Assembly: GCA_025999215.1 (NCBI GenBank)
Contig: AP024679.1
Coordinates: 293,645 to 357,644, forward strand
Length of the DNA: 64,000 nucleotides
Source of the DNA: Candidatus Dojkabacteria bacterium
Lineage (GTDB): Bacteria; Patescibacteriota; Dojkabacteria; J137
Reading direction: 5' to 3'
The notes below the pieces were generated by a model, which worked only from the letters and a program-made list of their open reading frames with translations, had not been told where the DNA came from and ran no database searches. Of the stretch, positions 1 to 64,000 are shown piece after piece (within the stretch, counting starts at the first letter, position 1; every line of letters begins with the position of its first letter). A program made the translations under genes and the position numbers.

Positions 1-355
1 TTTCTTCAAGTTTCTTATTCGTTGGTAATTCATACTTTCCGGCCTTAATTTGCGGGTTTAAATTATTCAAACGAAGGTAAATTTTAAGCGCCAACGTACT
101 TTTTATAATACCTTTTTCTTCAAGGCTTGGTGCAATTGATTGTAAAGTATCTCCTTCTTTGACCTCAAAACTTATATTATTTCCCGCAATAGATGGCGCT
201 TCAAGGTTCCCTTTGTACCAATTAAAACCGATACCTGCTCCAATTAAAACTAATATTATCAAAAGTGAAATTATTGCAAAAGCAAATTTTAACTTGCTTC
301 TTTTGGCGGAAAGTTTTTGAAATTCATTTTTATTTAAGTTTACTTTTCTCTGCAT
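1..355 (-). CDS. mltG: MltG/YceG-like endolytic transglycosylase; 3' end lies beyond the window start
   Basis: Minus-strand ORF open at the window edge, ATG (revcomp) at 353-355. Translation MQRKVNLNKNEFQKLSAKRSKLKFAFAIISLLIILVLIGAG...KAGKYELP has the N-terminal TM and the YceG-like 'KAGxY' motif. yqgF-mltG adjacency matches the Firmicutes yrrK-yrrL arrangement. Confidence 0.55.
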   Translation of the reverse strand, partial: MQRKVNLNKNEFQKLSAKRSKLKFAFAIISLLIILVLIGAGIGFNWYKGNLEAPSIAGNNISFEVKEGDTLQSIAPSLEEKGIIKSTLALKIYLRLNNLNPQIKAGKYELPTNKKLEE

Positions 356-746
356 AAAAATCTAAATATTCTTGCAAAATAATTCTTGCTGCTTCAGAGT
401 CTTTGTCTCTAAGTTTAGCACCATTTTTTTGAAAAGTCTCTATGGCCATTCTAGTAGTAAGAGTTTCGTCCCACAACAGAATAGGTATAGATATGTGCAC
501 TTTTAATTTTTCAACAAACTCTTCAATTTCTTTTACAATTTTACTAGGTTTAAGCTCAATGCCTTTTGGTGTTCCAATAATCAAAAGCTCAATATTTTCC
601 TGGTTGATGATTTCTTGCAATTGAGATAGTACACTTTCGAAATTTTTATTCAAAATTGTAGTTTTGGCCCATGCAAAAGTTTTAGTTTCGTCTGATATTG
701 CAACTCCAATCCTTTTAGTACCGTAATCTAGCGCTAATATTGCCAT
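330..746 (-). CDS. yqgF: YqgF/RuvC-like putative pre-16S rRNA nuclease (Holliday junction resolvase-like)
   Basis: MAILALDYGTKRIGVAISDE... is the canonical YqgF N-terminus. Likely start is the internal Met at 746, not the track's 782. Confidence 0.8.
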   Translation of the reverse strand: MAILALDYGTKRIGVAISDETKTFAWAKTTILNKNFESVLSQLQEIINQENIELLIIGTPKGIELKPSKIVKEIEEFVEKLKVHISIPILLWDETLTTRMAIETFQKNGAKLRDKDSEAARIILQEYLDFYAEKSKLK

Positions 747-830
747 GGTAAATTTTAACAGAAATTTTGGTTTGTAGCACAATGAAAGATTAAATTTACT
801 GTGTTACAAATTGTAAATTAAGAAACGGCA

Positions 831-1526
831 GTGTTAGTAATCGATTGGCTTTTTCCAAAAAATTGTTATGGATGCTCTAAACCAGGAGAATACTTATGTA
901 ATGACTGTATTAAAAAACATTGCTCGGTTAGATGGGACCAAACTTGTCATGTTTGTAATCGAAATGTTAGCGTAGGATCGATTCATATAGAGTGTGGAGC
1001 GCAAACTTATTTAGACGGCGTTTTTTGTATGTTTGTTTATGATGGTCTCATCAAAAAAATAGTTCATGATGTTAAGTACAATTTTTATCACGATGTATTT
1101 AACGAGTTGGGGGTTAAAATGGCAAAGTTTAGTATGATTTTACCTAAATTTGAAAAATTGGTAATAACTAGTGTTCCGTTGAATCCTAAGAAAAAGAATT
1201 TTCGAGGTTTTAATCAATCTAAAATACTTGCCAAAAAAGTTGCAAAATATCAAGGTGTGGAGTACTTAGAAATTCTAAAAAGAACAAAAAATACTAAATC
1301 TCAAGTGGGCATGAGTTTGGTTGAAAGACAAACAAATTTGAAAAATGCATTCAAATTAACCTCAAAAGAAATTTTAAAAAACTTTAATAATTTAATTATT
1401 GTTGATGATGTTTATACAACAGGTTCAACTCTTAACGAGTGCGCCAAACTTATCAAAAGTCATAATCAATCAATGAATGTTTATGCTTTTACTTTGGCGA
1501 GAGCGCCAGGCGGGGTGATGGACTAA
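831..1526 (+). CDS. comFC: ComF-like competence protein with phosphoribosyltransferase domain
   Basis: N-terminal 4-Cys zinc ribbon (CYGC...CNDC...CHVC) plus PRTase motif IIVDDVYTTGSTL. Confidence 0.7.
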   Translation: MLVIDWLFPKNCYGCSKPGEYLCNDCIKKHCSVRWDQTCHVCNRNVSVGSIHIECGAQTYLDGVFCMFVYDGLIKKIVHDVKYNFYHDVFNELGVKMAKFSMILPKFEKLVITSVPLNPKKKNFRGFNQSKILAKKVAKYQGVEYLEILKRTKNTKSQVGMSLVERQTNLKNAFKLTSKEILKNFNNLIIVDDVYTTGSTLNECAKLIKSHNQSMNVYAFTLARAPGGVMD

Positions 1527-1607
1527 CTTTTGGTAAAATGTTATAATTAAATTAGAACCTTAACAAAGAACAGCATTTGCCATTTGTTCATTTTGGGTGA
1601 GCAAGTG

Positions 1608-2064
1608 GGGGATGATGTTCGACAGATGACGATTTATTTTAGTTCAAGCCGAGGTAAATGACAACCTCGTTAAATAAAGGTCATTACCTTCTTATCGAAG
1701 GAAATTGACATAAGCGTCAACAATAATGTTATCGGTGCTGTCCGAAACTTCTGGGCTTTCCTAACAGGAAAGGCAGTTGCGCCAAACTATGCTTTGGCAT
1801 AATTTCGGTACAGCGCTCTTGCTGAATAAAAAGTAGGCAAGCGTTTTCTTGTTGCTTTGACAGGTGAGCATCAAGAAAATGGTCACATAGCCTGTCTGCG
1901 TATCAAGCTCATTGGTTTGTGGTGTTTGATACTAAGAACATCAACAAACCCGGTATTTCCGTTTTGCTTGCTTTTGAGGAATTACCGTATTGAAAGCAAG
2001 CTAAGCTTGTAAATGCTAATTTAAACGTCAATCTGGACACGGATTGCTTCCGTCATCTCCACCA
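1608..2064 (+). ncRNA. ssrA: tmRNA (SsrA), one-piece form
   Basis: ORF-free, GC-richer block. 5' GGGGAUG (1608-1614) pairs with 3' CAUCUCC (2054-2060) including a G3:U70 wobble (alanine identity), followed by ACCA at 2061-2064. tRNA-like 5' UUCGACAG is present. Internal tag frame ...GCG CCA AAC TAT GCT TTG GCA TAA (ends 1801) encodes ...APNYALA*, i.e. a YALAA-type tag. Confidence 0.8.
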
Positions 2065-2161
2065 AAAGGGCCTCAGTATAAGCTGGGGCTTTTTTGTTGA
2101 GTAAAGAAAATTTTGAATTTTTTAAAAATTAATTTATAATGTCTTGTTTTAAATTCTACTT

Positions 2162-2986
2162 ATGGATATTCTAAATATTTTATTTTACGAGCCAATTTTC
2201 AATGCGGTTGTTGTACTATACAGGTTTTTTGATAACCAATTTTGGCTTGCAGTCATAGCAGTGGCTTTGCTTTCTCGTTTGATTTTATTTCCCTTTACAA
2301 TTAGACAAATTAAAATGGCTGAGTCGAGTAAAGAATTTGCAGAAAAATCAAAAGAGATAAAGAGAAAGTACAAAAATCAAAAAGAGAAACAGCAAGAAGA
2401 GCTCATGAAATTACAGTCAGAATATCTGCCAGCACAGTTAGCTGGATGCCTTCCTTTGGTTTTTCAATTGATATTTTTCATTAACTTGTACAAAGTAATC
2501 AACAATATTGTGAAGGAAAATGGCAATGCTTTTAATGATTTAGCTTATTCTTTTGTGCCGAAATTTGAACCTGGTTACCAGTTTAATCTTGATTTTTTTG
2601 GAATCAATTTGGGTGCAACCGCATCGCAGTTTAACATTGGTACCATGGAAATATTACCTTATGTTATTCTGGTAACTTTGGTTGGTCTTTCTCAGTTTTT
2701 GTCAATGAGAGTGATGATGAATTTGAGATCCACAAAAAAGAATGAAGCTGAAACCAACAAAAGATCTAACAAAAAGAATAAAAACGAAACGGAAGATTTT
2801 TCTGAAATTCTTGAGCAATCAACTAAACAAACAATGTTTTTAATGCCCGTATTATTTACTTTTTTTGCTTATAATTTACCTGCTGGGCTTAATTTGTATT
2901 GGACTGTACAGAGTACTTTTGTTATAATCCAGCAGCTTGTATTGCATTATTTTATTATGAAACCTAAGCAAAAGATTGAGGCTTAG
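2162..2986 (+). CDS. yidC: YidC/Oxa1-family membrane protein insertase (short form with Lys-rich cytoplasmic loop)
   Basis: Multi-TM 274-aa protein with YidC-like TM arrangement and a charged loop (KEFAEKSKEIKRKYKNQKEKQQEE). Assignment rests on pattern memory. Confidence 0.6.
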   Translation: MDILNILFYEPIFNAVVVLYRFFDNQFWLAVIAVALLSRLILFPFTIRQIKMAESSKEFAEKSKEIKRKYKNQKEKQQEELMKLQSEYLPAQLAGCLPLVFQLIFFINLYKVINNIVKENGNAFNDLAYSFVPKFEPGYQFNLDFFGINLGATASQFNIGTMEILPYVILVTLVGLSQFLSMRVMMNLRSTKKNEAETNKRSNKKNKNETEDFSEILEQSTKQTMFLMPVLFTFFAYNLPAGLNLYWTVQSTFVIIQQLVLHYFIMKPKQKIEA

Positions 2987-3015
2987 AATATTTTTATATT
3001 TTAATTTTAAAGAAA

Positions 3016-3681
3016 ATGAAATTAAAAGCGCAAAAGAGAACTTTGGTTGGTAAAAAGGTTAAACGATTAAGGGATCAGGGTCAGGTTCCGTCTGTAGTTT
3101 TTGGCCCCAACTTTGAATCAGTTAATATTACCATCAATGAAAAAGATTTTTTGAAAATTTTTGATCAGGTAGAGTACAATAAATTTATTGATCTTGAAAT
3201 TGAAGGAGAAGATAAACCTTTGAAAGTATTGGTTAAAGAAGTGCAGAAAGATTTTTTGAAAGATAATATCCTTACTGTTAATTTCTACAAAATTGATGAT
3301 AATAGAAAAATATCTGTTGAGGTTCCAATTAACTTGGTTGGAGAATCTCCAGCGCTAAAGATGAATCTAGGTTTTTTGGTACAGAATATGGATTCAATAT
3401 TAGTTCATTGTTACCCGAAAGATGTACCAGATCAATTTGAGGTTGATATTTCTAGCTTGGCTCAAACAGGAGATTCCGTAACTGTTCAGGTGTTAAATTT
3501 GCCTGAAGGGGTTGAGCTTGACAGCGGAATTGACCCAACAACAGCTATTGCATACATTGCTGCAAGACAGAAAGAAATAGAAGTTGCGACTACATCTGAA
3601 GAAGAAGTAGAAGGAGAAGAGACATCAGAGGCAGAAGGCGATTCACAGGAACAAGATGGTGGAAATTCTGAAACAGAGTAA
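3016..3681 (+). CDS. rplY: 50S ribosomal protein L25 / general stress protein Ctc, with acidic C-terminal tail
   Basis: MKLKAQKRTLVGKKVKRLRDQGQVPSVVFGP...; two-domain Ctc form. Confidence 0.8.
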   Translation: MKLKAQKRTLVGKKVKRLRDQGQVPSVVFGPNFESVNITINEKDFLKIFDQVEYNKFIDLEIEGEDKPLKVLVKEVQKDFLKDNILTVNFYKIDDNRKISVEVPINLVGESPALKMNLGFLVQNMDSILVHCYPKDVPDQFEVDISSLAQTGDSVTVQVLNLPEGVELDSGIDPTTAIAYIAARQKEIEVATTSEEEVEGEETSEAEGDSQEQDGGNSETE

Positions 3682-3742
3682 TTTTAATCTGAAAACTTTT
3701 TTCAAAGTTGTAAAATATCTCGGATTGTAGTGTAATGTATTT

Positions 3743-4824
3743 ATGAATAACTTGGATCCAAATCAAGAGATTAAAACTCTGTTTGAAAAAATTAACTCTA
3801 GTAAACTTCCCGCTGATCTCAAAGAAAGAGCTTTTGGGCAACTTGCGCGATTAGAAAAAATGCTTACTACTGGCGAGTATTCTCGCGATTTTGAGCCAAT
3901 TACAGAGTATCTAAACTGGATTTTGAAAATTCCTTGGGAAAATTTTGTTAAAGATAATCTTGATTTAGAAAATGTAAGAGCATCGCTTACTAAAAACCAT
4001 TATGGCTTGGAGCCGGTTAAAAACAGAATTTTAGAATACCTGGCCATAATGCACTTGCGACAAAAAAGATTGAGAAAGTCAAATGTCGGAAAATAAAGAT
4101 AAAATGGTTGCTCAAAGAAGCAGTAGCGAGAGCGCCCCGATTCTTTGTTTTGTGGGTATTCAAGGTGTGGGTAAAACATCTATGGCTAAATCTATTGCTG
4201 AGGCTTTAGGTCGGCCTTTTGTACGAATAGCGCTCGGAGGAATTAACTCTTCAACTGAGTTAAGAGGCATTTCTCGCGGAGAGGTGGGCGCTGAGCCTGG
4301 TCAAATAATTAAAGCTTTGGTTAGAACCCAAGTAATGAATCCGCTGATTTTATTTGATGAAATTGATAAAGTTAATAGTCAAACGGGTTTGCAGAGCTGA
4401 TGTGATGGCATCGCTTCTTGAAATACTTGATCCACAACAGAACGCTAGTTTTGTTGATAGGTATATTGATTACCCTGTAGATCTTTCACAGACTTTTTTT
4501 ATTACTACAGCGAATAATTTGGGAGGGATTAGTGCTGCTTTGCTTGATAGGTTAGAAATTATCAGGTTTGGTAGTTACAGTGATGAAGAAAAAATAGTAA
4601 TAGCCAAAGATTATCTACTTAAAAAAGTGATCAAAAACGCAGGGTTAAGAGAAGATCAGTTGAGGTTTGCGGATGATGTTTGGCCGCTGGTGGTGAGGCC
4701 TCTAGGTTTTGATGCCGGTGTTAGGCAGCTAGAAAGAACGCTGTCTGAGTTGGCAAGAAAGGTGGCTCTTCAAATCGTTCAGGGAGTAACTAGACGGGGT
4801 AGTAATAACCAAGGAAAATTTTAG
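3743..4824 (+). pseudogene. lon: Lon protease remnant: AAA+ module only, split over three frames, lacking the N-terminal LON domain and the C-terminal Ser-Lys protease domain
   Basis: The three track ORFs 3743-4096, 4083-4400 and 4354-4824 align consecutively to Lon: ...HYGLEPVKNRILEYLA / [35 protein letters not shown]...LFDEIDKV / ...SLLEILDPQQNASFVDRYIDYPVDLSQTFFITTANNL...LLDRLEII. Frameshifts are near 4085 and 4390. Translation ends before any protease domain. Confidence 0.75.
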
Positions 4825-4896
4825 AGATTACATACCCCAAGATTTTGGTGTTTATTCATGATTTTGTAAATATTTTGATACCTTAACGATGCTTTT

Positions 4897-5562
4897 ATGG
4901 TAAAGACTCTTCATCTAACTTATTCCAAGAAATCTAAAAAAAATATACGTAAGGTTATTGGGCTTGCTTTAATTTTTGTTATTTTATCAACATTTGTGGC
5001 TTCATTTTTATATTTAACGCTGCCTTTTTGGCCAGAAATTAAATATAGAATTTCAAAAAGCGAAATAACAGAACTCGATGTAGAAGTATCGGATGAAACA
5101 GCAGAAAAATTGGGAATAAAGAAAACAAAGAATTATAAAGAAGCACAGATTCTTGATTCAAATTTGTTGATAATTCCAAAAATTGGAGTAAAAGCAAAAA
5201 TTTTAGAACATAGTGATTTATCAATTCTTGATGTTGAAGAGGGTGTTTGGAGAGAACCTTTTACCAATACGCCTGAAGATGAAGGTGGAAACACTGTTAT
5301 AGCAGGCCATAGATTTCAGTATTTACCACCTAACACTTCTACTTTTTATCATTTAGATAAATTAAAGTCTGGTGATAAAATTTTAGTAATTTGGGATAAA
5401 AAAGAATATATTTATGAAGTGCAGGATATTTTTGAAGTGGAGCCAAGTGATACATACATTAGAGATAATTCTGGTGAATCTTTATTAACACTTTATACTT
5501 GCACTCCATTAGGAAGTGAAGCAAGGAGATTGGTTGTGCGTGCTAAATTATTAAACAATTAA
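4897..5562 (+). CDS. Sortase-family transpeptidase
   Basis: N-terminal TM anchor, catalytic His context (VIAGHR), TLYTC active-site Cys motif (TLxTC) and downstream conserved Arg. Confidence 0.75.
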   Translation: MVKTLHLTYSKKSKKNIRKVIGLALIFVILSTFVASFLYLTLPFWPEIKYRISKSEITELDVEVSDETAEKLGIKKTKNYKEAQILDSNLLIIPKIGVKAKILEHSDLSILDVEEGVWREPFTNTPEDEGGNTVIAGHRFQYLPPNTSTFYHLDKLKSGDKILVIWDKKEYIYEVQDIFEVEPSDTYIRDNSGESLLTLYTCTPLGSEARRLVVRAKLLNN

Positions 5563-5641
5563 AATTAGTTTGACAAATTTTGCTACTATTAACATAATTA
5601 ATTTGTCTATATTTAAAATTGGGTTTTAGTAAAATATTATT

Positions 5642-6856
5642 ATGTTTAAGAGAAAACAAAAAAAACAAAAGCAAGAAAGTGATTTAATGATAGCTCTTGA
5701 TATAGGAACCGAGTATGTAAAGACTGCTGTTTTCAGAAAAAATGAAAATCAAGTAGAAATTGTCGGCTTTGATAGGGCAAAACAGCAAGAGTCCTCAATG
5801 TCAGGTGCTTTTATAATTGACATTAACAATGTTGTTGATACTGTAGATAAAAGTTTAGGAAAAGCTTTTTCTGTTGCTGAGAAGTTGCTTGGAGAAAACA
5901 TTGTATTGCCAGAAAAGGCTATTTTAGGTATAGCTGGTGAGTTAATTCAGGGAGTAACTATACTTGTTAATGTTGATAGAGAAAACCCTGATAAACCTAT
6001 AGATGAAAAAGAATTAAATTCAACTATCAATAAAATAAAAAAAACATCTTTTGATAGCATCAAAGAAGAATTGGCTGAAGAATTAGGCTTGAGGCAAGCG
6101 CAAATTACTGAGATAGATACCAACATTAATAGTGTTTATATAGATGGAGTAAAGGTGATTAATCCAGTTGGTTTTACCGGAAGTGAGCTTGTTTATAGAG
6201 TTTATAGTACTTTTGCGCCAAAGGTGCATGTTGATTCCATAAAAAATGTAACTAATGAATTAGGTTTGGTAGCTGAAAAAATAATAGTGCAACCTTACGC
6301 TTTGGCTCTTGCTCATGAAGGTGCTAGAGAAAATAACTTTAGTGCAATTTTAGTGGACATTGGAGGGGGAACCACAGATGTTGCTATCGTTGAAAATGGA
6401 GATATTGTGGGTACTAGAATGTTTGCAATTGGGGGTAGAGTTTTCACGAAAAGAATTCAGAAAGAATTTGGCTGTTCTTATGATGAAGCAGAAAATTTGA
6501 AAATTTCATATACAGATGGAAAATTATCTGAGAAAAAAAAGGACCAGATAAAAGATGCCATTAGGGAAGATATTTCAACCTGGCTAACTGGTTTGGAGCT
6601 TGCTTTGGGAGATTTTGAAGATGTGAATAATTTTCCTAGTCAAATTTATTTGTGCGGGGGAGGTGCAATGTTGCCTGATATTCAAGAAGGATTGTTAGAA
6701 CATCCTTGGTTGCAAGTTTTACCGTTTCAAAAATTTCCAAACATTAATTTCTTTTTTCCAAATAAAGTTAGAAACGTGTTAGATAAAACTAGAATGGCTA
6801 ATCAAATAATGGATGTGACACCGCTAGCGCTTGCTCGCATGCATCTAAAAATTTAG
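5642..6856 (+). CDS. Actin-fold ATPase of the FtsA/PilM family
   Basis: MIALDIGTEYVKTAV... phosphate-1 motif and ILVDIGGGTTDVAIV phosphate-2/adenosine motifs. 404 aa fits FtsA better than PilM. Confidence 0.55.
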   Translation: MFKRKQKKQKQESDLMIALDIGTEYVKTAVFRKNENQVEIVGFDRAKQQESSMSGAFIIDINNVVDTVDKSLGKAFSVAEKLLGENIVLPEKAILGIAGELIQGVTILVNVDRENPDKPIDEKELNSTINKIKKTSFDSIKEELAEELGLRQAQITEIDTNINSVYIDGVKVINPVGFTGSELVYRVYSTFAPKVHVDSIKNVTNELGLVAEKIIVQPYALALAHEGARENNFSAILVDIGGGTTDVAIVENGDIVGTRMFAIGGRVFTKRIQKEFGCSYDEAENLKISYTDGKLSEKKKDQIKDAIREDISTWLTGLELALGDFEDVNNFPSQIYLCGGGAMLPDIQEGLLEHPWLQVLPFQKFPNINFFFPNKVRNVLDKTRMANQIMDVTPLALARMHLKI

Positions 6857-6872
6857 TTATTAAAATTTATAA

Positions 6873-8942
6873 ATGGCTGTTGTTACACCAAGTAAAATTT
6901 TTGTAGATCCTAGAGAAGAAATAACTTCAATTATAGAGAGAGTGCTTGCTGCAGAAAAGGATAGAGTAATTATAGTCATACCACAAAACTCTCTACTTTT
7001 ATCGAGCATTATAAGCTTGAAGATTTTAACAAGAAGATTAGCTAAGTCAGACAAGTTAGCTATATTAGTTACAGAGGATGAATATGGTAATGAGATTGCC
7101 GGAAAGGCAGGATTAGCGGTAGTTGAGCACATTAGCGACATAACCCAAGAAACATGGAGTTTGGCTGAAGATTTAAAACAACAAGAAATTATCAAATTAA
7201 ATGATAAAAAAAATCAATTACTAAGTAAAAGAAATGTTAATGTTGAGGAGGACGAACAATCTCAATCGCAAGATTTAGAAAAAGATCAAATTGAAAATCA
7301 AAGTTTAGATATAGAGGAGGCTTTTGAAGAACCCGAAAAAGAAAAAGATGAAATACAAAGTAATGAAGACACTCAAGATAAAGAAGATGTTGAGAAAATT
7401 TTTGATGAAGATACAGATATAAGTAAAGAGCTTGAGAAATATAAAAAGCCGAGGTTGGAGCATAAAGAAGTTGAAATTAATGGAGTTAAAATAATTGCTG
7501 GAGGAGATATTGCGTACTTACGAAAAAAAGAAAAAAGTGCTAAAATAGACCAGTATAATTTTCAAGATATGGATAAAGAAGAAATACCTGATAGAGAAGT
7601 TAAAGTGGGCGATGTAGCTAAATCTACCGATTACATGGGTAGAGACTTTACTAAAAAGGTAAACAAAAAGAATAGTTTTTCTAGCCTTTTTGAAAGCTTT
7701 TTTAGTTTGAAGCCCAAAAGAAAAAATGTAATTGGCGTTGTTGATCCAGAGGAGGAGTTAAGAAAAAAAAGAAGAAGGATTTTGATGGCTGGAGGAGGTG
7801 TGTTAATTGCTTTGGTTTTAACTTTTGGAACGTGGACTTATTTAACTAATGTTTTTTCCAGTGTAGATGTGGAGGTTGTTTATGCTAAAGAAGATGTAAA
7901 ATTTAGTGAAACGATAATTGCATCAACTGAAAATACCGAAGTTGATCCTGAAAAACTTGAGATACCAGCTATTTTGCTTGAAGAAAAAGATTTAAATACT
8001 CAAGTAACTGCAACGGCTACGGGGCAGGGAATTAGGGGAGAAAAGGCTAAAGGATATTTATCTTTTTACAACATAGATATAGAAACTCCTGTCACAATTC
8101 CAAAAGGCACCAGAATAACCAATGTTGTTAATGATTTGGTATTCATTCTTCAGGAAGATGTGTTGTTAGACCCTGTAACTTATGATGATTTAGGCGCAGT
8201 TGAAGTACCTGATCCAGTTGATGGTTTGGTAGAAGCTGAGGATGTTGGTGATCAGTATAATTTTTCTGATGGCGATCCAACCACTTTTATTGCTCAAGGT
8301 TTTGACAAAGATAGTATTCAAATTAAAAGGTTAGTTGATTTTGAAGGAGGATCGTCTGAAACTTTTACAGCTGTGGATCAAAGAGATGTGGACGCAGTGA
8401 AGAATGAAACAAAACAAAAGTTGTTAGAAGAGGGAACAAGTAAAATTAAAGCTTTTTTGCCAAGAGGTTATAGATTGCTTGAAGAAACAATTCAATTTGA
8501 AGAAACAGAAATAAGACCTTTTCCAGATGTGGGAGAAGAGGCAAAAGATGGTAAGTTTAGTTTGAATATGGAAGGTAAGGTTACGGCTTTGGCAGTTAAA
8601 GAGCAAGATTTAGAAGAGGTTACAAGGCAAGTTTTGGCTATTCAAAATGAGATTGAGCAAATACCAGCTCTTGAAAATTATAAAGTTAATATTAAGGATG
8701 TGGTTAGGGATGGAGGAAGAGTTTCATTTGTAATAGATTCTGAAGGATTATTTTCTAACAAGCTTGAAGATGATGAAATTTTTAATCTTATTGCTGGAAA
8801 AAAAATTGATGAAGCTTTGCGAATTTTGTCAGACTTAGAGGAGGTAGAGGATGTATCTATTTCTTATTCTCCTGGCTTGGTTCCAGAAAGTCTTCAACGC
8901 GTTCCTAAAGATATGGGAAGAATTTCAATTAAAACTTTATAA
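6873..8942 (+). CDS. Hypothetical bitopic membrane protein: cytoplasmic N-domain, acidic low-complexity linker, single TM, large extracytoplasmic C-domain
   Basis: 689-aa ORF. TM near residue 300 (ILMAGGGVLIALVLTFGTWTY). The linker is rich in E/D/K. No motif recognised. Confidence 0.5.
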   Translation: MAVVTPSKIFVDPREEITSIIERVLAAEKDRVIIVIPQNSLLLSSIISLKILTRRLAKSDKLAILVTEDEYGNEIAGKAGLAVVEHISDITQETWSLAEDLKQQEIIKLNDKKNQLLSKRNVNVEEDEQSQSQDLEKDQIENQSLDIEEAFEEPEKEKDEIQSNEDTQDKEDVEKIFDEDTDISKELEKYKKPRLEHKEVEINGVKIIAGGDIAYLRKKEKSAKIDQYNFQDMDKEEIPDREVKVGDVAKSTDYMGRDFTKKVNKKNSFSSLFESFFSLKPKRKNVIGVVDPEEELRKKRRRILMAGGGVLIALVLTFGTWTYLTNVFSSVDVEVVYAKEDVKFSETIIASTENTEVDPEKLEIPAILLEEKDLNTQVTATATGQGIRGEKAKGYLSFYNIDIETPVTIPKGTRITNVVNDLVFILQEDVLLDPVTYDDLGAVEVPDPVDGLVEAEDVGDQYNFSDGDPTTFIAQGFDKDSIQIKRLVDFEGGSSETFTAVDQRDVDAVKNETKQKLLEEGTSKIKAFLPRGYRLLEETIQFEETEIRPFPDVGEEAKDGKFSLNMEGKVTALAVKEQDLEEVTRQVLAIQNEIEQIPALENYKVNIKDVVRDGGRVSFVIDSEGLFSNKLEDDEIFNLIAGKKIDEALRILSDLEEVEDVSISYSPGLVPESLQRVPKDMGRISIKTL

Positions 8943-8957
8943 ATCTCGAAAAAAATA

Positions 8958-9013
8958 TTGACAAAATTTTTCAAATTCTGCTAAGATTAGCAGTGAAGCA
9001 CTGATGGTGCTAA
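8958..9013 (+). promoter_or_regulatory. Putative sigma-70-like promoter with CIRCE-like inverted repeat upstream of groES
   Basis: TTGACA at 8958-8963, about 18-nt spacer, TAAGAT, then TTAGCAGTG-N9-TGGTGCTAA (8988-9013). This is a degenerate version of CIRCE TTAGCACTC-N9-GAGTGCTAA. Confidence 0.4.
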
Positions 9014-9046
9014 ATTGGAATAGTTTATTTGTTAGTTTGTTAGTTT

Positions 9047-9352
9047 ATGTCAAAGCAAAGTGTAGGAATCAAACCAATCGGCGGCTACATACTAGTAAAA
9101 CCTCAAGCTGAGGAAGAAAAAACAGCTTCAGGTTTAATTATTCAAACATCAGGCAAAGGTGAGAGGCCTCAGAGAGGTGAGATTATAGCTTTAGGTACAG
9201 GAAAGTTAGATGAAAATGGAAAAGTGATTCCTTTTAATGTAAAAGTAGGTGATATGGTTATGTTCAAAAAATATTCTCCAGAAGAAGTAGAAATTGACGG
9301 AGAAGAATATTTAATTATGCAAGAATCTGATATTCTTGCAATTTTAGAATAA
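9047..9352 (+). CDS. groES: Co-chaperonin GroES
   Basis: MSKQSVGIKPIGGYILVKPQ... Confidence 0.9.
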   Translation: MSKQSVGIKPIGGYILVKPQAEEEKTASGLIIQTSGKGERPQRGEIIALGTGKLDENGKVIPFNVKVGDMVMFKKYSPEEVEIDGEEYLIMQESDILAILE

Positions 9353-9374
9353 TTTTTATTTGTTAGATTTTTAA

Positions 9375-10988
<1,614 letters not shown>

Positions 10989-11013
10989 TTTAAAATATCA
11001 AATCATTACGAAA

Positions 11014-11048
11014 AGAAAAGGAGGGTTTCCCTCCTTTTCTTTTTTATC
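11014..11048 (+). terminator. Rho-independent terminator after groEL
   Basis: AAAAGGAGGG-UUU-CCCUCCUUUU hairpin followed by a T-tract. Confidence 0.7.
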
Positions 11049-11083
11049 TTTATATTTATATTAAAATTCTTTATACTGGTTAT

Positions 11084-11401
11084 ATGCTAGACATATTCTT
11101 AAAACCTTTTTATTGGTGGTATGCGGTTATTGTGAGAAGTTACTTTATTTATCTTTTTTTAAACTATAGTTTTTACTTAAATAAAACCGACACCATACCA
11201 ATGTTCAAAAATATTTTCGTGCCTTTGTTTGGAAGAAAGGGGATAACTAACAGAATTATTAGCCTATTTTTACGTTTTTGGTGGGTCGTGTTTGGTTTTA
11301 CATTTTCTACAGTTTTGATAATTCCAATGTTTTTGTTTGGAATTTTGTTGTTGATACTGCCATTTTTACCTATTATTCAAACTTATAGAATTGTAACATG
11401 A
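11084..11401 (+). CDS. Small polytopic membrane protein (hypothetical)
   Basis: Hydrophobic 105-aa ORF whose end overlaps the start of the next gene (ATGA). Confidence 0.35.
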   Translation: MLDIFLKPFYWWYAVIVRSYFIYLFLNYSFYLNKTDTIPMFKNIFVPLFGRKGITNRIISLFLRFWWVVFGFTFSTVLIIPMFLFGILLLILPFLPIIQTYRIVT

Positions 11402-13975
11402 ATGAAATGCTTGAAATTACAACGTCAAACAATACAAAAATTATTTTAAACCTTGAAGATTTATTTAAATTTAGAGGTGAGCGAAAAAATCGTGATTATT
11501 TTGATAAAAGGTTAGGTTCTTTGTTGTTTATATTGGGAATTATTTTGTTAGTAATTCCATACTTTTGGCTAATTTATAATAGTCGTTTTTCTTTTAAAGA
11601 ATTATGGAATCCTACTGAACCAGGCCTAATAATTTCAAATATTTCAATTTTTTTGATAATTTATGGATTGTATTTAAAAAGAGATAAAAAAGTTTTTGAT
11701 TCGAGTTTGCACCTTGAAGACCTTTCAGACTTACGAAAAAAAATTAAAAATAATGCTCAAAAAGTCTACGAATTAGAAAATGCCTTTAGTGTAGAGGTTT
11801 TACAAATTTTGGATGAAGTTTATGCCAAACACAAAGACTTTTTTTTAGTAGCGTTGTCTGATTACATGGTAAGTGTCTCAAAAGAAAAAAAACTTTTAGA
11901 GAGTAGGTTGGGCTTAGATTTAAAAAGTTTAAAAAATGCTTTATTAGAACACTTTAAAACTAAAACTACTAGTTTTGAAGTGATGGCCGCAGAATTTTTT
12001 AGAGATTTATTAGATAAAGCTAATTTTATTGAAAGTGATTACATAGATGAAAAAATTCTTTTGGCAACTCTAATAGAAAAATATTGGAAGGAAGTTTTAA
12101 GAGAATTCGAAATAACAGAATTAGATATTAAAGGTTTTATTTTGTGGCTTAAAAATGAGCAGAAAAATTTAAATTATCAAAAAAAATGGAAGCGATTGTC
12201 AAAATTAAAACCCAAAGGCCCAATTAATAGAGCTTACACCTCTCGTGCAACCCCAATGCTTGATGAGTTTGGGTACAACTTAACTGCTCGAATTATTGAT
12301 AGAGGCTTTAGTATTTCTATAGGCAGAGAAAATGAAATTAATACTCTTTTACAGACTTTGGAGCAAGAATCAAGCGCTGCAGCGATAATTATTGGTGAGC
12401 CAGGTGTAGGAAAAACTCACTTTTTAGAGTATCTAGCAACAAGAATGATAATTGAAGATGTTCCGAAAGAGCTTAGAGATTCAAGGCTTGTGGTTGTAGA
12501 TTTAAATAAGGTATTTGCTAAAGCGGGATCAATTGATCACTTTAAGCAGATTTTACAACAAATTTTAGAGGAGGTTGTGGAATCTAAAAGTTTAATTATT
12601 GCTTTTGAAGATTTTTCACAAATTCTCTCAATCCGAACTGAAGGAAGAATGGAAATTATTAATTTGGTTATGAATATGATTACTAGATATAATATTAAAA
12701 CCATAACCACCACAACTCTTTCAGATTATTACAAGTATGTTAAACCTATAAAAACATTGGCTGCTCTTTTTACGCCAATAAACCTAAACGAGCCAAGTAA
12801 AGAAGTTACTCTACAGATTTTATTAGATGAAGTTAAGCAACTTGAGAAAAAACATAATTTAACAATTCAAGTATCAGCCGTTAAGAGAATCGTGGAGTTT
12901 GGCAACGAATTTGATTTTGAAAGAGTAATGCCTGATAAGGGTAACAGGCTACTTGAGGAGGCAGTGATAAGGGCAGAACAAAATAATTTTAAAGTGATTG
13001 ATGAAGATTTAATTGATGAGCTTTTGTCTGAAAAAATCGGAGTTAATGTTGGAGAGATACGACAAGATGAAGCGATTAAGCTTAGAAACCTTGAAGAAGA
13101 AATGCACAAAAGAGTTGTTGGACAAGAAAATGCGATATCAGCAGTTGCTAGTGCGCTTAGAAGAGCTAGAGCAGGGATTATTAGTTCAAATCGTCCCAGT
13201 TGCTTCATTTTTATTCTTTGGTCCCACAGGAGTTGGAAAAACTGAAGTTGCTAAAACACTAGCAAGTACTTACTTTGGAGATGAAAAAAATATGATTAGG
13301 TTAGACATGTCTGAATATCAAGAGGAAAAAAATCTGGATAGGCTAATTGGGTATGCTGATGATTCAGGAGAATTTATTGGTGGATATCTTGTTGATTCTG
13401 TTAGGCAAAAACCTTTTTCGTTAGTCTTGTTGGATGAGATTGAAAAAGCAAATTCAAAAGTTTTAGATTTATTTTTGCAAGTTTTAGATGAAGGTTTTAT
13501 AACTGATGGGTTAGGTAGAAAAATTGATTTTACAAACACGATTATTATTGCTACCAGCAATGTTGCTTCAAAGGAAATAACTGTAATGTTTGAGCAAGGG
13601 CAGAAATATATTGATGTTTTAAATAAAATAACTCCACTTTTGAAAAATTATTTTAGGGTTGAGTTTATTAATCGTTTTGATAAAGTCATTATGTTTAGAC
13701 CGTTGAATTTTGTAGATATTGAGCAAATAGCGAATTTAATTCTGATGAAACTGAGAGATAGGTTACTTGCTCAAGGAATAGATTTAAAATGGGATAAAAA
13801 TACTCTTTTTAAATTAGCTGAAAAAGGTTATAGTAGAGTGTACGGTGCGCGAGAGCTAAGAAGAGTTATACAAGAAACTATTGAAGATGATATTGCAACT
13901 GCTATAATTGAGAAAAAGTTGAAAAGCGGTAATACAGCTGTTTTAAGCGGTTTAGATATTATTTACATTACTTAA
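11398..13975 (+). pseudogene. Divergent, membrane-anchored Clp/Hsp100-like double-AAA+ ATPase (ClpA-like, no M-domain, Clp N-domain replaced by 2 TM helices) with one frameshift between D1 and D2
   Basis: D1 Walker A GEPGVGKTH with degenerate Walker B (IIAFEDF). Linker ...MHKRVVGQENAISAVASALRRARAGIISSNRP. D2 continues in the overlapping frame (track ORF 13013-13975): SFLFFGPTGVGKTEVAK...LVLLDEIEKA...sensor-2 GARELRR. Frame switch near 13195-13205 at a CCC run. N-terminus has two predicted TM helices (residues ~40-95). Confidence 0.7.
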
Positions 13976-14335
13976 ATGAAAAAAATTATTTTTATAACAA
14001 TTTTTTACACAAGCGTTTTTTTAGATAGGGTTAATGCGCAAGAATTTTCTTACAGTATTCCTAGCCCTACAAGGTATCAAAGTTTGGAGGATGTAGTTTC
14101 TGCATTAGGAAATTTAATTCAGCCAATATTTATATTAACCTTTTTGGCAATGGTTTTGTATGGGGCATGGGTTAGGCTTACATCGCAAGGAAATGCTGAC
14201 AAATTAGCAACAAGTAGAAAAATAATCATTGCTGCAATAGTGGGTTTTACCTTGGCGGTTTTAGCTCCATCAATAGTAAATATTGTAACAGGTTTACTTG
14301 GAGTAACTGGTTTAGAAACTTTACAAACAAATTAA
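13976..14335 (+). CDS. Secreted small two-TM protein, VirB2/TrbC-like pilin family (paralog 1)
   Basis: Signal peptide ending VNA-QE, then a TM - charged loop - TM hairpin (ILTFLAMVLYGAWVRLTSQGNADKLATSRKIIIAAIVGFTLAVLAP). Topology and size match conjugative-pilin-type proteins. Homology is not proven. Confidence 0.45.
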   Translation: MKKIIFITIFYTSVFLDRVNAQEFSYSIPSPTRYQSLEDVVSALGNLIQPIFILTFLAMVLYGAWVRLTSQGNADKLATSRKIIIAAIVGFTLAVLAPSIVNIVTGLLGVTGLETLQTN

Positions 14336-14338
14336 AAT

Positions 14339-14950
14339 ATGAAGGCTTTATTGTTTGTTTTAAATATATTTTTTTTAATCTCAATAATTTTTGGATCTGT
14401 AGTTTATGCACAAGGTTATCCAGGACCTAATACTAATGATCCAAACTATAGTCGTATAGGGTCCGCTCCTGAAAATTGTAGTGACAACTACGTGGTAGAT
14501 TTTAGTTGTCAAAGAGCAAAAATTTTAGATCCTTCAGTTTTTTGTTATGAAAACAAATGCCCAGATGTTCCTTCTTATCAAGATGCTCAGCAAGGTAGCG
14601 ATGATACTTGGTTAAGTTTAGATGCTTTTGGGGCTAGATTAAATATTGATTCTGGAAAAGAGATTGCCGCACTAATTAATATTTCCATATCTACTTTTTT
14701 GGGAATTATATCTATTTATGCATTGGTTAGAGGTGTGTATGTTGCTGGCTTTAAAATAGCAGGTAATACAGAACAAGAAAAGCTTACAGAAGCAAGGAAT
14801 GAAATTGTGCAACTAGTTTTGGCGTTTGTAATTGCTTGGTCGGCAATTTTTGTATTGCAGTTTGTATTCTCTTTGCTTGGATTAGGTAGTATTAATAACT
14901 ATATTTTATTTGGAGATAACCAACAAGGAACTCAAATAGTTATAAATTAA
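14339..14950 (+). CDS. VirB2/TrbC-like pilin-family paralog 2 with Cys-rich ectodomain
   Basis: Signal peptide (VYA-QG), an ectodomain of about 100 aa with 6 Cys, then the TM-loop-TM module with the shared 'EQEK' loop signature (KIAGNTEQEKLTEARNEI). Confidence 0.45.
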   Translation: MKALLFVLNIFFLISIIFGSVVYAQGYPGPNTNDPNYSRIGSAPENCSDNYVVDFSCQRAKILDPSVFCYENKCPDVPSYQDAQQGSDDTWLSLDAFGARLNIDSGKEIAALINISISTFLGIISIYALVRGVYVAGFKIAGNTEQEKLTEARNEIVQLVLAFVIAWSAIFVLQFVFSLLGLGSINNYILFGDNQQGTQIVIN

Positions 14951-14953
14951 ATT

Positions 14954-15499
14954 ATGAAAACAAAAACTAAAATCTTATTGTTTTTAATTATGTTTTTTGT
15001 AATACCGCCATTAGTGAGCGCGCAGGATGGATCAGGCTCTTTGGAATTCAATACAGGTAAGGCTGGTGAAGGCTTAGACCCAATTACGATTTCTTTTTTC
15101 CCTCAAGTTACTCTTATTGATGCAGAGTATGCAAGCTTTTTAAGTTGGTTAAGTTTTATAGCTAACATAGCTATATTAGTTTTGGTGCTTTTTTGGCTTT
15201 ATAAAATTTTTTTTGCAGGGATAGAAGCTATGAGAGGTGGTGGTGAAGCTGAAAAATTGGTTGAATCTTGGAAAAAAGTTAGAGCGGTTTTGCTTGGAGT
15301 AACTATTTCTTTTTTGATACCAATAATACTTTCTATTGTAGGGACTTTTTTGGGTGTTGGTGCAATTTGGGAGTGGCCATTAGCTTTTAGAGAATGTAAA
15401 GATGATAGGTATGATTATTATTTTCAAGCTTTACAGGAGTGGAGTCAAACTACAAACGTTTCAGATCCTAAAGCTGAAGTTGATAGTATTTGTTTTTAA
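14954..15499 (+). CDS. VirB2/TrbC-like pilin-family paralog 3
   Basis: Signal peptide (VSA-QD) plus TM - IEAMRGGGEAEKLVESWKK - TM. Confidence 0.45.
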   Translation: MKTKTKILLFLIMFFVIPPLVSAQDGSGSLEFNTGKAGEGLDPITISFFPQVTLIDAEYASFLSWLSFIANIAILVLVLFWLYKIFFAGIEAMRGGGEAEKLVESWKKVRAVLLGVTISFLIPIILSIVGTFLGVGAIWEWPLAFRECKDDRYDYYFQALQEWSQTTNVSDPKAEVDSICF

Positions 15500-15507
15500 T
15501 AATTTAA

Positions 15508-15945
15508 ATGTATAGATTTTTTATTTTTGCAGCAATTATTTTATTGAGTTTTGGTTTTTTAAACATAGTTAAGGCTCAGGGCTTTTGTGATTTTTATCCA
15601 TGTGGTAATAATGATCCAAGTATTGATGACAGCACAGAAGATGATCTTTCAGTAACTTTTCGAACAGGTTTTCGATTAATAACATCGTTAATATTTACAG
15701 TTTTCATAGCATATGGTATATTTTTGATAATTAAGGCTACTTATATTATTATTAGAAGTGAAGGAGTTTCAGAAAAATACGAAAAAGGGTATAAGTTGAT
15801 AAAGGGGGTTTATGTTGGTGTAATTATGATATTTATAGGTTTGATAGGTTTATTGATTGTTGCTGTTTTTTTTGGTGGGGTAAGTATATTTAATGTTGAG
15901 CTAACTGAGCCAGAAGGGGTTGATACACCGTTATTTGAATTTTAG
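15508..15945 (+). CDS. VirB2/TrbC-like pilin-family paralog 4
   Basis: Signal peptide (VKA-QG), short Cys-containing ectodomain, then TM - IRSEGVSEKYEKGYK - TM. Confidence 0.45.
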   Translation: MYRFFIFAAIILLSFGFLNIVKAQGFCDFYPCGNNDPSIDDSTEDDLSVTFRTGFRLITSLIFTVFIAYGIFLIIKATYIIIRSEGVSEKYEKGYKLIKGVYVGVIMIFIGLIGLLIVAVFFGGVSIFNVELTEPEGVDTPLFEF

Positions 15946-15971
15946 ACTTTTATTATTTATTAGTTGTCAAA

Positions 15972-16512
15972 TTGAAAAAAATATCTAATTTTACATTAGG
16001 GGTATTTGTTTTTTTGATTATTGCGTTTTTTTTAGTAACTGTTAATGTTGATGCACAGGGTAGTTCCCAAGATCTTCCTGATGATACGAATGCTACAACT
16101 ACTAATGATGAAAGTTTGGTTTGTCAAGTACTTCCATTTTTAAAGAATATAGCATTTGTTAATAAGGCTATATATGAGGGTAGTGAATAAGGTGCAGAAA
16201 ATGCCGTTAACACCATAGTAGGCTTGGTTCAACTAGGAGGAACTTTGGTGTTTGTAGGTATAATAGGAATATCAATTTATGTGATCATAAAGGCGGCAAT
16301 AAAGTATATAAGAAGCGAAGGAGAAGGAGAAGGTGGTTGAAGCGCAAAAGGCAATAAAGCAGGTGTTTGCAGGTTTAGCGGCGTTATTTGTAGGGTTGGT
16401 AGGTTTAGTAATAATACTTGCATTAATAAATACTGATGGTACTTTGGGTGGTTCTACTGAGCAGAATAGTGATTTAATAAAACAGCTAGAACAATTAAAT
16501 TTAGGGGAGTAG
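15972..16512 (+). pseudogene. VirB2/TrbC-like pilin-family paralog 5, inactivated. This is the first, diverged unit of the 647-bp tandem repeat.
   Basis: In-frame TAA at 16188-16190 where the intact copies have AAA. A 2-nt deletion near 16320 (GAAGGAGAA-GGAGAAGG versus GAAGGAGAACAGGAGAAGG) shifts the frame into TGA. From 16191 onward the nucleotide sequence is near-identical to 16838-17159. Confidence 0.7.
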
Positions 16513-16572
16513 TTTGTTAATTTAGAATTTAGATATTTAAAAATAAATTTTTTATCGGATTTACAAAGAATT

Positions 16573-16602
16573 TTGACATTTTTTGAGCTGTTTGTGTATA
16601 AT
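16573..16602 (+). promoter_or_regulatory. Consensus sigma-70-type promoter inside the repeat unit
   Basis: TTGACA - 18 nt - TATAAT, about 35 nt upstream of the 16638 ATG. An identical copy sits at 17220-17249 upstream of 17285. Confidence 0.55.
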
Positions 16603-16637
16603 TAATTGAACAAATTTATTAATTAGTTTAATTTAAA

Positions 16638-17159
16638 ATGAAAAAAATTATTAACAAGATTCACTCAACACTCATTATTTTAATGTTTGTTTTTTTATTA
16701 CATCCACTTCTTTTTTCAGTCTTAGTTGTTCGGGCTAGCGGTCAAAGTGATTTTTCTAATATTATATGTCAAGTACTTCCTTTTTTGAACAATATAGTAT
16801 TCGTTAAGGATGCTATATGTAAGGGTAATGAAAAAGGTGCAGAAAATGCCGTTAATACCATAGTAGGCTTGGTTCAACTAGGAGGAACTTTGGTGTTTGT
16901 AGGTATAATAGGAATATCAATTTATGTGATCATAAAGGCGGCAATAAAGTATATAAGAAGCGAAGGAGAACAGGAGAAGGTGGTTGAAGCGCAAAAGGCA
17001 ATAAAGCAGGTGTTTGCAGGTTTGGCGGCGTTATTTGTAGGGTTGGTAGGTTTAGTAATAATACTTGCATTAATAAATACTGATGGTACTTTGGGTGGTT
17101 CTACTGAGCAGAATAGTGATTTAATAAAACAGCTAGAACAATTAAATTTAGGGGAGTAG
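16638..17159 (+). CDS. VirB2/TrbC-like pilin-family paralog 6 (repeat copy A)
   Basis: Signal peptide (VRA-SG), Cys-containing ectodomain, then TM - IRSEGEQEKVVEAQKAIKQ - TM. 173 aa. Confidence 0.5.
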   Translation: MKKIINKIHSTLIILMFVFLLHPLLFSVLVVRASGQSDFSNIICQVLPFLNNIVFVKDAICKGNEKGAENAVNTIVGLVQLGGTLVFVGIIGISIYVIIKAAIKYIRSEGEQEKVVEAQKAIKQVFAGLAALFVGLVGLVIILALINTDGTLGGSTEQNSDLIKQLEQLNLGE

Positions 17160-17284
17160 TTTGTTAATTTAGAATTTAGATATTTAAAAATAAATTTTTT
17201 ATCGGATTTACAAAGAATTTTGACATTTTTTGAGCTGTTTGTGTATAATTAATTGAACAAATTTATTAATTAGTTTAATTTAAA

Positions 17285-17806
17285 ATGAAAAAAATTATTA
17301 ACAAGATTCACTCAACACTCATTATTTTAATGTTTGTTTTTTTATTACATCCACTTCTTTTTTCAGTCTTAGTTGTTCGGGCTAGCGGTCAAAGTGATTT
17401 TTCTAATATTATATGTCAAGTACTTCCTTTTTTGAACAATATAGTATTCGTTAAGGATGCTATATGTAAGGGTAATGAAAAAGGTGCAGAAAATGCCGTT
17501 AATACCATAGTAGGCTTGGTTCAACTAGGAGGAACTTTGGTGTTTGTAGGTATAATAGGAATATCAATTTATGTGATCATAAAGGCGGCAATAAAGTATA
17601 TAAGAAGCGAAGGAGAACAGGAGAAGGTGGTTGAAGCGCAAAAGGCAATAAAGCAGGTGTTTGCAGGTTTAGCGGCGTTATTTGTAGGGTTGGTAGGTTT
17701 AGTAATAATACTTGCATTAATAAATACTGATGGTACTTTGGGTGGTTCTACTGAACAGAATGATCAATTACAAAGATTAAGGGATTTAGATTTGGGAGAA
17801 CAATAA
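17285..17806 (+). CDS. VirB2/TrbC-like pilin-family paralog 7 (repeat copy B; identical to copy A except the C-terminal 15 aa)
   Basis: Nucleotide-identical to 16638-17115. C-terminus is NDQLQRLRDLDLGEQ versus NSDLIKQLEQLNLGE in copy A. Confidence 0.5.
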   Translation: MKKIINKIHSTLIILMFVFLLHPLLFSVLVVRASGQSDFSNIICQVLPFLNNIVFVKDAICKGNEKGAENAVNTIVGLVQLGGTLVFVGIIGISIYVIIKAAIKYIRSEGEQEKVVEAQKAIKQVFAGLAALFVGLVGLVIILALINTDGTLGGSTEQNDQLQRLRDLDLGEQ

Positions 17807-18010
17807 AGTTAGTTTTAGTAGGGAAGATAATTTTAAAATAGCTAAATTAATTTATTTCTTTTTTATTAGCCTAATTGGGTGTTGGGGATTTTTTGTTTAA
17901 ATTAGATGTAATTTTATTATTTAATTCTAGATTCAATCAGTGTTCTATCGTCTGAAACAATTACTTCAAATTTACTTGATAAAAGTTTCATTTCTTGGGA
18001 TACTTTTGGT

Positions 18011-18470
18011 ATGAAAAATTTACTTGTAGTGTTGCTTGTTTTTTTTGGGCTTGCTTTCTTTACACTCAGTGTAAATGCTCAAATGCAAGACATTCCCTTT
18101 TCTGCAAATGATTCATCGTGCAGTAGTTATCAGTGCTTCAATGGTGAGGATCCTGTTTATAATGAAAGTAAAAAGTTATGTATGTGTGGAGATGAGCCTG
18201 CATACTTCAAGCCACCCACACTTCAGCAAGTTGAGATATGGTTTGTTAGGATAGTTTATATCGTTTGGGCTTTTGTTGGGTCACTTTCTTTTGTAATGCT
18301 AGTTTATTTGGGATATCAATATATGCTCAAAGGAGGGAACAAGTGACCAAGCCTTGGTTGATTTAAGAAGGAGGATTATAAACTATATAATTGGGGTGGT
18401 ATTAGTGTTTTTGGCTGTTCCCGATATTAACGACTTTCTTTCGGTTTTTAAATATAAATGGAGATGTTAA
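18011..18470 (+). pseudogene. VirB2/TrbC-like pilin-family paralog 8 requiring a +1 frameshift (probably pseudogene)
   Basis: Signal peptide (VNA-QM), Cys-rich ectodomain and TM1, then ...LKGGNK-TGA at 18344. The +1 frame continues DQALVDLRRRIINYIIGVVLVFLAVPDI..., which recreates the charged loop plus TM2 seen in all paralogs. Confidence 0.55.
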
Positions 18471-18977
18471 GTGTTATGAGTTTGCAGAGTCTGGGGAATT
18501 GACATTTAGATTTTTCTTTCCAGAGCTTATGTACTGATCCTTTGAATGTTTTAGTTTCGGATCCTTGTACGTTTGGTGATGATGCTAGAGGGTTTGCTTG
18601 TGCTATAGAAGGAGCAAAGGTATCTGATTGCTCTGCAAGAAATTACAGAAGTATACAATATTTAGAGCTTATGTTTGTAGACAAGGTGTATCGAATTCTA
18701 TCGAGTTTAATGATAGTAACTAGTTTAACATCGATTTGAAACTAATAAGTTTGTTGTAGATGCACATACTGATTTTGTTATTTAATGTAAGTGTGAGATT
18801 AATATATTAGATTTTAAAGTTGTAAGATTATAAGAGATAGTATGTCTGAACGAATTTATAACTACAAACGATTTCAATTCTATTCCTGATTCGTTACAAG
18901 TAGATATTGCGGGAGAAGAAAATTCTTTTGATGTAATTACCAAAATAGAGTCTTCTGGTATAACAGTAACTAAAAAT

Positions 18978-19970
18978 GTGAAGAAATATATTTTGAAAAA
19001 GATAATTGATCGTCAAAATCAGTTACTAGATGAAAGAAAACCCTTAGATGGCGAATTTAATAAACTTAAAGATGAAAAGCAAGCTCTTGAAGGAAAGGAA
19101 CTTTTTGTATTATATTTACAAACTTTAAAAAATGATTTAGAAGATGTATTAAAAAAATATGAGATTAATGAAATTGACAAAACAAAAATTGAAAATTTAA
19201 AGCGTGAAAAACAGCATATGAGAACCAAATATCTTTTAGGTAAAGAAGATAATTTTTTTGCACAAGATAAAAATGAAGATAATGATGAAAAAAAGGATGA
19301 GCCATATTATTTTGTGGTTGGTTTAATGGTTTTGCAATCACTATTTGTTGTGTTTGCTTTATTGTATAAATTTAATTTGACGTTACTTTTAATTGGCGTG
19401 GTTTCATTTTTGATACAAATTTTATTTGCGTCACTTGCAAATAAAGTTGGATATTATGAAAATAATCTGTTATTTGAGTTGATTAATTATACTCATCCTG
19501 AAATAGATAAGCAGGAAGTGTTTGATAATTTTGATTATGAGGAGAGTATGCTTGTGAAGTTTGCAATGTATGAAACGATTAAGAATGAAATTAATAAGAT
19601 AGATGAATATAGTCAAGAATTTTTGAATGGGCAGACCTTAGATGAGTTTTCAAACAAAATAAAGCAAATAGTTGATAAAATGAGAGAAATTAATGAAAAG
19701 CTTATCGAAATTGAAAAAATTTCAATTAGTTCTGAAAAATTGAAAAAACTTAAACAAGAGCAATCTAGTTTGTCTGGCACAGGTTTGTTTGGGGATGTAT
19801 CATCTTCTGAAGGTGTTTTGAGTGATGCCGATAAAATCTCAATAGGAAGATTTTTGGTTGTTAATCATCAAAATGCTCTATCGGTTGAATTTGCCAGAGA
19901 GCAATTTAATATTTTACAAGAAGTCATTAGTGATAAAATACTTTATAGGACACAAGTTACACAAAACTAA
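18978..19970 (+). CDS. Hypothetical coiled-coil membrane protein (two central TM helices)
   Basis: K/E-rich helical N-region, TM pair (YYFVVGLMVLQSLFVVFALLY / LLLIGVVSFLIQILFASL), acidic C-region. Confidence 0.45.
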   Translation: MKKYILKKIIDRQNQLLDERKPLDGEFNKLKDEKQALEGKELFVLYLQTLKNDLEDVLKKYEINEIDKTKIENLKREKQHMRTKYLLGKEDNFFAQDKNEDNDEKKDEPYYFVVGLMVLQSLFVVFALLYKFNLTLLLIGVVSFLIQILFASLANKVGYYENNLLFELINYTHPEIDKQEVFDNFDYEESMLVKFAMYETIKNEINKIDEYSQEFLNGQTLDEFSNKIKQIVDKMREINEKLIEIEKISISSEKLKKLKQEQSSLSGTGLFGDVSSSEGVLSDADKISIGRFLVVNHQNALSVEFAREQFNILQEVISDKILYRTQVTQN

Positions 19971-20010
19971 TTTAGTCAAGATAGCTAACATAGCTAATCT
20001 AGTTATATTT

Positions 20011-21711
20011 ATGTTTGTGTTTGTTAATCCAGCATGGGCACGAAGTGTTGCTGATATCCAAAATGAAATAAATCAACAAGAACAAGAGTTAGAAAATGTA
20101 AAAGAAACATTGGAAAATGCGTTAAAGCAGCTCCAAGATACTGAGAGTAAATTGAATAATCAACAATCAGAATTAGAAAAATTAAATTCTGAAATAAGTT
20201 TAATTGATCAGCAAATAAACATTAATAATGTAGAGTTAGAGATTTTAAAAAAAGAAATAGAGGTTAAGCAACTTGAAAAAATCAAAAGAGAAAAAATTTT
20301 AGAAAAAACTCTATCTAAAAATTACATGGATTGGAGAGCTAAGGATACTCAAATAGAAAAATTTTTATTAAAAAATAACATTGATAATTCAGAGAAACAT
20401 TGGCAATATGATTCATTTTTTGTGAGTATTCAACAACAAGGTATAGTATCCCTTTTGGAGACATTGCAAGATCTCAAAAAATTATCTTCTGAGTATGATA
20501 AAAAAATAGAAGAGTTACAAGCTCAAAACAGTGAACTTGAAGCAAAAAAACAAAAATTACAAGAAGAGCTTTTGGCATTACAAAATGCGATTTATGCTAC
20601 AAACAACAACATAGTATCTTTACAAAGCCAGCAACAAAATATCGAAAGTAAAATTAAAAATCTTCTTGAGGAACAAAAACAAGCTTTTGAGTACGAACGA
20701 AAAATCTTAGAACAAGATCCTGGTGGAGGTGGTGGAAATATTAACGAGGGTGAGTGGTTTTTTTATGGAAGTGGAAGAGATTTGTATCAAGGACATGGTG
20801 TAGGTATGAGTCAATGGGGTGCTCACGGTATGGCATTAAATGGTTTTACATATGATCAAATACTTAGTTTTTATTATGAAAATTCATATGTGCAGGGCGG
20901 TTTTTCAAAGCAAATTAATGTTGATGGATATGGAAGCATGGATATTGAAACTTATGTATCAGGCTTAGGTGAAGTTCCTAGCAAAGCTTGTGGGAATCCT
21001 GATCAAGTTCAATCTAATCCGGAAAAATATGTGATAGATGATCCAAACAATAGTTGGGATTGCTGGCCTGAAGAAGCCATTAAAGCTCAGGTAGTAGCTG
21101 CTAGAACCTATGCATGGTGGTATACCAGTGTGAGAGGTAGCATTTGCACTACAGCATCATGTCAGGTTTACAGTGGAGGTAATGGAAAAGCCTGGGCAGC
21201 ACAAGAAACTCAAGGAGAGCTAGTTCTTTATAATGGTTCTCCTATTGAAGCCGTATATTCTTCAGATAACAATCAAGGTTATGGTACGGCAGACAACGAT
21301 ACTATTTGGCAAAACATTTATGGAGACGGCACACCTTATCCATATTTAAGATCAAAAAATGATAATGATTATGCAACACCTACTCAATGGACTAATTGGA
21401 CTTATCAAACCTCTGGTTTTTTGAGTCAAGATATTAACGCTATGCTTAATTTTGTAGTCAATAATTCTAATTATTCTATAGGCGTTAAAAATGCTATTAG
21501 TAATATAATTAACGAAGTTGGAGAAATTGAAAGTTTAAGTTTTGTTAGAGATAATTCTTTAAGAGTTAAAAAAGTTATCTTGAAAGGAACCAATGGTGTA
21601 GAAAAAAGTATTGGTGGATGGTGGTTTAAAAATATTTGGAATACTTGGGCTTATGAGACTGGTAGAGGAGATTATATATATTCTCAGACGTTCTTTTTAT
21701 CAAGTAAATAA
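20011..21711 (+). CDS. SpoIID/LytB-domain (peptidoglycan-remodelling) protein with long N-terminal coiled coil
   Basis: GHGVGMSQWGAHGMALNG matches the SpoIID/LytB core. It is preceded by about 200 aa of Q/E/L-rich heptads and a Gly5 linker. Track ORF starts at 19858, overlapping the upstream gene by 113 nt. The ATG at 20011 (MFVFVNPAWA) is more plausible, but the true start is uncertain. Confidence 0.6.
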   Translation: MFVFVNPAWARSVADIQNEINQQEQELENVKETLENALKQLQDTESKLNNQQSELEKLNSEISLIDQQININNVELEILKKEIEVKQLEKIKREKILEKTLSKNYMDWRAKDTQIEKFLLKNNIDNSEKHWQYDSFFVSIQQQGIVSLLETLQDLKKLSSEYDKKIEELQAQNSELEAKKQKLQEELLALQNAIYATNNNIVSLQSQQQNIESKIKNLLEEQKQAFEYERKILEQDPGGGGGNINEGEWFFYGSGRDLYQGHGVGMSQWGAHGMALNGFTYDQILSFYYENSYVQGGFSKQINVDGYGSMDIETYVSGLGEVPSKACGNPDQVQSNPEKYVIDDPNNSWDCWPEEAIKAQVVAARTYAWWYTSVRGSICTTASCQVYSGGNGKAWAAQETQGELVLYNGSPIEAVYSSDNNQGYGTADNDTIWQNIYGDGTPYPYLRSKNDNDYATPTQWTNWTYQTSGFLSQDINAMLNFVVNNSNYSIGVKNAISNIINEVGEIESLSFVRDNSLRVKKVILKGTNGVEKSIGGWWFKNIWNTWAYETGRGDYIYSQTFFLSSK

Positions 21712-21749
21712 TTTACTTATACTTCTTTTTGTGCGATAATTTTCATTAA

Positions 21750-22547
21750 ATGAATAATAATTACAATAGTTCACCTAATTATTCTAATCCCAATCCTAAT
21801 ATGGTTCCTAATAGTGAGGGTATAGTTCCAGCTCCCATGCCGGTGCCAAATTATGGTTTTGAACCAAATCAACCGGCAGTCCCTATGGATCACTATGAAT
21901 ATCAAAAAAGATTGAGGGATATTAATTTACAAAGAGAAATTAGCGAAATAGAAAGAATTATACCAAGAAAGAAAAACTCCTCTTTTTCAAGTCTTGAGTT
22001 TAGACCCAAGCATGTTCATTTTGCAACTCAAAATCCCCAGGAAAAGGTTTATCTTTTAATAAGAAGGCATTGGATTACAAATTTAGGTTGGTTTTTGAGA
22101 TATACATTTTTGGCTTTTGTACCTCCTACTATATTTTTTATACTTAAATTTTTCGAGATAGAAACTGATCTGGTGACTCCGAGAGGGATTTTTTTATTTT
22201 TATTAGGTTTTTATTCTTTGATTATTACTAATTTTTTCTCACATTTTTTTGATTGGTATTTTGATCCATATATTTTAACTAACGAAAGAATAATAGGATA
22301 TGATTTTAAGCCTTTTACTTCTTTTTCTGTAACTGAAGCAACACTTGATAACATTGAGGATGTTCAAGAAAAATCTATTGGCCCCATAGCGAGTCTATTT
22401 CATTATGGAAATATCAGACTTTTGACTGCGTCTGAAAAAGGTGAGATTGTTTTTGAAGCTGTACCAAACCCTACGGAAGTTAGAGATATCATAGCTGATG
22501 TGACTAAGATATACAAAAAGTATAATTTAAATCAACACAATGATTGA
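21750..22547 (+). CDS. Membrane protein with bacterial PH (bPH_2/YdbS-like) domain and N/P-rich N-terminus
   Basis: N/P-rich low-complexity N-terminus, TM hairpin, then the bPH2-like pattern ...IRRHWITNLGWF...ILTNERIIGYDF. Confidence 0.4.
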   Translation: MNNNYNSSPNYSNPNPNMVPNSEGIVPAPMPVPNYGFEPNQPAVPMDHYEYQKRLRDINLQREISEIERIIPRKKNSSFSSLEFRPKHVHFATQNPQEKVYLLIRRHWITNLGWFLRYTFLAFVPPTIFFILKFFEIETDLVTPRGIFLFLLGFYSLIITNFFSHFFDWYFDPYILTNERIIGYDFKPFTSFSVTEATLDNIEDVQEKSIGPIASLFHYGNIRLLTASEKGEIVFEAVPNPTEVRDIIADVTKIYKKYNLNQHND

Positions 22548-22752
22548 GCAAAGTTTAATAATAATAGACGCAATTAAAATAGCTGCTATTGTTTTTGCAG
22601 TTGGGCATTTTTTAGCGGGATTACTTTTATTTCGCGATATGATAAGAATAAATAAATCATTAAAAACCAAAAATTCTTCTTTTTTCAATTTGTTAAGTTT
22701 TATTTACTTACTGTTTCTCCTTTTTGTGTTAATCATATTTATTTTAGCTTAA
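22540..22752 (+). CDS. Small hydrophobic protein (hypothetical)
   Basis: 70 aa, two TM segments. Start overlaps the upstream stop (ATGATTGA). Confidence 0.3.
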   Translation: MIEQSLIIIDAIKIAAIVFAVGHFLAGLLLFRDMIRINKSLKTKNSSFFNLLSFIYLLFLLFVLIIFILA

Positions 22753-22814
22753 TTGGTAGTATTTTACCTTTTGATAGCATCTGATATACTGTTGTAAAGT
22801 TAGGTTTTTAAGTT

Positions 22815-25181
22815 ATGGATATTAAGGCTGAGTTTATTGTAGGTAAACAAACGCCCAGACAGTGGTCTGGGGTTTATGGTTATGTTCCAGAAGAAAAAAG
22901 TGTTTTAGAAACCCGAGGAAGTTTGTGTGTGGTGATATCTCTTAAATCTGAAAATGATTCGGTTGTACTAGAGCATGTAGCTTCTTTTTCTCTAGATGAA
23001 TTACAAAGATATATCTATGAAGAAGATTTTAATAATTCCTATCTTGAGCATCTTGAAGAAGCTATGTTTGCTATGAAAAATAGGCTTTTAACTGTTGTTG
23101 ATAAAGAAGAGAGTTTAAAAGATGGTGTTGACTTTGAGATGGCCGTGGGAATTTATTTTAACGATTATGCTTATTTTGCGAGTGTTGGTGAGGCAGGCAT
23201 TTATTTGTTGAGAAATGAAAATTTGGTTTGTGTTTCTGATGCTTTGATTGATTCAAGTATGCAAGGCTTTTTTAGAACAGGAAGCTTGATGATTGAACCG
23301 CTAGATACGTTTTTGTTATGCACTTCAAAATTTGTAAATGAAGGTGAAGAAGTTGTTAGAAAAGTGTTAAAAGATAAAGATTTAGAAAAACCAACAAGTG
23401 ATTTTATACACAAACCAGGTATTGCGGGCATGCTTGTTGCTGATATTGAGGTAATGAAAAATTTTGCTTCAGAATCTGAGGATGAATCAAAAGAAAGAGT
23501 AGACGTGATTGATGCAAAAGAGATTGAGTTAGAAAAAGCAGAAGAGCACAGTAAAGATCAATTGTTAAAAACTTTTGAGAATACAGATAGTGATGAAATC
23601 AAAGATGAATCAGATGTAAATGAAAAAATTAATCAAACTATAGAAAATGATGACTTGGATGATGGGGTTGAAAATAAAAAAGTTTCAGATTTAAATCAAT
23701 TGACAACATTTCAAGAATATTTTGAGAATTTAAGAAATAAATTAAAGGGTCTGTTTGGTAAAATTTTGCCAGGTTTAAAAAATTTAAACTCGATTTTTAA
23801 AAGTAAAGTTGTTAAGCATTTTAAAGATAATAAAAAAACTTACGCTCAATTTTTGAAAAGCATATATACAAATTTAATTACATTTGGCTCAAAAGTGGCG
23901 GATTTGTTTAAAAGAGAGGTTTTGGGAGTCGGTTATCAAGATAGAAGAAATGCTTTTGATAGAGCAAAAAGAATAAGGAGAAATAGAAGAATATTTGCGG
24001 GTGCTTTGGTAATACTAATTATTTTTACATACTTTTTCATATCAAGAACAATTCAAAATAACAAAATTCAAGCGGAAAGACGCGAAATTGAAGCCAGGTA
24101 TCAAGTTTTACAATCTGAGGTTGAGTCATTGAAATCAGAGGCTTTGGCAACCAAAAATCAAGATGTTGATAAAAAAGTATTGGTTTTGAACGAAATAGAT
24201 AAATTAACTAAAGAAGTTGAAGATGCAACACCAGAAGATTATATGAGTGATGCTTTTAGTAGCTTAAATGAAGCTTTGAGTGAAGTGCGTGATGATTTAC
24301 TTTTGATTGATAGAATCAGAGAGCCTCAAGTGATAGCAGATTTTGGCGCAGTATTTGAGGATGTTGATTTAAGAGACATTGCTTACTCTAATGGTGGCAT
24401 TTTTGTAAGTGATTATTTAAGAAATGTTGTTTATAAACTTTCAACTAATTTGTCGTCTGAACCAGTAGAGCATATTTCAAATTTGGTTAAACCTGAGTTT
24501 TTAGTTACAAGTAGCAGTGGAGATTTAATTGTTTATGATAATGATGAAATAAGTGGTATAGCTAGGTTCTCTCCAAATGAAAGTAATTCTTTAAGTAGGT
24601 TTAGTGGCTTGTTAGCAAGGAGAGATATTGGAAGTGTTGCCGAGGTTGGCTTGTATCTCAACACAGATGGACTTTATGAGTTAAAAACATCCAATGAACA
24701 AATTTATAAAAGAGAAAAGTCAGGTGATACCTATCTTGGTGGCGGAGCATTGTTTGTTAGTTCAAATCCTCCAAATTGGAAAAATGATCCAGAATTATCA
24801 AGAGCAATAGATATAGCTGTTCCGTTTGAGATTTATGTTTTGATTGATGGAGGTGGGATTAGAAGATATCTTGGAGGAGGTGATAACACACTTGTGTATG
24901 AGAGTTTTGTGAATTTATTGAGATCTGATTTTGAGAGTTTTAAAAATGCAAGTAGCATTGATGTGAGTAGCCAATTTATGGCAGTGTCGGATCCACAAAA
25001 TAGAAGAGTTATGATTTTTCAAATTTCTGATACTCCTGAAAAATTTTTAACCTTGGTTACACAATTTGTTTATGATGGAACAGAGGATTATTTTAATAAT
25101 TTGCAAGAGGTTGTAATCAATGAAATAGACAGGCAAGTTTATGTGCTTGATGGTGAAAAGGTAATAAGGTTAGATTTTTAA
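22815..25181 (+). CDS. Large hypothetical membrane protein: N-terminal globular domain, acidic linker, one TM (~residue 395), coiled coil, beta-rich C-domain
   Basis: 788-aa [26 protein letters not shown]. No catalytic motif recognised. Confidence 0.45.
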
Positions 25182-25183
25182 TA

Positions 25184-25637
25184 ATGAAAGTACTTTCAAC
25201 TAACAAACAAGCAAAACGAAATTATGAGTTTATAGAAAAGTTTGAAGCAGGAATAGTTTTAGAAGGCTGGGAGGTAAAATCAATCAAAGCAGGGTAGTGT
25301 ATCTATAGATGGTTCTTATGCTTATGTCAAAGAAAATGAAGTATTTGTTAAGAAGGTGAAAGTATATCCGTTAATGTCCGCGGGTAAAGTTCCTGAGGCT
25401 CAAACGGAACGCGATAGGAAGTTGCTACTTAAGAAAAATGAAATCAACAAAATTAAAACTTTACTGAAAAATATAGGTTATACTTTAGTTGTCAGTCAGT
25501 TGTTCCTTGCTAATTCGGGTTTTATCAAGGTTGAAGTGGTGGTTTCTAAAGGGCTCAAAAAATATGAAAAAAGAGAACGGAAAAAGGAGAAAGATTTAAA
25601 AAGAAAATTAGAAGCTGATAGAAAATATTATGGATAA
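25184..25637 (+). pseudogene. smpB: SsrA-binding protein SmpB, split by a 1-nt frameshift
   Basis: 25184-25297 encodes [40 protein letters not shown]. The +1 frame continues [66 protein letters not shown]... (track ORF 25356-25637). Both halves align to SmpB. The break is at a GGG run near 25292-25295. Confidence 0.75.
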
Positions 25638-25857
25638 TAACATACAAATCACAAAAGAATTGTTAGCTAAATACAGTTTTACCTTTTATGCATACGACGA
25701 AAAAGGAGAACCGCTGTTTACTGCTCCCAATGGGCAAATAGTCGGGTTTAATCTAGTCAGAAATTTTATAATTGAGCAAGAAAACAAGTTGAAACAAAGT
25801 CAACTGGTAGGAAGTGGCGGTGGTATTGAAAGCATGCCCAAGTCTGCCTACAGTTAA
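25630..25857 (+). CDS. Hypothetical small protein
   Basis: 75-aa ORF overlapping the smpB stop (ATGGATAA). No motif. Confidence 0.3.
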   Translation: MDNNIQITKELLAKYSFTFYAYDEKGEPLFTAPNGQIVGFNLVRNFIIEQENKLKQSQLVGSGGGIESMPKSAYS

Positions 25858-26019
25858 TCAAAACATTGATCAAAATACCAAAGAGGAAGGTCTGATTCAA
25901 ATTTTGAAAATAACTTAGAAAGAGCATCGGAAAGACCAGAAAAAGAGGAAAATCAAGAAAATGAAAATGATAAAAATCAAAATCAAAATCAAACGAAAAT
26001 TTTTACTGTAACACCCAAA

Positions 26020-26217
26020 ATGGCAGCGGCCCCAAAAAGTGTACCTTTTGGTGATGGGTTTACACCTTCAAAGTTTGATCCAAGCTCATTGCAAGATACA
26101 AAAAGGTTTGTGCAACAAAATAAGAAGCAAGGGAATAGTAACAGCAATAAATGGTTGGCGGTTTTGTTTGAAAAATTTGTGAAAGAATACGAGGATCAAT
26201 TAAACAATAATAAATAA
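26020..26217 (+). CDS. Hypothetical small basic protein
   Basis: 65-aa ORF immediately upstream of the large ATPase. Confidence 0.3.
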   Translation: MAAAPKSVPFGDGFTPSKFDPSSLQDTKRFVQQNKKQGNSNSNKWLAVLFEKFVKEYEDQLNNNK

Positions 26218-26218
26218 G

Positions 26219-28669
26219 TTGTATATGTTAGTTAAGATGGATATAATCAACACTGCTATTATAATTTTATATTTTATAATAGGAATACTTCTTGGAAGTA
26301 TTGTAGCTTACTTTTTGTTAAAATACGCGCTTAAGAAAACACATGAAGCAGTTTTGAGAAGAAAACATAGAAATTTGGTTTTCTTTGAAGTTAAATTACC
26401 TGCAAACAACGAGTTTGAGATAAAAGTGGCAGAGCAAATGTTTGCTGGTTTGATGAGTATTTCACCAAAAATTAAAGGAATAAAAAAATATTTTAATGCT
26501 AAGGCTTTCGTAAGTTTTGAGGTGGTAGCATTTAAAGATAATATTAAGTTTTATGTAGCTTGTCCAAAAAGAATAGCGGGAATAGTCGATAAGCAAATTA
26601 ATGGAACTTATACATCTGCTGATATTAAGCTGGTTAAAGAATATAATTTATTTCCTGACGATTCAAAAGTGGCTTACGCGGCTTTGAAACTAGATAAGCA
26701 TCATAGAATACCCATCAGAACTTATGAGGATTTGCCTGTAGATACATTGTCAACTTTGCTAGATGCGTTTAGTAAAATTCAGTTTAATGAAGCAGCGGCA
26801 TTTCAAGTTGTAATTACTCCAGCTGGTTCTGAATGGCGTAATCAATCTAAAAAATATATTAAAAAGCTTAGAGAGGTACCAGAAGGAGAAGATGGAAAAA
26901 CTAAGAAAAAACCTGAGCTTGATGATGATACTATTCAACTTATTGACCAAAAAGCATCGAAACCGGGTTTTTATGTAGATGTTAGGTTGGTTGCAGTTAG
27001 TGAAGATAAAGAGTCAGCCGAAATGCATTTGAGTAATATGATGAGTTCAATAGATCACTATGTAAAAGAAGGTGGAAACAGATTTAAGAAATTAGAAAAG
27101 AAAAAAATTAAAAATATAGTTGATGATTTCATCTATAGAATACCTAGAGAAACTATGATATTAAACACGGAAGAACTAGCTACTCTTTATCACTTCCCAA
27201 ACAAAAATATAACTACTCCTCATGTAAATTGGCTTTTATCTAAAAAAGCGCCAGCTCCGGATTTTGTAGAGGCTGAATTTAAAGAAGATTATATGTATAT
27301 TGGGAGAAATACTTTTAGGGGAAAAGAACGGGAGATTTTTATCAAACCAGAGGATAGGCTTAGGCATATGTACATAATCGGTCAAACTGGTACCGGAAAA
27401 TCAGGTTTTATGGTAGGTATGATGACAAGAGATATTAAGCTTGGACATGGTTGTGGTTTTATTGACCCTCATGGAAGTGATGCAGAAAAAATACTTCAAC
27501 AGGTTCCTCCTGATCGTGCTGATGATGTAGTATTTTTTGATCCATCAGATATGGAAAGGCCATTCGGTTTGAACATGCTTGAATATGAATCAGAAGGGCA
27601 GAAAGCAAAAGCTTTAGATGAATTATTGTCTATTTTTGATACTTTGTTTGATTTGAGGCAAACAGGAGGACCAATATTTTATCAATATTTTCGTTATGGA
27701 GTATTACTTTTATTATCAGATCCAGACTCAGGTGCGACAGTGTTAGAAGTTCCAAAGATCTTATCTGATGATGCTTATAGAAAGTACAAGCTATCTAGGT
27801 GTCCAGATAAAGAGATTGTTGCATTTTGGGAAAAACAAGCTGAAGCAGCGGGAGGAGAAGCCTCTCTAAAAAACTTGGTTCCTTATATTACTTCCAAATT
27901 ATCTCCATTTGTTACCAACCCTTATGTGCGACCAATTGTTGCACAACAAAAATCAACACTAGATTTTAAAGATATTATGGATAGTAAAAAAATTTTGATA
28001 GCCAAATTATCAAAAGGAAAGATTGGAGATTACAATGCTTATCTTTTAGGAATGATTTTAATTGGAAAATTGCTTGTTACTGCGTTGAGTAGAGAAGAAA
28101 AATCGGAAAGTGAGAGAGTTCCTTTTTACTTGTACATTGATGAGTTTCAAAATTTTTTGACGGAATCTATTCAAACAATTTTGTCGGAAGCTAGAAAGTA
28201 TAAATTGTCTCTCACTATTGCACACCAGTACATTAGTCAGTTGGTTAAAAATAACGATACTAGAATTAGAGATTCAATTTTTGGTAATGTTGGTAATAAG
28301 GCTGTTTTTAGAGTTGGTACCGAAGATGCAAAATTTTTGGAACATGAGTTTGAAGGTGTGTTTGATAAAAATGATTTAATTAAGGTTGAAAATTTCACTT
28401 TTTATTTGAAGATGTTATCTGGTGGACAACCCACACCACCTTTTTCAGTAAGATCTTTTTATGGTGACTCAAAATACGATATGATAGGTAAACCTAATCC
28501 TGAGTTAGCTCAGATAATCAAAGAAATATCGAGGCTAAAATACGGAAAGCCTAGAGAGCTGGTAGAGAAAGAAATAGAAATGAGGACAGAAGAGGCTCAT
28601 AAAAAGGGTGAAGAAATAATTAAGAAAAACAAATCTTCTTCAGGCTTCGGCGGTTTCGGTGGATTTTGA
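26219..28669 (+). CDS. VirD4/TrwB/TraD-like type IV coupling-protein-family ATPase with N-terminal TM anchor and 370-aa N-extension
   Basis: Walker A YIIGQTGTGKSGF. FIDPHGSD (compare TrwB IVDPNGD). Walker B LYIDEFQNF. Motif LTIAHQYISQL (compare T4CP/FtsK-HerA QSxSQL). One TM at residues 8-30. C-terminus is GFGGFGGF. Confidence 0.55.
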   Translation: MYMLVKMDIINTAIIILYFIIGILLGSIVAYFLLKYALKKTHEAVLRRKHRNLVFFEVKLPANNEFEIKVAEQMFAGLMSISPKIKGIKKYFNAKAFVSFEVVAFKDNIKFYVACPKRIAGIVDKQINGTYTSADIKLVKEYNLFPDDSKVAYAALKLDKHHRIPIRTYEDLPVDTLSTLLDAFSKIQFNEAAAFQVVITPAGSEWRNQSKKYIKKLREVPEGEDGKTKKKPELDDDTIQLIDQKASKPGFYVDVRLVAVSEDKESAEMHLSNMMSSIDHYVKEGGNRFKKLEKKKIKNIVDDFIYRIPRETMILNTEELATLYHFPNKNITTPHVNWLLSKKAPAPDFVEAEFKEDYMYIGRNTFRGKEREIFIKPEDRLRHMYIIGQTGTGKSGFMVGMMTRDIKLGHGCGFIDPHGSDAEKILQQVPPDRADDVVFFDPSDMERPFGLNMLEYESEGQKAKALDELLSIFDTLFDLRQTGGPIFYQYFRYGVLLLLSDPDSGATVLEVPKILSDDAYRKYKLSRCPDKEIVAFWEKQAEAAGGEASLKNLVPYITSKLSPFVTNPYVRPIVAQQKSTLDFKDIMDSKKILIAKLSKGKIGDYNAYLLGMILIGKLLVTALSREEKSESERVPFYLYIDEFQNFLTESIQTILSEARKYKLSLTIAHQYISQLVKNNDTRIRDSIFGNVGNKAVFRVGTEDAKFLEHEFEGVFDKNDLIKVENFTFYLKMLSGGQPTPPFSVRSFYGDSKYDMIGKPNPELAQIIKEISRLKYGKPRELVEKEIEMRTEEAHKKGEEIIKKNKSSSGFGGFGGF

Positions 28670-28716
28670 TTAGAGCTTGTAGAAATTTTTTCAATAAATT
28701 GTTAAAATATTACAGT

Positions 28717-28793
28717 GCTCCTGTAGCTCAGTTGGTTAGAGCACGGTTCTTATAAAGCCGGGGTCAGTGGTTCGAGTCCACTCAGGAGTACCA
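28717..28793 (+). tRNA. tRNA-Ile (anticodon UAU), CCA encoded
   Basis: Cloverleaf: acceptor GCUCCUG/CAGGAGU; anticodon stem CGGUU/AGCCG with loop CUUAUAA (UAU); T-arm AGUGG-UUCGAGU-CCACU; 3' ACCA. Confidence 0.75.
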
Positions 28794-28796
28794 AAC

Positions 28797-29663
28797 CTAC
28801 ACTTCATAAATCTTATCTTTTCCTGAAGGTTTGTATTTCTTAGAAAGGAGTGATAAATATTTTTGAGTTGTGCTTTCTGATTTATGACCTACAATTTGAG
28901 CGAGGTAACTAGTAGAAACGCCTTGAGATAGTTGATGAACAATAAAGGTATTTCTGATATCGTTTACGCAGACGTTTTTCAAATTAGCTTTAGCTATAGC
29001 TCTATCAATTGAATTTCTAATATTTCTAATTTGAATAGGTTGACCAGTTCTGGTAAAAAATAAAGGATGGTTATTATCTTTATCGGCACAATGTTTTTCA
29101 AGATATGATTTTAATACGTAAAATAGCTTATCGTTGATCGGTATAACCCTCTTTTCATTTGATCCGTAAGGTTCTATAGTTATTTCTTTTTTAGACATAT
29201 CCACATCTTTAATTTTGAGGTTTGCAAGTTCAGCTATCCTGATTCCTGTTTGAAGCAATGTTTCAATTATTACAAATAATCTTTCATTTTGCCTACTAAC
29301 TTCTTTGAGTGCTAGATATTCTGTTGGTTTTAAAATTCTTTTTTTCTTGTTAATGTATTTAGGATGTTCCACTTCTAATGCAGGATTGTATTTTATTTTT
29401 TTTGTTGTTATTAAAAAATTAAAAAATGTTCTATAACTATTAAGTTTACGAGAAATTGTTTTAGGGGAAAGTCCTTTCTGTTCTTTTAAAAAAATCAAAG
29501 CATTTTTTATATCTTTGGTTTCAAATTGTGGTAAATCTTTTTGGACGTTTGTTTCTGCAAGTTGTTCGATATCTTTTTTATATGCAATAATGGTATTGGG
29601 AGACATTTTTTGTTTTTCTAAGTAGCTTGTGAAGCTTGCGACTAGTTCGTTAGTTGTATTCAT
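28797..29663 (-). CDS. Tyrosine recombinase (XerC/XerD/phage-integrase family)
   Basis: 288 aa with the C-terminal catalytic ...VGHKSESTTQKYLSL (H-x-x-R...Y) signature and the N-terminal core-binding motif (SPNTIIAYKKDIEQL). Its stop is 3 nt from the tRNA-Ile(UAU) 3' end. Confidence 0.75.
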   Translation of the reverse strand: MNTTNELVASFTSYLEKQKMSPNTIIAYKKDIEQLAETNVQKDLPQFETKDIKNALIFLKEQKGLSPKTISRKLNSYRTFFNFLITTKKIKYNPALEVEHPKYINKKKRILKPTEYLALKEVSRQNERLFVIIETLLQTGIRIAELANLKIKDVDMSKKEITIEPYGSNEKRVIPINDKLFYVLKSYLEKHCADKDNNHPLFFTRTGQPIQIRNIRNSIDRAIAKANLKNVCVNDIRNTFIVHQLSQGVSTSYLAQIVGHKSESTTQKYLSLLSKKYKPSGKDKIYEV

Positions 29664-29726
29664 GATAGTATGTTATAGGGTAACTGCGGTGATATTAACA
29701 TACTAAAATAAAGTTATCAATTAAAT

Positions 29727-30143
29727 ATGAGAAAAAAAATCTTTTTTTTGAAATTAAAACTTAATCAAATTTTTAAAAACATTGAACTAGATGGCATCGC
29801 TCTAACTTTTATATTGTTTTTATTTTCAATAATTTTATTCTTACAAATTATAAGTGTTGTGAATCGAGCCAAGTATAACTACGATGTTTATGTTTATGAA
29901 AAAAACACTTTGAGTGAGTTAAAGTCAAAATTAGAAGAGACAATTGATGAGCTAGATTATGTAAGTTCGGAGGAGTATCAAACTTTATTGTTGAGAGATG
30001 CGTATTCATTTGCGTCGGATAGACAGATATTGTTTAGAGAAAATAATGTTTCAAGTGTTGCAACTATCAATGAAAAAGAGTATTTGAAAATTGATGATAC
30101 CAAGGAATTCTATACAGTATGGTGGAAAGATTTGATTTTTTAA
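29727..30143 (+). CDS. FtsB/DivIC-like septum-formation initiator (putative)
   Basis: N-terminal TM, short coiled coil, C-terminal ...LLLRDAYSFASDRQILFRE resembling the FtsB/DivIC conserved tail. Confidence 0.4.
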   Translation: MRKKIFFLKLKLNQIFKNIELDGIALTFILFLFSIILFLQIISVVNRAKYNYDVYVYEKNTLSELKSKLEETIDELDYVSSEEYQTLLLRDAYSFASDRQILFRENNVSSVATINEKEYLKIDDTKEFYTVWWKDLIF

Positions 30144-30170
30144 GCTAAAAGTATTATAATTAGCTGTTGA

Positions 30171-30245
30171 CGCGGGGTAGAGCAGTGGCAGCTCGTCGGG
30201 CTCATAACCCGAAGGTCGTTGGTTCGAATCCAACCCCCGCAACCA
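30171..30245 (+). tRNA. Initiator tRNA-fMet (CAU), CCA encoded
   Basis: Near-identical to E. coli tRNA-fMet: CGCGGGG...GCUCGUCGGGCUCAUAACCCGAAGGUCG...CCCCCGCAACCA, including the C1xA72 mismatch and the three G-C pairs in the anticodon stem. Confidence 0.9.
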
Positions 30246-30290
30246 AGTGCCCCCACATGTTTGTGGGGGCACTTGGTTTATTCTTTCACT
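30243..30290 (+). terminator. Rho-independent terminator overlapping the tRNA-fMet CCA end
   Basis: CCAAGUGCCCCCA-CAUGUU-UGGGGGCACUUGG perfect 13-bp stem followed by a UUUAUUCUUUCACUUUUU tract. Confidence 0.75.
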
Positions 30291-30363
30291 TTTTATACAA
30301 ATATTCCGCCATTTTTAGTTTATAATTTTCAATTTTTTTGTTAAAATTAAAGAGTAATTTTGG

Positions 30364-30436
30364 CCAGAGTAGCTCAGTAGGTTAGAGCGTGGGATTCATA
30401 AACCCAAGGTCGGCAGTTCGATTCTGCCCTCTGGCA
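30364..30436 (+). tRNA. tRNA-Met (CAU), elongator type (could alternatively be a lysidine-type Ile2); no encoded CCA
   Basis: Acceptor GCCAGAG/CUCUGGC; D-arm GCUC...GAGC; anticodon loop UUCAUAA; T-arm GGCAG-UUCGAUU-CUGCC. Confidence 0.65.
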
Positions 30437-30458
30437 TTTAAATTGTTTAGATGGATTT

Positions 30459-32864
30459 ATGGATAGTCAAAAACAAAACTCAAAAAATACAAAAGAAAAC
30501 AAAGAAAAAGAAGAGCAAATTAAAAAACAACTTGAAGAAATGTCTTGGAGTTTATTAAAAGAGATTAGTGAAAAAAACAAAAAAAATAAAAGAACCTCTC
30601 GCATAAAAAAAACGAGATTTGGTATAAAGAGAGTCAATCCATTTATACTTCTTGGAGGCATATTTTTATTTTTGCTAGTTTTTTCGAGTTTGATATCAAA
30701 TTTTACTTTCAATCCAAAAGGATCATTAGACACAATAGTAAGTGGATTACAAAACAATGAATTTTCTCAAATTTTAATACAGAACGACAGTAAAATTATC
30801 GCAATAGATAAACTTTATGTAACAACTAAGGGTAGACTTGCAAGCGATAAAATTCCAGAAAAAGTAAATTATTTAAATAAAAAAAATAATCTTCAGGAAA
30901 TTACGCCAGATGAGCTAATTCAATCTCTAAAACCTAAATCGCTAGCTGATACGATCAGATCTCTTTTTGGAAATCAAGCGGGATTTGTAGAAGAAATAAT
31001 TGTAGGTGAGGATTATGTGTTAGTTTTAAATGCTGGAGAAACTCAAGATCAGGTGGTTAGGGATATTGGTTACAATGAGTTTAATCAGTTACTTGAAGAG
31101 AATAATTTATCAATAAATTCTTTGGGAGTTCCTGTATTTAATTTGCAAAAATATGCAAAAGTTGTTGATTTGGAGTCATTTTACAATAGGTTACAAGCGG
31201 GGCAATTTGATGTTGTATATCAAGTTGATGAATTTGTGGTTGCTAAGAAAAAAGCTCAATTCGTAGATAGAATTGTCGTTGATTGGACTCCAAATATAGA
31301 TTCGTTTGTTGAAACTTTACAAAATGAAAATATATCTTTGGCAAGTGCAAATGTAGATATTGTGTCTGTCAATGTGCCCTCAGGAATTTCTCTGGATGAT
31401 ATTTTTACAATCATAACTATAATTGGAATGGTTATCTTGGTGATCGTTATTTATAGAAGTGCACAATCGTCGGGAATGGGACTTATGCAATTTGGACAGT
31501 CAAAAGCCAAGATGTTTTTTGGGCAAAAAACCGATACTTCTTTTGATGATGTTGCAGGTATTGATGAAGCTCGAGAAGAATTAAACGAAATAGTAGAGTT
31601 TTTAAAACATCCTAATAAATTTAGAAATTTGGGTGCAAGAATTCCAAAAGGTATTTTAATGTTTGGTCCACCAGGAACAGGTAAAACTTTACTTGCTAGG
31701 GCAATAGCTGGTGAAGCGGGAGTTCCATTTTTTCATACTTCGGGATCAGAGTTTGAAGAAATGTTGGTTGGGGCGGGTGCGTCAAGAGTAAGAGATCTAT
31801 TTGCAAAAGCCAAAAAAGCTGCTCCATCACTAATATTTATTGATGAAATTGATGCAGTTGCTCGAAAACGTGGAACAAGAATTCAATCGGGAAATACTGA
31901 ACAAACGCTCAATCAAATTTTAGTTGAGATGGATGGTTTTGAAAAGAATACGAATGTTATTGTGATTGCAGCGACAAATAGGCCTGATGTACTTGACCCT
32001 GCAATTTTGAGACCAGGAAGATTTGATAGGCAAGTTAGAATTGAACTCCCAGACGTTGAAGGTCGTTTACAAATTCTTAAAATTCACAGTAAAAATAAAC
32101 CTTTAGACAAAGATGTTGATTTGGAAAAAATAGCCAAAAGAACTGTTGGTTTTACTGGTGCTGATCTTGAAAACATAATGAATGAGTCAGCAATTATTGC
32201 AGCGAAACAAAATAAAAAACTAATCAGTATGGAAGATATTGAAGAAGCAGTTTCAAAAGTAGTTTTGGGACCTGCTAGAAGATCTCGAAAAAGAACAGAA
32301 GATGAGCTGAAGTTAGTTGCTTATCATGAAGCGGGCCATGCTGTTGTTTCATATTTTACTCCTAACGCTACTCCTGTTGATAAAATTTCAATTGTGTCTC
32401 GAGGAAGTACAGGTGGGGTTACAATGTTCTTACCTGAAAAAGATGAGTATATAGTTTCAAAATCAAAGTTGATAGCAGAAATTACTGTAAGTTTAGGAGG
32501 TAGAGCGGCTGAAGAAATTGTTTTGGATGATATATCAACTGGGGCTTCAAATGATATCAAGAAAGCAACACAGGTTGCGCGCCGAATGGTTCAGCAATTT
32601 GGAATGAATGAAAAACTAGGTTTAGTTGAGTACGGTAATCATGAAGAGAATGGCTTGGGATATCAATACGGTGATTGGAAAGAATATTCCGAAAAAACAG
32701 CTGAGATTATTGATGAAGAAGTAAGAAAGATCATTTCTCAACAATATGAATTTGCAAAGAAAATTTTGAGTGAACATCGCGATAAGCTAGATAAATTAGC
32801 GCAAAGATTACTTGAAAAAGAAGTAATTGATAAAGCTGAATTTACAGAACTCATGACCGTGTAA
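30459..32864 (+). CDS. ftsH: ATP-dependent zinc metalloprotease FtsH with extended (~330 aa) N-terminal extracytoplasmic region
   Basis: Walker [35 protein letters not shown] zinc-binding motif, two TM segments. Confidence 0.9.
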
Positions 32865-32865
32865 C

Positions 32866-33735
32866 ATGTCAAGATTAGATAAAACCCGTCATGTCTATGA
32901 GCTATTGCTTGAATTTTATTCACGAAACTTTTTGTATGCTGGTGTAAATGAGGAGTTAGCTTACAATCTTATTAATTTAGTTTGGGAACATACTTTTGAA
33001 GCTGATAGTGTTCAAACTATAAAGAAAATTTTCAAAGAAGCAAAAAAACAGTGTAAAAACAAAGTAGTAGAGGAGGATTTTTTAAATGCTTTTCACCAAA
33101 ACTTTTTAAAAGTAGAAAGATTTTTAGATGTTGGGGCAAATAGGTTAGATTTACTAAAAACTCTGGGGGAGAATTATGAAAACATTGAAAACCTTTACGC
33201 TATTGATACAAAAGAAAAGAGTGAAATAACGTTACCAAATAATAAATCATTTTACTTTAAGGTTGATAATTATTCACAAAATTTACCCGAAGAATTATCA
33301 AACATTGATTTTATAAACATACAGTTTGTTTTGCACCACTTTCCTGATGATAGCTCAATTATAAGATTACTAAATTGGTGTTACAGAATCTTGGAAAAAG
33401 ATGGGATTGTAGTTTTGTGGGAAGAAAGTTTTGAAAAAAAATGGAATAAAAATCTTAATTTTCCTGTTAAAGTGTTTACTGATGAAAATTTAACTGAGAA
33501 ATTTTATCGACTCAATACTTCAGAAAAATTTGCTTTTATTCAAATAAACGATTGGCTTATAAACTTTAGCAACAGCCATTTACAATGGACTTCAAATTAT
33601 AAAATGTGGTATGATTGGGTTAAGATTTTTGCAAGTGTTGGGTTTCAGCTAGAAGATTATTGGAATTTAGGCCTTAGAGTTAATGGCAAATTGAAACAGG
33701 GGGTTCATATTATCGGTATGTTTAAGAAAAAATAA
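32866..33735 (+). CDS. Divergent class-I SAM-dependent methyltransferase-like protein (putative)
   Basis: Motif-I-like LDVGANRLD, acidic post-I (LYAIDTKE), motif II IDFINIQFVLHHFPDD, motif III LLNWCYRILEKDGIVVLW. Confidence 0.4.
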   Translation: MSRLDKTRHVYELLLEFYSRNFLYAGVNEELAYNLINLVWEHTFEADSVQTIKKIFKEAKKQCKNKVVEEDFLNAFHQNFLKVERFLDVGANRLDLLKTLGENYENIENLYAIDTKEKSEITLPNNKSFYFKVDNYSQNLPEELSNIDFINIQFVLHHFPDDSSIIRLLNWCYRILEKDGIVVLWEESFEKKWNKNLNFPVKVFTDENLTEKFYRLNTSEKFAFIQINDWLINFSNSHLQWTSNYKMWYDWVKIFASVGFQLEDYWNLGLRVNGKLKQGVHIIGMFKKK

Positions 33736-33737
33736 TT

Positions 33738-34895
33738 ATGGATTTAAAACAAAAATCAATTAATCTGCACAAAAAACACAAAGGGAAAATTTCCATACAA
33801 TCAAAAATAAGTTTAAAAAATAAGGACGATTTATCTTTGGCGTATACTCCAGGTGTAGCTGAAGTTTGTAAAGTTATCGAAAAAAATTCTCAACAGGCAT
33901 ATGATTTAACTTCTATGAAAAACACAGTAGCTGTTGTAACTGATGGATCTGCGGTTTTGGGGTTAGGTAATATAGGGGGGCTAGCGTCTTTACCGGTAAT
34001 GGAGGGTAAAGCTATTTTATTTAAAGAATTTGGTGGAGTAGATGCAATTCCCATAACGATAAATTCTCTTGAAGTTGAAAAAATTGTAGAAACTATAAAA
34101 TTAATTGCTCCAACATTTGGGGGAATAAATTTGGAGGATATAGCTGCACCAAGATGTTTTGAAATAGAAGAAAGGTTAAGAAATGAATTAGATATACCTG
34201 TATTTCACGATGATCAGGACGGTACAGCAATAGTGGTTTTAGCTGGGTTAATCAATGCCTTGAAATTAGTTGGTAAAAATAAAGACAATACAAAAATTGT
34301 CATAAACGGTTCAGGTGCTGCAGGTATTGCGATTGCCAGATTGTTAAGAGATTACGGTGTTGGAAATATTATAGTTTGTGATTCAAAAGGAATAATATCC
34401 AAAGAAAGAGATGATCTTAATCAATATAAAAAAGAATTACTCAATTATACAAATTTAGATAACTCAAGCGGAACCCTTGAGGAGGCTATGGATAATACTG
34501 ATGTGTTTGTAGGAGTATCTGTTGGAGGAGTATTAAATTTCAACATGATTAAAAAAATGAAAAAAGATCCAATAGTTTTTGCAATGGCAAATCCAATACC
34601 TGAGATAATGCCAAATGACGCTTTAAGTGCTGGTGCAAGAATAGTAGCAACAGGTAGATCAGATTTTCCTAATCAGCTAAATAATGTTTTGGTTTTTCCG
34701 GGTGTATTTAAAGGCTTGTTGAAGGCGCGATGTCAAATAAATAACCAAATGAAAATAAGTGTTGCTCAAGTAATTGCTGATTTTGTAGAAAAAGATTTGA
34801 GCGAGGAAAAAATAATACCTTCTCCGTTTGAATATGAATTGTACGATGTCGTTGCTGAGACAATTTATAAATTAAGTACTAGTAAAAATGACTAA
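33738..34895 (+). CDS. NAD(P)-dependent malic enzyme (short form)
   Basis: ...LSLAYTPGVAEVC... and the GSGAAGIAIARLL dinucleotide-binding motif. Confidence 0.85.
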   Translation: MDLKQKSINLHKKHKGKISIQSKISLKNKDDLSLAYTPGVAEVCKVIEKNSQQAYDLTSMKNTVAVVTDGSAVLGLGNIGGLASLPVMEGKAILFKEFGGVDAIPITINSLEVEKIVETIKLIAPTFGGINLEDIAAPRCFEIEERLRNELDIPVFHDDQDGTAIVVLAGLINALKLVGKNKDNTKIVINGSGAAGIAIARLLRDYGVGNIIVCDSKGIISKERDDLNQYKKELLNYTNLDNSSGTLEEAMDNTDVFVGVSVGGVLNFNMIKKMKKDPIVFAMANPIPEIMPNDALSAGARIVATGRSDFPNQLNNVLVFPGVFKGLLKARCQINNQMKISVAQVIADFVEKDLSEEKIIPSPFEYELYDVVAETIYKLSTSKND

Positions 34896-37467
34896 ATCAA
34901 AAAACTTAGTCATAATAGATTCTCATGCACTTCTTTATAGAGCTTACTATGCAATGCCTCCGACACTAACTACAAGGGATGGTGAAGTTATAAATGCCGT
35001 TTATGGTTTTGCGAGTTTAGTTTTAGATGTAATTTGGAAATTTAAACCTACTAATTGTTTAGCAGTACTAGATTCTGGAAAACCTGTTGAAAGAGTTCAG
35101 GAATTTTCTTTGTATAAAGCTAATCGTAAAAAAGCGGATGATTTGTTTATCGCACAAATACCAAAAAGTGAAAAAGTGCTTGAAAAATTTGATATTCCTA
35201 TTTTGAAATTTGATGGAATAGAAGCAGATGATATCATAGGTACAGTTGTGGAAAAATATTCCAAAGATTTTGATAAAGTTATTATTGTAACTGGTGATCA
35301 AGATATGTTTCAATTGGTTAAAAATAACATTTATGTATACATGGCAGGAAGACGGTTTTCTGATTCAAAACTCTTTGATTCAAGCAAAGTTGAAGAAAAA
35401 TTAGGAATAACGCCAGACAAAGTTGCTGATTTTAAAGGTATTTCAGGTGACCCATCTGATAATATCCCTGGTGTAGCAGGTATAGGAAAAAAAGGAGCTG
35501 TGAGTTTGATAAAAGAGTTTGGGGGTATTGAAGATATTTATAAAAATATAGAAAAAGTTCCTAACAGATATAAAAATAAGCTTTTGGAAAATTACGAAAT
35601 GGCTATGCTTTCCAAATCATTAGCAACTATTAAAACAAATATTCCGCTTAATTTTGATATAAACAAAACACTACTTAAAATAGATAATTCAATGCTTGAA
35701 ATTTTAGAGGAATTTGAGTTTAAAAGTTTGGTTCAAAAGGCAAGTAAAATTGTTGAGATTTATCAAGAAAATGGAGGCTCTACGGAAAAGTCAAGAAGGT
35801 TTGAAAATAATACAAATTACAAAGAATATGATGGGAGTTTGCAAGGAGAAGTTTATATCTATTGTGAATATGATGATGTAGGTGATCCATTAAATTATGG
35901 TTTTAAGGAGATTTTGTTAGAAAGTAATGGCCAAATTTTCAAAGTAGATCAGCATAATAAAAGAAAATTTTTGGCTAATATATACAAAATAGCTAAAATG
36001 TACACTTTTGATGCCAAAAAGTTTTTGCATGTGTTGCATAATGAAGGTGTTAAGAATACAGAAAATCTAGAGATAGAAGATGTGGGGATATATGCGTTTG
36101 TTTTGGCAGAGGGGCAAGTGAGTTTTGATTTAAACAACATTTTAAAATTTTATAAAATACAAGAATCTAACCAGCTTAGTGCCATGAAAACTCTTTATCA
36201 GTCTTTGAGTAAGGCTGCTAAAAATAATCAAAAACTTTATGATATAATTCAAATTGAACATGGTATTTTGCCGATTGTAGTCCATATGGAACGGGCGGGT
36301 ATTGGAGTGGATGATAAAGAATTGGATAAGTTTAAGGGAGATATTTTAGCTAAGTTAGCTAATTTGCGTCAAGATATTTATGATAGCGCTGGTTGTGAGT
36401 TTAATGTTAATTCTACTAAGCAAGTTTCTGAAATTTTGTTTGAAAAATTGGGATTAACTTCATCTAACAAAACTAAAACGGGTAGTTTTTCAACTAACGA
36501 AAAAGCTCTTATAAAAATTAAAAAAGAACATAGAATTGTTTCTCAAATACTACTTTATCGTGAATTGGAAAAATTGAGCTCTACATATGTAAAAGCTCTT
36601 CCAAAGTATATTAATCCTAAAACTAATAGGATTCATGCTGTGTTTGATCAGATGGGTACAGTTTCTGGAAGATTTTCTTCACGGGATCCTAATTTGCAAA
36701 ATATACCAAAGGGTGATATTCAAGGTTTTGTTATACGGAATGTGTTTAAGGCATCACCAGGATGTGTTTTTGTGTCTTGTGATTATTCGCAGCAAGAGTT
36801 GAGAATTTTGGCAGGGCTTGCTAATGAGCAAGAGATGATAGATATATTTAACAATAATGGGGATGTTCATAAACTTACTGCATCAGAGCTTTTTGATGTT
36901 AGGCTTGAGGAGGTCACAAAAGAGCAGCGCGAGATAGGTAAAGTTGTGAATTTTAGTGTTATCTACGGTATATCCGCTTATGGCTTGTCGGAGAATTTAA
37001 AAATCTCTGTTTCACAAGCGCAATATTTTATTGATAAATATTTCAATAAATATAAAAGAGTAAGAGAATTTTTTGATGATCAAATGATTAAAATTAAAAA
37101 GAATGGTTACGCTGAAACAATTATTGGGAGAAGAAGGAGAAGTAATTTAATTAAATCTTCCAACAAAAATTTGCAAGCGTCCGCTAAAAGGGAATTATTG
37201 AACTTTTTAATTCAGGGGAGCGCTGCTGATATAATGAAGCTTGCTATGTTGAACTTGATTCCTGTTTTACAAAAGTACCCTGCAAAATTAATTGCTCAGA
37301 TTCACGATGAATTTTTGTTTGAAGTGAAAAAGGGTGATCATGTTGAAAAGTTTGGACAAGAAGTATCAAATAAAATGTTGAACGCTTATGATGTGGGGGT
37401 TGATTTTGCTGTGGAAATAAGTGTGGGTGAGAGATGGGGCGAAATGAAAAAGAAAGAAAATTTTTAA
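34888..37467 (+). CDS. polA: DNA polymerase I (5'-3' exonuclease plus polymerase domains)
   Basis: N-terminal FEN/5'-exo motifs (GDQDMFQLV, helix-hairpin-helix GIGKKGA), pol motif A (VSCDYSQQELRILA), motif B (REIGKVVNFSVIYG), motif C (QIHDEF). Confidence 0.9.
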   Translation: MTKSKNLVIIDSHALLYRAYYAMPPTLTTRDGEVINAVYGFASLVLDVIWKFKPTNCLAVLDSGKPVERVQEFSLYKANRKKADDLFIAQIPKSEKVLEKFDIPILKFDGIEADDIIGTVVEKYSKDFDKVIIVTGDQDMFQLVKNNIYVYMAGRRFSDSKLFDSSKVEEKLGITPDKVADFKGISGDPSDNIPGVAGIGKKGAVSLIKEFGGIEDIYKNIEKVPNRYKNKLLENYEMAMLSKSLATIKTNIPLNFDINKTLLKIDNSMLEILEEFEFKSLVQKASKIVEIYQENGGSTEKSRRFENNTNYKEYDGSLQGEVYIYCEYDDVGDPLNYGFKEILLESNGQIFKVDQHNKRKFLANIYKIAKMYTFDAKKFLHVLHNEGVKNTENLEIEDVGIYAFVLAEGQVSFDLNNILKFYKIQESNQLSAMKTLYQSLSKAAKNNQKLYDIIQIEHGILPIVVHMERAGIGVDDKELDKFKGDILAKLANLRQDIYDSAGCEFNVNSTKQVSEILFEKLGLTSSNKTKTGSFSTNEKALIKIKKEHRIVSQILLYRELEKLSSTYVKALPKYINPKTNRIHAVFDQMGTVSGRFSSRDPNLQNIPKGDIQGFVIRNVFKASPGCVFVSCDYSQQELRILAGLANEQEMIDIFNNNGDVHKLTASELFDVRLEEVTKEQREIGKVVNFSVIYGISAYGLSENLKISVSQAQYFIDKYFNKYKRVREFFDDQMIKIKKNGYAETIIGRRRRSNLIKSSNKNLQASAKRELLNFLIQGSAADIMKLAMLNLIPVLQKYPAKLIAQIHDEFLFEVKKGDHVEKFGQEVSNKMLNAYDVGVDFAVEISVGERWGEMKKKENF

Positions 37468-37521
37468 AAAGTTTTCAAATCTTTTTAAAAATTGTATTAT
37501 GGGTTAGATTAGATAAAAATT

Positions 37522-37926
37522 ATGAAGGCGTTAAAAATATTTTTATTTCTAACTTTTCTTTGCTTATTTGGTTATCTTGCTTTGGTAGCTTATGTTTTTT
37601 TAAAGAAAAATGGGGTAAAACTTGAAGATTTTTTATCTGGTTTTGATGGTGAAAATAACCAAGAAAAGGAGAAAAACGAGAAATTACCTAAAAAAAAGAA
37701 TGAGTTAAAAGATAAGAAAAATGATGAACTGACCGACAGGCAAAAAGAAATTGTAGAATTTTTGGAAAAATTCGGTGGAGAAAGCGTGAAGATGAATTTG
37801 TTGAGTAAAAATTTTAATACAGTAACACCAAGAACTTTAAGAAGAGATTTACAAAATTTGGTAGATTTAGGTATTGTGAAATCATTAGGGACCACGAAAG
37901 ATAGAGAGTATAAGCTTATTGGTTGA
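37522..37926 (+). CDS. Membrane-anchored protein with C-terminal winged-helix DNA-binding-like domain (hypothetical)
   Basis: N-terminal TM, K/E-rich linker, C-terminal ...TPRTLRRDLQNLVDLGIVKSLG (DeoR/wHTH-like). Confidence 0.35.
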   Translation: MKALKIFLFLTFLCLFGYLALVAYVFLKKNGVKLEDFLSGFDGENNQEKEKNEKLPKKKNELKDKKNDELTDRQKEIVEFLEKFGGESVKMNLLSKNFNTVTPRTLRRDLQNLVDLGIVKSLGTTKDREYKLIG

Positions 37927-37952
37927 TTGACGATTTTCTTTTAAAAAATGTT

Positions 37953-37986
37953 TGACAATTTGTTGGGTTGTGTTAAAATTACGTAG
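37953..37986 (+). promoter_or_regulatory. Candidate rRNA operon promoter
   Basis: TTGACA - 16 nt - TAAAAT about 220 nt upstream of the 16S 5' end. Confidence 0.35.
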
Positions 37987-38204
37987 TTATCCTTTGACTT
38001 ATCTCAATTGAGAAGCAAAGGAATTCCCACATTACTTGATTATTGAAAGATTCTGAGCCTTTTTTGGGTTCAGTATTTGTGGGTTTATAGAACATTAAAT
38101 ACTTGAAACTTTGAAAAGTGACAAGGATCCTGTCAAATTCCAGGTTTAAACTTTGTTTTTTAGCACGGATCTTTCCGTGATTGAAACTGTAGCTTTGCTA
38201 CAAC

Positions 38205-39700
<1,496 letters not shown>

Positions 39701-39795
39701 TTAAGGAGTTAGTTTAACCCAAAACTTGGAAATTTGATTTACGGAATCCTTGTCACTTTCAAGGTTTTAAGTTAATATTTAATTAAAATGGATTT

Positions 39796-39869
39796 AGGCC
39801 AGTAGCTCAGCTGGTTAGAGCGCACCTCTGATAAGGGTGAGGTCCTTGGTTCGAGTCCAAGCTGGCCTA
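39796..39869 (+). tRNA. tRNA-Ile (GAU) in the 16S-23S spacer
   Basis: AGGCCAGUAGCUCAG...CUGAUAA...GGUUCGAGUCC...CUGGCCUA. Confidence 0.9.
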
Positions 39870-39872
39870 TGC

Positions 39873-39946
39873 GGGGCCTTAGTTTAGTTGGCTAGAACGC
39901 TTCATTTGCAATGAAGAGGTCGTGGGTTCGAATCCCACAGGCTCCA
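39873..39946 (+). tRNA. tRNA-Ala (UGC) in the 16S-23S spacer
   Basis: GGGGCCU acceptor with G3:U70, anticodon loop UUUGCAA, T-arm GUGGG-UUCGAAU-CCCAC. Confidence 0.9.
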
Positions 39947-40084
39947 TTTAGAATTAGAAAAAATGTCAGTAATCAGCCATCAGGCTGATGATTGATATTT
40001 TGTAACGATCTTTAACAACTGAATAGAACGACATCATGATAAAAAAGGTTTTTTTGTCATGTGGGTAATTAAAATTACCAGAAA

Positions 40085-43088
<3,004 letters not shown>

Positions 43089-43237
43089 TGGTGAGCTTTG
43101 GTATATATTTTTGCCAAGATTCCACTCTTGGTAATGTTTATATACCAATTTTACCCTTGTTCGTTCTATTCAGTTTTTAGAGATTAAGTAATTTAAAAAT
43201 TCAATCACTAGGTGCAAGATTATTTAAGTAGTTTTGC

Positions 43238-43354
43238 ACCTGGTGATAGTATCGCCGTGGAAACACCTGATACCATCCCGAACTCAGAAGTGAAACACGG
43301 TTGAGCCGAAGATACTTGTCTGGCAACGGACTGGGAAAATAGGTAATCGCCAGG
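43238..43354 (+). rRNA. rrf: 5S ribosomal RNA
   Basis: ...CCAUCCCGAACUCAGAAGUGAAACAC... with a terminal helix CCUGGUGA/UCGCCAGG. Confidence 0.85.
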
Positions 43355-43356
43355 AT

Positions 43357-43393
43357 CAAAAAGGACCTCCCTTAAGGGAGGTCCTTTTTGTTA
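43357..43393 (+). terminator. Rho-independent terminator of the rRNA operon
   Basis: AAAAAGGACCUCCC-UUAA-GGGAGGUCCUUUUUGUU perfect hairpin. Confidence 0.8.
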
Positions 43394-43467
43394 ATATAAT
43401 AATTTTCTTACAAATCGCATTCAAAAAATTTTTTCAATTCTTTAAAAGTTTCTAAAAAAGTTATATA

Positions 43468-46400
43468 TTGAATGTAATGAAAATTGTAATTATAGAAGAA
43501 AACATTTCGATAAGAAGGTTTTTAAAGGCATTTCTAAACAAAAATTTTAAAAATGTCCAAGTTTATACTTCTGAAAATGGAGTGGAAGGGTTGGGACTTG
43601 TTTATGTTGTTAGGCCAGATTTGATACTAGTTGATACTACTTTACCAAAATATTCAGGACGAGAAATAGTTGAATTTTTGAGTTCAAATGATAGTTTTAA
43701 AAACGGTAAAACTAAAGTAATTATAATGAATGATGGAAGTAGTGTTTCCAAAACACTTGCGAATTTTAAAAACTACGAAAAAAAAGATAAAAAATTTTTG
43801 AAAAAGATAGGAAGTGAAATAATTAACTTTCAAAAAGATGTTATACATTCAGAAAGTATAAATCCAGGATTTTTAAATAGCTTAGGGATAAGGCTAGCCA
43901 ATAAGTCTGATTTGATGTGGAAAAAATTTTTAGAAAGTAGATTTTTAAAAGTCTGGTTTGGCTTGGGATGGCTATATTATCAGATTTTATTAAGCTTAGT
44001 TTTAACAATACATTTTCTGCTGGTAAGAGAAATAAAAGATTCTAATATTCAGCAAAATAAAATTGATTCGAAAAAAATAGCAGTCAAAGCCGCGCCTACT
44101 TTGGCGGGTTTATTTGCAACTTTTTTGGTTTTGTTTTCGCAAATTTTTTTATTCGTGCTTGGAGGTGTAGTGATTCTCAATACTAGGGTTAATAGTATTT
44201 TTGCAACAGGTGAAAGTGTAGAAGAAATTTTTTATTCAACGCTTACACAATCAAGATTTTGGTACCAAGCAGACTTTGTTGAATTTACTGCATCCGGTGT
44301 TCAGCTTAAATCTCAATTTACACCACCAGATGTGGGCATAGATCCACCACCAGGCGGTGGTATAGAAACACAAAGCATACCATCATCATACCCTGAATCG
44401 TATCCGCAAGAAAATGTTTTAGGAGTATCAAAAAGTACTTCACGTTATAGTACTAATCCAGCTCATATTACTTTACTACAACCAATTGAATACACTGATC
44501 TGATAAATTTTGAAGAATTTGCTAATAAACCTTCTAATACAACTATTACTTATCAATTAAGTCCGGATGGGACAAATTGGTATTATTTTGAAAGTGTTGA
44601 TACCGGTTGGGTGCTTACAACGGCTGGTTTTTGGAGTTCTAATACAGCTCAAGAAGTTCAACAAAATTTAGAATTATATGAATCGCTTTTTGATTCGGGA
44701 AGTTTATACATTACAGCTTTTCTGAAAACAGACAATCCTTCTTTTACACCAATTTTACAAAAGATAAATATTACTTTGAGTAATGAAATAGTATCGCAAA
44801 CTCCTGATCCGGGGAGTGGTGGAGGTGGTATAAATGAAATAACTCTTGATATATTGGACTTCAATACTCTAGAGCCGCAAATATTTACTGCAAGTTATTA
44901 CAATGGTAACAAAATAGTAACAGGAAAAATATTAGGGAGAGATAGATTATCAAAACTTATTTATAGAGCTCCCTCAGAAGTTTTATCAAGATATGAAGCT
45001 GTAATAACATATGAAGATGGTACATTGATTGGTACGACTGATCTGTATCTCAATTCAAGAGATGAGATAGCTTTTAAATTAGTGACAAACGGAGAGCCAG
45101 GTGGCTTTATAGTTGTGCAAATACGACCTAAAGTTGGAGTTCCTCTCCCACCGGGAGTTGTACTTGACGAATCCCCTCGATCAAAAAGAGTTTTAAATTC
45201 TACTTTTACTGTTGATTCTACTAGCGATGAGCCAGATGCTCTTCTAGATGGCTTGTGTGAGACAGCTCTGGGAGAATGTACTTTGAGAGCAGCTATACAA
45301 GAAGCAAACAACACGCCAGGTTTTGATATTATAAATTTTGCTATACCTGTTACCGATTCAGGGTATAGAGACTATGATAGCCCTGGAACTCCTGGAAGTG
45401 GAGATTCTTTGAATGGAGATGATTATTGGGTTATTAGGCCGCAAGTAAATTATCCTACAATTACTGAAGCAATTAATTTGAATGTAGGTTCTCAAAGAAC
45501 AAACATTAGTGATACTAATAACTTAGGACCAGAGATTGAGATCACAGGAATTGATATTATGGGTAGTCCAGGTTTGGTTTTTGATCATGGTTCATCCGGA
45601 ACATCTGAAATCTCTGAAGTTGTGGTAAATGGTTTTGTGAATGCAGTGGTTTTACATTCTTCAACCAATATGAAATCTACTTATTTGGGAACTGATGTGA
45701 GAGGTCAAAATCAAGTGGTTTCTTCAAAATCTCTGGTAATTTCTCCAAAAATATTTTCAAACATTACAATTGGAAGTACAGCTCAATTAGAAGATAGGAA
45801 TGTAATATCACAAGCTGAGATTAATTTTGTTTGGGGTACTGGAGGAAATATAACTTTGGTGAATAATTATTTTGGTCTTAATTCCTTAGGTAGCGCGAGT
45901 ATATTATCACCTTTGGATACACCTCTTGAGATTAGTAGTAGTGGTGCTAGTGTAGATTCTCTTATAAAAATTGGAGAAAATTTAACGAATGGAAGAAATT
46001 ACTTTGCATCAGGAATTAATGTAACGGCTGGTGGTTACGTTGCTGTTGAGATAAAAAATAATTTATTTGGTGTAGATACAAATTTTAATCTAATTAACCA
46101 CAACGCTAAAATGAATTATTCTTTGGATAGTTCTCTAAATAGTTATGTTTATGATCTTTTGGTTGAGAATAATTTATTTTTACAACCAGCAGGGTCATAT
46201 TTAATATTTAATTCTAACAATACTTCAAAAGTTAGATTTTATCAGAATACCTTAGCTACTGATTCAATAAGTCCAACTCATTATGCCATGGATATATTGG
46301 CAACTTTTACTCCAAATTTAACTGAAAATCAAATAGAGGTAGTAGATAATTTTTTTGGTGGCGATGGAATTAATCCAGATCCATTTTTTGGCGTAGTTAC

Positions 46401-49400
46401 TGAGTCAGCATCTAATGAGTTGCTTAAAGTTCAAAATGTGAACATTTTGGTTGAAGATAATATCTTCAAATCCAGCTCTACGCCTGATATAACAAATTTT
46501 TTTGCAGATACGATTGCGTATTTTAATAATAACATTGTTGAGGGTGGTGGTGCCGGCTTAAAGTTTTCTTCTGATTATAGTTTAGAAGCTTACGGAAATG
46601 AATTTAAATTTGGAAAATATGGAATCAAGCTAGATTTGGGTACTGATGTAGCTAATCAAACTGTTGATATTAAAGGAAATTTATTCTACTTAAATGATTA
46701 TGGGCTTTTTGCTTATCTTGATGATTCAATCACCTCTCTTGATCCTGATATTAAAAAACTTACCCTGGGGGGAAGTTTACCTATGAGTGGATCCAAATGT
46801 GAAGCAAGCGAAAAAAATTGTTTTGAACAAAACAGAATGTGGGGAGTAGTTATTTTAGATTCAGTACCTGAAAATGAAAATAATGTGTATTATCAAAATA
46901 CTTTTGTGAATAACGGAATAAACAATGATATTGTTGATGGGGTAGGTGAAAATTATGCTCAAGCTTGGAGGGGTGGTTTTGAGTTGTTTAATAAAGATCA
47001 AAGAGTAGCTATCACGGGAGACTTTGTAAGTAAGTATATATTCACGATAGAGGGAAAAAGAAGTCCATTAACAGCTCAGAGTAAAGTTTGTCCTTTTGGG
47101 GCTACGGAGTGTCCTGCGAGTGGTGATACAACTGGAGTTTTGGGAGAATCAACCATTCTTGATTATGGTTCAACTGGATCTAACATGACTTATCTAAACT
47201 TAATTGAATATTACTATGACAATGTAGGTAACAAAGTAGATGTATCAGAGTTTGTTATTGATTCACCTCATCTAGCTCAAAGGGTATTTAGTTTTGATGG
47301 AGATGCGTCTAACGATACAGCAAATGTAACTCAAGGTGCTGGAGTTAGGAATATAAATGGATTTAATTATGAAGATAGGGGGATGGTTTGGACCAATAAT
47401 CCTACCGCAACGAGAGATACTGTTAATCATGTTTACGCGCGATTTCAGTTAGCAGAAGTAGAGTTTGTGGATGCTAACCCGATATGGCATAATAACCAGT
47501 GGTGGATAGTAGTGGATTCAACTTTGGATACCGATAATGTTTCTTCTGAAGGTTATGATGATGGTGGTGGAGCTTATTCTGGCGGTGGTTTGAGCGGAAG
47601 CGATGGTGTGGCTGACGGTAAAACAACGCTGAAAGAAGCTTTGTTTGTTGCCAATAACTTGAATCCTAGTGATGTTAAAAATATTGTATTTTGCATACCA
47701 AATGGTAGTGGTGGAAGCACTGATGGGCTAGGAGGATTGCTTCCTTTTCCATGTGGTATTGGTGCGGCCGATCCTAATTATAACAATCCAATTCCTAGCA
47801 AATGGAGAATCGAATATCAGTCCGATGTGCCTTCTTTGCCTTATGTAATTGACTCTAACTTTCACATTAATAACGATAATATTAACTTGATTGCAAATCA
47901 AGCGTACAATTGGATAAACCCAGTAGCTTACCCTGATCCTGCAGCAAAACCAAGAATTGTCATAGACTTTCTTTCAAATTATAGATTTGAGATTGGAACC
48001 AGCAATGCGGTATCAAATATACAGATAAAAGGATTGGAGATTACTCGCAATCCTGGTGCGGCATATAATATTTTTGGTAAAGCAGGAACCAGCAATGTAA
48101 TTATAGGTGGAAATCAAGCGTTAGATAGAAATGTAATTTACAATGGTGATAGAAATATATATTTTCCTGGTCCTGGTAGTAGTAATATTAGTATTTTAGG
48201 TAATTTTTTAGGGGTGAAAGATGATGGAGTAACTGATCAAACTAATTCTAATATATTTAATTTGGTTTTTGGAAATTCTTATGTAAGCGATATAGTGGTT
48301 GGTTCACCAGGATGGGGAAGGAATATAATCAGCGGTGCAGGTAGAGGGGTTTCTCTGATTAATTGTTCTGATGCGGTAATTCAAAATAACTATATAGGAG
48401 TAGGTTATGATGGTGAAACTGTTATTTCAGAACCACATATTGGAATTTTATTGGATAGAGTAGAGAATGTTCTTGTGGGTGGTGATATAGAAACAGAAGG
48501 TAATGTTATTGCTGGAAACAAGCCTGGTATTTTTGTAAGGGGATTAAGAGTACCAGATATTACTAATACAAAATTTACTGCAAAAATTGAAGGTAATAGG
48601 ATTGGTTACACTGCTAGCAACAATCCAGCATCAATACTAGGTGATGGCATCGTTGTTGGTTCTCAGGAAAATATACTACCTCATGAACAACTTGGAAAAG
48701 TTATACTTGGCGGAGAATATTTTAATTTAAGAAACCTAATTTATGCTAGCCAGTCTAACATTAGATATGATTCTGGACAATTGATTGTAAATCATAATTG
48801 TTTAGGAACTAATTATGATTGTACTGAATTCTTTCCAGACCCTGACCCTTCTTTTCCAGCCGTAAAAACAACAAATATTACAGTAACATATGGAGTGAGT
48901 GTAAATTCTTACAAAACTAATGATCAATTTACGAGCTTGGATATAGATTACACAAAATTTAAGATTAATAGTAATTACGATTTAGTATATTTGGCATTCA
49001 CAGGCAACAATGATTCTACTCCTTTTAATTTTAGATTAAATGAAATAAAAAACTCGTTAACCTCTTTTTATTTACCATATGCAATAGAAGATTCAGATTC
49101 TCTCAACTGGCCACCAAATTACGATGTTTCGGCTTTAAGCTCATTACCTGATGATGATGATGTAGATGAAGGTATTAATAATTTACAAAATTTTCCTGAA
49201 ATATTAAAAGCTATATATTTAGGTGGTGGCTACTATCAAGTAGAAGGTGTAATTGATGGTAATTCTTCAGAGGCGCCTTTTGAAGTTGAAGTTTGTAAAA
49301 GTTTTGAAACTTCGGTTTTGACTATTAATAATTATGAGCACGGACTAGGGCAATGTGAAGTATTTTTAGGTAATACTTTTACACCTAATGTTGCCGGAGT

Positions 49401-51195
49401 TTTGCCTGAAGGCTCAACACTTAATTTAAGTGAAGTGCCTCAGAGAGGAAGTAATACCGATTATTATTGGAGTAAGGTTGTTTATGTGGAAGGAGTAAAT
49501 GAAAATTCCGAAGTATATTTTTCAACTAGTGCCATTAATAATTATGGCGGACAAAGTCAATATGGCCCCAACTTTTTAGCTCAAGCTGGAGAAGAAAATT
49601 TTGAAATAAAAAGCTATTTTATTCCAATAATTTATCCAAGTGATGATGGGAGTACTGTTACTGATGATGCTACTCCAGTGATAGATTGGATAGCTCCTGT
49701 TGATGATCAAAATAATTTAAATCCAGATACTGTAGTTAGATATGAAGTGTACATTGATAATGCTAAAGTCGGAGAGACTTCAGGTGATATCACTCATTTA
49801 TCAATAATTAATCCTTTGAGTGTTGGGCAACATACTTTGAAAGTTTTAAGTTTTGGGTTAAATGGTGAGAGTGAAGGGGAGAGTAAGGAGGTAGTTTTTG
49901 TAGTTATTGAGCCACAGTATTCTTTTGAATTAATTTACCCTGTTGATGTGGTGATTGATGATGTAAAGCCCATATTCTCTTGGAGTGGTTTATCAAACTC
50001 AGCCGGCGCAGGTAGTGCGATAATTTACGATTTGTATTTAGATGGAGAACTGTTTGCTAGCAATCTTAATCAAACTCAATATCAGAATGTAAATCTTGAG
50101 CTAGATGAAGGAAATTATGAGTGGTTTGTGGTTGCTTATAGATTGGAGCCTGATTCATCAAAAACTGAAATATCTAGAACTACAAAGGCAGAATTTGAGG
50201 TTAGAATACCTTCAAATTCTGAGCTAGCTTCATCACCAGTAATAGAGATAAAAGATGATGTGACGAATAAAAATTTTGAAAACAAAGATGTTGTTTCTAC
50301 ACCTTTATCTTTTGAATCTTCAAAATTATTAAATGATTCAGTTGTAGTTAATGCAGCTTTAGTTGTTACTAGCGTAAGTTTGGGATCTATAATTATGTTT
50401 TTAAACAATTTGAAAACAGGAGGAGATATATCTATTTTTGGAGTAATATTAGGTTGGATATTTGATAGAAAGAAAAAGTATTGGGGTTTTGTAATTGATG
50501 GGAATACCAATAAGGGGGTTCCTTTGGCGATAGTTAGATTTTATAAAGAAAAGGCCCATACAAACCTCGCTCAGAGGGGTTTTGTCTATCAAAGTATTAG
50601 TGATTTGAAAGGAAGATATAGGGCTATAGTTGAAGATGATGGATACTATTTTGTAGAAGTAAGAGCAGATGGTTATGAAACTTTGGAGAAAAAAATATAT
50701 CTAACTAGGGATGAAGAAATAAACAGAGATTTTGAAGTTGTGCGAGTAGAGGATAAGAGTAATAAAATTCTTACGAGGCTAAATCTAACAAGGTTGCTTA
50801 ATTTCGTAATATTAGCAATGATATTGGGTGGGTTCTTTTATACCATTTACGCAACACTTATAAGTCCGGTTTCTATTAATTTCTTAATTTTGGCGCTTTA
50901 TGTTTTTGTTTTTATTATAAATTTGATTGCTCCAATCAAAGAGAGGTTTAATCAAAAACTGCAAATTTTAGAAGCAATTACGAAAAAACCGCTACCTGGA
51001 GTAAGTGTGAGATTTTATGACGATAATGGTAAACAGTTAGATATTAAATTGACAAACAAAAACGGAATAATTTTGATCAATTCCAAAGCTCGCCAAATCA
51101 GTCTTTACAAAGAAGGTTATGAAAATATGAAGTTAGATTTGAGTAGCTATAATAAAAGTTTTGTGGAGCTTAATAAAAATTTTGAATCAATTTAA
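43468..51195 (+). CDS. Giant (2575 aa) membrane/surface protein. An N-terminal cytoplasmic receiver-like (REC-fold) domain and TM segments are followed by a very large extracytoplasmic region with parallel beta-helix-type repeats and prealbumin/CarboxypepD_reg-like domains, then C-terminal TM helices.
   Basis: Residues 1-120 follow the CheY-like pattern: KIVIIEEN (acidic pair as EE), ...ENGVEGLGL..., PDLILVDTTLPKYSGREIV (phospho-acceptor Asp context), KVIIMNDGS. Multiple TM helices lie between residues ~160-230 and ~2430-2500. Repetitive N/G/S/T-rich beta-strand repeats fill the middle (e.g. NNYFGLNSLG, NNLFGVDTNF). GVPLAIVRFYKEKAHT...GRYRAI...DGYYFVEVRADGYETLEKKIYL resembles CarboxypepD_reg/Cna-B. 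Confidence 0.6.
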   Translation: MNVMKIVIIEENISIRRFLKAFLNKNFKNVQVYTSENGVEGLGLVYVVRPDLILVDTTLPKYSGREIVEFLSSNDSFKNGKTKVIIMNDGSSVSKTLANFKNYEKKDKKFLKKIGSEIINFQKDVIHSESINPGFLNSLGIRLANKSDLMWKKFLESRFLKVWFGLGWLYYQILLSLVLTIHFLLVREIKDSNIQQNKIDSKKIAVKAAPTLAGLFATFLVLFSQIFLFVLGGVVILNTRVNSIFATGESVEEIFYSTLTQSRFWYQADFVEFTASGVQLKSQFTPPDVGIDPPPGGGIETQSIPSSYPESYPQENVLGVSKSTSRYSTNPAHITLLQPIEYTDLINFEEFANKPSNTTITYQLSPDGTNWYYFESVDTGWVLTTAGFWSSNTAQEVQQNLELYESLFDSGSLYITAFLKTDNPSFTPILQKINITLSNEIVSQTPDPGSGGGGINEITLDILDFNTLEPQIFTASYYNGNKIVTGKILGRDRLSKLIYRAPSEVLSRYEAVITYEDGTLIGTTDLYLNSRDEIAFKLVTNGEPGGFIVVQIRPKVGVPLPPGVVLDESPRSKRVLNSTFTVDSTSDEPDALLDGLCETALGECTLRAAIQEANNTPGFDIINFAIPVTDSGYRDYDSPGTPGSGDSLNGDDYWVIRPQVNYPTITEAINLNVGSQRTNISDTNNLGPEIEITGIDIMGSPGLVFDHGSSGTSEISEVVVNGFVNAVVLHSSTNMKSTYLGTDVRGQNQVVSSKSLVISPKIFSNITIGSTAQLEDRNVISQAEINFVWGTGGNITLVNNYFGLNSLGSASILSPLDTPLEISSSGASVDSLIKIGENLTNGRNYFASGINVTAGGYVAVEIKNNLFGVDTNFNLINHNAKMNYSLDSSLNSYVYDLLVENNLFLQPAGSYLIFNSNNTSKVRFYQNTLATDSISPTHYAMDILATFTPNLTENQIEVVDNFFGGDGINPDPFFGVVTESASNELLKVQNVNILVEDNIFKSSSTPDITNFFADTIAYFNNNIVEGGGAGLKFSSDYSLEAYGNEFKFGKYGIKLDLGTDVANQTVDIKGNLFYLNDYGLFAYLDDSITSLDPDIKKLTLGGSLPMSGSKCEASEKNCFEQNRMWGVVILDSVPENENNVYYQNTFVNNGINNDIVDGVGENYAQAWRGGFELFNKDQRVAITGDFVSKYIFTIEGKRSPLTAQSKVCPFGATECPASGDTTGVLGESTILDYGSTGSNMTYLNLIEYYYDNVGNKVDVSEFVIDSPHLAQRVFSFDGDASNDTANVTQGAGVRNINGFNYEDRGMVWTNNPTATRDTVNHVYARFQLAEVEFVDANPIWHNNQWWIVVDSTLDTDNVSSEGYDDGGGAYSGGGLSGSDGVADGKTTLKEALFVANNLNPSDVKNIVFCIPNGSGGSTDGLGGLLPFPCGIGAADPNYNNPIPSKWRIEYQSDVPSLPYVIDSNFHINNDNINLIANQAYNWINPVAYPDPAAKPRIVIDFLSNYRFEIGTSNAVSNIQIKGLEITRNPGAAYNIFGKAGTSNVIIGGNQALDRNVIYNGDRNIYFPGPGSSNISILGNFLGVKDDGVTDQTNSNIFNLVFGNSYVSDIVVGSPGWGRNIISGAGRGVSLINCSDAVIQNNYIGVGYDGETVISEPHIGILLDRVENVLVGGDIETEGNVIAGNKPGIFVRGLRVPDITNTKFTAKIEGNRIGYTASNNPASILGDGIVVGSQENILPHEQLGKVILGGEYFNLRNLIYASQSNIRYDSGQLIVNHNCLGTNYDCTEFFPDPDPSFPAVKTTNITVTYGVSVNSYKTNDQFTSLDIDYTKFKINSNYDLVYLAFTGNNDSTPFNFRLNEIKNSLTSFYLPYAIEDSDSLNWPPNYDVSALSSLPDDDDVDEGINNLQNFPEILKAIYLGGGYYQVEGVIDGNSSEAPFEVEVCKSFETSVLTINNYEHGLGQCEVFLGNTFTPNVAGVLPEGSTLNLSEVPQRGSNTDYYWSKVVYVEGVNENSEVYFSTSAINNYGGQSQYGPNFLAQAGEENFEIKSYFIPIIYPSDDGSTVTDDATPVIDWIAPVDDQNNLNPDTVVRYEVYIDNAKVGETSGDITHLSIINPLSVGQHTLKVLSFGLNGESEGESKEVVFVVIEPQYSFELIYPVDVVIDDVKPIFSWSGLSNSAGAGSAIIYDLYLDGELFASNLNQTQYQNVNLELDEGNYEWFVVAYRLEPDSSKTEISRTTKAEFEVRIPSNSELASSPVIEIKDDVTNKNFENKDVVSTPLSFESSKLLNDSVVVNAALVVTSVSLGSIIMFLNNLKTGGDISIFGVILGWIFDRKKKYWGFVIDGNTNKGVPLAIVRFYKEKAHTNLAQRGFVYQSISDLKGRYRAIVEDDGYYFVEVRADGYETLEKKIYLTRDEEINRDFEVVRVEDKSNKILTRLNLTRLLNFVILAMILGGFFYTIYATLISPVSINFLILALYVFVFIINLIAPIKERFNQKLQILEAITKKPLPGVSVRFYDDNGKQLDIKLTNKNGIILINSKARQISLYKEGYENMKLDLSSYNKSFVELNKNFESI

Positions 51196-51257
51196 AATAA
51201 AATTGAGTTGATTTTTTTGTTGTGGTAAATTATTGGGTAATGATAGAATGAAATTAT

Positions 51258-54200
51258 ATGAATCTGATCAAAAAGCTACACCCAGCCACATATTTTTTTG
51301 TATTTATAATTGTGGCCATTTGTTTTTTTCTGTTCTCTAGCTTCGAAAAAGCTCAAGCTGGTATCTATTCATGGATTCAGAGCGCTTGGGATGGGGGAAT
51401 AAGTTCAAATATAATAACTTCTGATACCAACACTTTATCTCAAGTTAATAATGCTACCGTTACACAAAATAGCGTTTCAATAAATAGCACACCAAATTGG
51501 TTTGACAATTCTTGGAGTTATAGGATTCCAATAACAATTGACAACCCTAATACTTATGCTTTAACTGATCATCAAATTAAAATAACTCTAGACACGTCCT
51601 CTTTAATTGCAAGTGGAAAACTACAACCAGATTGTCGAGATATACGTTTTACAAATATCATAGGAAATGTTGTTTTTCCTTACTGGATTTCAGAAGGTTC
51701 GAATGAATGTAATTCTACAACCACAAATATATGGATTAAAGTAGATAATTTAAATATTGGTAGCAATTTAATTTACATGTATTACGGTAATCCGTCAGCA
51801 ACGTCATTTTCAAATGGAGAGGATACCTTTTTATTTTTTGATGACTTTAACGATGGAATACTGGATCCAAATAAATGGCAACACGATGGAATTGGATATT
51901 CTGAAAGTGATGGAAAACTAACAACTTGGAGTAATGGTTCATGGAGATCACTACGTTCAACATATCAAATAGATTTTTTACACCCTGTTAATGTTGAAGC
52001 AAGAGTGATTTCAGATTCTGCAGATGATTGGCATCCTCTTATGCTTACAGATGCTTCAAATGGAAATATTAATAGGTTTGGTATTCTTGATTATTTTTAC
52101 AGTGGTTCGAACATTGGAATTCAAATCAAACAAAGAAGTTATACTTATCCAAAAGATTTAGGTACAATGTTGCCTTCAATTCCATACATTATGCAAATAA
52201 CAAAGGATGGATTCACATCAAAATTTGAAGCTTATTTTATGAATGATAACAATACATTTATTAATAATTATGTAGCAACAGGATTAAGGTTTTCAAATCG
52301 ACCTTGGGTGATTAGGCAATGGAAACGTCAAAGCTCTCAAGATCATTGGGATTGGATTTTGGTAAGTAAAGCCGCTACTGAACATCTCACTATAACTTAT
52401 CCATTGACAAATGAACAAAAGGTTTATGTTAGTCCAAGTTATGTAACTTCAAACATATTCAACACAACATTTCCTACAGAATGGAATTCAATTAATTTTT
52501 CTGGAAGTGGTACTTTCACAGTTAAAGTTAGATCAGATTATTTAAGTAATATGAGTAATGCTCAAGATTGGAGCAGTTGTGATCCTGTAACTTCAGGTCA
52601 AGATATTTCTTCTAACAATTGCATCAACAATGGTGATCAATATATACAGTTTAGGGTGGAATTTGATCCCAATGGAATTAGTTATGGAGAAGTAAATAGT
52701 GTAGTTATTGAATATCAAGAATACGATCTTGATAATCCGGTTACTAATGCTTCTAATGTTGTTCTCTCAGGAGTTAGTGCAGGCAATTGGATTAATTTCA
52801 AACCTACAATAAACTGGGATGATGCCACTGATAATGCGGGTGGTTCTGGGATTTATGGATATTGTATTGCTTTAGATGAAACAAATGGCACATCGAGCAA
52901 TTTAGATCCTGCAATCACTGGCGGTATACTCCAAGGTTTGGATGATGGCGTTCCAAAAACTTTTTGCCCTTTCATTGTGCAAGGAACAACTTTTGATCTC
53001 AATGTAGTTTCGGGGTTGAACTTAACATCCGGTAAAACATATTTTGTTTCGATCAAAGCAGTTGATAATGGTGGAAATATATTTTCGGGAGCTAGCACAG
53101 ATTATCAAGATTTGACCAATTTTAAATTTGATAATATGCCACCTGAAAATCCTGCGTTTATTAATTTACCTGTAAATTTTGTATCTACCAAAGATATAAC
53201 TATTTCGTGGCCTGTAGGGGCTGCTGGCGCAAGTGATACTTTTAGTGGTGTAGCTGGTTTACAATACAAAATAGGTCAAAATGGCACGTGGTATGGTGAT
53301 TTACACAATGGTAGTCAAGACATAACGGATCTTTTGGTTGATGATGGAGTATACACAACTGATCCAACTTATGATTATCCTAACCTAGCAGAAGGAGTTA
53401 ATAAAATCTACTTTAGAACTCTGGACAATGCAGGCAACATTTCAGCCACAACTTTGCAAGGAGATATTAAAATTAATACAGTAGCTCCATCAGAAGTTCA
53501 GAATTTATCAGTAAATCCGTTTTCTAATACAGTCAATCAATATGAATTTACCTGGGATCCACCTGCAACTTTTACAGGTTTGGTATCAGGTATCACATAT
53601 TGTTATACAGTGAATGTATTGCCTTCAGAGTCATCTTGTAACTATACACTCCCAGGAGAAACTTCAATAGGTCCTGGCGCTTTTGCTACACAACCAGGAA
53701 TTAATACAATGTACATTGTTGCACGAGACGAAGCATCAAATGTTAATTATGCAACTTTTCAAAGTATAAATTTTGAGTACAATGGAACTGCTCCAGGAAT
53801 TCCAACTAACTTAGATGTAGCTGATATATCAATAAAAAGTACATCAAATTGGAGACTAGCTTTATCTTGGGATACGCCAAACGATGTAGGAGCAGGAGTT
53901 GCAAATTACAAAATATTTAGATCTCTGAATACTGATATTTCTTGCGCTAGTAGTTTTGGAAGTTTTACTCAAATAGGTTCTAGTACATCAACTAGTTACA
54001 TAGATACAGGCTTGTCTCAAGTTCCATACAATTACTGCATTGTTGCTTGTGATAGCGCAAATAATTGTTCTGCGCCTACAGGAAATGTTGTAAAAACACC
54101 AACAGGAAAATACACTGAACCGGCAAAATTAATAACTGAACCAGAAGTTATACAGGTTGGCACCAGAACGGCTAAAATAAATTGGGTGACGGAAAGAACA

Positions 54201-55325
54201 AGTGATTCCAGAATTCAGTTAGGAGTTGAAAGTGGCAAATATTTTGATGAGGAAATATCAAACTCTGATCAAGTTACAAATCATATAATTACTTTGAATA
54301 ATTTAGATCCAGGAAAGACATATTTTTACAGAGCACTTTGGATTGATGAAGATGGAAATGTAGGTGTATCAAGTGAAAAAATATTCGTTACAAAACCTGC
54401 TCCACTACTTGAAAATACTAATGTTACAGCAATTACAACCAGTAGTGCAATTATTAATTTAAGTGTTGCTAATGCAACTCAAGTGCGTATTGTGATTCCA
54501 GGGTTTTTTGATGAATACATACCTACATCTACAGAATTTAGTACATATTCTATACCATTGACCAATTTACGAGAGAATACTAGATATTCTTTTAGAATAT
54601 ATCTCAAAGATGTTGATGGTTATGAATATGACACTTTTGAAGATAGAGTTTTTCAAACGTTACCACTTCCGCAAATTACAGATGTAAGTTTCGAAGAGCT
54701 CAAAGGAGTTGCCTCTCCAACGATAGCGGTTAGATGGAAAACTAATGTGCCAACAGTTAGTACAATTTATTACAAAAACTTAGATTCAGAAGAAGGTTTA
54801 ATTTCTACCATACCAAACACTGAAAGAAAGGAAGAATTTGAAGAAAATGTATCTGGACTTAAACCCGAAACCACCTATTCTTTATACATTGTGGCGACAG
54901 ATGTTTTTGGTAATAGCGCTAGGTCAAATGAATTCACATTCACAACAGCAACTGATACCAGACCTCCAGAGATAGTTGGAATCAAAATAGGTAAATCAAA
55001 TACAGGAGATGAAGGTAATAACGCTCAACTTATTGTAACAATTGATACAGATGAACCAACTACAGCTCAAGTTGAGTATGGTGAAGGAAGTAGTGGAGTG
55101 TACACTCAGGCTACGCCAATAGACACAATTTACAAGACTCAACACAATATCATAATTAATGAATTAAAGCCTAATGCTGTGTATAACTTAAGAGTTATTG
55201 TTAGCGATAGCGCTTTAAATAGGAAATCATCATCAAACAAAATAATCGTAACTTCTAAGTCACAACAAGAAGTTTTAGAGATTGTGCTTGGTGAGTTATC
55301 TGAATTGTTTGGGTTTGTATTTTAG
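51258..55325 (+). CDS. Giant (1355 aa) secreted/surface protein with DUF2341/LamG-like N-region and multiple fibronectin-type-III-like repeats
   Basis: Signal peptide and N-terminal TM anchor. WSYRIPITID...DCRDIRFT (DUF2341-like). Recurring FN3-like units (...PSEVQNLSVNP...YEFTWDPP..., ...PGIPTNLDV...ALSWDTPNDVGAGVANYKIFRS..., ...TAKINWVTERTSDSRIQLG...). Confidence 0.6.
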   Translation: MNLIKKLHPATYFFVFIIVAICFFLFSSFEKAQAGIYSWIQSAWDGGISSNIITSDTNTLSQVNNATVTQNSVSINSTPNWFDNSWSYRIPITIDNPNTYALTDHQIKITLDTSSLIASGKLQPDCRDIRFTNIIGNVVFPYWISEGSNECNSTTTNIWIKVDNLNIGSNLIYMYYGNPSATSFSNGEDTFLFFDDFNDGILDPNKWQHDGIGYSESDGKLTTWSNGSWRSLRSTYQIDFLHPVNVEARVISDSADDWHPLMLTDASNGNINRFGILDYFYSGSNIGIQIKQRSYTYPKDLGTMLPSIPYIMQITKDGFTSKFEAYFMNDNNTFINNYVATGLRFSNRPWVIRQWKRQSSQDHWDWILVSKAATEHLTITYPLTNEQKVYVSPSYVTSNIFNTTFPTEWNSINFSGSGTFTVKVRSDYLSNMSNAQDWSSCDPVTSGQDISSNNCINNGDQYIQFRVEFDPNGISYGEVNSVVIEYQEYDLDNPVTNASNVVLSGVSAGNWINFKPTINWDDATDNAGGSGIYGYCIALDETNGTSSNLDPAITGGILQGLDDGVPKTFCPFIVQGTTFDLNVVSGLNLTSGKTYFVSIKAVDNGGNIFSGASTDYQDLTNFKFDNMPPENPAFINLPVNFVSTKDITISWPVGAAGASDTFSGVAGLQYKIGQNGTWYGDLHNGSQDITDLLVDDGVYTTDPTYDYPNLAEGVNKIYFRTLDNAGNISATTLQGDIKINTVAPSEVQNLSVNPFSNTVNQYEFTWDPPATFTGLVSGITYCYTVNVLPSESSCNYTLPGETSIGPGAFATQPGINTMYIVARDEASNVNYATFQSINFEYNGTAPGIPTNLDVADISIKSTSNWRLALSWDTPNDVGAGVANYKIFRSLNTDISCASSFGSFTQIGSSTSTSYIDTGLSQVPYNYCIVACDSANNCSAPTGNVVKTPTGKYTEPAKLITEPEVIQVGTRTAKINWVTERTSDSRIQLGVESGKYFDEEISNSDQVTNHIITLNNLDPGKTYFYRALWIDEDGNVGVSSEKIFVTKPAPLLENTNVTAITTSSAIINLSVANATQVRIVIPGFFDEYIPTSTEFSTYSIPLTNLRENTRYSFRIYLKDVDGYEYDTFEDRVFQTLPLPQITDVSFEELKGVASPTIAVRWKTNVPTVSTIYYKNLDSEEGLISTIPNTERKEEFEENVSGLKPETTYSLYIVATDVFGNSARSNEFTFTTATDTRPPEIVGIKIGKSNTGDEGNNAQLIVTIDTDEPTTAQVEYGEGSSGVYTQATPIDTIYKTQHNIIINELKPNAVYNLRVIVSDSALNRKSSSNKIIVTSKSQQEVLEIVLGELSELFGFVF

Positions 55326-55478
55326 TCTAAAAGTTTTTAAAAATTTTATAATTTAGGCTTAGTATTTATTGCTTGTTAAATTTTTTATGTTATAATGACT
55401 AAGCTTCTCTGGAGGGCGGGGAGCGAGTTTATATATGACCCTCTGAAGATTGCGTGATTTTAACGTGATCATTTTACT

Positions 55479-56729
55479 ATGGCAAAAAATACAAAAAAAT
55501 TTACAACCAAAGATTTAGAAAATTTTCTTACAAAAGTTAAAATCCCAAAAATTTTTAATCAAGGTGATATTGTAGAAGGGACTATCATTAAAATTTCGCC
55601 AAGAGAAATGATTTTGGATGTAGAAGGGAGAGCTGAGGGAATAATTAAAGGAGGAGAATTAAAATTAGACGGCGAAAAACTTAAAAAGAAAGTAGGTGAT
55701 AAAGTTATGGCTTATGTGTTAAACCCGGAAAACGAAGAAGGTATGGTTGAGCTTTCAATCAGAAGAACAGGATCAGCAAGAAAGTGGTTTGAACTAGAAC
55801 AGGCAAAAGAAAATGATGAACCTATCACTGTGAAAGTAGTAGAAGCTAATGCTGGTGGTGTGCTCGTTGAGATTGGCGGAGGATTGAGAGGGTTTGTACC
55901 TAGCTCACACTTAAAAACAGAAAGAATTTATACCGGTAATTCGATAGATTTTTCAAATAAAGAGGAAGCAACTAAAGAAATTCAAACAAAACTTGCTGAA
56001 ATGATAGGAGAGGAGCTTGAGGTAAAGGTGATGGAAATTGATAAAGAAAAAAATAGAGTGATTCTATCTGAAAAATTTGTGTACTCAGACACCAATGAAA
56101 TAGAACGAAGAGAAGAGACGTTGCAACGACTTCAAGTGGGAAGTAAACTTAAAGGCCAAGTTACAGGTATTGCGCCTTTTGGATTGTTTGTTAATGCTGA
56201 AGGATTGGAAGGTTTGGTTCATTTGTCTGAAATTTCTTGGGATAAGGTTTCAAATCCGGCAGATTTTTATAATGTTGGGGATGAGGTCGAAGTACAGGTT
56301 ATAGGTTTACAAGATTCAGGCAAAAGAGTTGCTTATAGTATTAAAAGATTGCAACCTGATCCATGGAAGACTTTAATTAAGAAGTACAAAGTTGGACAAG
56401 TAGTTGAAGGTGAAGTAACATCAGTTGCAAACTATGGAGCTTTTGTAAAAATTGAAGACGGTCTTAATGGACTAATTCATATCTCTGAGCTTTCTAATAA
56501 AATAGTTAGAGATCCAAGTGATGTAGTTAAAGTGGGTGAAAAAGTAAAAGTAATGATAATTTCAATTTCAGATGAAGATAGGCATCTAGGCTTAAGTTTG
56601 AAGAGAACTACCACAAAATCATCTAAACCATCATCAAGCAAGAAGCAAAAAACAGAATCTAGTGAGACTGAAGAAAGTTCTCGCGAACTAGAAGGTTTGG
56701 AGAAAATTTTAGATGAAGTTTCTGAGTAG
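55479..56729 (+). CDS. rpsA: 30S ribosomal protein S1 (four S1 domains, basic/Ser-rich C-tail)
   Basis: Repeated S1 modules: GDIVEGTIIKI..., GQVTGIAPFGLFVNAEGLEGLVHLSEISW, VEGEVTSVANYGAFVKIEDGLNGLIHISEL. Confidence 0.85.
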   Translation: MAKNTKKFTTKDLENFLTKVKIPKIFNQGDIVEGTIIKISPREMILDVEGRAEGIIKGGELKLDGEKLKKKVGDKVMAYVLNPENEEGMVELSIRRTGSARKWFELEQAKENDEPITVKVVEANAGGVLVEIGGGLRGFVPSSHLKTERIYTGNSIDFSNKEEATKEIQTKLAEMIGEELEVKVMEIDKEKNRVILSEKFVYSDTNEIERREETLQRLQVGSKLKGQVTGIAPFGLFVNAEGLEGLVHLSEISWDKVSNPADFYNVGDEVEVQVIGLQDSGKRVAYSIKRLQPDPWKTLIKKYKVGQVVEGEVTSVANYGAFVKIEDGLNGLIHISELSNKIVRDPSDVVKVGEKVKVMIISISDEDRHLGLSLKRTTTKSSKPSSSKKQKTESSETEESSRELEGLEKILDEVSE

Positions 56730-56838
56730 AACTCTTTTAATCTAAGTATTTTGCTTAGTTTAAAAATTTGATAGTACAGTTTCTAGGTTGTAACTTTAGC
56801 ACTCTTTTTGTTATACTGATAAAAGTAACTAAAAGATT

Positions 56839-59382
56839 ATGGAAAACAATGAAATTAATGGGTTCAAACGTTTAACCGAGAGTGCTAAAAGGGTGTTGAA
56901 AGATGCCTTCGAGTTGGCAGTCAGATTTGAATCAAAAGAGCTTAGGGCGATGCACATTTTTTATGTTCTCCTTTCAGACAGTGAGAGCTATTCTCATGAG
57001 GTTTTTGAACGACTTGGAGTTGATATTCCGAGTACACTAGAACAGTTAAAAAATGAAATCTCCAAAATTAAAAATTTGTCCAGAAGCGCAAGCAAAAGTT
57101 TATCTCAGCCTAAGCTTTCAGATGAAGTGAAAAATACTATTCAAGAGGCGTTTTTCATTGCTTCAAAATCGGGTTTTCAATATGTTGGCACAGCACATTT
57201 GTTATTAGCTATGTTTACGAATGATGAAATTAATTTGGTTAGTGATCTTAGAAAAATTGGAATTGGTTACGATAAAATAGAGAAGTTGCTTTATCAAATA
57301 GGAGCTTTTACGCCAGAACAATCCTACAAACCCAAATCAAAACCTAAATTTTCTTTGCCCTTACCTATGTTTGATCAGCCTGATTCCGACGAAGAGAATC
57401 GGTTTGTGCCTAATTTTTGTACAGATATGATTGAAGAATCTAAAAAAGGTAAATACATGGAAATTGTGGGGCGGGAGAAAGAAATCAAAAGACTTTTACA
57501 TATTTTATCAAGAAAGACTAAAAACAATCCGATTTTGGTAGGAGATGCTGGCGTAGGAAAAACGGCAATAGTTGAAGGACTTGCGAATATGATCGTTGAG
57601 GGTAATGTGCCGGCATCGTTTATGGATAAAAAAATATTAAGTTTGGATGTTGCTGGGATATTAGCTGGTGCTAGATTGAGGGGAGATGTAGAGGAAAGGG
57701 TAATTAAAATAATTGATAGTGTAATTGAAAGTGGCGATACAATTTTGTTCATTGATGAAATTCACATGATAGTAGGCGCTGGTTCTGGAGGCGGTAGGGA
57801 TTCGTTGGATATTGCTAATATTTTGAAACCTTATCTTACAAAATCAGACTTGAGCATAATTGGCGCTACAACTTATGATGAATATTCTAAATTCTTTGAA
57901 CCTGATGCGGCACTAACTAGACGATTTCAACCTATTTTCGTTGAAGAAATAGACATAGATAGCGCCAAACATGTAATGTACACTATTGCTAAAGATTTTG
58001 CTGATTATCATAAAGTAAAGATACAAAATGAAGCTATAGAAGAGAGTGTAGAGTTATCTGCAAAGTTTATTCAAGATAGATATTTGCCTGATAAAGCAAT
58101 TGATATTTTGGATGAAGCTGCAGCAAGTATTAAAATTGGGCGTGAAGTAGCAATTGAACCAGAATTAAGTAAACTAGGTGAAAAATTAATAAAAATTCAG
58201 GACAAGAAAAACCAAGCAATTAATGCGAACAATTTAAAAGAGGCATCAATGTACAAAAAACAAGAAGATATAATTACAAAAGAAATACAAGCAATAATTG
58301 AGGGTAAGAAAAAAGTAAAAAAAACGTATCCTAAAACAGTAACAGCTAAACTTATTCGAGATATTATAGTGGATTGGACATCCATACCTTTAGTTGCTAG
58401 CGATATTAGCGATAAAACTCTTAGAGATTTAGATAAAAGATTATCCAAAAGAGTTGTAGGCCAAACAAAGGCAGTTGGAAATGTAACTAAAGCAATTCAG
58501 CGAACTCATATAGGGTTAAATGATGGAAAAAGGCCGCTTGCTTCATTTTTGTTTTTGGGTCCAACTGGTGTTGGGAAAACAGAGCTTGCGAAAGCGCTGG
58601 CTTATGAACTTTTTGGGTCTGAAAATTTACTCAAGCAGGTTGATATGAGTGAGTTTATGGAGCAACATAGTGTTTCTAAATTGATTGGTTCGCCTCCTGG
58701 TTACATAGGTTTTCAAGAAGGAGGACAATTAACAACTTTTGTTAAACGTAAACCATATTGTGTAATTTTGTTTGATGAAATAGAAAAGGCTCACCCTGAT
58801 GTTTTGAATATTTTGCTTCAGATTTTGGAGGAAGGTCATTTAACAGACTCAAAGGGTAGTAAAGTTAGTTTTAAAAATACGATTATAATTTTGACTTCGA
58901 ATATTGGGGCAGAGGAAGTGGCAAATGATAATACTCTTGGTTTTGATATTGACATAGAGCGAAAAGAGGGTGGTGAAATTGATGAAGCGTTTGAAGAGAT
59001 GGAAGAAAAGCTTTTGGGCCAACTTCGTAAAACTCTCAGACCAGAGTTGTTGAATAGAATTGATTCTATAAATGTTTTCCGAGGTTTAAACAAAGAAGAT
59101 TGTTTGCAAATTTCAAAAAATCTTGTAGATCAGTTTATTTTAAGATTAGTAGAAAAGGGAATAGTTTTGAATGTATCTTCTGCAGTTGTTAGAAAAATTA
59201 ATGAAGAAGGATACAGTAAAGAGTATGGAGGTAGAAATATTAGAAGAAAGGTTCAAGAATTGCTGGAAGATGGGCTTGCACAATTTTTGATATCATCCAA
59301 AAATAAAAGAAATAAAAATGAAGTTTTAAAACTTCAAGCTTCTTTAGATAAAAATAATATAGTATTTTCTTTCGTTGATTAA
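56839..59382 (+). CDS. clpC: ClpC/ClpB-type Hsp100 chaperone-ATPase (Clp N-domain, D1, short middle region, D2)
   Basis: D1 Walker A VGDAGVGKTAIVEGLA and Walker B ILFIDEIHMIVGAG. D2 FLFLGPTGVGKTELAKALA, VILFDEIEKAHPDV, sensor-2 GGRNIRR. Confidence 0.85.
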   Translation: MENNEINGFKRLTESAKRVLKDAFELAVRFESKELRAMHIFYVLLSDSESYSHEVFERLGVDIPSTLEQLKNEISKIKNLSRSASKSLSQPKLSDEVKNTIQEAFFIASKSGFQYVGTAHLLLAMFTNDEINLVSDLRKIGIGYDKIEKLLYQIGAFTPEQSYKPKSKPKFSLPLPMFDQPDSDEENRFVPNFCTDMIEESKKGKYMEIVGREKEIKRLLHILSRKTKNNPILVGDAGVGKTAIVEGLANMIVEGNVPASFMDKKILSLDVAGILAGARLRGDVEERVIKIIDSVIESGDTILFIDEIHMIVGAGSGGGRDSLDIANILKPYLTKSDLSIIGATTYDEYSKFFEPDAALTRRFQPIFVEEIDIDSAKHVMYTIAKDFADYHKVKIQNEAIEESVELSAKFIQDRYLPDKAIDILDEAAASIKIGREVAIEPELSKLGEKLIKIQDKKNQAINANNLKEASMYKKQEDIITKEIQAIIEGKKKVKKTYPKTVTAKLIRDIIVDWTSIPLVASDISDKTLRDLDKRLSKRVVGQTKAVGNVTKAIQRTHIGLNDGKRPLASFLFLGPTGVGKTELAKALAYELFGSENLLKQVDMSEFMEQHSVSKLIGSPPGYIGFQEGGQLTTFVKRKPYCVILFDEIEKAHPDVLNILLQILEEGHLTDSKGSKVSFKNTIIILTSNIGAEEVANDNTLGFDIDIERKEGGEIDEAFEEMEEKLLGQLRKTLRPELLNRIDSINVFRGLNKEDCLQISKNLVDQFILRLVEKGIVLNVSSAVVRKINEEGYSKEYGGRNIRRKVQELLEDGLAQFLISSKNKRNKNEVLKLQASLDKNNIVFSFVD

Positions 59383-59478
59383 AATAATCAGAAGAAATTT
59401 TTAATTTACAAATAAATTGAAAAATAGGATTTGTATTTCTTTAAAGCTGTTTTCTATAAAAAAAACTTTACTATAGGG

Positions 59479-59507
59479 TTGACAAAAAAAATATTATAGG
59501 GTATAAT
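59479..59507 (+). promoter_or_regulatory. Consensus sigma-70-type promoter of the rho leader
   Basis: TTGACA - 17 nt - TATAAT. Confidence 0.55.
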
Positions 59508-59535
59508 ATAGCAGATCATTAAAAAAGTTATTAGT

Positions 59536-59696
59536 TAGTCCCAGAGTCTGGTTTGCGTACATCGACTACATTCTCTGAAGTTGAACTTACTGGACTCTCG
59601 GACTAGCTAATAATTTCAAAAGTTGTCTGGTCCCAGAGTCTAGTTTGCGTACAATCGACTGCAATCTCTCAGTTGAACTTACTGGACTCTCGGATT
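59536..59696 (+). ncRNA. Two tandem ~70-nt structured repeats in the rho 5' leader (unclassified cis-regulatory RNA)
   Basis: Unit 1 (59536-59607) and unit 2 (59629-59696) are about 85% identical. Each is closed by a 12-13-bp stem (UAGUCCCAGAGUC...GACUCUCGGACUA) around a conserved ~45-nt core (GUUUGCGUACAUCGACU-CAUUCUCUGAAGUUGAACUUACUG). Confidence 0.5.
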
Positions 59697-59833
59697 AGGT
59701 AACTTTTCTCCTTAAAGTTGATTTTTTAAATTAAACCTGTTATAGTTAGTTGGCTTTTGAGGTTCTCCTCGATTGTAGAAAGCTATTAAAATTTATTCCC
59801 ATGATGGACTTGTTTATTTATTAAATTATTCTT

Positions 59834-61126
59834 ATGCCAAAAAAGAAGGATTCAATTGCTGAGTCTACCAGTTTGAAAGAACTTGAAGCAATGACTTTGA
59901 CTGAGTTGAGAAAAATTGCTTCAGAACTTGAGATTAAAGATGCAGCTAATTATAAAAAAAGTGATTTGATTATAAAAATACTTGCAACTCAGACCAAAAA
60001 AGGAGGCAATATTTTTGCTGAAGGTTTTTTGGAGATTGTGAAAGACTCACACGGAGTATTAAGGTCTTTAACGATGTTGCCCGGTGAAAATGATGTTTAT
60101 GTATCAAGTTCTCAAATAAAAAGATTTAATTTAAGGCAAGGAGATTTTATTTCAGGACAAGCAAGGCCCCCAAAAGAAGGAGAAAGGTATTTGTCTTTAC
60201 TTAAAATAGAGGCAATAAATGGAGGTAGTCCAGACAAGGCTATTGCTCGACCTAATTTCAATCAATTAACTCCAATTTACCCTAATGAGCAAATTAAACT
60301 GGAAACTGATCAAAATACAATTTCTACAAGAATTATTGATTTATTATGTCCGATAGGAAAAGGACAGAGAGGTATGATAGTTGCGCCTCCAAAGGTTGGA
60401 AAAACTTGGTTGCTCAAAGATATTGCTAAAGGTATTGCAACTAACCATCCAGAAATCCATTTAATGGTTTTGTTGGTTGGTGAAAGACCAGAAGAAGTTA
60501 CAGATATGCAAAGATTTGTTCAGGGTGAAGTGATTGCGGCAAATTTTGACGAGCATCCAGAAGCTCATACCAGAATTGCTGAAATGGCAGTTGAAAGAGC
60601 TAAAAGATTGGTTGAACAAGATCAAAAGGACGTAGTAATTTTGATGGATAGTATTACCAGACTTGCTAGAGCTTACAATATCACTGCGCCACCATCCGGA
60701 AGAACTTTGTCTGGTGGTTTTGATCCAGTAGCAATTTACCCACCAAAGAAATTTTTTGGTGCTGCACGAAACATTGAGCAAGGAGGAAGTTTAACAATCA
60801 TCGCAACAGCACTCGTTGATACTGGTAGTAAAATGGATGATGTGATTTTTGAAGAGTTTAAGGGAACTGGAAACATGGAGGTGAAACTAGATAGAAAACT
60901 TGCAGAACGCAGAATTTTTCCTGCTATTGATGTTACTGCATCCTATACTCGAAATGAAGATAGGCTATTATCTCCAGAAGTTTTAGCTCAAACATGGAAA
61001 ATTGTTCGAATGCTTGATACGATTGGCAGTGAAACAAAAGAAAATCCAACTCAGGTTTTGATTGATAGATTGAAAAAAACAAAAAATAATGAAGAATTTT
61101 TGGCAACCATGCATGAGCCTATGTGA
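59834..61126 (+). CDS. rho: Transcription termination factor Rho
   Basis: N-terminal RNA-binding domain, Walker [19 protein letters not shown], ...[15 protein letters not shown]..., Q- and R-loops. Confidence 0.9.
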
Positions 61127-61186
61127 TAAATGTGTAAGAAAAAGAATATGTGCTATAATTAGATAGGTTTAATGTAAAAGCTAGAG

Positions 61187-62362
61187 ATGTTTGCACCAAA
61201 TTTAAAATTTTTGTTTGTCAAGTTTTTAAGAATATTTTCCTTTGTTTTAAAGCTTTTTTTAAAGCCTTTGAGTTTTATAACGCTGTATTTCCGAGATTTT
61301 AAAACTAATTTTGTATATAGGTTTTTCTGGGGTAGAGGTAATTTATATAGGCAAGTTTTACACTTAACATTTGCTGTATTAACCTTGTTCTTGGTTGCTA
61401 CAGGAATTTCTATAGAGATTGGAAGAAGATCTAGCATTCAAGGTTTTACTTTAGAAAATGAAACAATTATTGGCAATATTGATTTGCTTCAACAGGGTAG
61501 TGGAATCCAAACAGTGCTTGTGTCAGAAGGTAATGTTGGTTTTAAAATTTTTACTCATACAATTGGTAGTGATGATACTCTGGAAACATTAGTTCAAGAA
61601 TATGGAGTAAACGCGCGAACCATTAAGGATGCAAATAGAGGTGTAATTGATTATTGGACAGATAAATTGCGAGTTGGAGAAACAATTTGTATTCCTGAAG
61701 TTAACGGGGTACTTTATGAAGTTGCAGAAGGAGATACTGTAGTTAAGATTTTAGAAAAAGTTGAGGGAGGAGATTTATTTGAGACTTTAGAATTAAATGC
61801 AATTAATAATCCAGATCAAGTATTAAGTAAGGGGCAAAAAATTCTTATCCCCAATGCAAAACTTCCCGAACCACCAAAACCTATTCCACGGCCAGGTACC
61901 ATTATTGCAGAAGCTCCTTTTTCATCACAGTATTTACCTACAGAAGTAGAAGTACAACAGCTTAATGGAATGTCCTTTGTGGATCCGTTATCACATCCAT
62001 TTTGTGAAGGTTATGTGTGGGAGCGAGGTTTTACTTCATGGCATACAGCCGTTGATCTTTCGAAAAGATCAGGTTGTCCTATCAGATCAATTGCTGATGG
62101 TGTTGTTCTCTTTGCTGGATGGACAAATGGTCCTAAGGGTTACTATATTAAAATTGACCACGGTTCAGGGATTGTATCAGAATATTTTCATGGTGATGGA
62201 AATATCTGGGTAAGACCAGGTGATAGGGTTTACTCTGGACAAGAAATAATGAACATGGGATGTACTGGGTGGTGTACAGGTACCCACTTACACTTAGAAT
62301 TAGTAATCAATGGCAAGGAAATTGACCCTGCGCCTTTTGTACCTTACAGGAGACCTTACTAG
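61187..62362 (+). CDS. M23-family peptidoglycan endopeptidase with two LysM domains
   Basis: LysM-like DTLETLVQEYGVNARTI and DTVVKILEKV...LNAINNPDQVLSKGQKILIP. M23 motifs HTAVD, GYYIKIDHG and HLHLEL. Confidence 0.8.
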   Translation: MFAPNLKFLFVKFLRIFSFVLKLFLKPLSFITLYFRDFKTNFVYRFFWGRGNLYRQVLHLTFAVLTLFLVATGISIEIGRRSSIQGFTLENETIIGNIDLLQQGSGIQTVLVSEGNVGFKIFTHTIGSDDTLETLVQEYGVNARTIKDANRGVIDYWTDKLRVGETICIPEVNGVLYEVAEGDTVVKILEKVEGGDLFETLELNAINNPDQVLSKGQKILIPNAKLPEPPKPIPRPGTIIAEAPFSSQYLPTEVEVQQLNGMSFVDPLSHPFCEGYVWERGFTSWHTAVDLSKRSGCPIRSIADGVVLFAGWTNGPKGYYIKIDHGSGIVSEYFHGDGNIWVRPGDRVYSGQEIMNMGCTGWCTGTHLHLELVINGKEIDPAPFVPYRRPY

Positions 62363-62407
62363 TGCTGTTAATTTTATTGATTTTGTTTTATAATAACTGA
62401 AATTATT

Positions 62408-62480
62408 GCCCTCATAGTTCAATAGGATAGAACAAGGCACTCCTAAGGCTTAGATCCAGGTTCGAATCCTGGTGAGGGCA
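62408..62480 (+). tRNA. tRNA-Arg (CCU); no encoded CCA
   Basis: Acceptor GCCCUCA/UGAGGGC; D-arm GUUC...GAAC; anticodon loop CUCCUAA; T-arm CCAGG-UUCGAAU-CCUGG. Confidence 0.75.
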
Positions 62481-62521
62481 TTGTTGAAAAACAATATTTA
62501 TTATTTTTTAATTTAGATTTT

Positions 62522-63148
62522 ATGAAAAAATCAAAACATATCGAGCAAACGTTGGTTTTGCTAAAACCCGATGCTGTACAGAGAGGATTGATTGGAGAAA
62601 TAATTTCAAGATTTGAAAAAAAAGGGCTTAAAATAGTTGCAATGAAAATGGTCTGGCCTACAGATAAACAGGCGTCTGATCATTACTATTGGAGTGATGA
62701 AGAGAAAGAAAAAACAGGTATGAGGACAATTAGTGCATACAAAGAGAGAGGTATGGAGCTGGATAAAGATCCGAAAGAGATAGCTGAGGCCGTTCAAAGA
62801 AAATTAAGAAAATTTCTAACAGCAGGACCTATCATTGCTATGGTGATTGAGGGTGCTCATGCAATAGATAATGTTAGAGCTTTGGTAGGAAAAGGGAATC
62901 CTCTACAAGCTGACGTTGGAACTATTAGAGCTGATTACACGATTGAGTCATATATTTTAGCTGATGAGACTGATAGAGCAGCTAGAAATTTGGTACATGC
63001 TTCGGATTCTGTAAGTGAAGCAAATCGAGAAATAAAAGTGTGGTTTAATGAAAATGAAATTGTGAGTTACAATCTTGCTATTGAAGAAATTTTGTATTCA
63101 AAAGAGTGGGAAGAGACTAGAGAAGACTTAGTTCGAAACGATGATTAA
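62522..63148 (+). CDS. ndk: Nucleoside-diphosphate kinase with ~45-aa insertions
   Basis: LVLLKPDAVQRGLIGEIISRFEKKGLKIVAMK; active-site His context NLVHASDSVSEANREIKVWF. 208 aa versus the usual ~140. Confidence 0.7.
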   Translation: MKKSKHIEQTLVLLKPDAVQRGLIGEIISRFEKKGLKIVAMKMVWPTDKQASDHYYWSDEEKEKTGMRTISAYKERGMELDKDPKEIAEAVQRKLRKFLTAGPIIAMVIEGAHAIDNVRALVGKGNPLQADVGTIRADYTIESYILADETDRAARNLVHASDSVSEANREIKVWFNENEIVSYNLAIEEILYSKEWEETREDLVRNDD

Positions 63149-63159
63149 GTGAGATTTTT

Positions 63160-63978
63160 TTATTCTTCAATTTGTATTCGGTAAACCTCACGTACTGGGG
63201 AGAGTGTGTGTACCAGTATGGATTTGGCATCCTGTGATATTAATGTTTTATAAAACAAGCCATCTTTATGTTTAAACACTGGAATTATCTGAGTTATTTG
63301 AGGTGTAGATGCATAGATTGTGTTAGGGTCATTCTTTTTTTGAAAAGTAAAAAAACTATCATTTAATGACCAATTTATAGATTGAAAATCTATATCTTTA
63401 AATTCTGGAATTGGTTTTATTGGAACTACATCAACACTTTTACTAGTTAGCCTTTTTATTAATTGTAATGCAACAATATCTCCCGTATCATTGTAACCAA
63501 TTAAAATATCGCTAGCGTTATTAAATTTTTCAACAATAAAATCTTCGAAATAATAAAAATTTTTTATATCAAAATAAAATACAATTGTTTCAGAATTATT
63601 TCGAAAAATAACTTTTTCTTTGTTTGAAAATATTAGCTCATGATTTATTAAATCAAAAGGAAGCTCAATAGCTGTGCTTTCATCGTTATTGTATTTATAA
63701 AAAATATTATTATTAACATAATATATGGTTGATTCTGGTTTGTTTATGTAAAACGAGAAATTTTCATCTGAAGGTATACTTATAATTGAAGATACATTTT
63801 TCTTGTGATTGAGCTCAAAAAGTAGATCATCTGATGTAAAAATCAAAGTTTCATCATCTAGCCAAAAAACTTCATTAAAAGTGTAGGGGATTGTGATTAA
63901 ATAAGTTTCTGGCACATCGTTGTTGATTTTAAAATCGGTTGGAAAAATATAAACTTTTAAATCATTATTTAAGAGCAT
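63160..63978 (-). CDS. Hypothetical protein (Asn/Phe/Tyr-rich, beta-rich)
   Basis: 272-aa ORF, no recognisable motif. Confidence 0.4.
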   Translation of the reverse strand: MLLNNDLKVYIFPTDFKINNDVPETYLITIPYTFNEVFWLDDETLIFTSDDLLFELNHKKNVSSIISIPSDENFSFYINKPESTIYYVNNNIFYKYNNDESTAIELPFDLINHELIFSNKEKVIFRNNSETIVFYFDIKNFYYFEDFIVEKFNNASDILIGYNDTGDIVALQLIKRLTSKSVDVVPIKPIPEFKDIDFQSINWSLNDSFFTFQKKNDPNTIYASTPQITQIIPVFKHKDGLFYKTLISQDAKSILVHTLSPVREVYRIQIEE

Positions 63979-64000
63979 AAATTTCCCTGAAGGTGAGATT

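Follow-up and report, generated by a model that had tools for sequence, protein, structure and literature searches.

A conserved hairpin RNA ahead of rho in Dojkabacteria and its occurrence in phages

The nut site combines a boxA sequence with the boxB hairpin, which is 15 nt long and carries a GNRA-like pentaloop, and the rrn leader has the order boxB-boxA-boxC. The layout pR-nutR-tR1-O is that of lambdoid phages. The HK022 put RNA is a factor-independent antiterminator that binds RNA polymerase, and its two different stem-loops act together. The rho leaders of E. coli, Salmonella and B. subtilis serve Rho-dependent autoregulation; they are long, poorly structured and rut-containing, with no conserved hairpin family, and the Salmonella rho leader is protected by the small RNA SraL. 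To our knowledge, the control of Rho levels is understood in just a handful of model bacteria, and not at all in the candidate phyla radiation (CPR). Cellular genes regulated by boxA include suhB and rpsJ; the suhB boxA stands alone near the start codon, where it promotes repression and, subsequently, termination by Rho (Baniulyte et al. 2017, PMC5725501). Orphan leader motifs with intrinsic terminators, such as drum, skipping-rope and DUF3800-I, have also been described (Weinberg et al. 2017, PMC5737381).

Here we analysed a 64-kb stretch of DNA (the window) in which two direct repeats with a spacing of 92 nt occupy the gap between a clpC/clpB-type ATPase gene and rho. The features of the locus are as follows.

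56839-59382: clpC/clpB-type ATPase gene, at the far flank of the hairpin region, opposite rho
59472-59478, + strand: TATAGG box 1 (CTATAGGG), abutting the P1 -35 hexamer on its upstream side
59479-59507, + strand: promoter P1, TTGACA-17-TATAAT, consensus match 12/12
59495-59501, + strand: TATAGG box 2, inside P1
59514-59527, + strand: boxA-like sequence GAUCAUUAAAAAAG, about +1 to +14 of the predicted P1 transcript, abutting hairpin 1
59525-59616, + strand: hairpin unit 1, core 59539-59602, covariance-model score 90.8 bits
59617-59708, + strand: hairpin unit 2, core 59631-59694, covariance-model score 77.8 bits
59703-59713, + strand: U/C-rich tail CUUUUCUCCUU, overlapping the 3' end of hairpin 2 and extending past it
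59718-59746, + strand: candidate promoter P2, TTGATT-17-TATAGT with a TG extension, 88 nt 5' of the rho ATG
59834-61126, + strand: rho, a 430-aa ORF, the gene downstream of the hairpins

Homologues of this Rho carry the domains Rho_N, Rho_RNA_bind and ATP-synt_ab, and the closest relatives, 73-93% identical, are named transcription termination factor Rho from Candidatus Dojkabacteria (WS6) or Patescibacteria. Nowhere else in the 64-kb window do the 24-nt arms of the repeats, GTCCCAGAGTCTRGTTTGCGTACA and AGTTGAACTTACTGGACTCTCGGA, occur (0 expected by chance). In 65 of 74 aligned columns the 73-nt cores (59536-59608 and 59628-59700) agree, which is 88% identity, and the identity between the units drops to 78% once the outer stems are counted. 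A tRNA/tmRNA scan gave no match at the hairpin locus.

Each unit is predicted to fold into one long hairpin, of -40.8 kcal/mol for unit 1 over 59525-59616 (z -8.2 against dinucleotide shuffles) and -38.1 kcal/mol for unit 2 over 59618-59707 (z -6.6, likewise). The tandem pair of conserved units reported in the preliminary description of this locus is therefore real, with nearly identical cores that both fold as hairpins. The closing helix, given there as 12-13 bp, is present too, but it comprises about 27 pairs, about twice that length. Per unit, the helix contains approximately 25-27 pairs and is interrupted by a single C-C mismatch, C59542/C59599 in unit 1 and C59634/C59691 in unit 2. The cores reach -27 kcal/mol on the + strand, against -22 and -20 kcal/mol on the opposite strand. 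An attenuator built from the tandem units (pairings 1:2, 2:3 and 3:4) was considered and rejected. The 2:3 pairing has an energy of -28.7 kcal/mol (z -5.6) in the window, but in L001, L087 and L085 it is no better than in shuffles, indicating a by-product of the repeat and not a conserved feature.

The rho loci of relatives (L001, L081-L088 and L110-L113; Rho 73-93% identical) were selected on the identity of the Rho protein, with no use of the motif. A hairpin is found 5' of rho and on the same strand in 14/14 protein-retrieved Dojkabacteria-type rho loci, in one or two copies. Tandem copies do not define the element, 8 of these 14 loci carrying a single copy. Duplication is found mainly in the subclade of the window (Rho at least about 79% identical); the tandem copies are identical in L081 and L088, and old and divergent in L001, L087, L085 and L092, so that duplication looks repeated or concerted. 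A contig search with the Rho protein pulled rho from many phyla via conserved ATPase peptides, with L001 as the only Dojkabacteria locus; the useful loci beside it were L063 and two Saccharibacteria loci. In addition, a degenerate DNA pattern retrieved 21 metagenome loci, 16 of which have rho 170-1100 nt downstream of the hairpin on the same strand, and one of which ends at a contig edge. The covariance model R1, built on 34 instances, detected two divergent hairpin copies in L063, whose Rho is 65% identical. It found no further copy anywhere in the 64 kb of the window or in 10-20 kb of flanking DNA in relatives, and no match in the two Saccharibacteria rho loci or in the 22 non-CPR rho loci covered. 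By the same scan, the hairpin is absent from the leader, spacer and flanks of the rRNA operon in the window.

The conserved hairpin is delimited by an outermost stem, P0, of about 11 bp, which is free in sequence and shows strong covariation. Above P0, a UCC/GGA step leads to a 1x1 internal loop, the 5' side of which is always C and the 3' side C, U or A, never G. The inner helix of 10 bp (AGAGUCUGGU/ACUGGACUCU) is near-invariant and contains a fixed U-G pair followed by G-U or A-U. It carries the conserved loop UUYGCGUACA...ACUUAC, which includes UUUGCGUACA; the ACUU on its 3' side reads A[UC]AA in L110-L113, and in the lineage of L063 and L115 the loop differs substantially with the helix retained. 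The apical hairpin (stem P2) varies in length and sequence, covaries, and is missing in L101. As for the core proposed earlier from the window, GUUYGCGUACA and ACUUACUG are indeed kept in relatives, but the stretch between them is this variable, covarying hairpin.

RNAalifold and pair counting gave the same structure. Covariation was evaluated on 18 instances from the 14 protein-retrieved rho loci, that is, the window and 13 fetched loci in which rho was found by protein only, so the set is free of search-pattern bias. In these instances 94.7% of the cells are paired, both partners vary in 22/32 pairs, and covariation scores 0.635 compared to 0.20 in shuffles, none of 500 shuffles being as high; slid registers give at most 46% paired. 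The set of 34 sequences gives the same covariation picture. The covariance-model scores are 59-97 bits on the + strand and 14-38 bits on the - strand. The fixed G-U pairs together with this strand asymmetry of the model scores indicate an RNA on the rho strand. The hairpin is a conserved structured RNA, with its pairs kept by compensatory changes on one strand. Two adjacent near-identical copies with terminal inverted repeats might also be produced by a recent local duplication without function or by a miniature mobile repeat, an explanation to which we give next to no chance, because the same locus recurs down to 65-73% Rho identity with compensatory changes and is single-copy in many genomes. 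Nor does it behave as a MITE/REP-like dispersed repeat in the sequence covered, where two adjacent copies occur in the 64 kb and none elsewhere in the 10-20-kb flanks of relatives. The conservation upstream of rho in relatives, with covariation, contradicts a simple duplication.

In the window, the 5' half of the motif is able to pair over 8 + 6 bp with H95 of the 23S rRNA (42852-42877), a lead that came from 8-mer matches. A mimic or antisense of the sarcin-ricin loop was nevertheless rejected for want of covariation: in L087 and L089 the H95 stems are different and carry a GCAA loop while the motif is unchanged, and the single variable loop base anti-correlates, so that the pairing is taken as a coincidence.

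The preliminary description recognised no known family, and database searches agree. A search of 59380-59860 against Rfam 15 returned no family at the gathering threshold and nothing relevant at E up to 10. The nearest match, mir-361 (23.9 bits against a threshold of 70), was rejected, since it arises from pairing between the two units (3' arm of the first, 5' arm of the second). Rfam searches on five plus three related loci gave nothing relevant either, with no match in the homologous regions of L063, L097, L100, L103, L105, L095 and L102, and no description of the hairpin motif was found in the literature searched. The identities of 6S, SRP or Y RNA were rejected as well, because separate hairpins are predicted and the relevant Rfam models gave no match; a 'UGGUCC' resemblance to Y RNA falls in the variable outer stem. 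Compared to a nut-type boxB, the hairpin is about 90 nt long and of another architecture, and no N-like gene was identified. The hairpin is a new RNA family, tentatively placed among the structured leader RNAs acting on transcription termination.

Upstream of the hairpins, the perfect TTGACA-N17-TATAAT promoter noted previously is present as P1, and relatives have a counterpart with consensus matches at the same position. The two TATAGG boxes are 23 bp apart, one directly upstream of each P1 hexamer (ACTATAGGnnTTGACA ... TTATAGGGTATAAT). This arrangement occurs a single time in the 64-kb window, and the pair ACTATAGG..TTGAC ... TTATAGGGTATAAT is kept in 26/28 loci; the boxes may be an operator or a promoter-strength element. 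The predicted transcript starts with the boxA-like sequence, written G[AU]UCUUU[U]AAAAA across loci. The pattern G[AU]UCUUU[AUC]A[ACU]A, allowing up to 2 substitutions, is found 6-8 nt past the -10 hexamer in 19/28 loci, against a background of 8% of random 32-nt segments, and is missing or weak in 9/28 loci, for example L101, L103 and L110. In the window, the boxA-like sequence resembles the boxA of the rRNA spacer (GAUCUUUAACAA, 40007-40018), and the published boxA consensus is GYTCTTTAANA (PMC5725501). From its sequence, we infer that the element might bind NusB/NusE; given how near it lies to the predicted start, a role as part of the promoter or of the initial transcribed sequence is an alternative.

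Downstream of the conserved hairpin, a further conserved hairpin resembling a terminator, GGGGUCGG-UYGGGGCAGUR-CCGAUCCC, leads into a U run in the deeper Dojkabacteria lineages (L093, L101, L102, L106, L107, L110-L113, L063, L097, L103 and L105). A variable hairpin lies between the two, and a terminator scan calls the element in L111 (2812-2840, then TTTTT) and L113. At 8 of 13 such loci, the 5' arm and loop of the terminator have a complementary strand 27-53 nt upstream, beyond shuffles (z -1.8 to -4.7), and the predicted minimum-energy folds often favour this antiterminator-like alternative. Such a strand and the terminator would form the pattern expected of a terminator/antiterminator switch. 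The antiterminator-like strand begins 1-25 nt past the conserved hairpin without overlap, competition between it and the hairpin's own strands was looked for and not found, and the predicted leader fold consists of two or three separate hairpins. The deeper lineages have, immediately behind the terminator and ahead of rho, the promoter-like sequence TTGACA-17-TATACT (11/12).

The subclade of the window lacks a separate conserved terminator, and the last hairpin is followed by the U/C-rich tail; similar tails (UUUCUUC-like) follow the last hairpin in close relatives that lack a separate terminator. The terminator scan of 59300-59900 called no terminator, hairpin 2 and its tail being passed over because the hairpin loop exceeds the limit of the scan. 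Judged by its sequence, the tail is a possible weak terminator tract, and the A-U-rich stem base before it makes for a poor intrinsic terminator. The best promoter-like site in this subclade is located 19-24 nt past the last hairpin core in 9 loci. Our first reading had placed the hairpins in a 5' UTR of rho of about 320 nt. The P2-like site between the hairpins and rho, whose position is conserved in relatives, together with the terminator before it in most of them, revises this: the hairpins belong to an upstream P1 unit and would be part of a rho leader only in read-through transcripts.

The hairpin is also kept in three related loci in which rho is not the downstream gene. In L097, L103 and L105, P1, the boxA-like sequence (missing or weak in L103 by the 28-locus pattern test), the hairpin, the terminator and a P2-like site precede a small RHH-like ORF, for which Pfam gives a weak, sub-threshold match to NikA-like. 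The neighbourhood is Dojkabacteria-like, with clpC and radA upstream and ATP-grasp, 7TM-transglutaminase and L7/L12 genes downstream.

These observations bear on a leader that senses Rho itself, either by Rho-dependent termination or by stripping of the antiterminator so that the terminator forms, with the hairpins as structural punctuation. It is common for rho to be autoregulated via its leader (PMC12360218), and C exceeds G in the last 120 nt before rho in many relatives (11.7% C and 1.7% G in L088, 19.2% and 5.8% in L112), whereas the 5' region of the window itself is richer in G than in C. Since Rho binds unstructured C-rich RNA and not long helices, the invariant helix sequence is left unexplained and the element is kept without rho downstream, we regard a Rho-sensing attenuator as highly improbable.

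The terminator with its antiterminator-like alternative in most lineages, the conserved internal-loop nucleotides between covarying stems, and the presence of tandem copies in part of the genomes, also seen for certain known classes, would suit a riboswitch for a metabolite or ion, single or tandem, that controls termination before rho. A riboswitch-like element was also suggested in the preliminary description, but the most invariant positions are paired, with the most conserved nucleotides lying in a helix, and the loop is much changed in the lineage of L063 and L115 with the helix kept. The aptamer strands do not overlap the antiterminator strand, and the phylogenetic range is narrow. No association with metabolism or transport genes was found: the downstream genes are rho, the RHH-like ORF, phage or mobile-element replication genes and others, rho is the sole host gene, and the same element heads phage replication and recombination operons. 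We therefore consider a riboswitch very unlikely; the other role suggested at the outset, regulatory and probably protein-binding, is plausible.

Homologues of the hairpin occur in mobile elements and phages. In L100, a homologue of 59.5 bits lies between two ORFs of a mobile element encoding a Prim-Pol/PriCT/DnaB-like protein and an SLT lysozyme. The viral contig L120 (IMG/VR) has a hairpin of 49.9 bits (E 2e-10) 10 nt before an ORF and about 60 nt past a TTGACA-17-TATAGT site, adjoining an Erf-like gene. A second IMG/VR viral contig, L115, carries a divergent hairpin of 33 bits in the order TTGACA-17-TAGTAT, boxA-like GAUCUUCCAAAAA, hairpin, exact terminator element and replication-initiation gene, with RecT and exonuclease genes on the divergent arm; this layout resembles pR-nutR-tR1-O of lambda. 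In the rho loci with a separate terminator, as in L115, the hairpin is positioned between promoter and terminator. In mobile elements, the distance to the next ORF start is 10-20 nt, or the hairpin lies between cistrons, and a terminator of its own is at times missing (L100 and L120). Strict Dojkabacteria-type DNA patterns gave 0 matches in viral contigs, and a looser pattern gave 11 loci, only L115 and L120 of which were confirmed by the covariance model. BLASTN of 59470-59750 returned a single phage match, trivial and A+T-rich, and no plasmid match. The terminator copies in viral contigs were also considered as phage attachment sites, which was rejected because no integrase is nearby and the elements lie at operon starts.

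The placement in mobile elements is relevant to two further explanations. The first is a free-standing small RNA gene of about 200 nt, from P1 to the terminator, that acts in trans as a protein sponge or partner and merely lies beside rho. Its own consensus promoter, the terminator in most lineages, a second promoter for rho and the retention of the RNA without rho downstream in L097, L103 and L105 agree with such a gene, as does the strong conservation of helix and loop, which is known from protein-binding small RNAs. However, the hairpin is always on the same strand directly before a downstream gene, in mobile elements it is found 10-20 nt before ORFs or between cistrons and at times terminator-less, an antiterminator-like complement of the terminator would be needless, and the boxA-like 5' end is a cis-acting signal. 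A small RNA gene is therefore unlikely. The second is a processing or stability element of the RNase III type, in which the helix would be cleaved, or would serve as a 5' cap, to set the stability or translation of the rho or phage mRNA. Intercistronic sites of the T7 early mRNA and the lambda N leader are the cases for comparison, and phage RNase III signals consist of a lower stem, an internal loop and an upper stem. By analogy, the long near-perfect helix with a conserved internal mismatch might be read as such a signal, and the intercistronic or pre-ORF placement in mobile elements would fit. This explanation is quite unlikely, as the conservation of the inner helix and loop is far above the usual needs of a substrate, nothing similar flanks the rRNAs in the same window, a place where RNase III sites would be expected, and the upper hairpin is fully lost in L101.

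Based on the conservation of sequence and structure, the strand, the genomic architecture and the occurrence in phages, we tentatively propose, at somewhat less than an even chance, that the hairpins are a cis-acting leader for nut- or put-like antitermination or for factor-dependent attenuation, which sets the read-through from P1 into rho. In this proposal, transcription would start at the strong promoter P1, and the first 14 nt or so of the RNA would resemble boxA, the NusB/NusE site of antitermination systems. The hairpin or hairpins would follow directly, and then a termination signal, which would be the conserved intrinsic terminator in most Dojkabacteria, in many with a competing antiterminator strand, and only the last hairpin with its U/C-rich tail in the subclade of the window; P2 and then rho would come after it. 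The boxA-like sequence and hairpin would act on the emerging RNA like a phage nut or put site. The recogniser may be a host macromolecule, namely RNA polymerase itself, Nus factors or another protein, which would read the invariant inner helix with its never-paired C, the tandem G-U pairs and the conserved loop. Recognition would settle the fate of polymerases coming from P1, either a halt at the terminator or passage into rho, so that P1-driven expression of rho could be set separately from the basal P2 route. In the phages of these bacteria, this module would stand in front of early or replication operons.

Both the invariant helix, with its unpaired C and tandem wobble pairs, and the gene contexts point to recognition by a macromolecule, and a macromolecular effector fits better than a metabolite. 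The presence of the same element in host and phage argues for either no phage-specific factor or a host factor. That P1 is transcribed and that the boxA-like sequence works as a boxA are parts of the proposal that we infer, as are the nature of the effector and whether it raises or lowers expression. Several points count against a nut- or put-like reading: antitermination ahead of rho is contrary to the usual autoregulation of rho by Rho-dependent attenuation, and a promoter, a terminator and a second promoter are also the layout of a free-standing small RNA gene. The weak or missing boxA-like sequence in 9/28 loci, the lack of a separate conserved terminator in the subclade of the window, the retention of the RNA ahead of an RHH-like ORF in L097, L103 and L105, and the negative result on competition between the hairpin's strands and the antiterminator strand weigh on the same side. 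A second conserved hairpin, with a GGGGCAGUG loop, is found upstream of rho in Dojkabacteria and Saccharibacteria alike. An extended and, as a whole, unlikely version of the proposal is that the host encodes a processive antitermination RNA that renders polymerase resistant to termination, including that by Rho, and so sets the Rho level in the CPR, that phages have captured it to drive their early or replication operons, and that the GGGGCAGUG-loop hairpin is the regulated terminator. If a processive antiterminator proves true, it would be the first case in cells, outside rRNA, of an antiterminator RNA with control over the termination factor itself.

The locus is of interest for its position before a termination factor gene in an under-studied radiation, for the sharing with phages and for the coupled second conserved hairpin. 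It presents a compact, sequence-defined RNA module common to host rho and phage early operons. As an antiterminator or attenuator, the module would link Nus and Rho biology, phage takeover and Rho homeostasis in little-studied bacteria and add a new RNA family to the databases; as a small RNA or processing site, it would still be a new conserved RNA of these organisms.

Similar to the rho leaders of E. coli, Salmonella and B. subtilis, the regulatory region lies directly 5' of rho, and termination before the coding region is the likely control point; in contrast to them, an intrinsic terminator and an extra proximal rho promoter are predicted here. The boxA-like sequence is comparable to that of suhB in that a transcription-factor gene, not an rRNA operon, carries it in its leader; it differs in lying over 300 nt upstream, with a conserved hairpin coupled to it. 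With the orphan motifs drum, skipping-rope and DUF3800-I, the element shares a conserved hairpin-type structure, a terminator on its 3' side and a narrow phylogenetic range; those motifs differ in sequence and structure, and all are Rfam families, none of which matches here.

Compared to the HK022 put RNA, the element is likewise a cis-acting structured RNA of about 70-90 nt between promoter and terminators, with one or two stem-loops containing conserved helical irregularities. Unlike in put, a single hairpin suffices in many genomes, and the comparison is one of likeness rather than of claimed homology in sequence or structure. The differences from nut are that the hairpin is about 90 nt long, with an internal mismatch and a large loop, that we know of no N-like protein for it, and that it is host-encoded ahead of rho and absent from the rRNA operon leader and spacer of the window. 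In the window, the boxA-like sequence resembles the organism's own rRNA-spacer boxA, while 9 of 28 loci have no clear boxA-like sequence. Where all the parts are present, as in lambdoid nut regions and rrn leaders, a promoter, a boxA-like sequence, a conserved hairpin, a terminator and the downstream genes follow one another in this order, and in L115, as in the lambdoid phages, the hairpin heads a phage early or replication operon.

The promoter ahead of rho, P1 (TTGACA-17-TATAAT, window 59479-59507), carries two TATAGG boxes in direct orientation, 23 bp apart, each lying directly 5' of one of the promoter hexamers:

59472-59478, first TATAGG box
59495-59501, second TATAGG box

This paired arrangement was found once in the window, and paired boxes occur at equivalent positions in 26 of the 28 related loci. 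The pair could be an operator for some regulator, or it could be an element setting promoter strength. The sequence ACTATAGG is also reminiscent of the ends of T7-type promoters, a resemblance that is probably coincidental.

The boxA-like sequence at the start of the predicted P1 transcript was referred to the boxA of the window's own 16S-23S spacer. Downstream of tRNA-Ile and tRNA-Ala, the spacer (39955-40018) contains a boxB-like hairpin followed by the canonical boxA:

39955-40018, spacer segment with the boxB-like hairpin AUCAGCC-AUCA-GGCUGAU
40007-40018, canonical boxA, GAUCUUUAACAA

A further conserved RNA element, distinct from the P1 leader hairpin, was noted among the loci fetched for comparison (L numbers). 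This hairpin, whose loop of 11 nt reads N-Y-GGGGCAGU-R, is located upstream of rho in Dojkabacteria and Saccharibacteria alike and also occurs in phage contigs. Its positions are:

L008 3716-3748, hairpin, Saccharibacteria
L056 3873-3905, hairpin, Saccharibacteria
L063 3872-3897, hairpin, Dojkabacteria type
L093, L097, L101-L103, L105-L107 and L110-L113, hairpin, Dojkabacteria type
L114 10811-10834, hairpin, IMG/VR contig
L115 2300-2323, minus strand, hairpin, IMG/VR contig

The stem covaries, being GGGGUCGG/CCGAUCCC in Dojkabacteria and GGUAGC/GCUAUC in Saccharibacteria, and the two IMG/VR phage contigs carry the hairpin as an exact copy. A terminator-like U run follows it in Dojkabacteria, whereas none follows the Saccharibacteria version. 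The window itself is without this hairpin, and nothing similar was found within about 700 nt 5' of rho in the 76 remaining genome_contigs loci (75 non-CPR loci and L001).

In three related metagenome loci, the block of rho, M23-peptidase and ndk is gone from its usual place, and the leader is followed by a small ORF starting MPR(Q/K)QIKLSVD, whose RHH/NikA-like match is weak. Examples are:

L097 5353-5766, reverse-oriented, small ORF with the weak match
L103 2287-2589, small ORF with the weak match

In Dojkabacteria, many Rho proteins have lengths of 470-575 aa and carry low-complexity N-terminal extensions, as seen in the upstream part of the rho ORFs of L091, L093, L098, L106 and L108 and in the Rho homologues P0061-P0073; L091 shows a Q/N-rich stretch containing runs of N. 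The Rho of the window has 430 aa and no such extension.

Among the window's stable RNAs, tRNA-Ile with anticodon UAU (28717-28793) adjoins two CAU-anticodon tRNA genes (30171-30245 and 30363-30436); reading of AUA by such a tRNA-Ile is uncommon among bacteria. The tmRNA match (1608-2064) spans 457 nt against a model of 374 positions, and the 23S rRNA (40079-43092) has insertions relative to the bacterial model, including one of about 65 nt near 40365 and another of about 26 nt near 40460. Its sarcin-ricin loop (H95, 42858-42871) is AGUACGCGAGGACC, and that of two other Dojkabacteria is AGUACGCAAGGACC (L087, about 385-398; L089, about 5216-5229), so that GCGA or GCAA replaces the GAGA tetraloop. 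These Dojkabacteria have C at the position of E. coli A2660 (window 42864). Elsewhere the loop is near-universally AGUACGAGAGGACC, and it is contacted by EF-G and EF-Tu, making a change at this site unusual.
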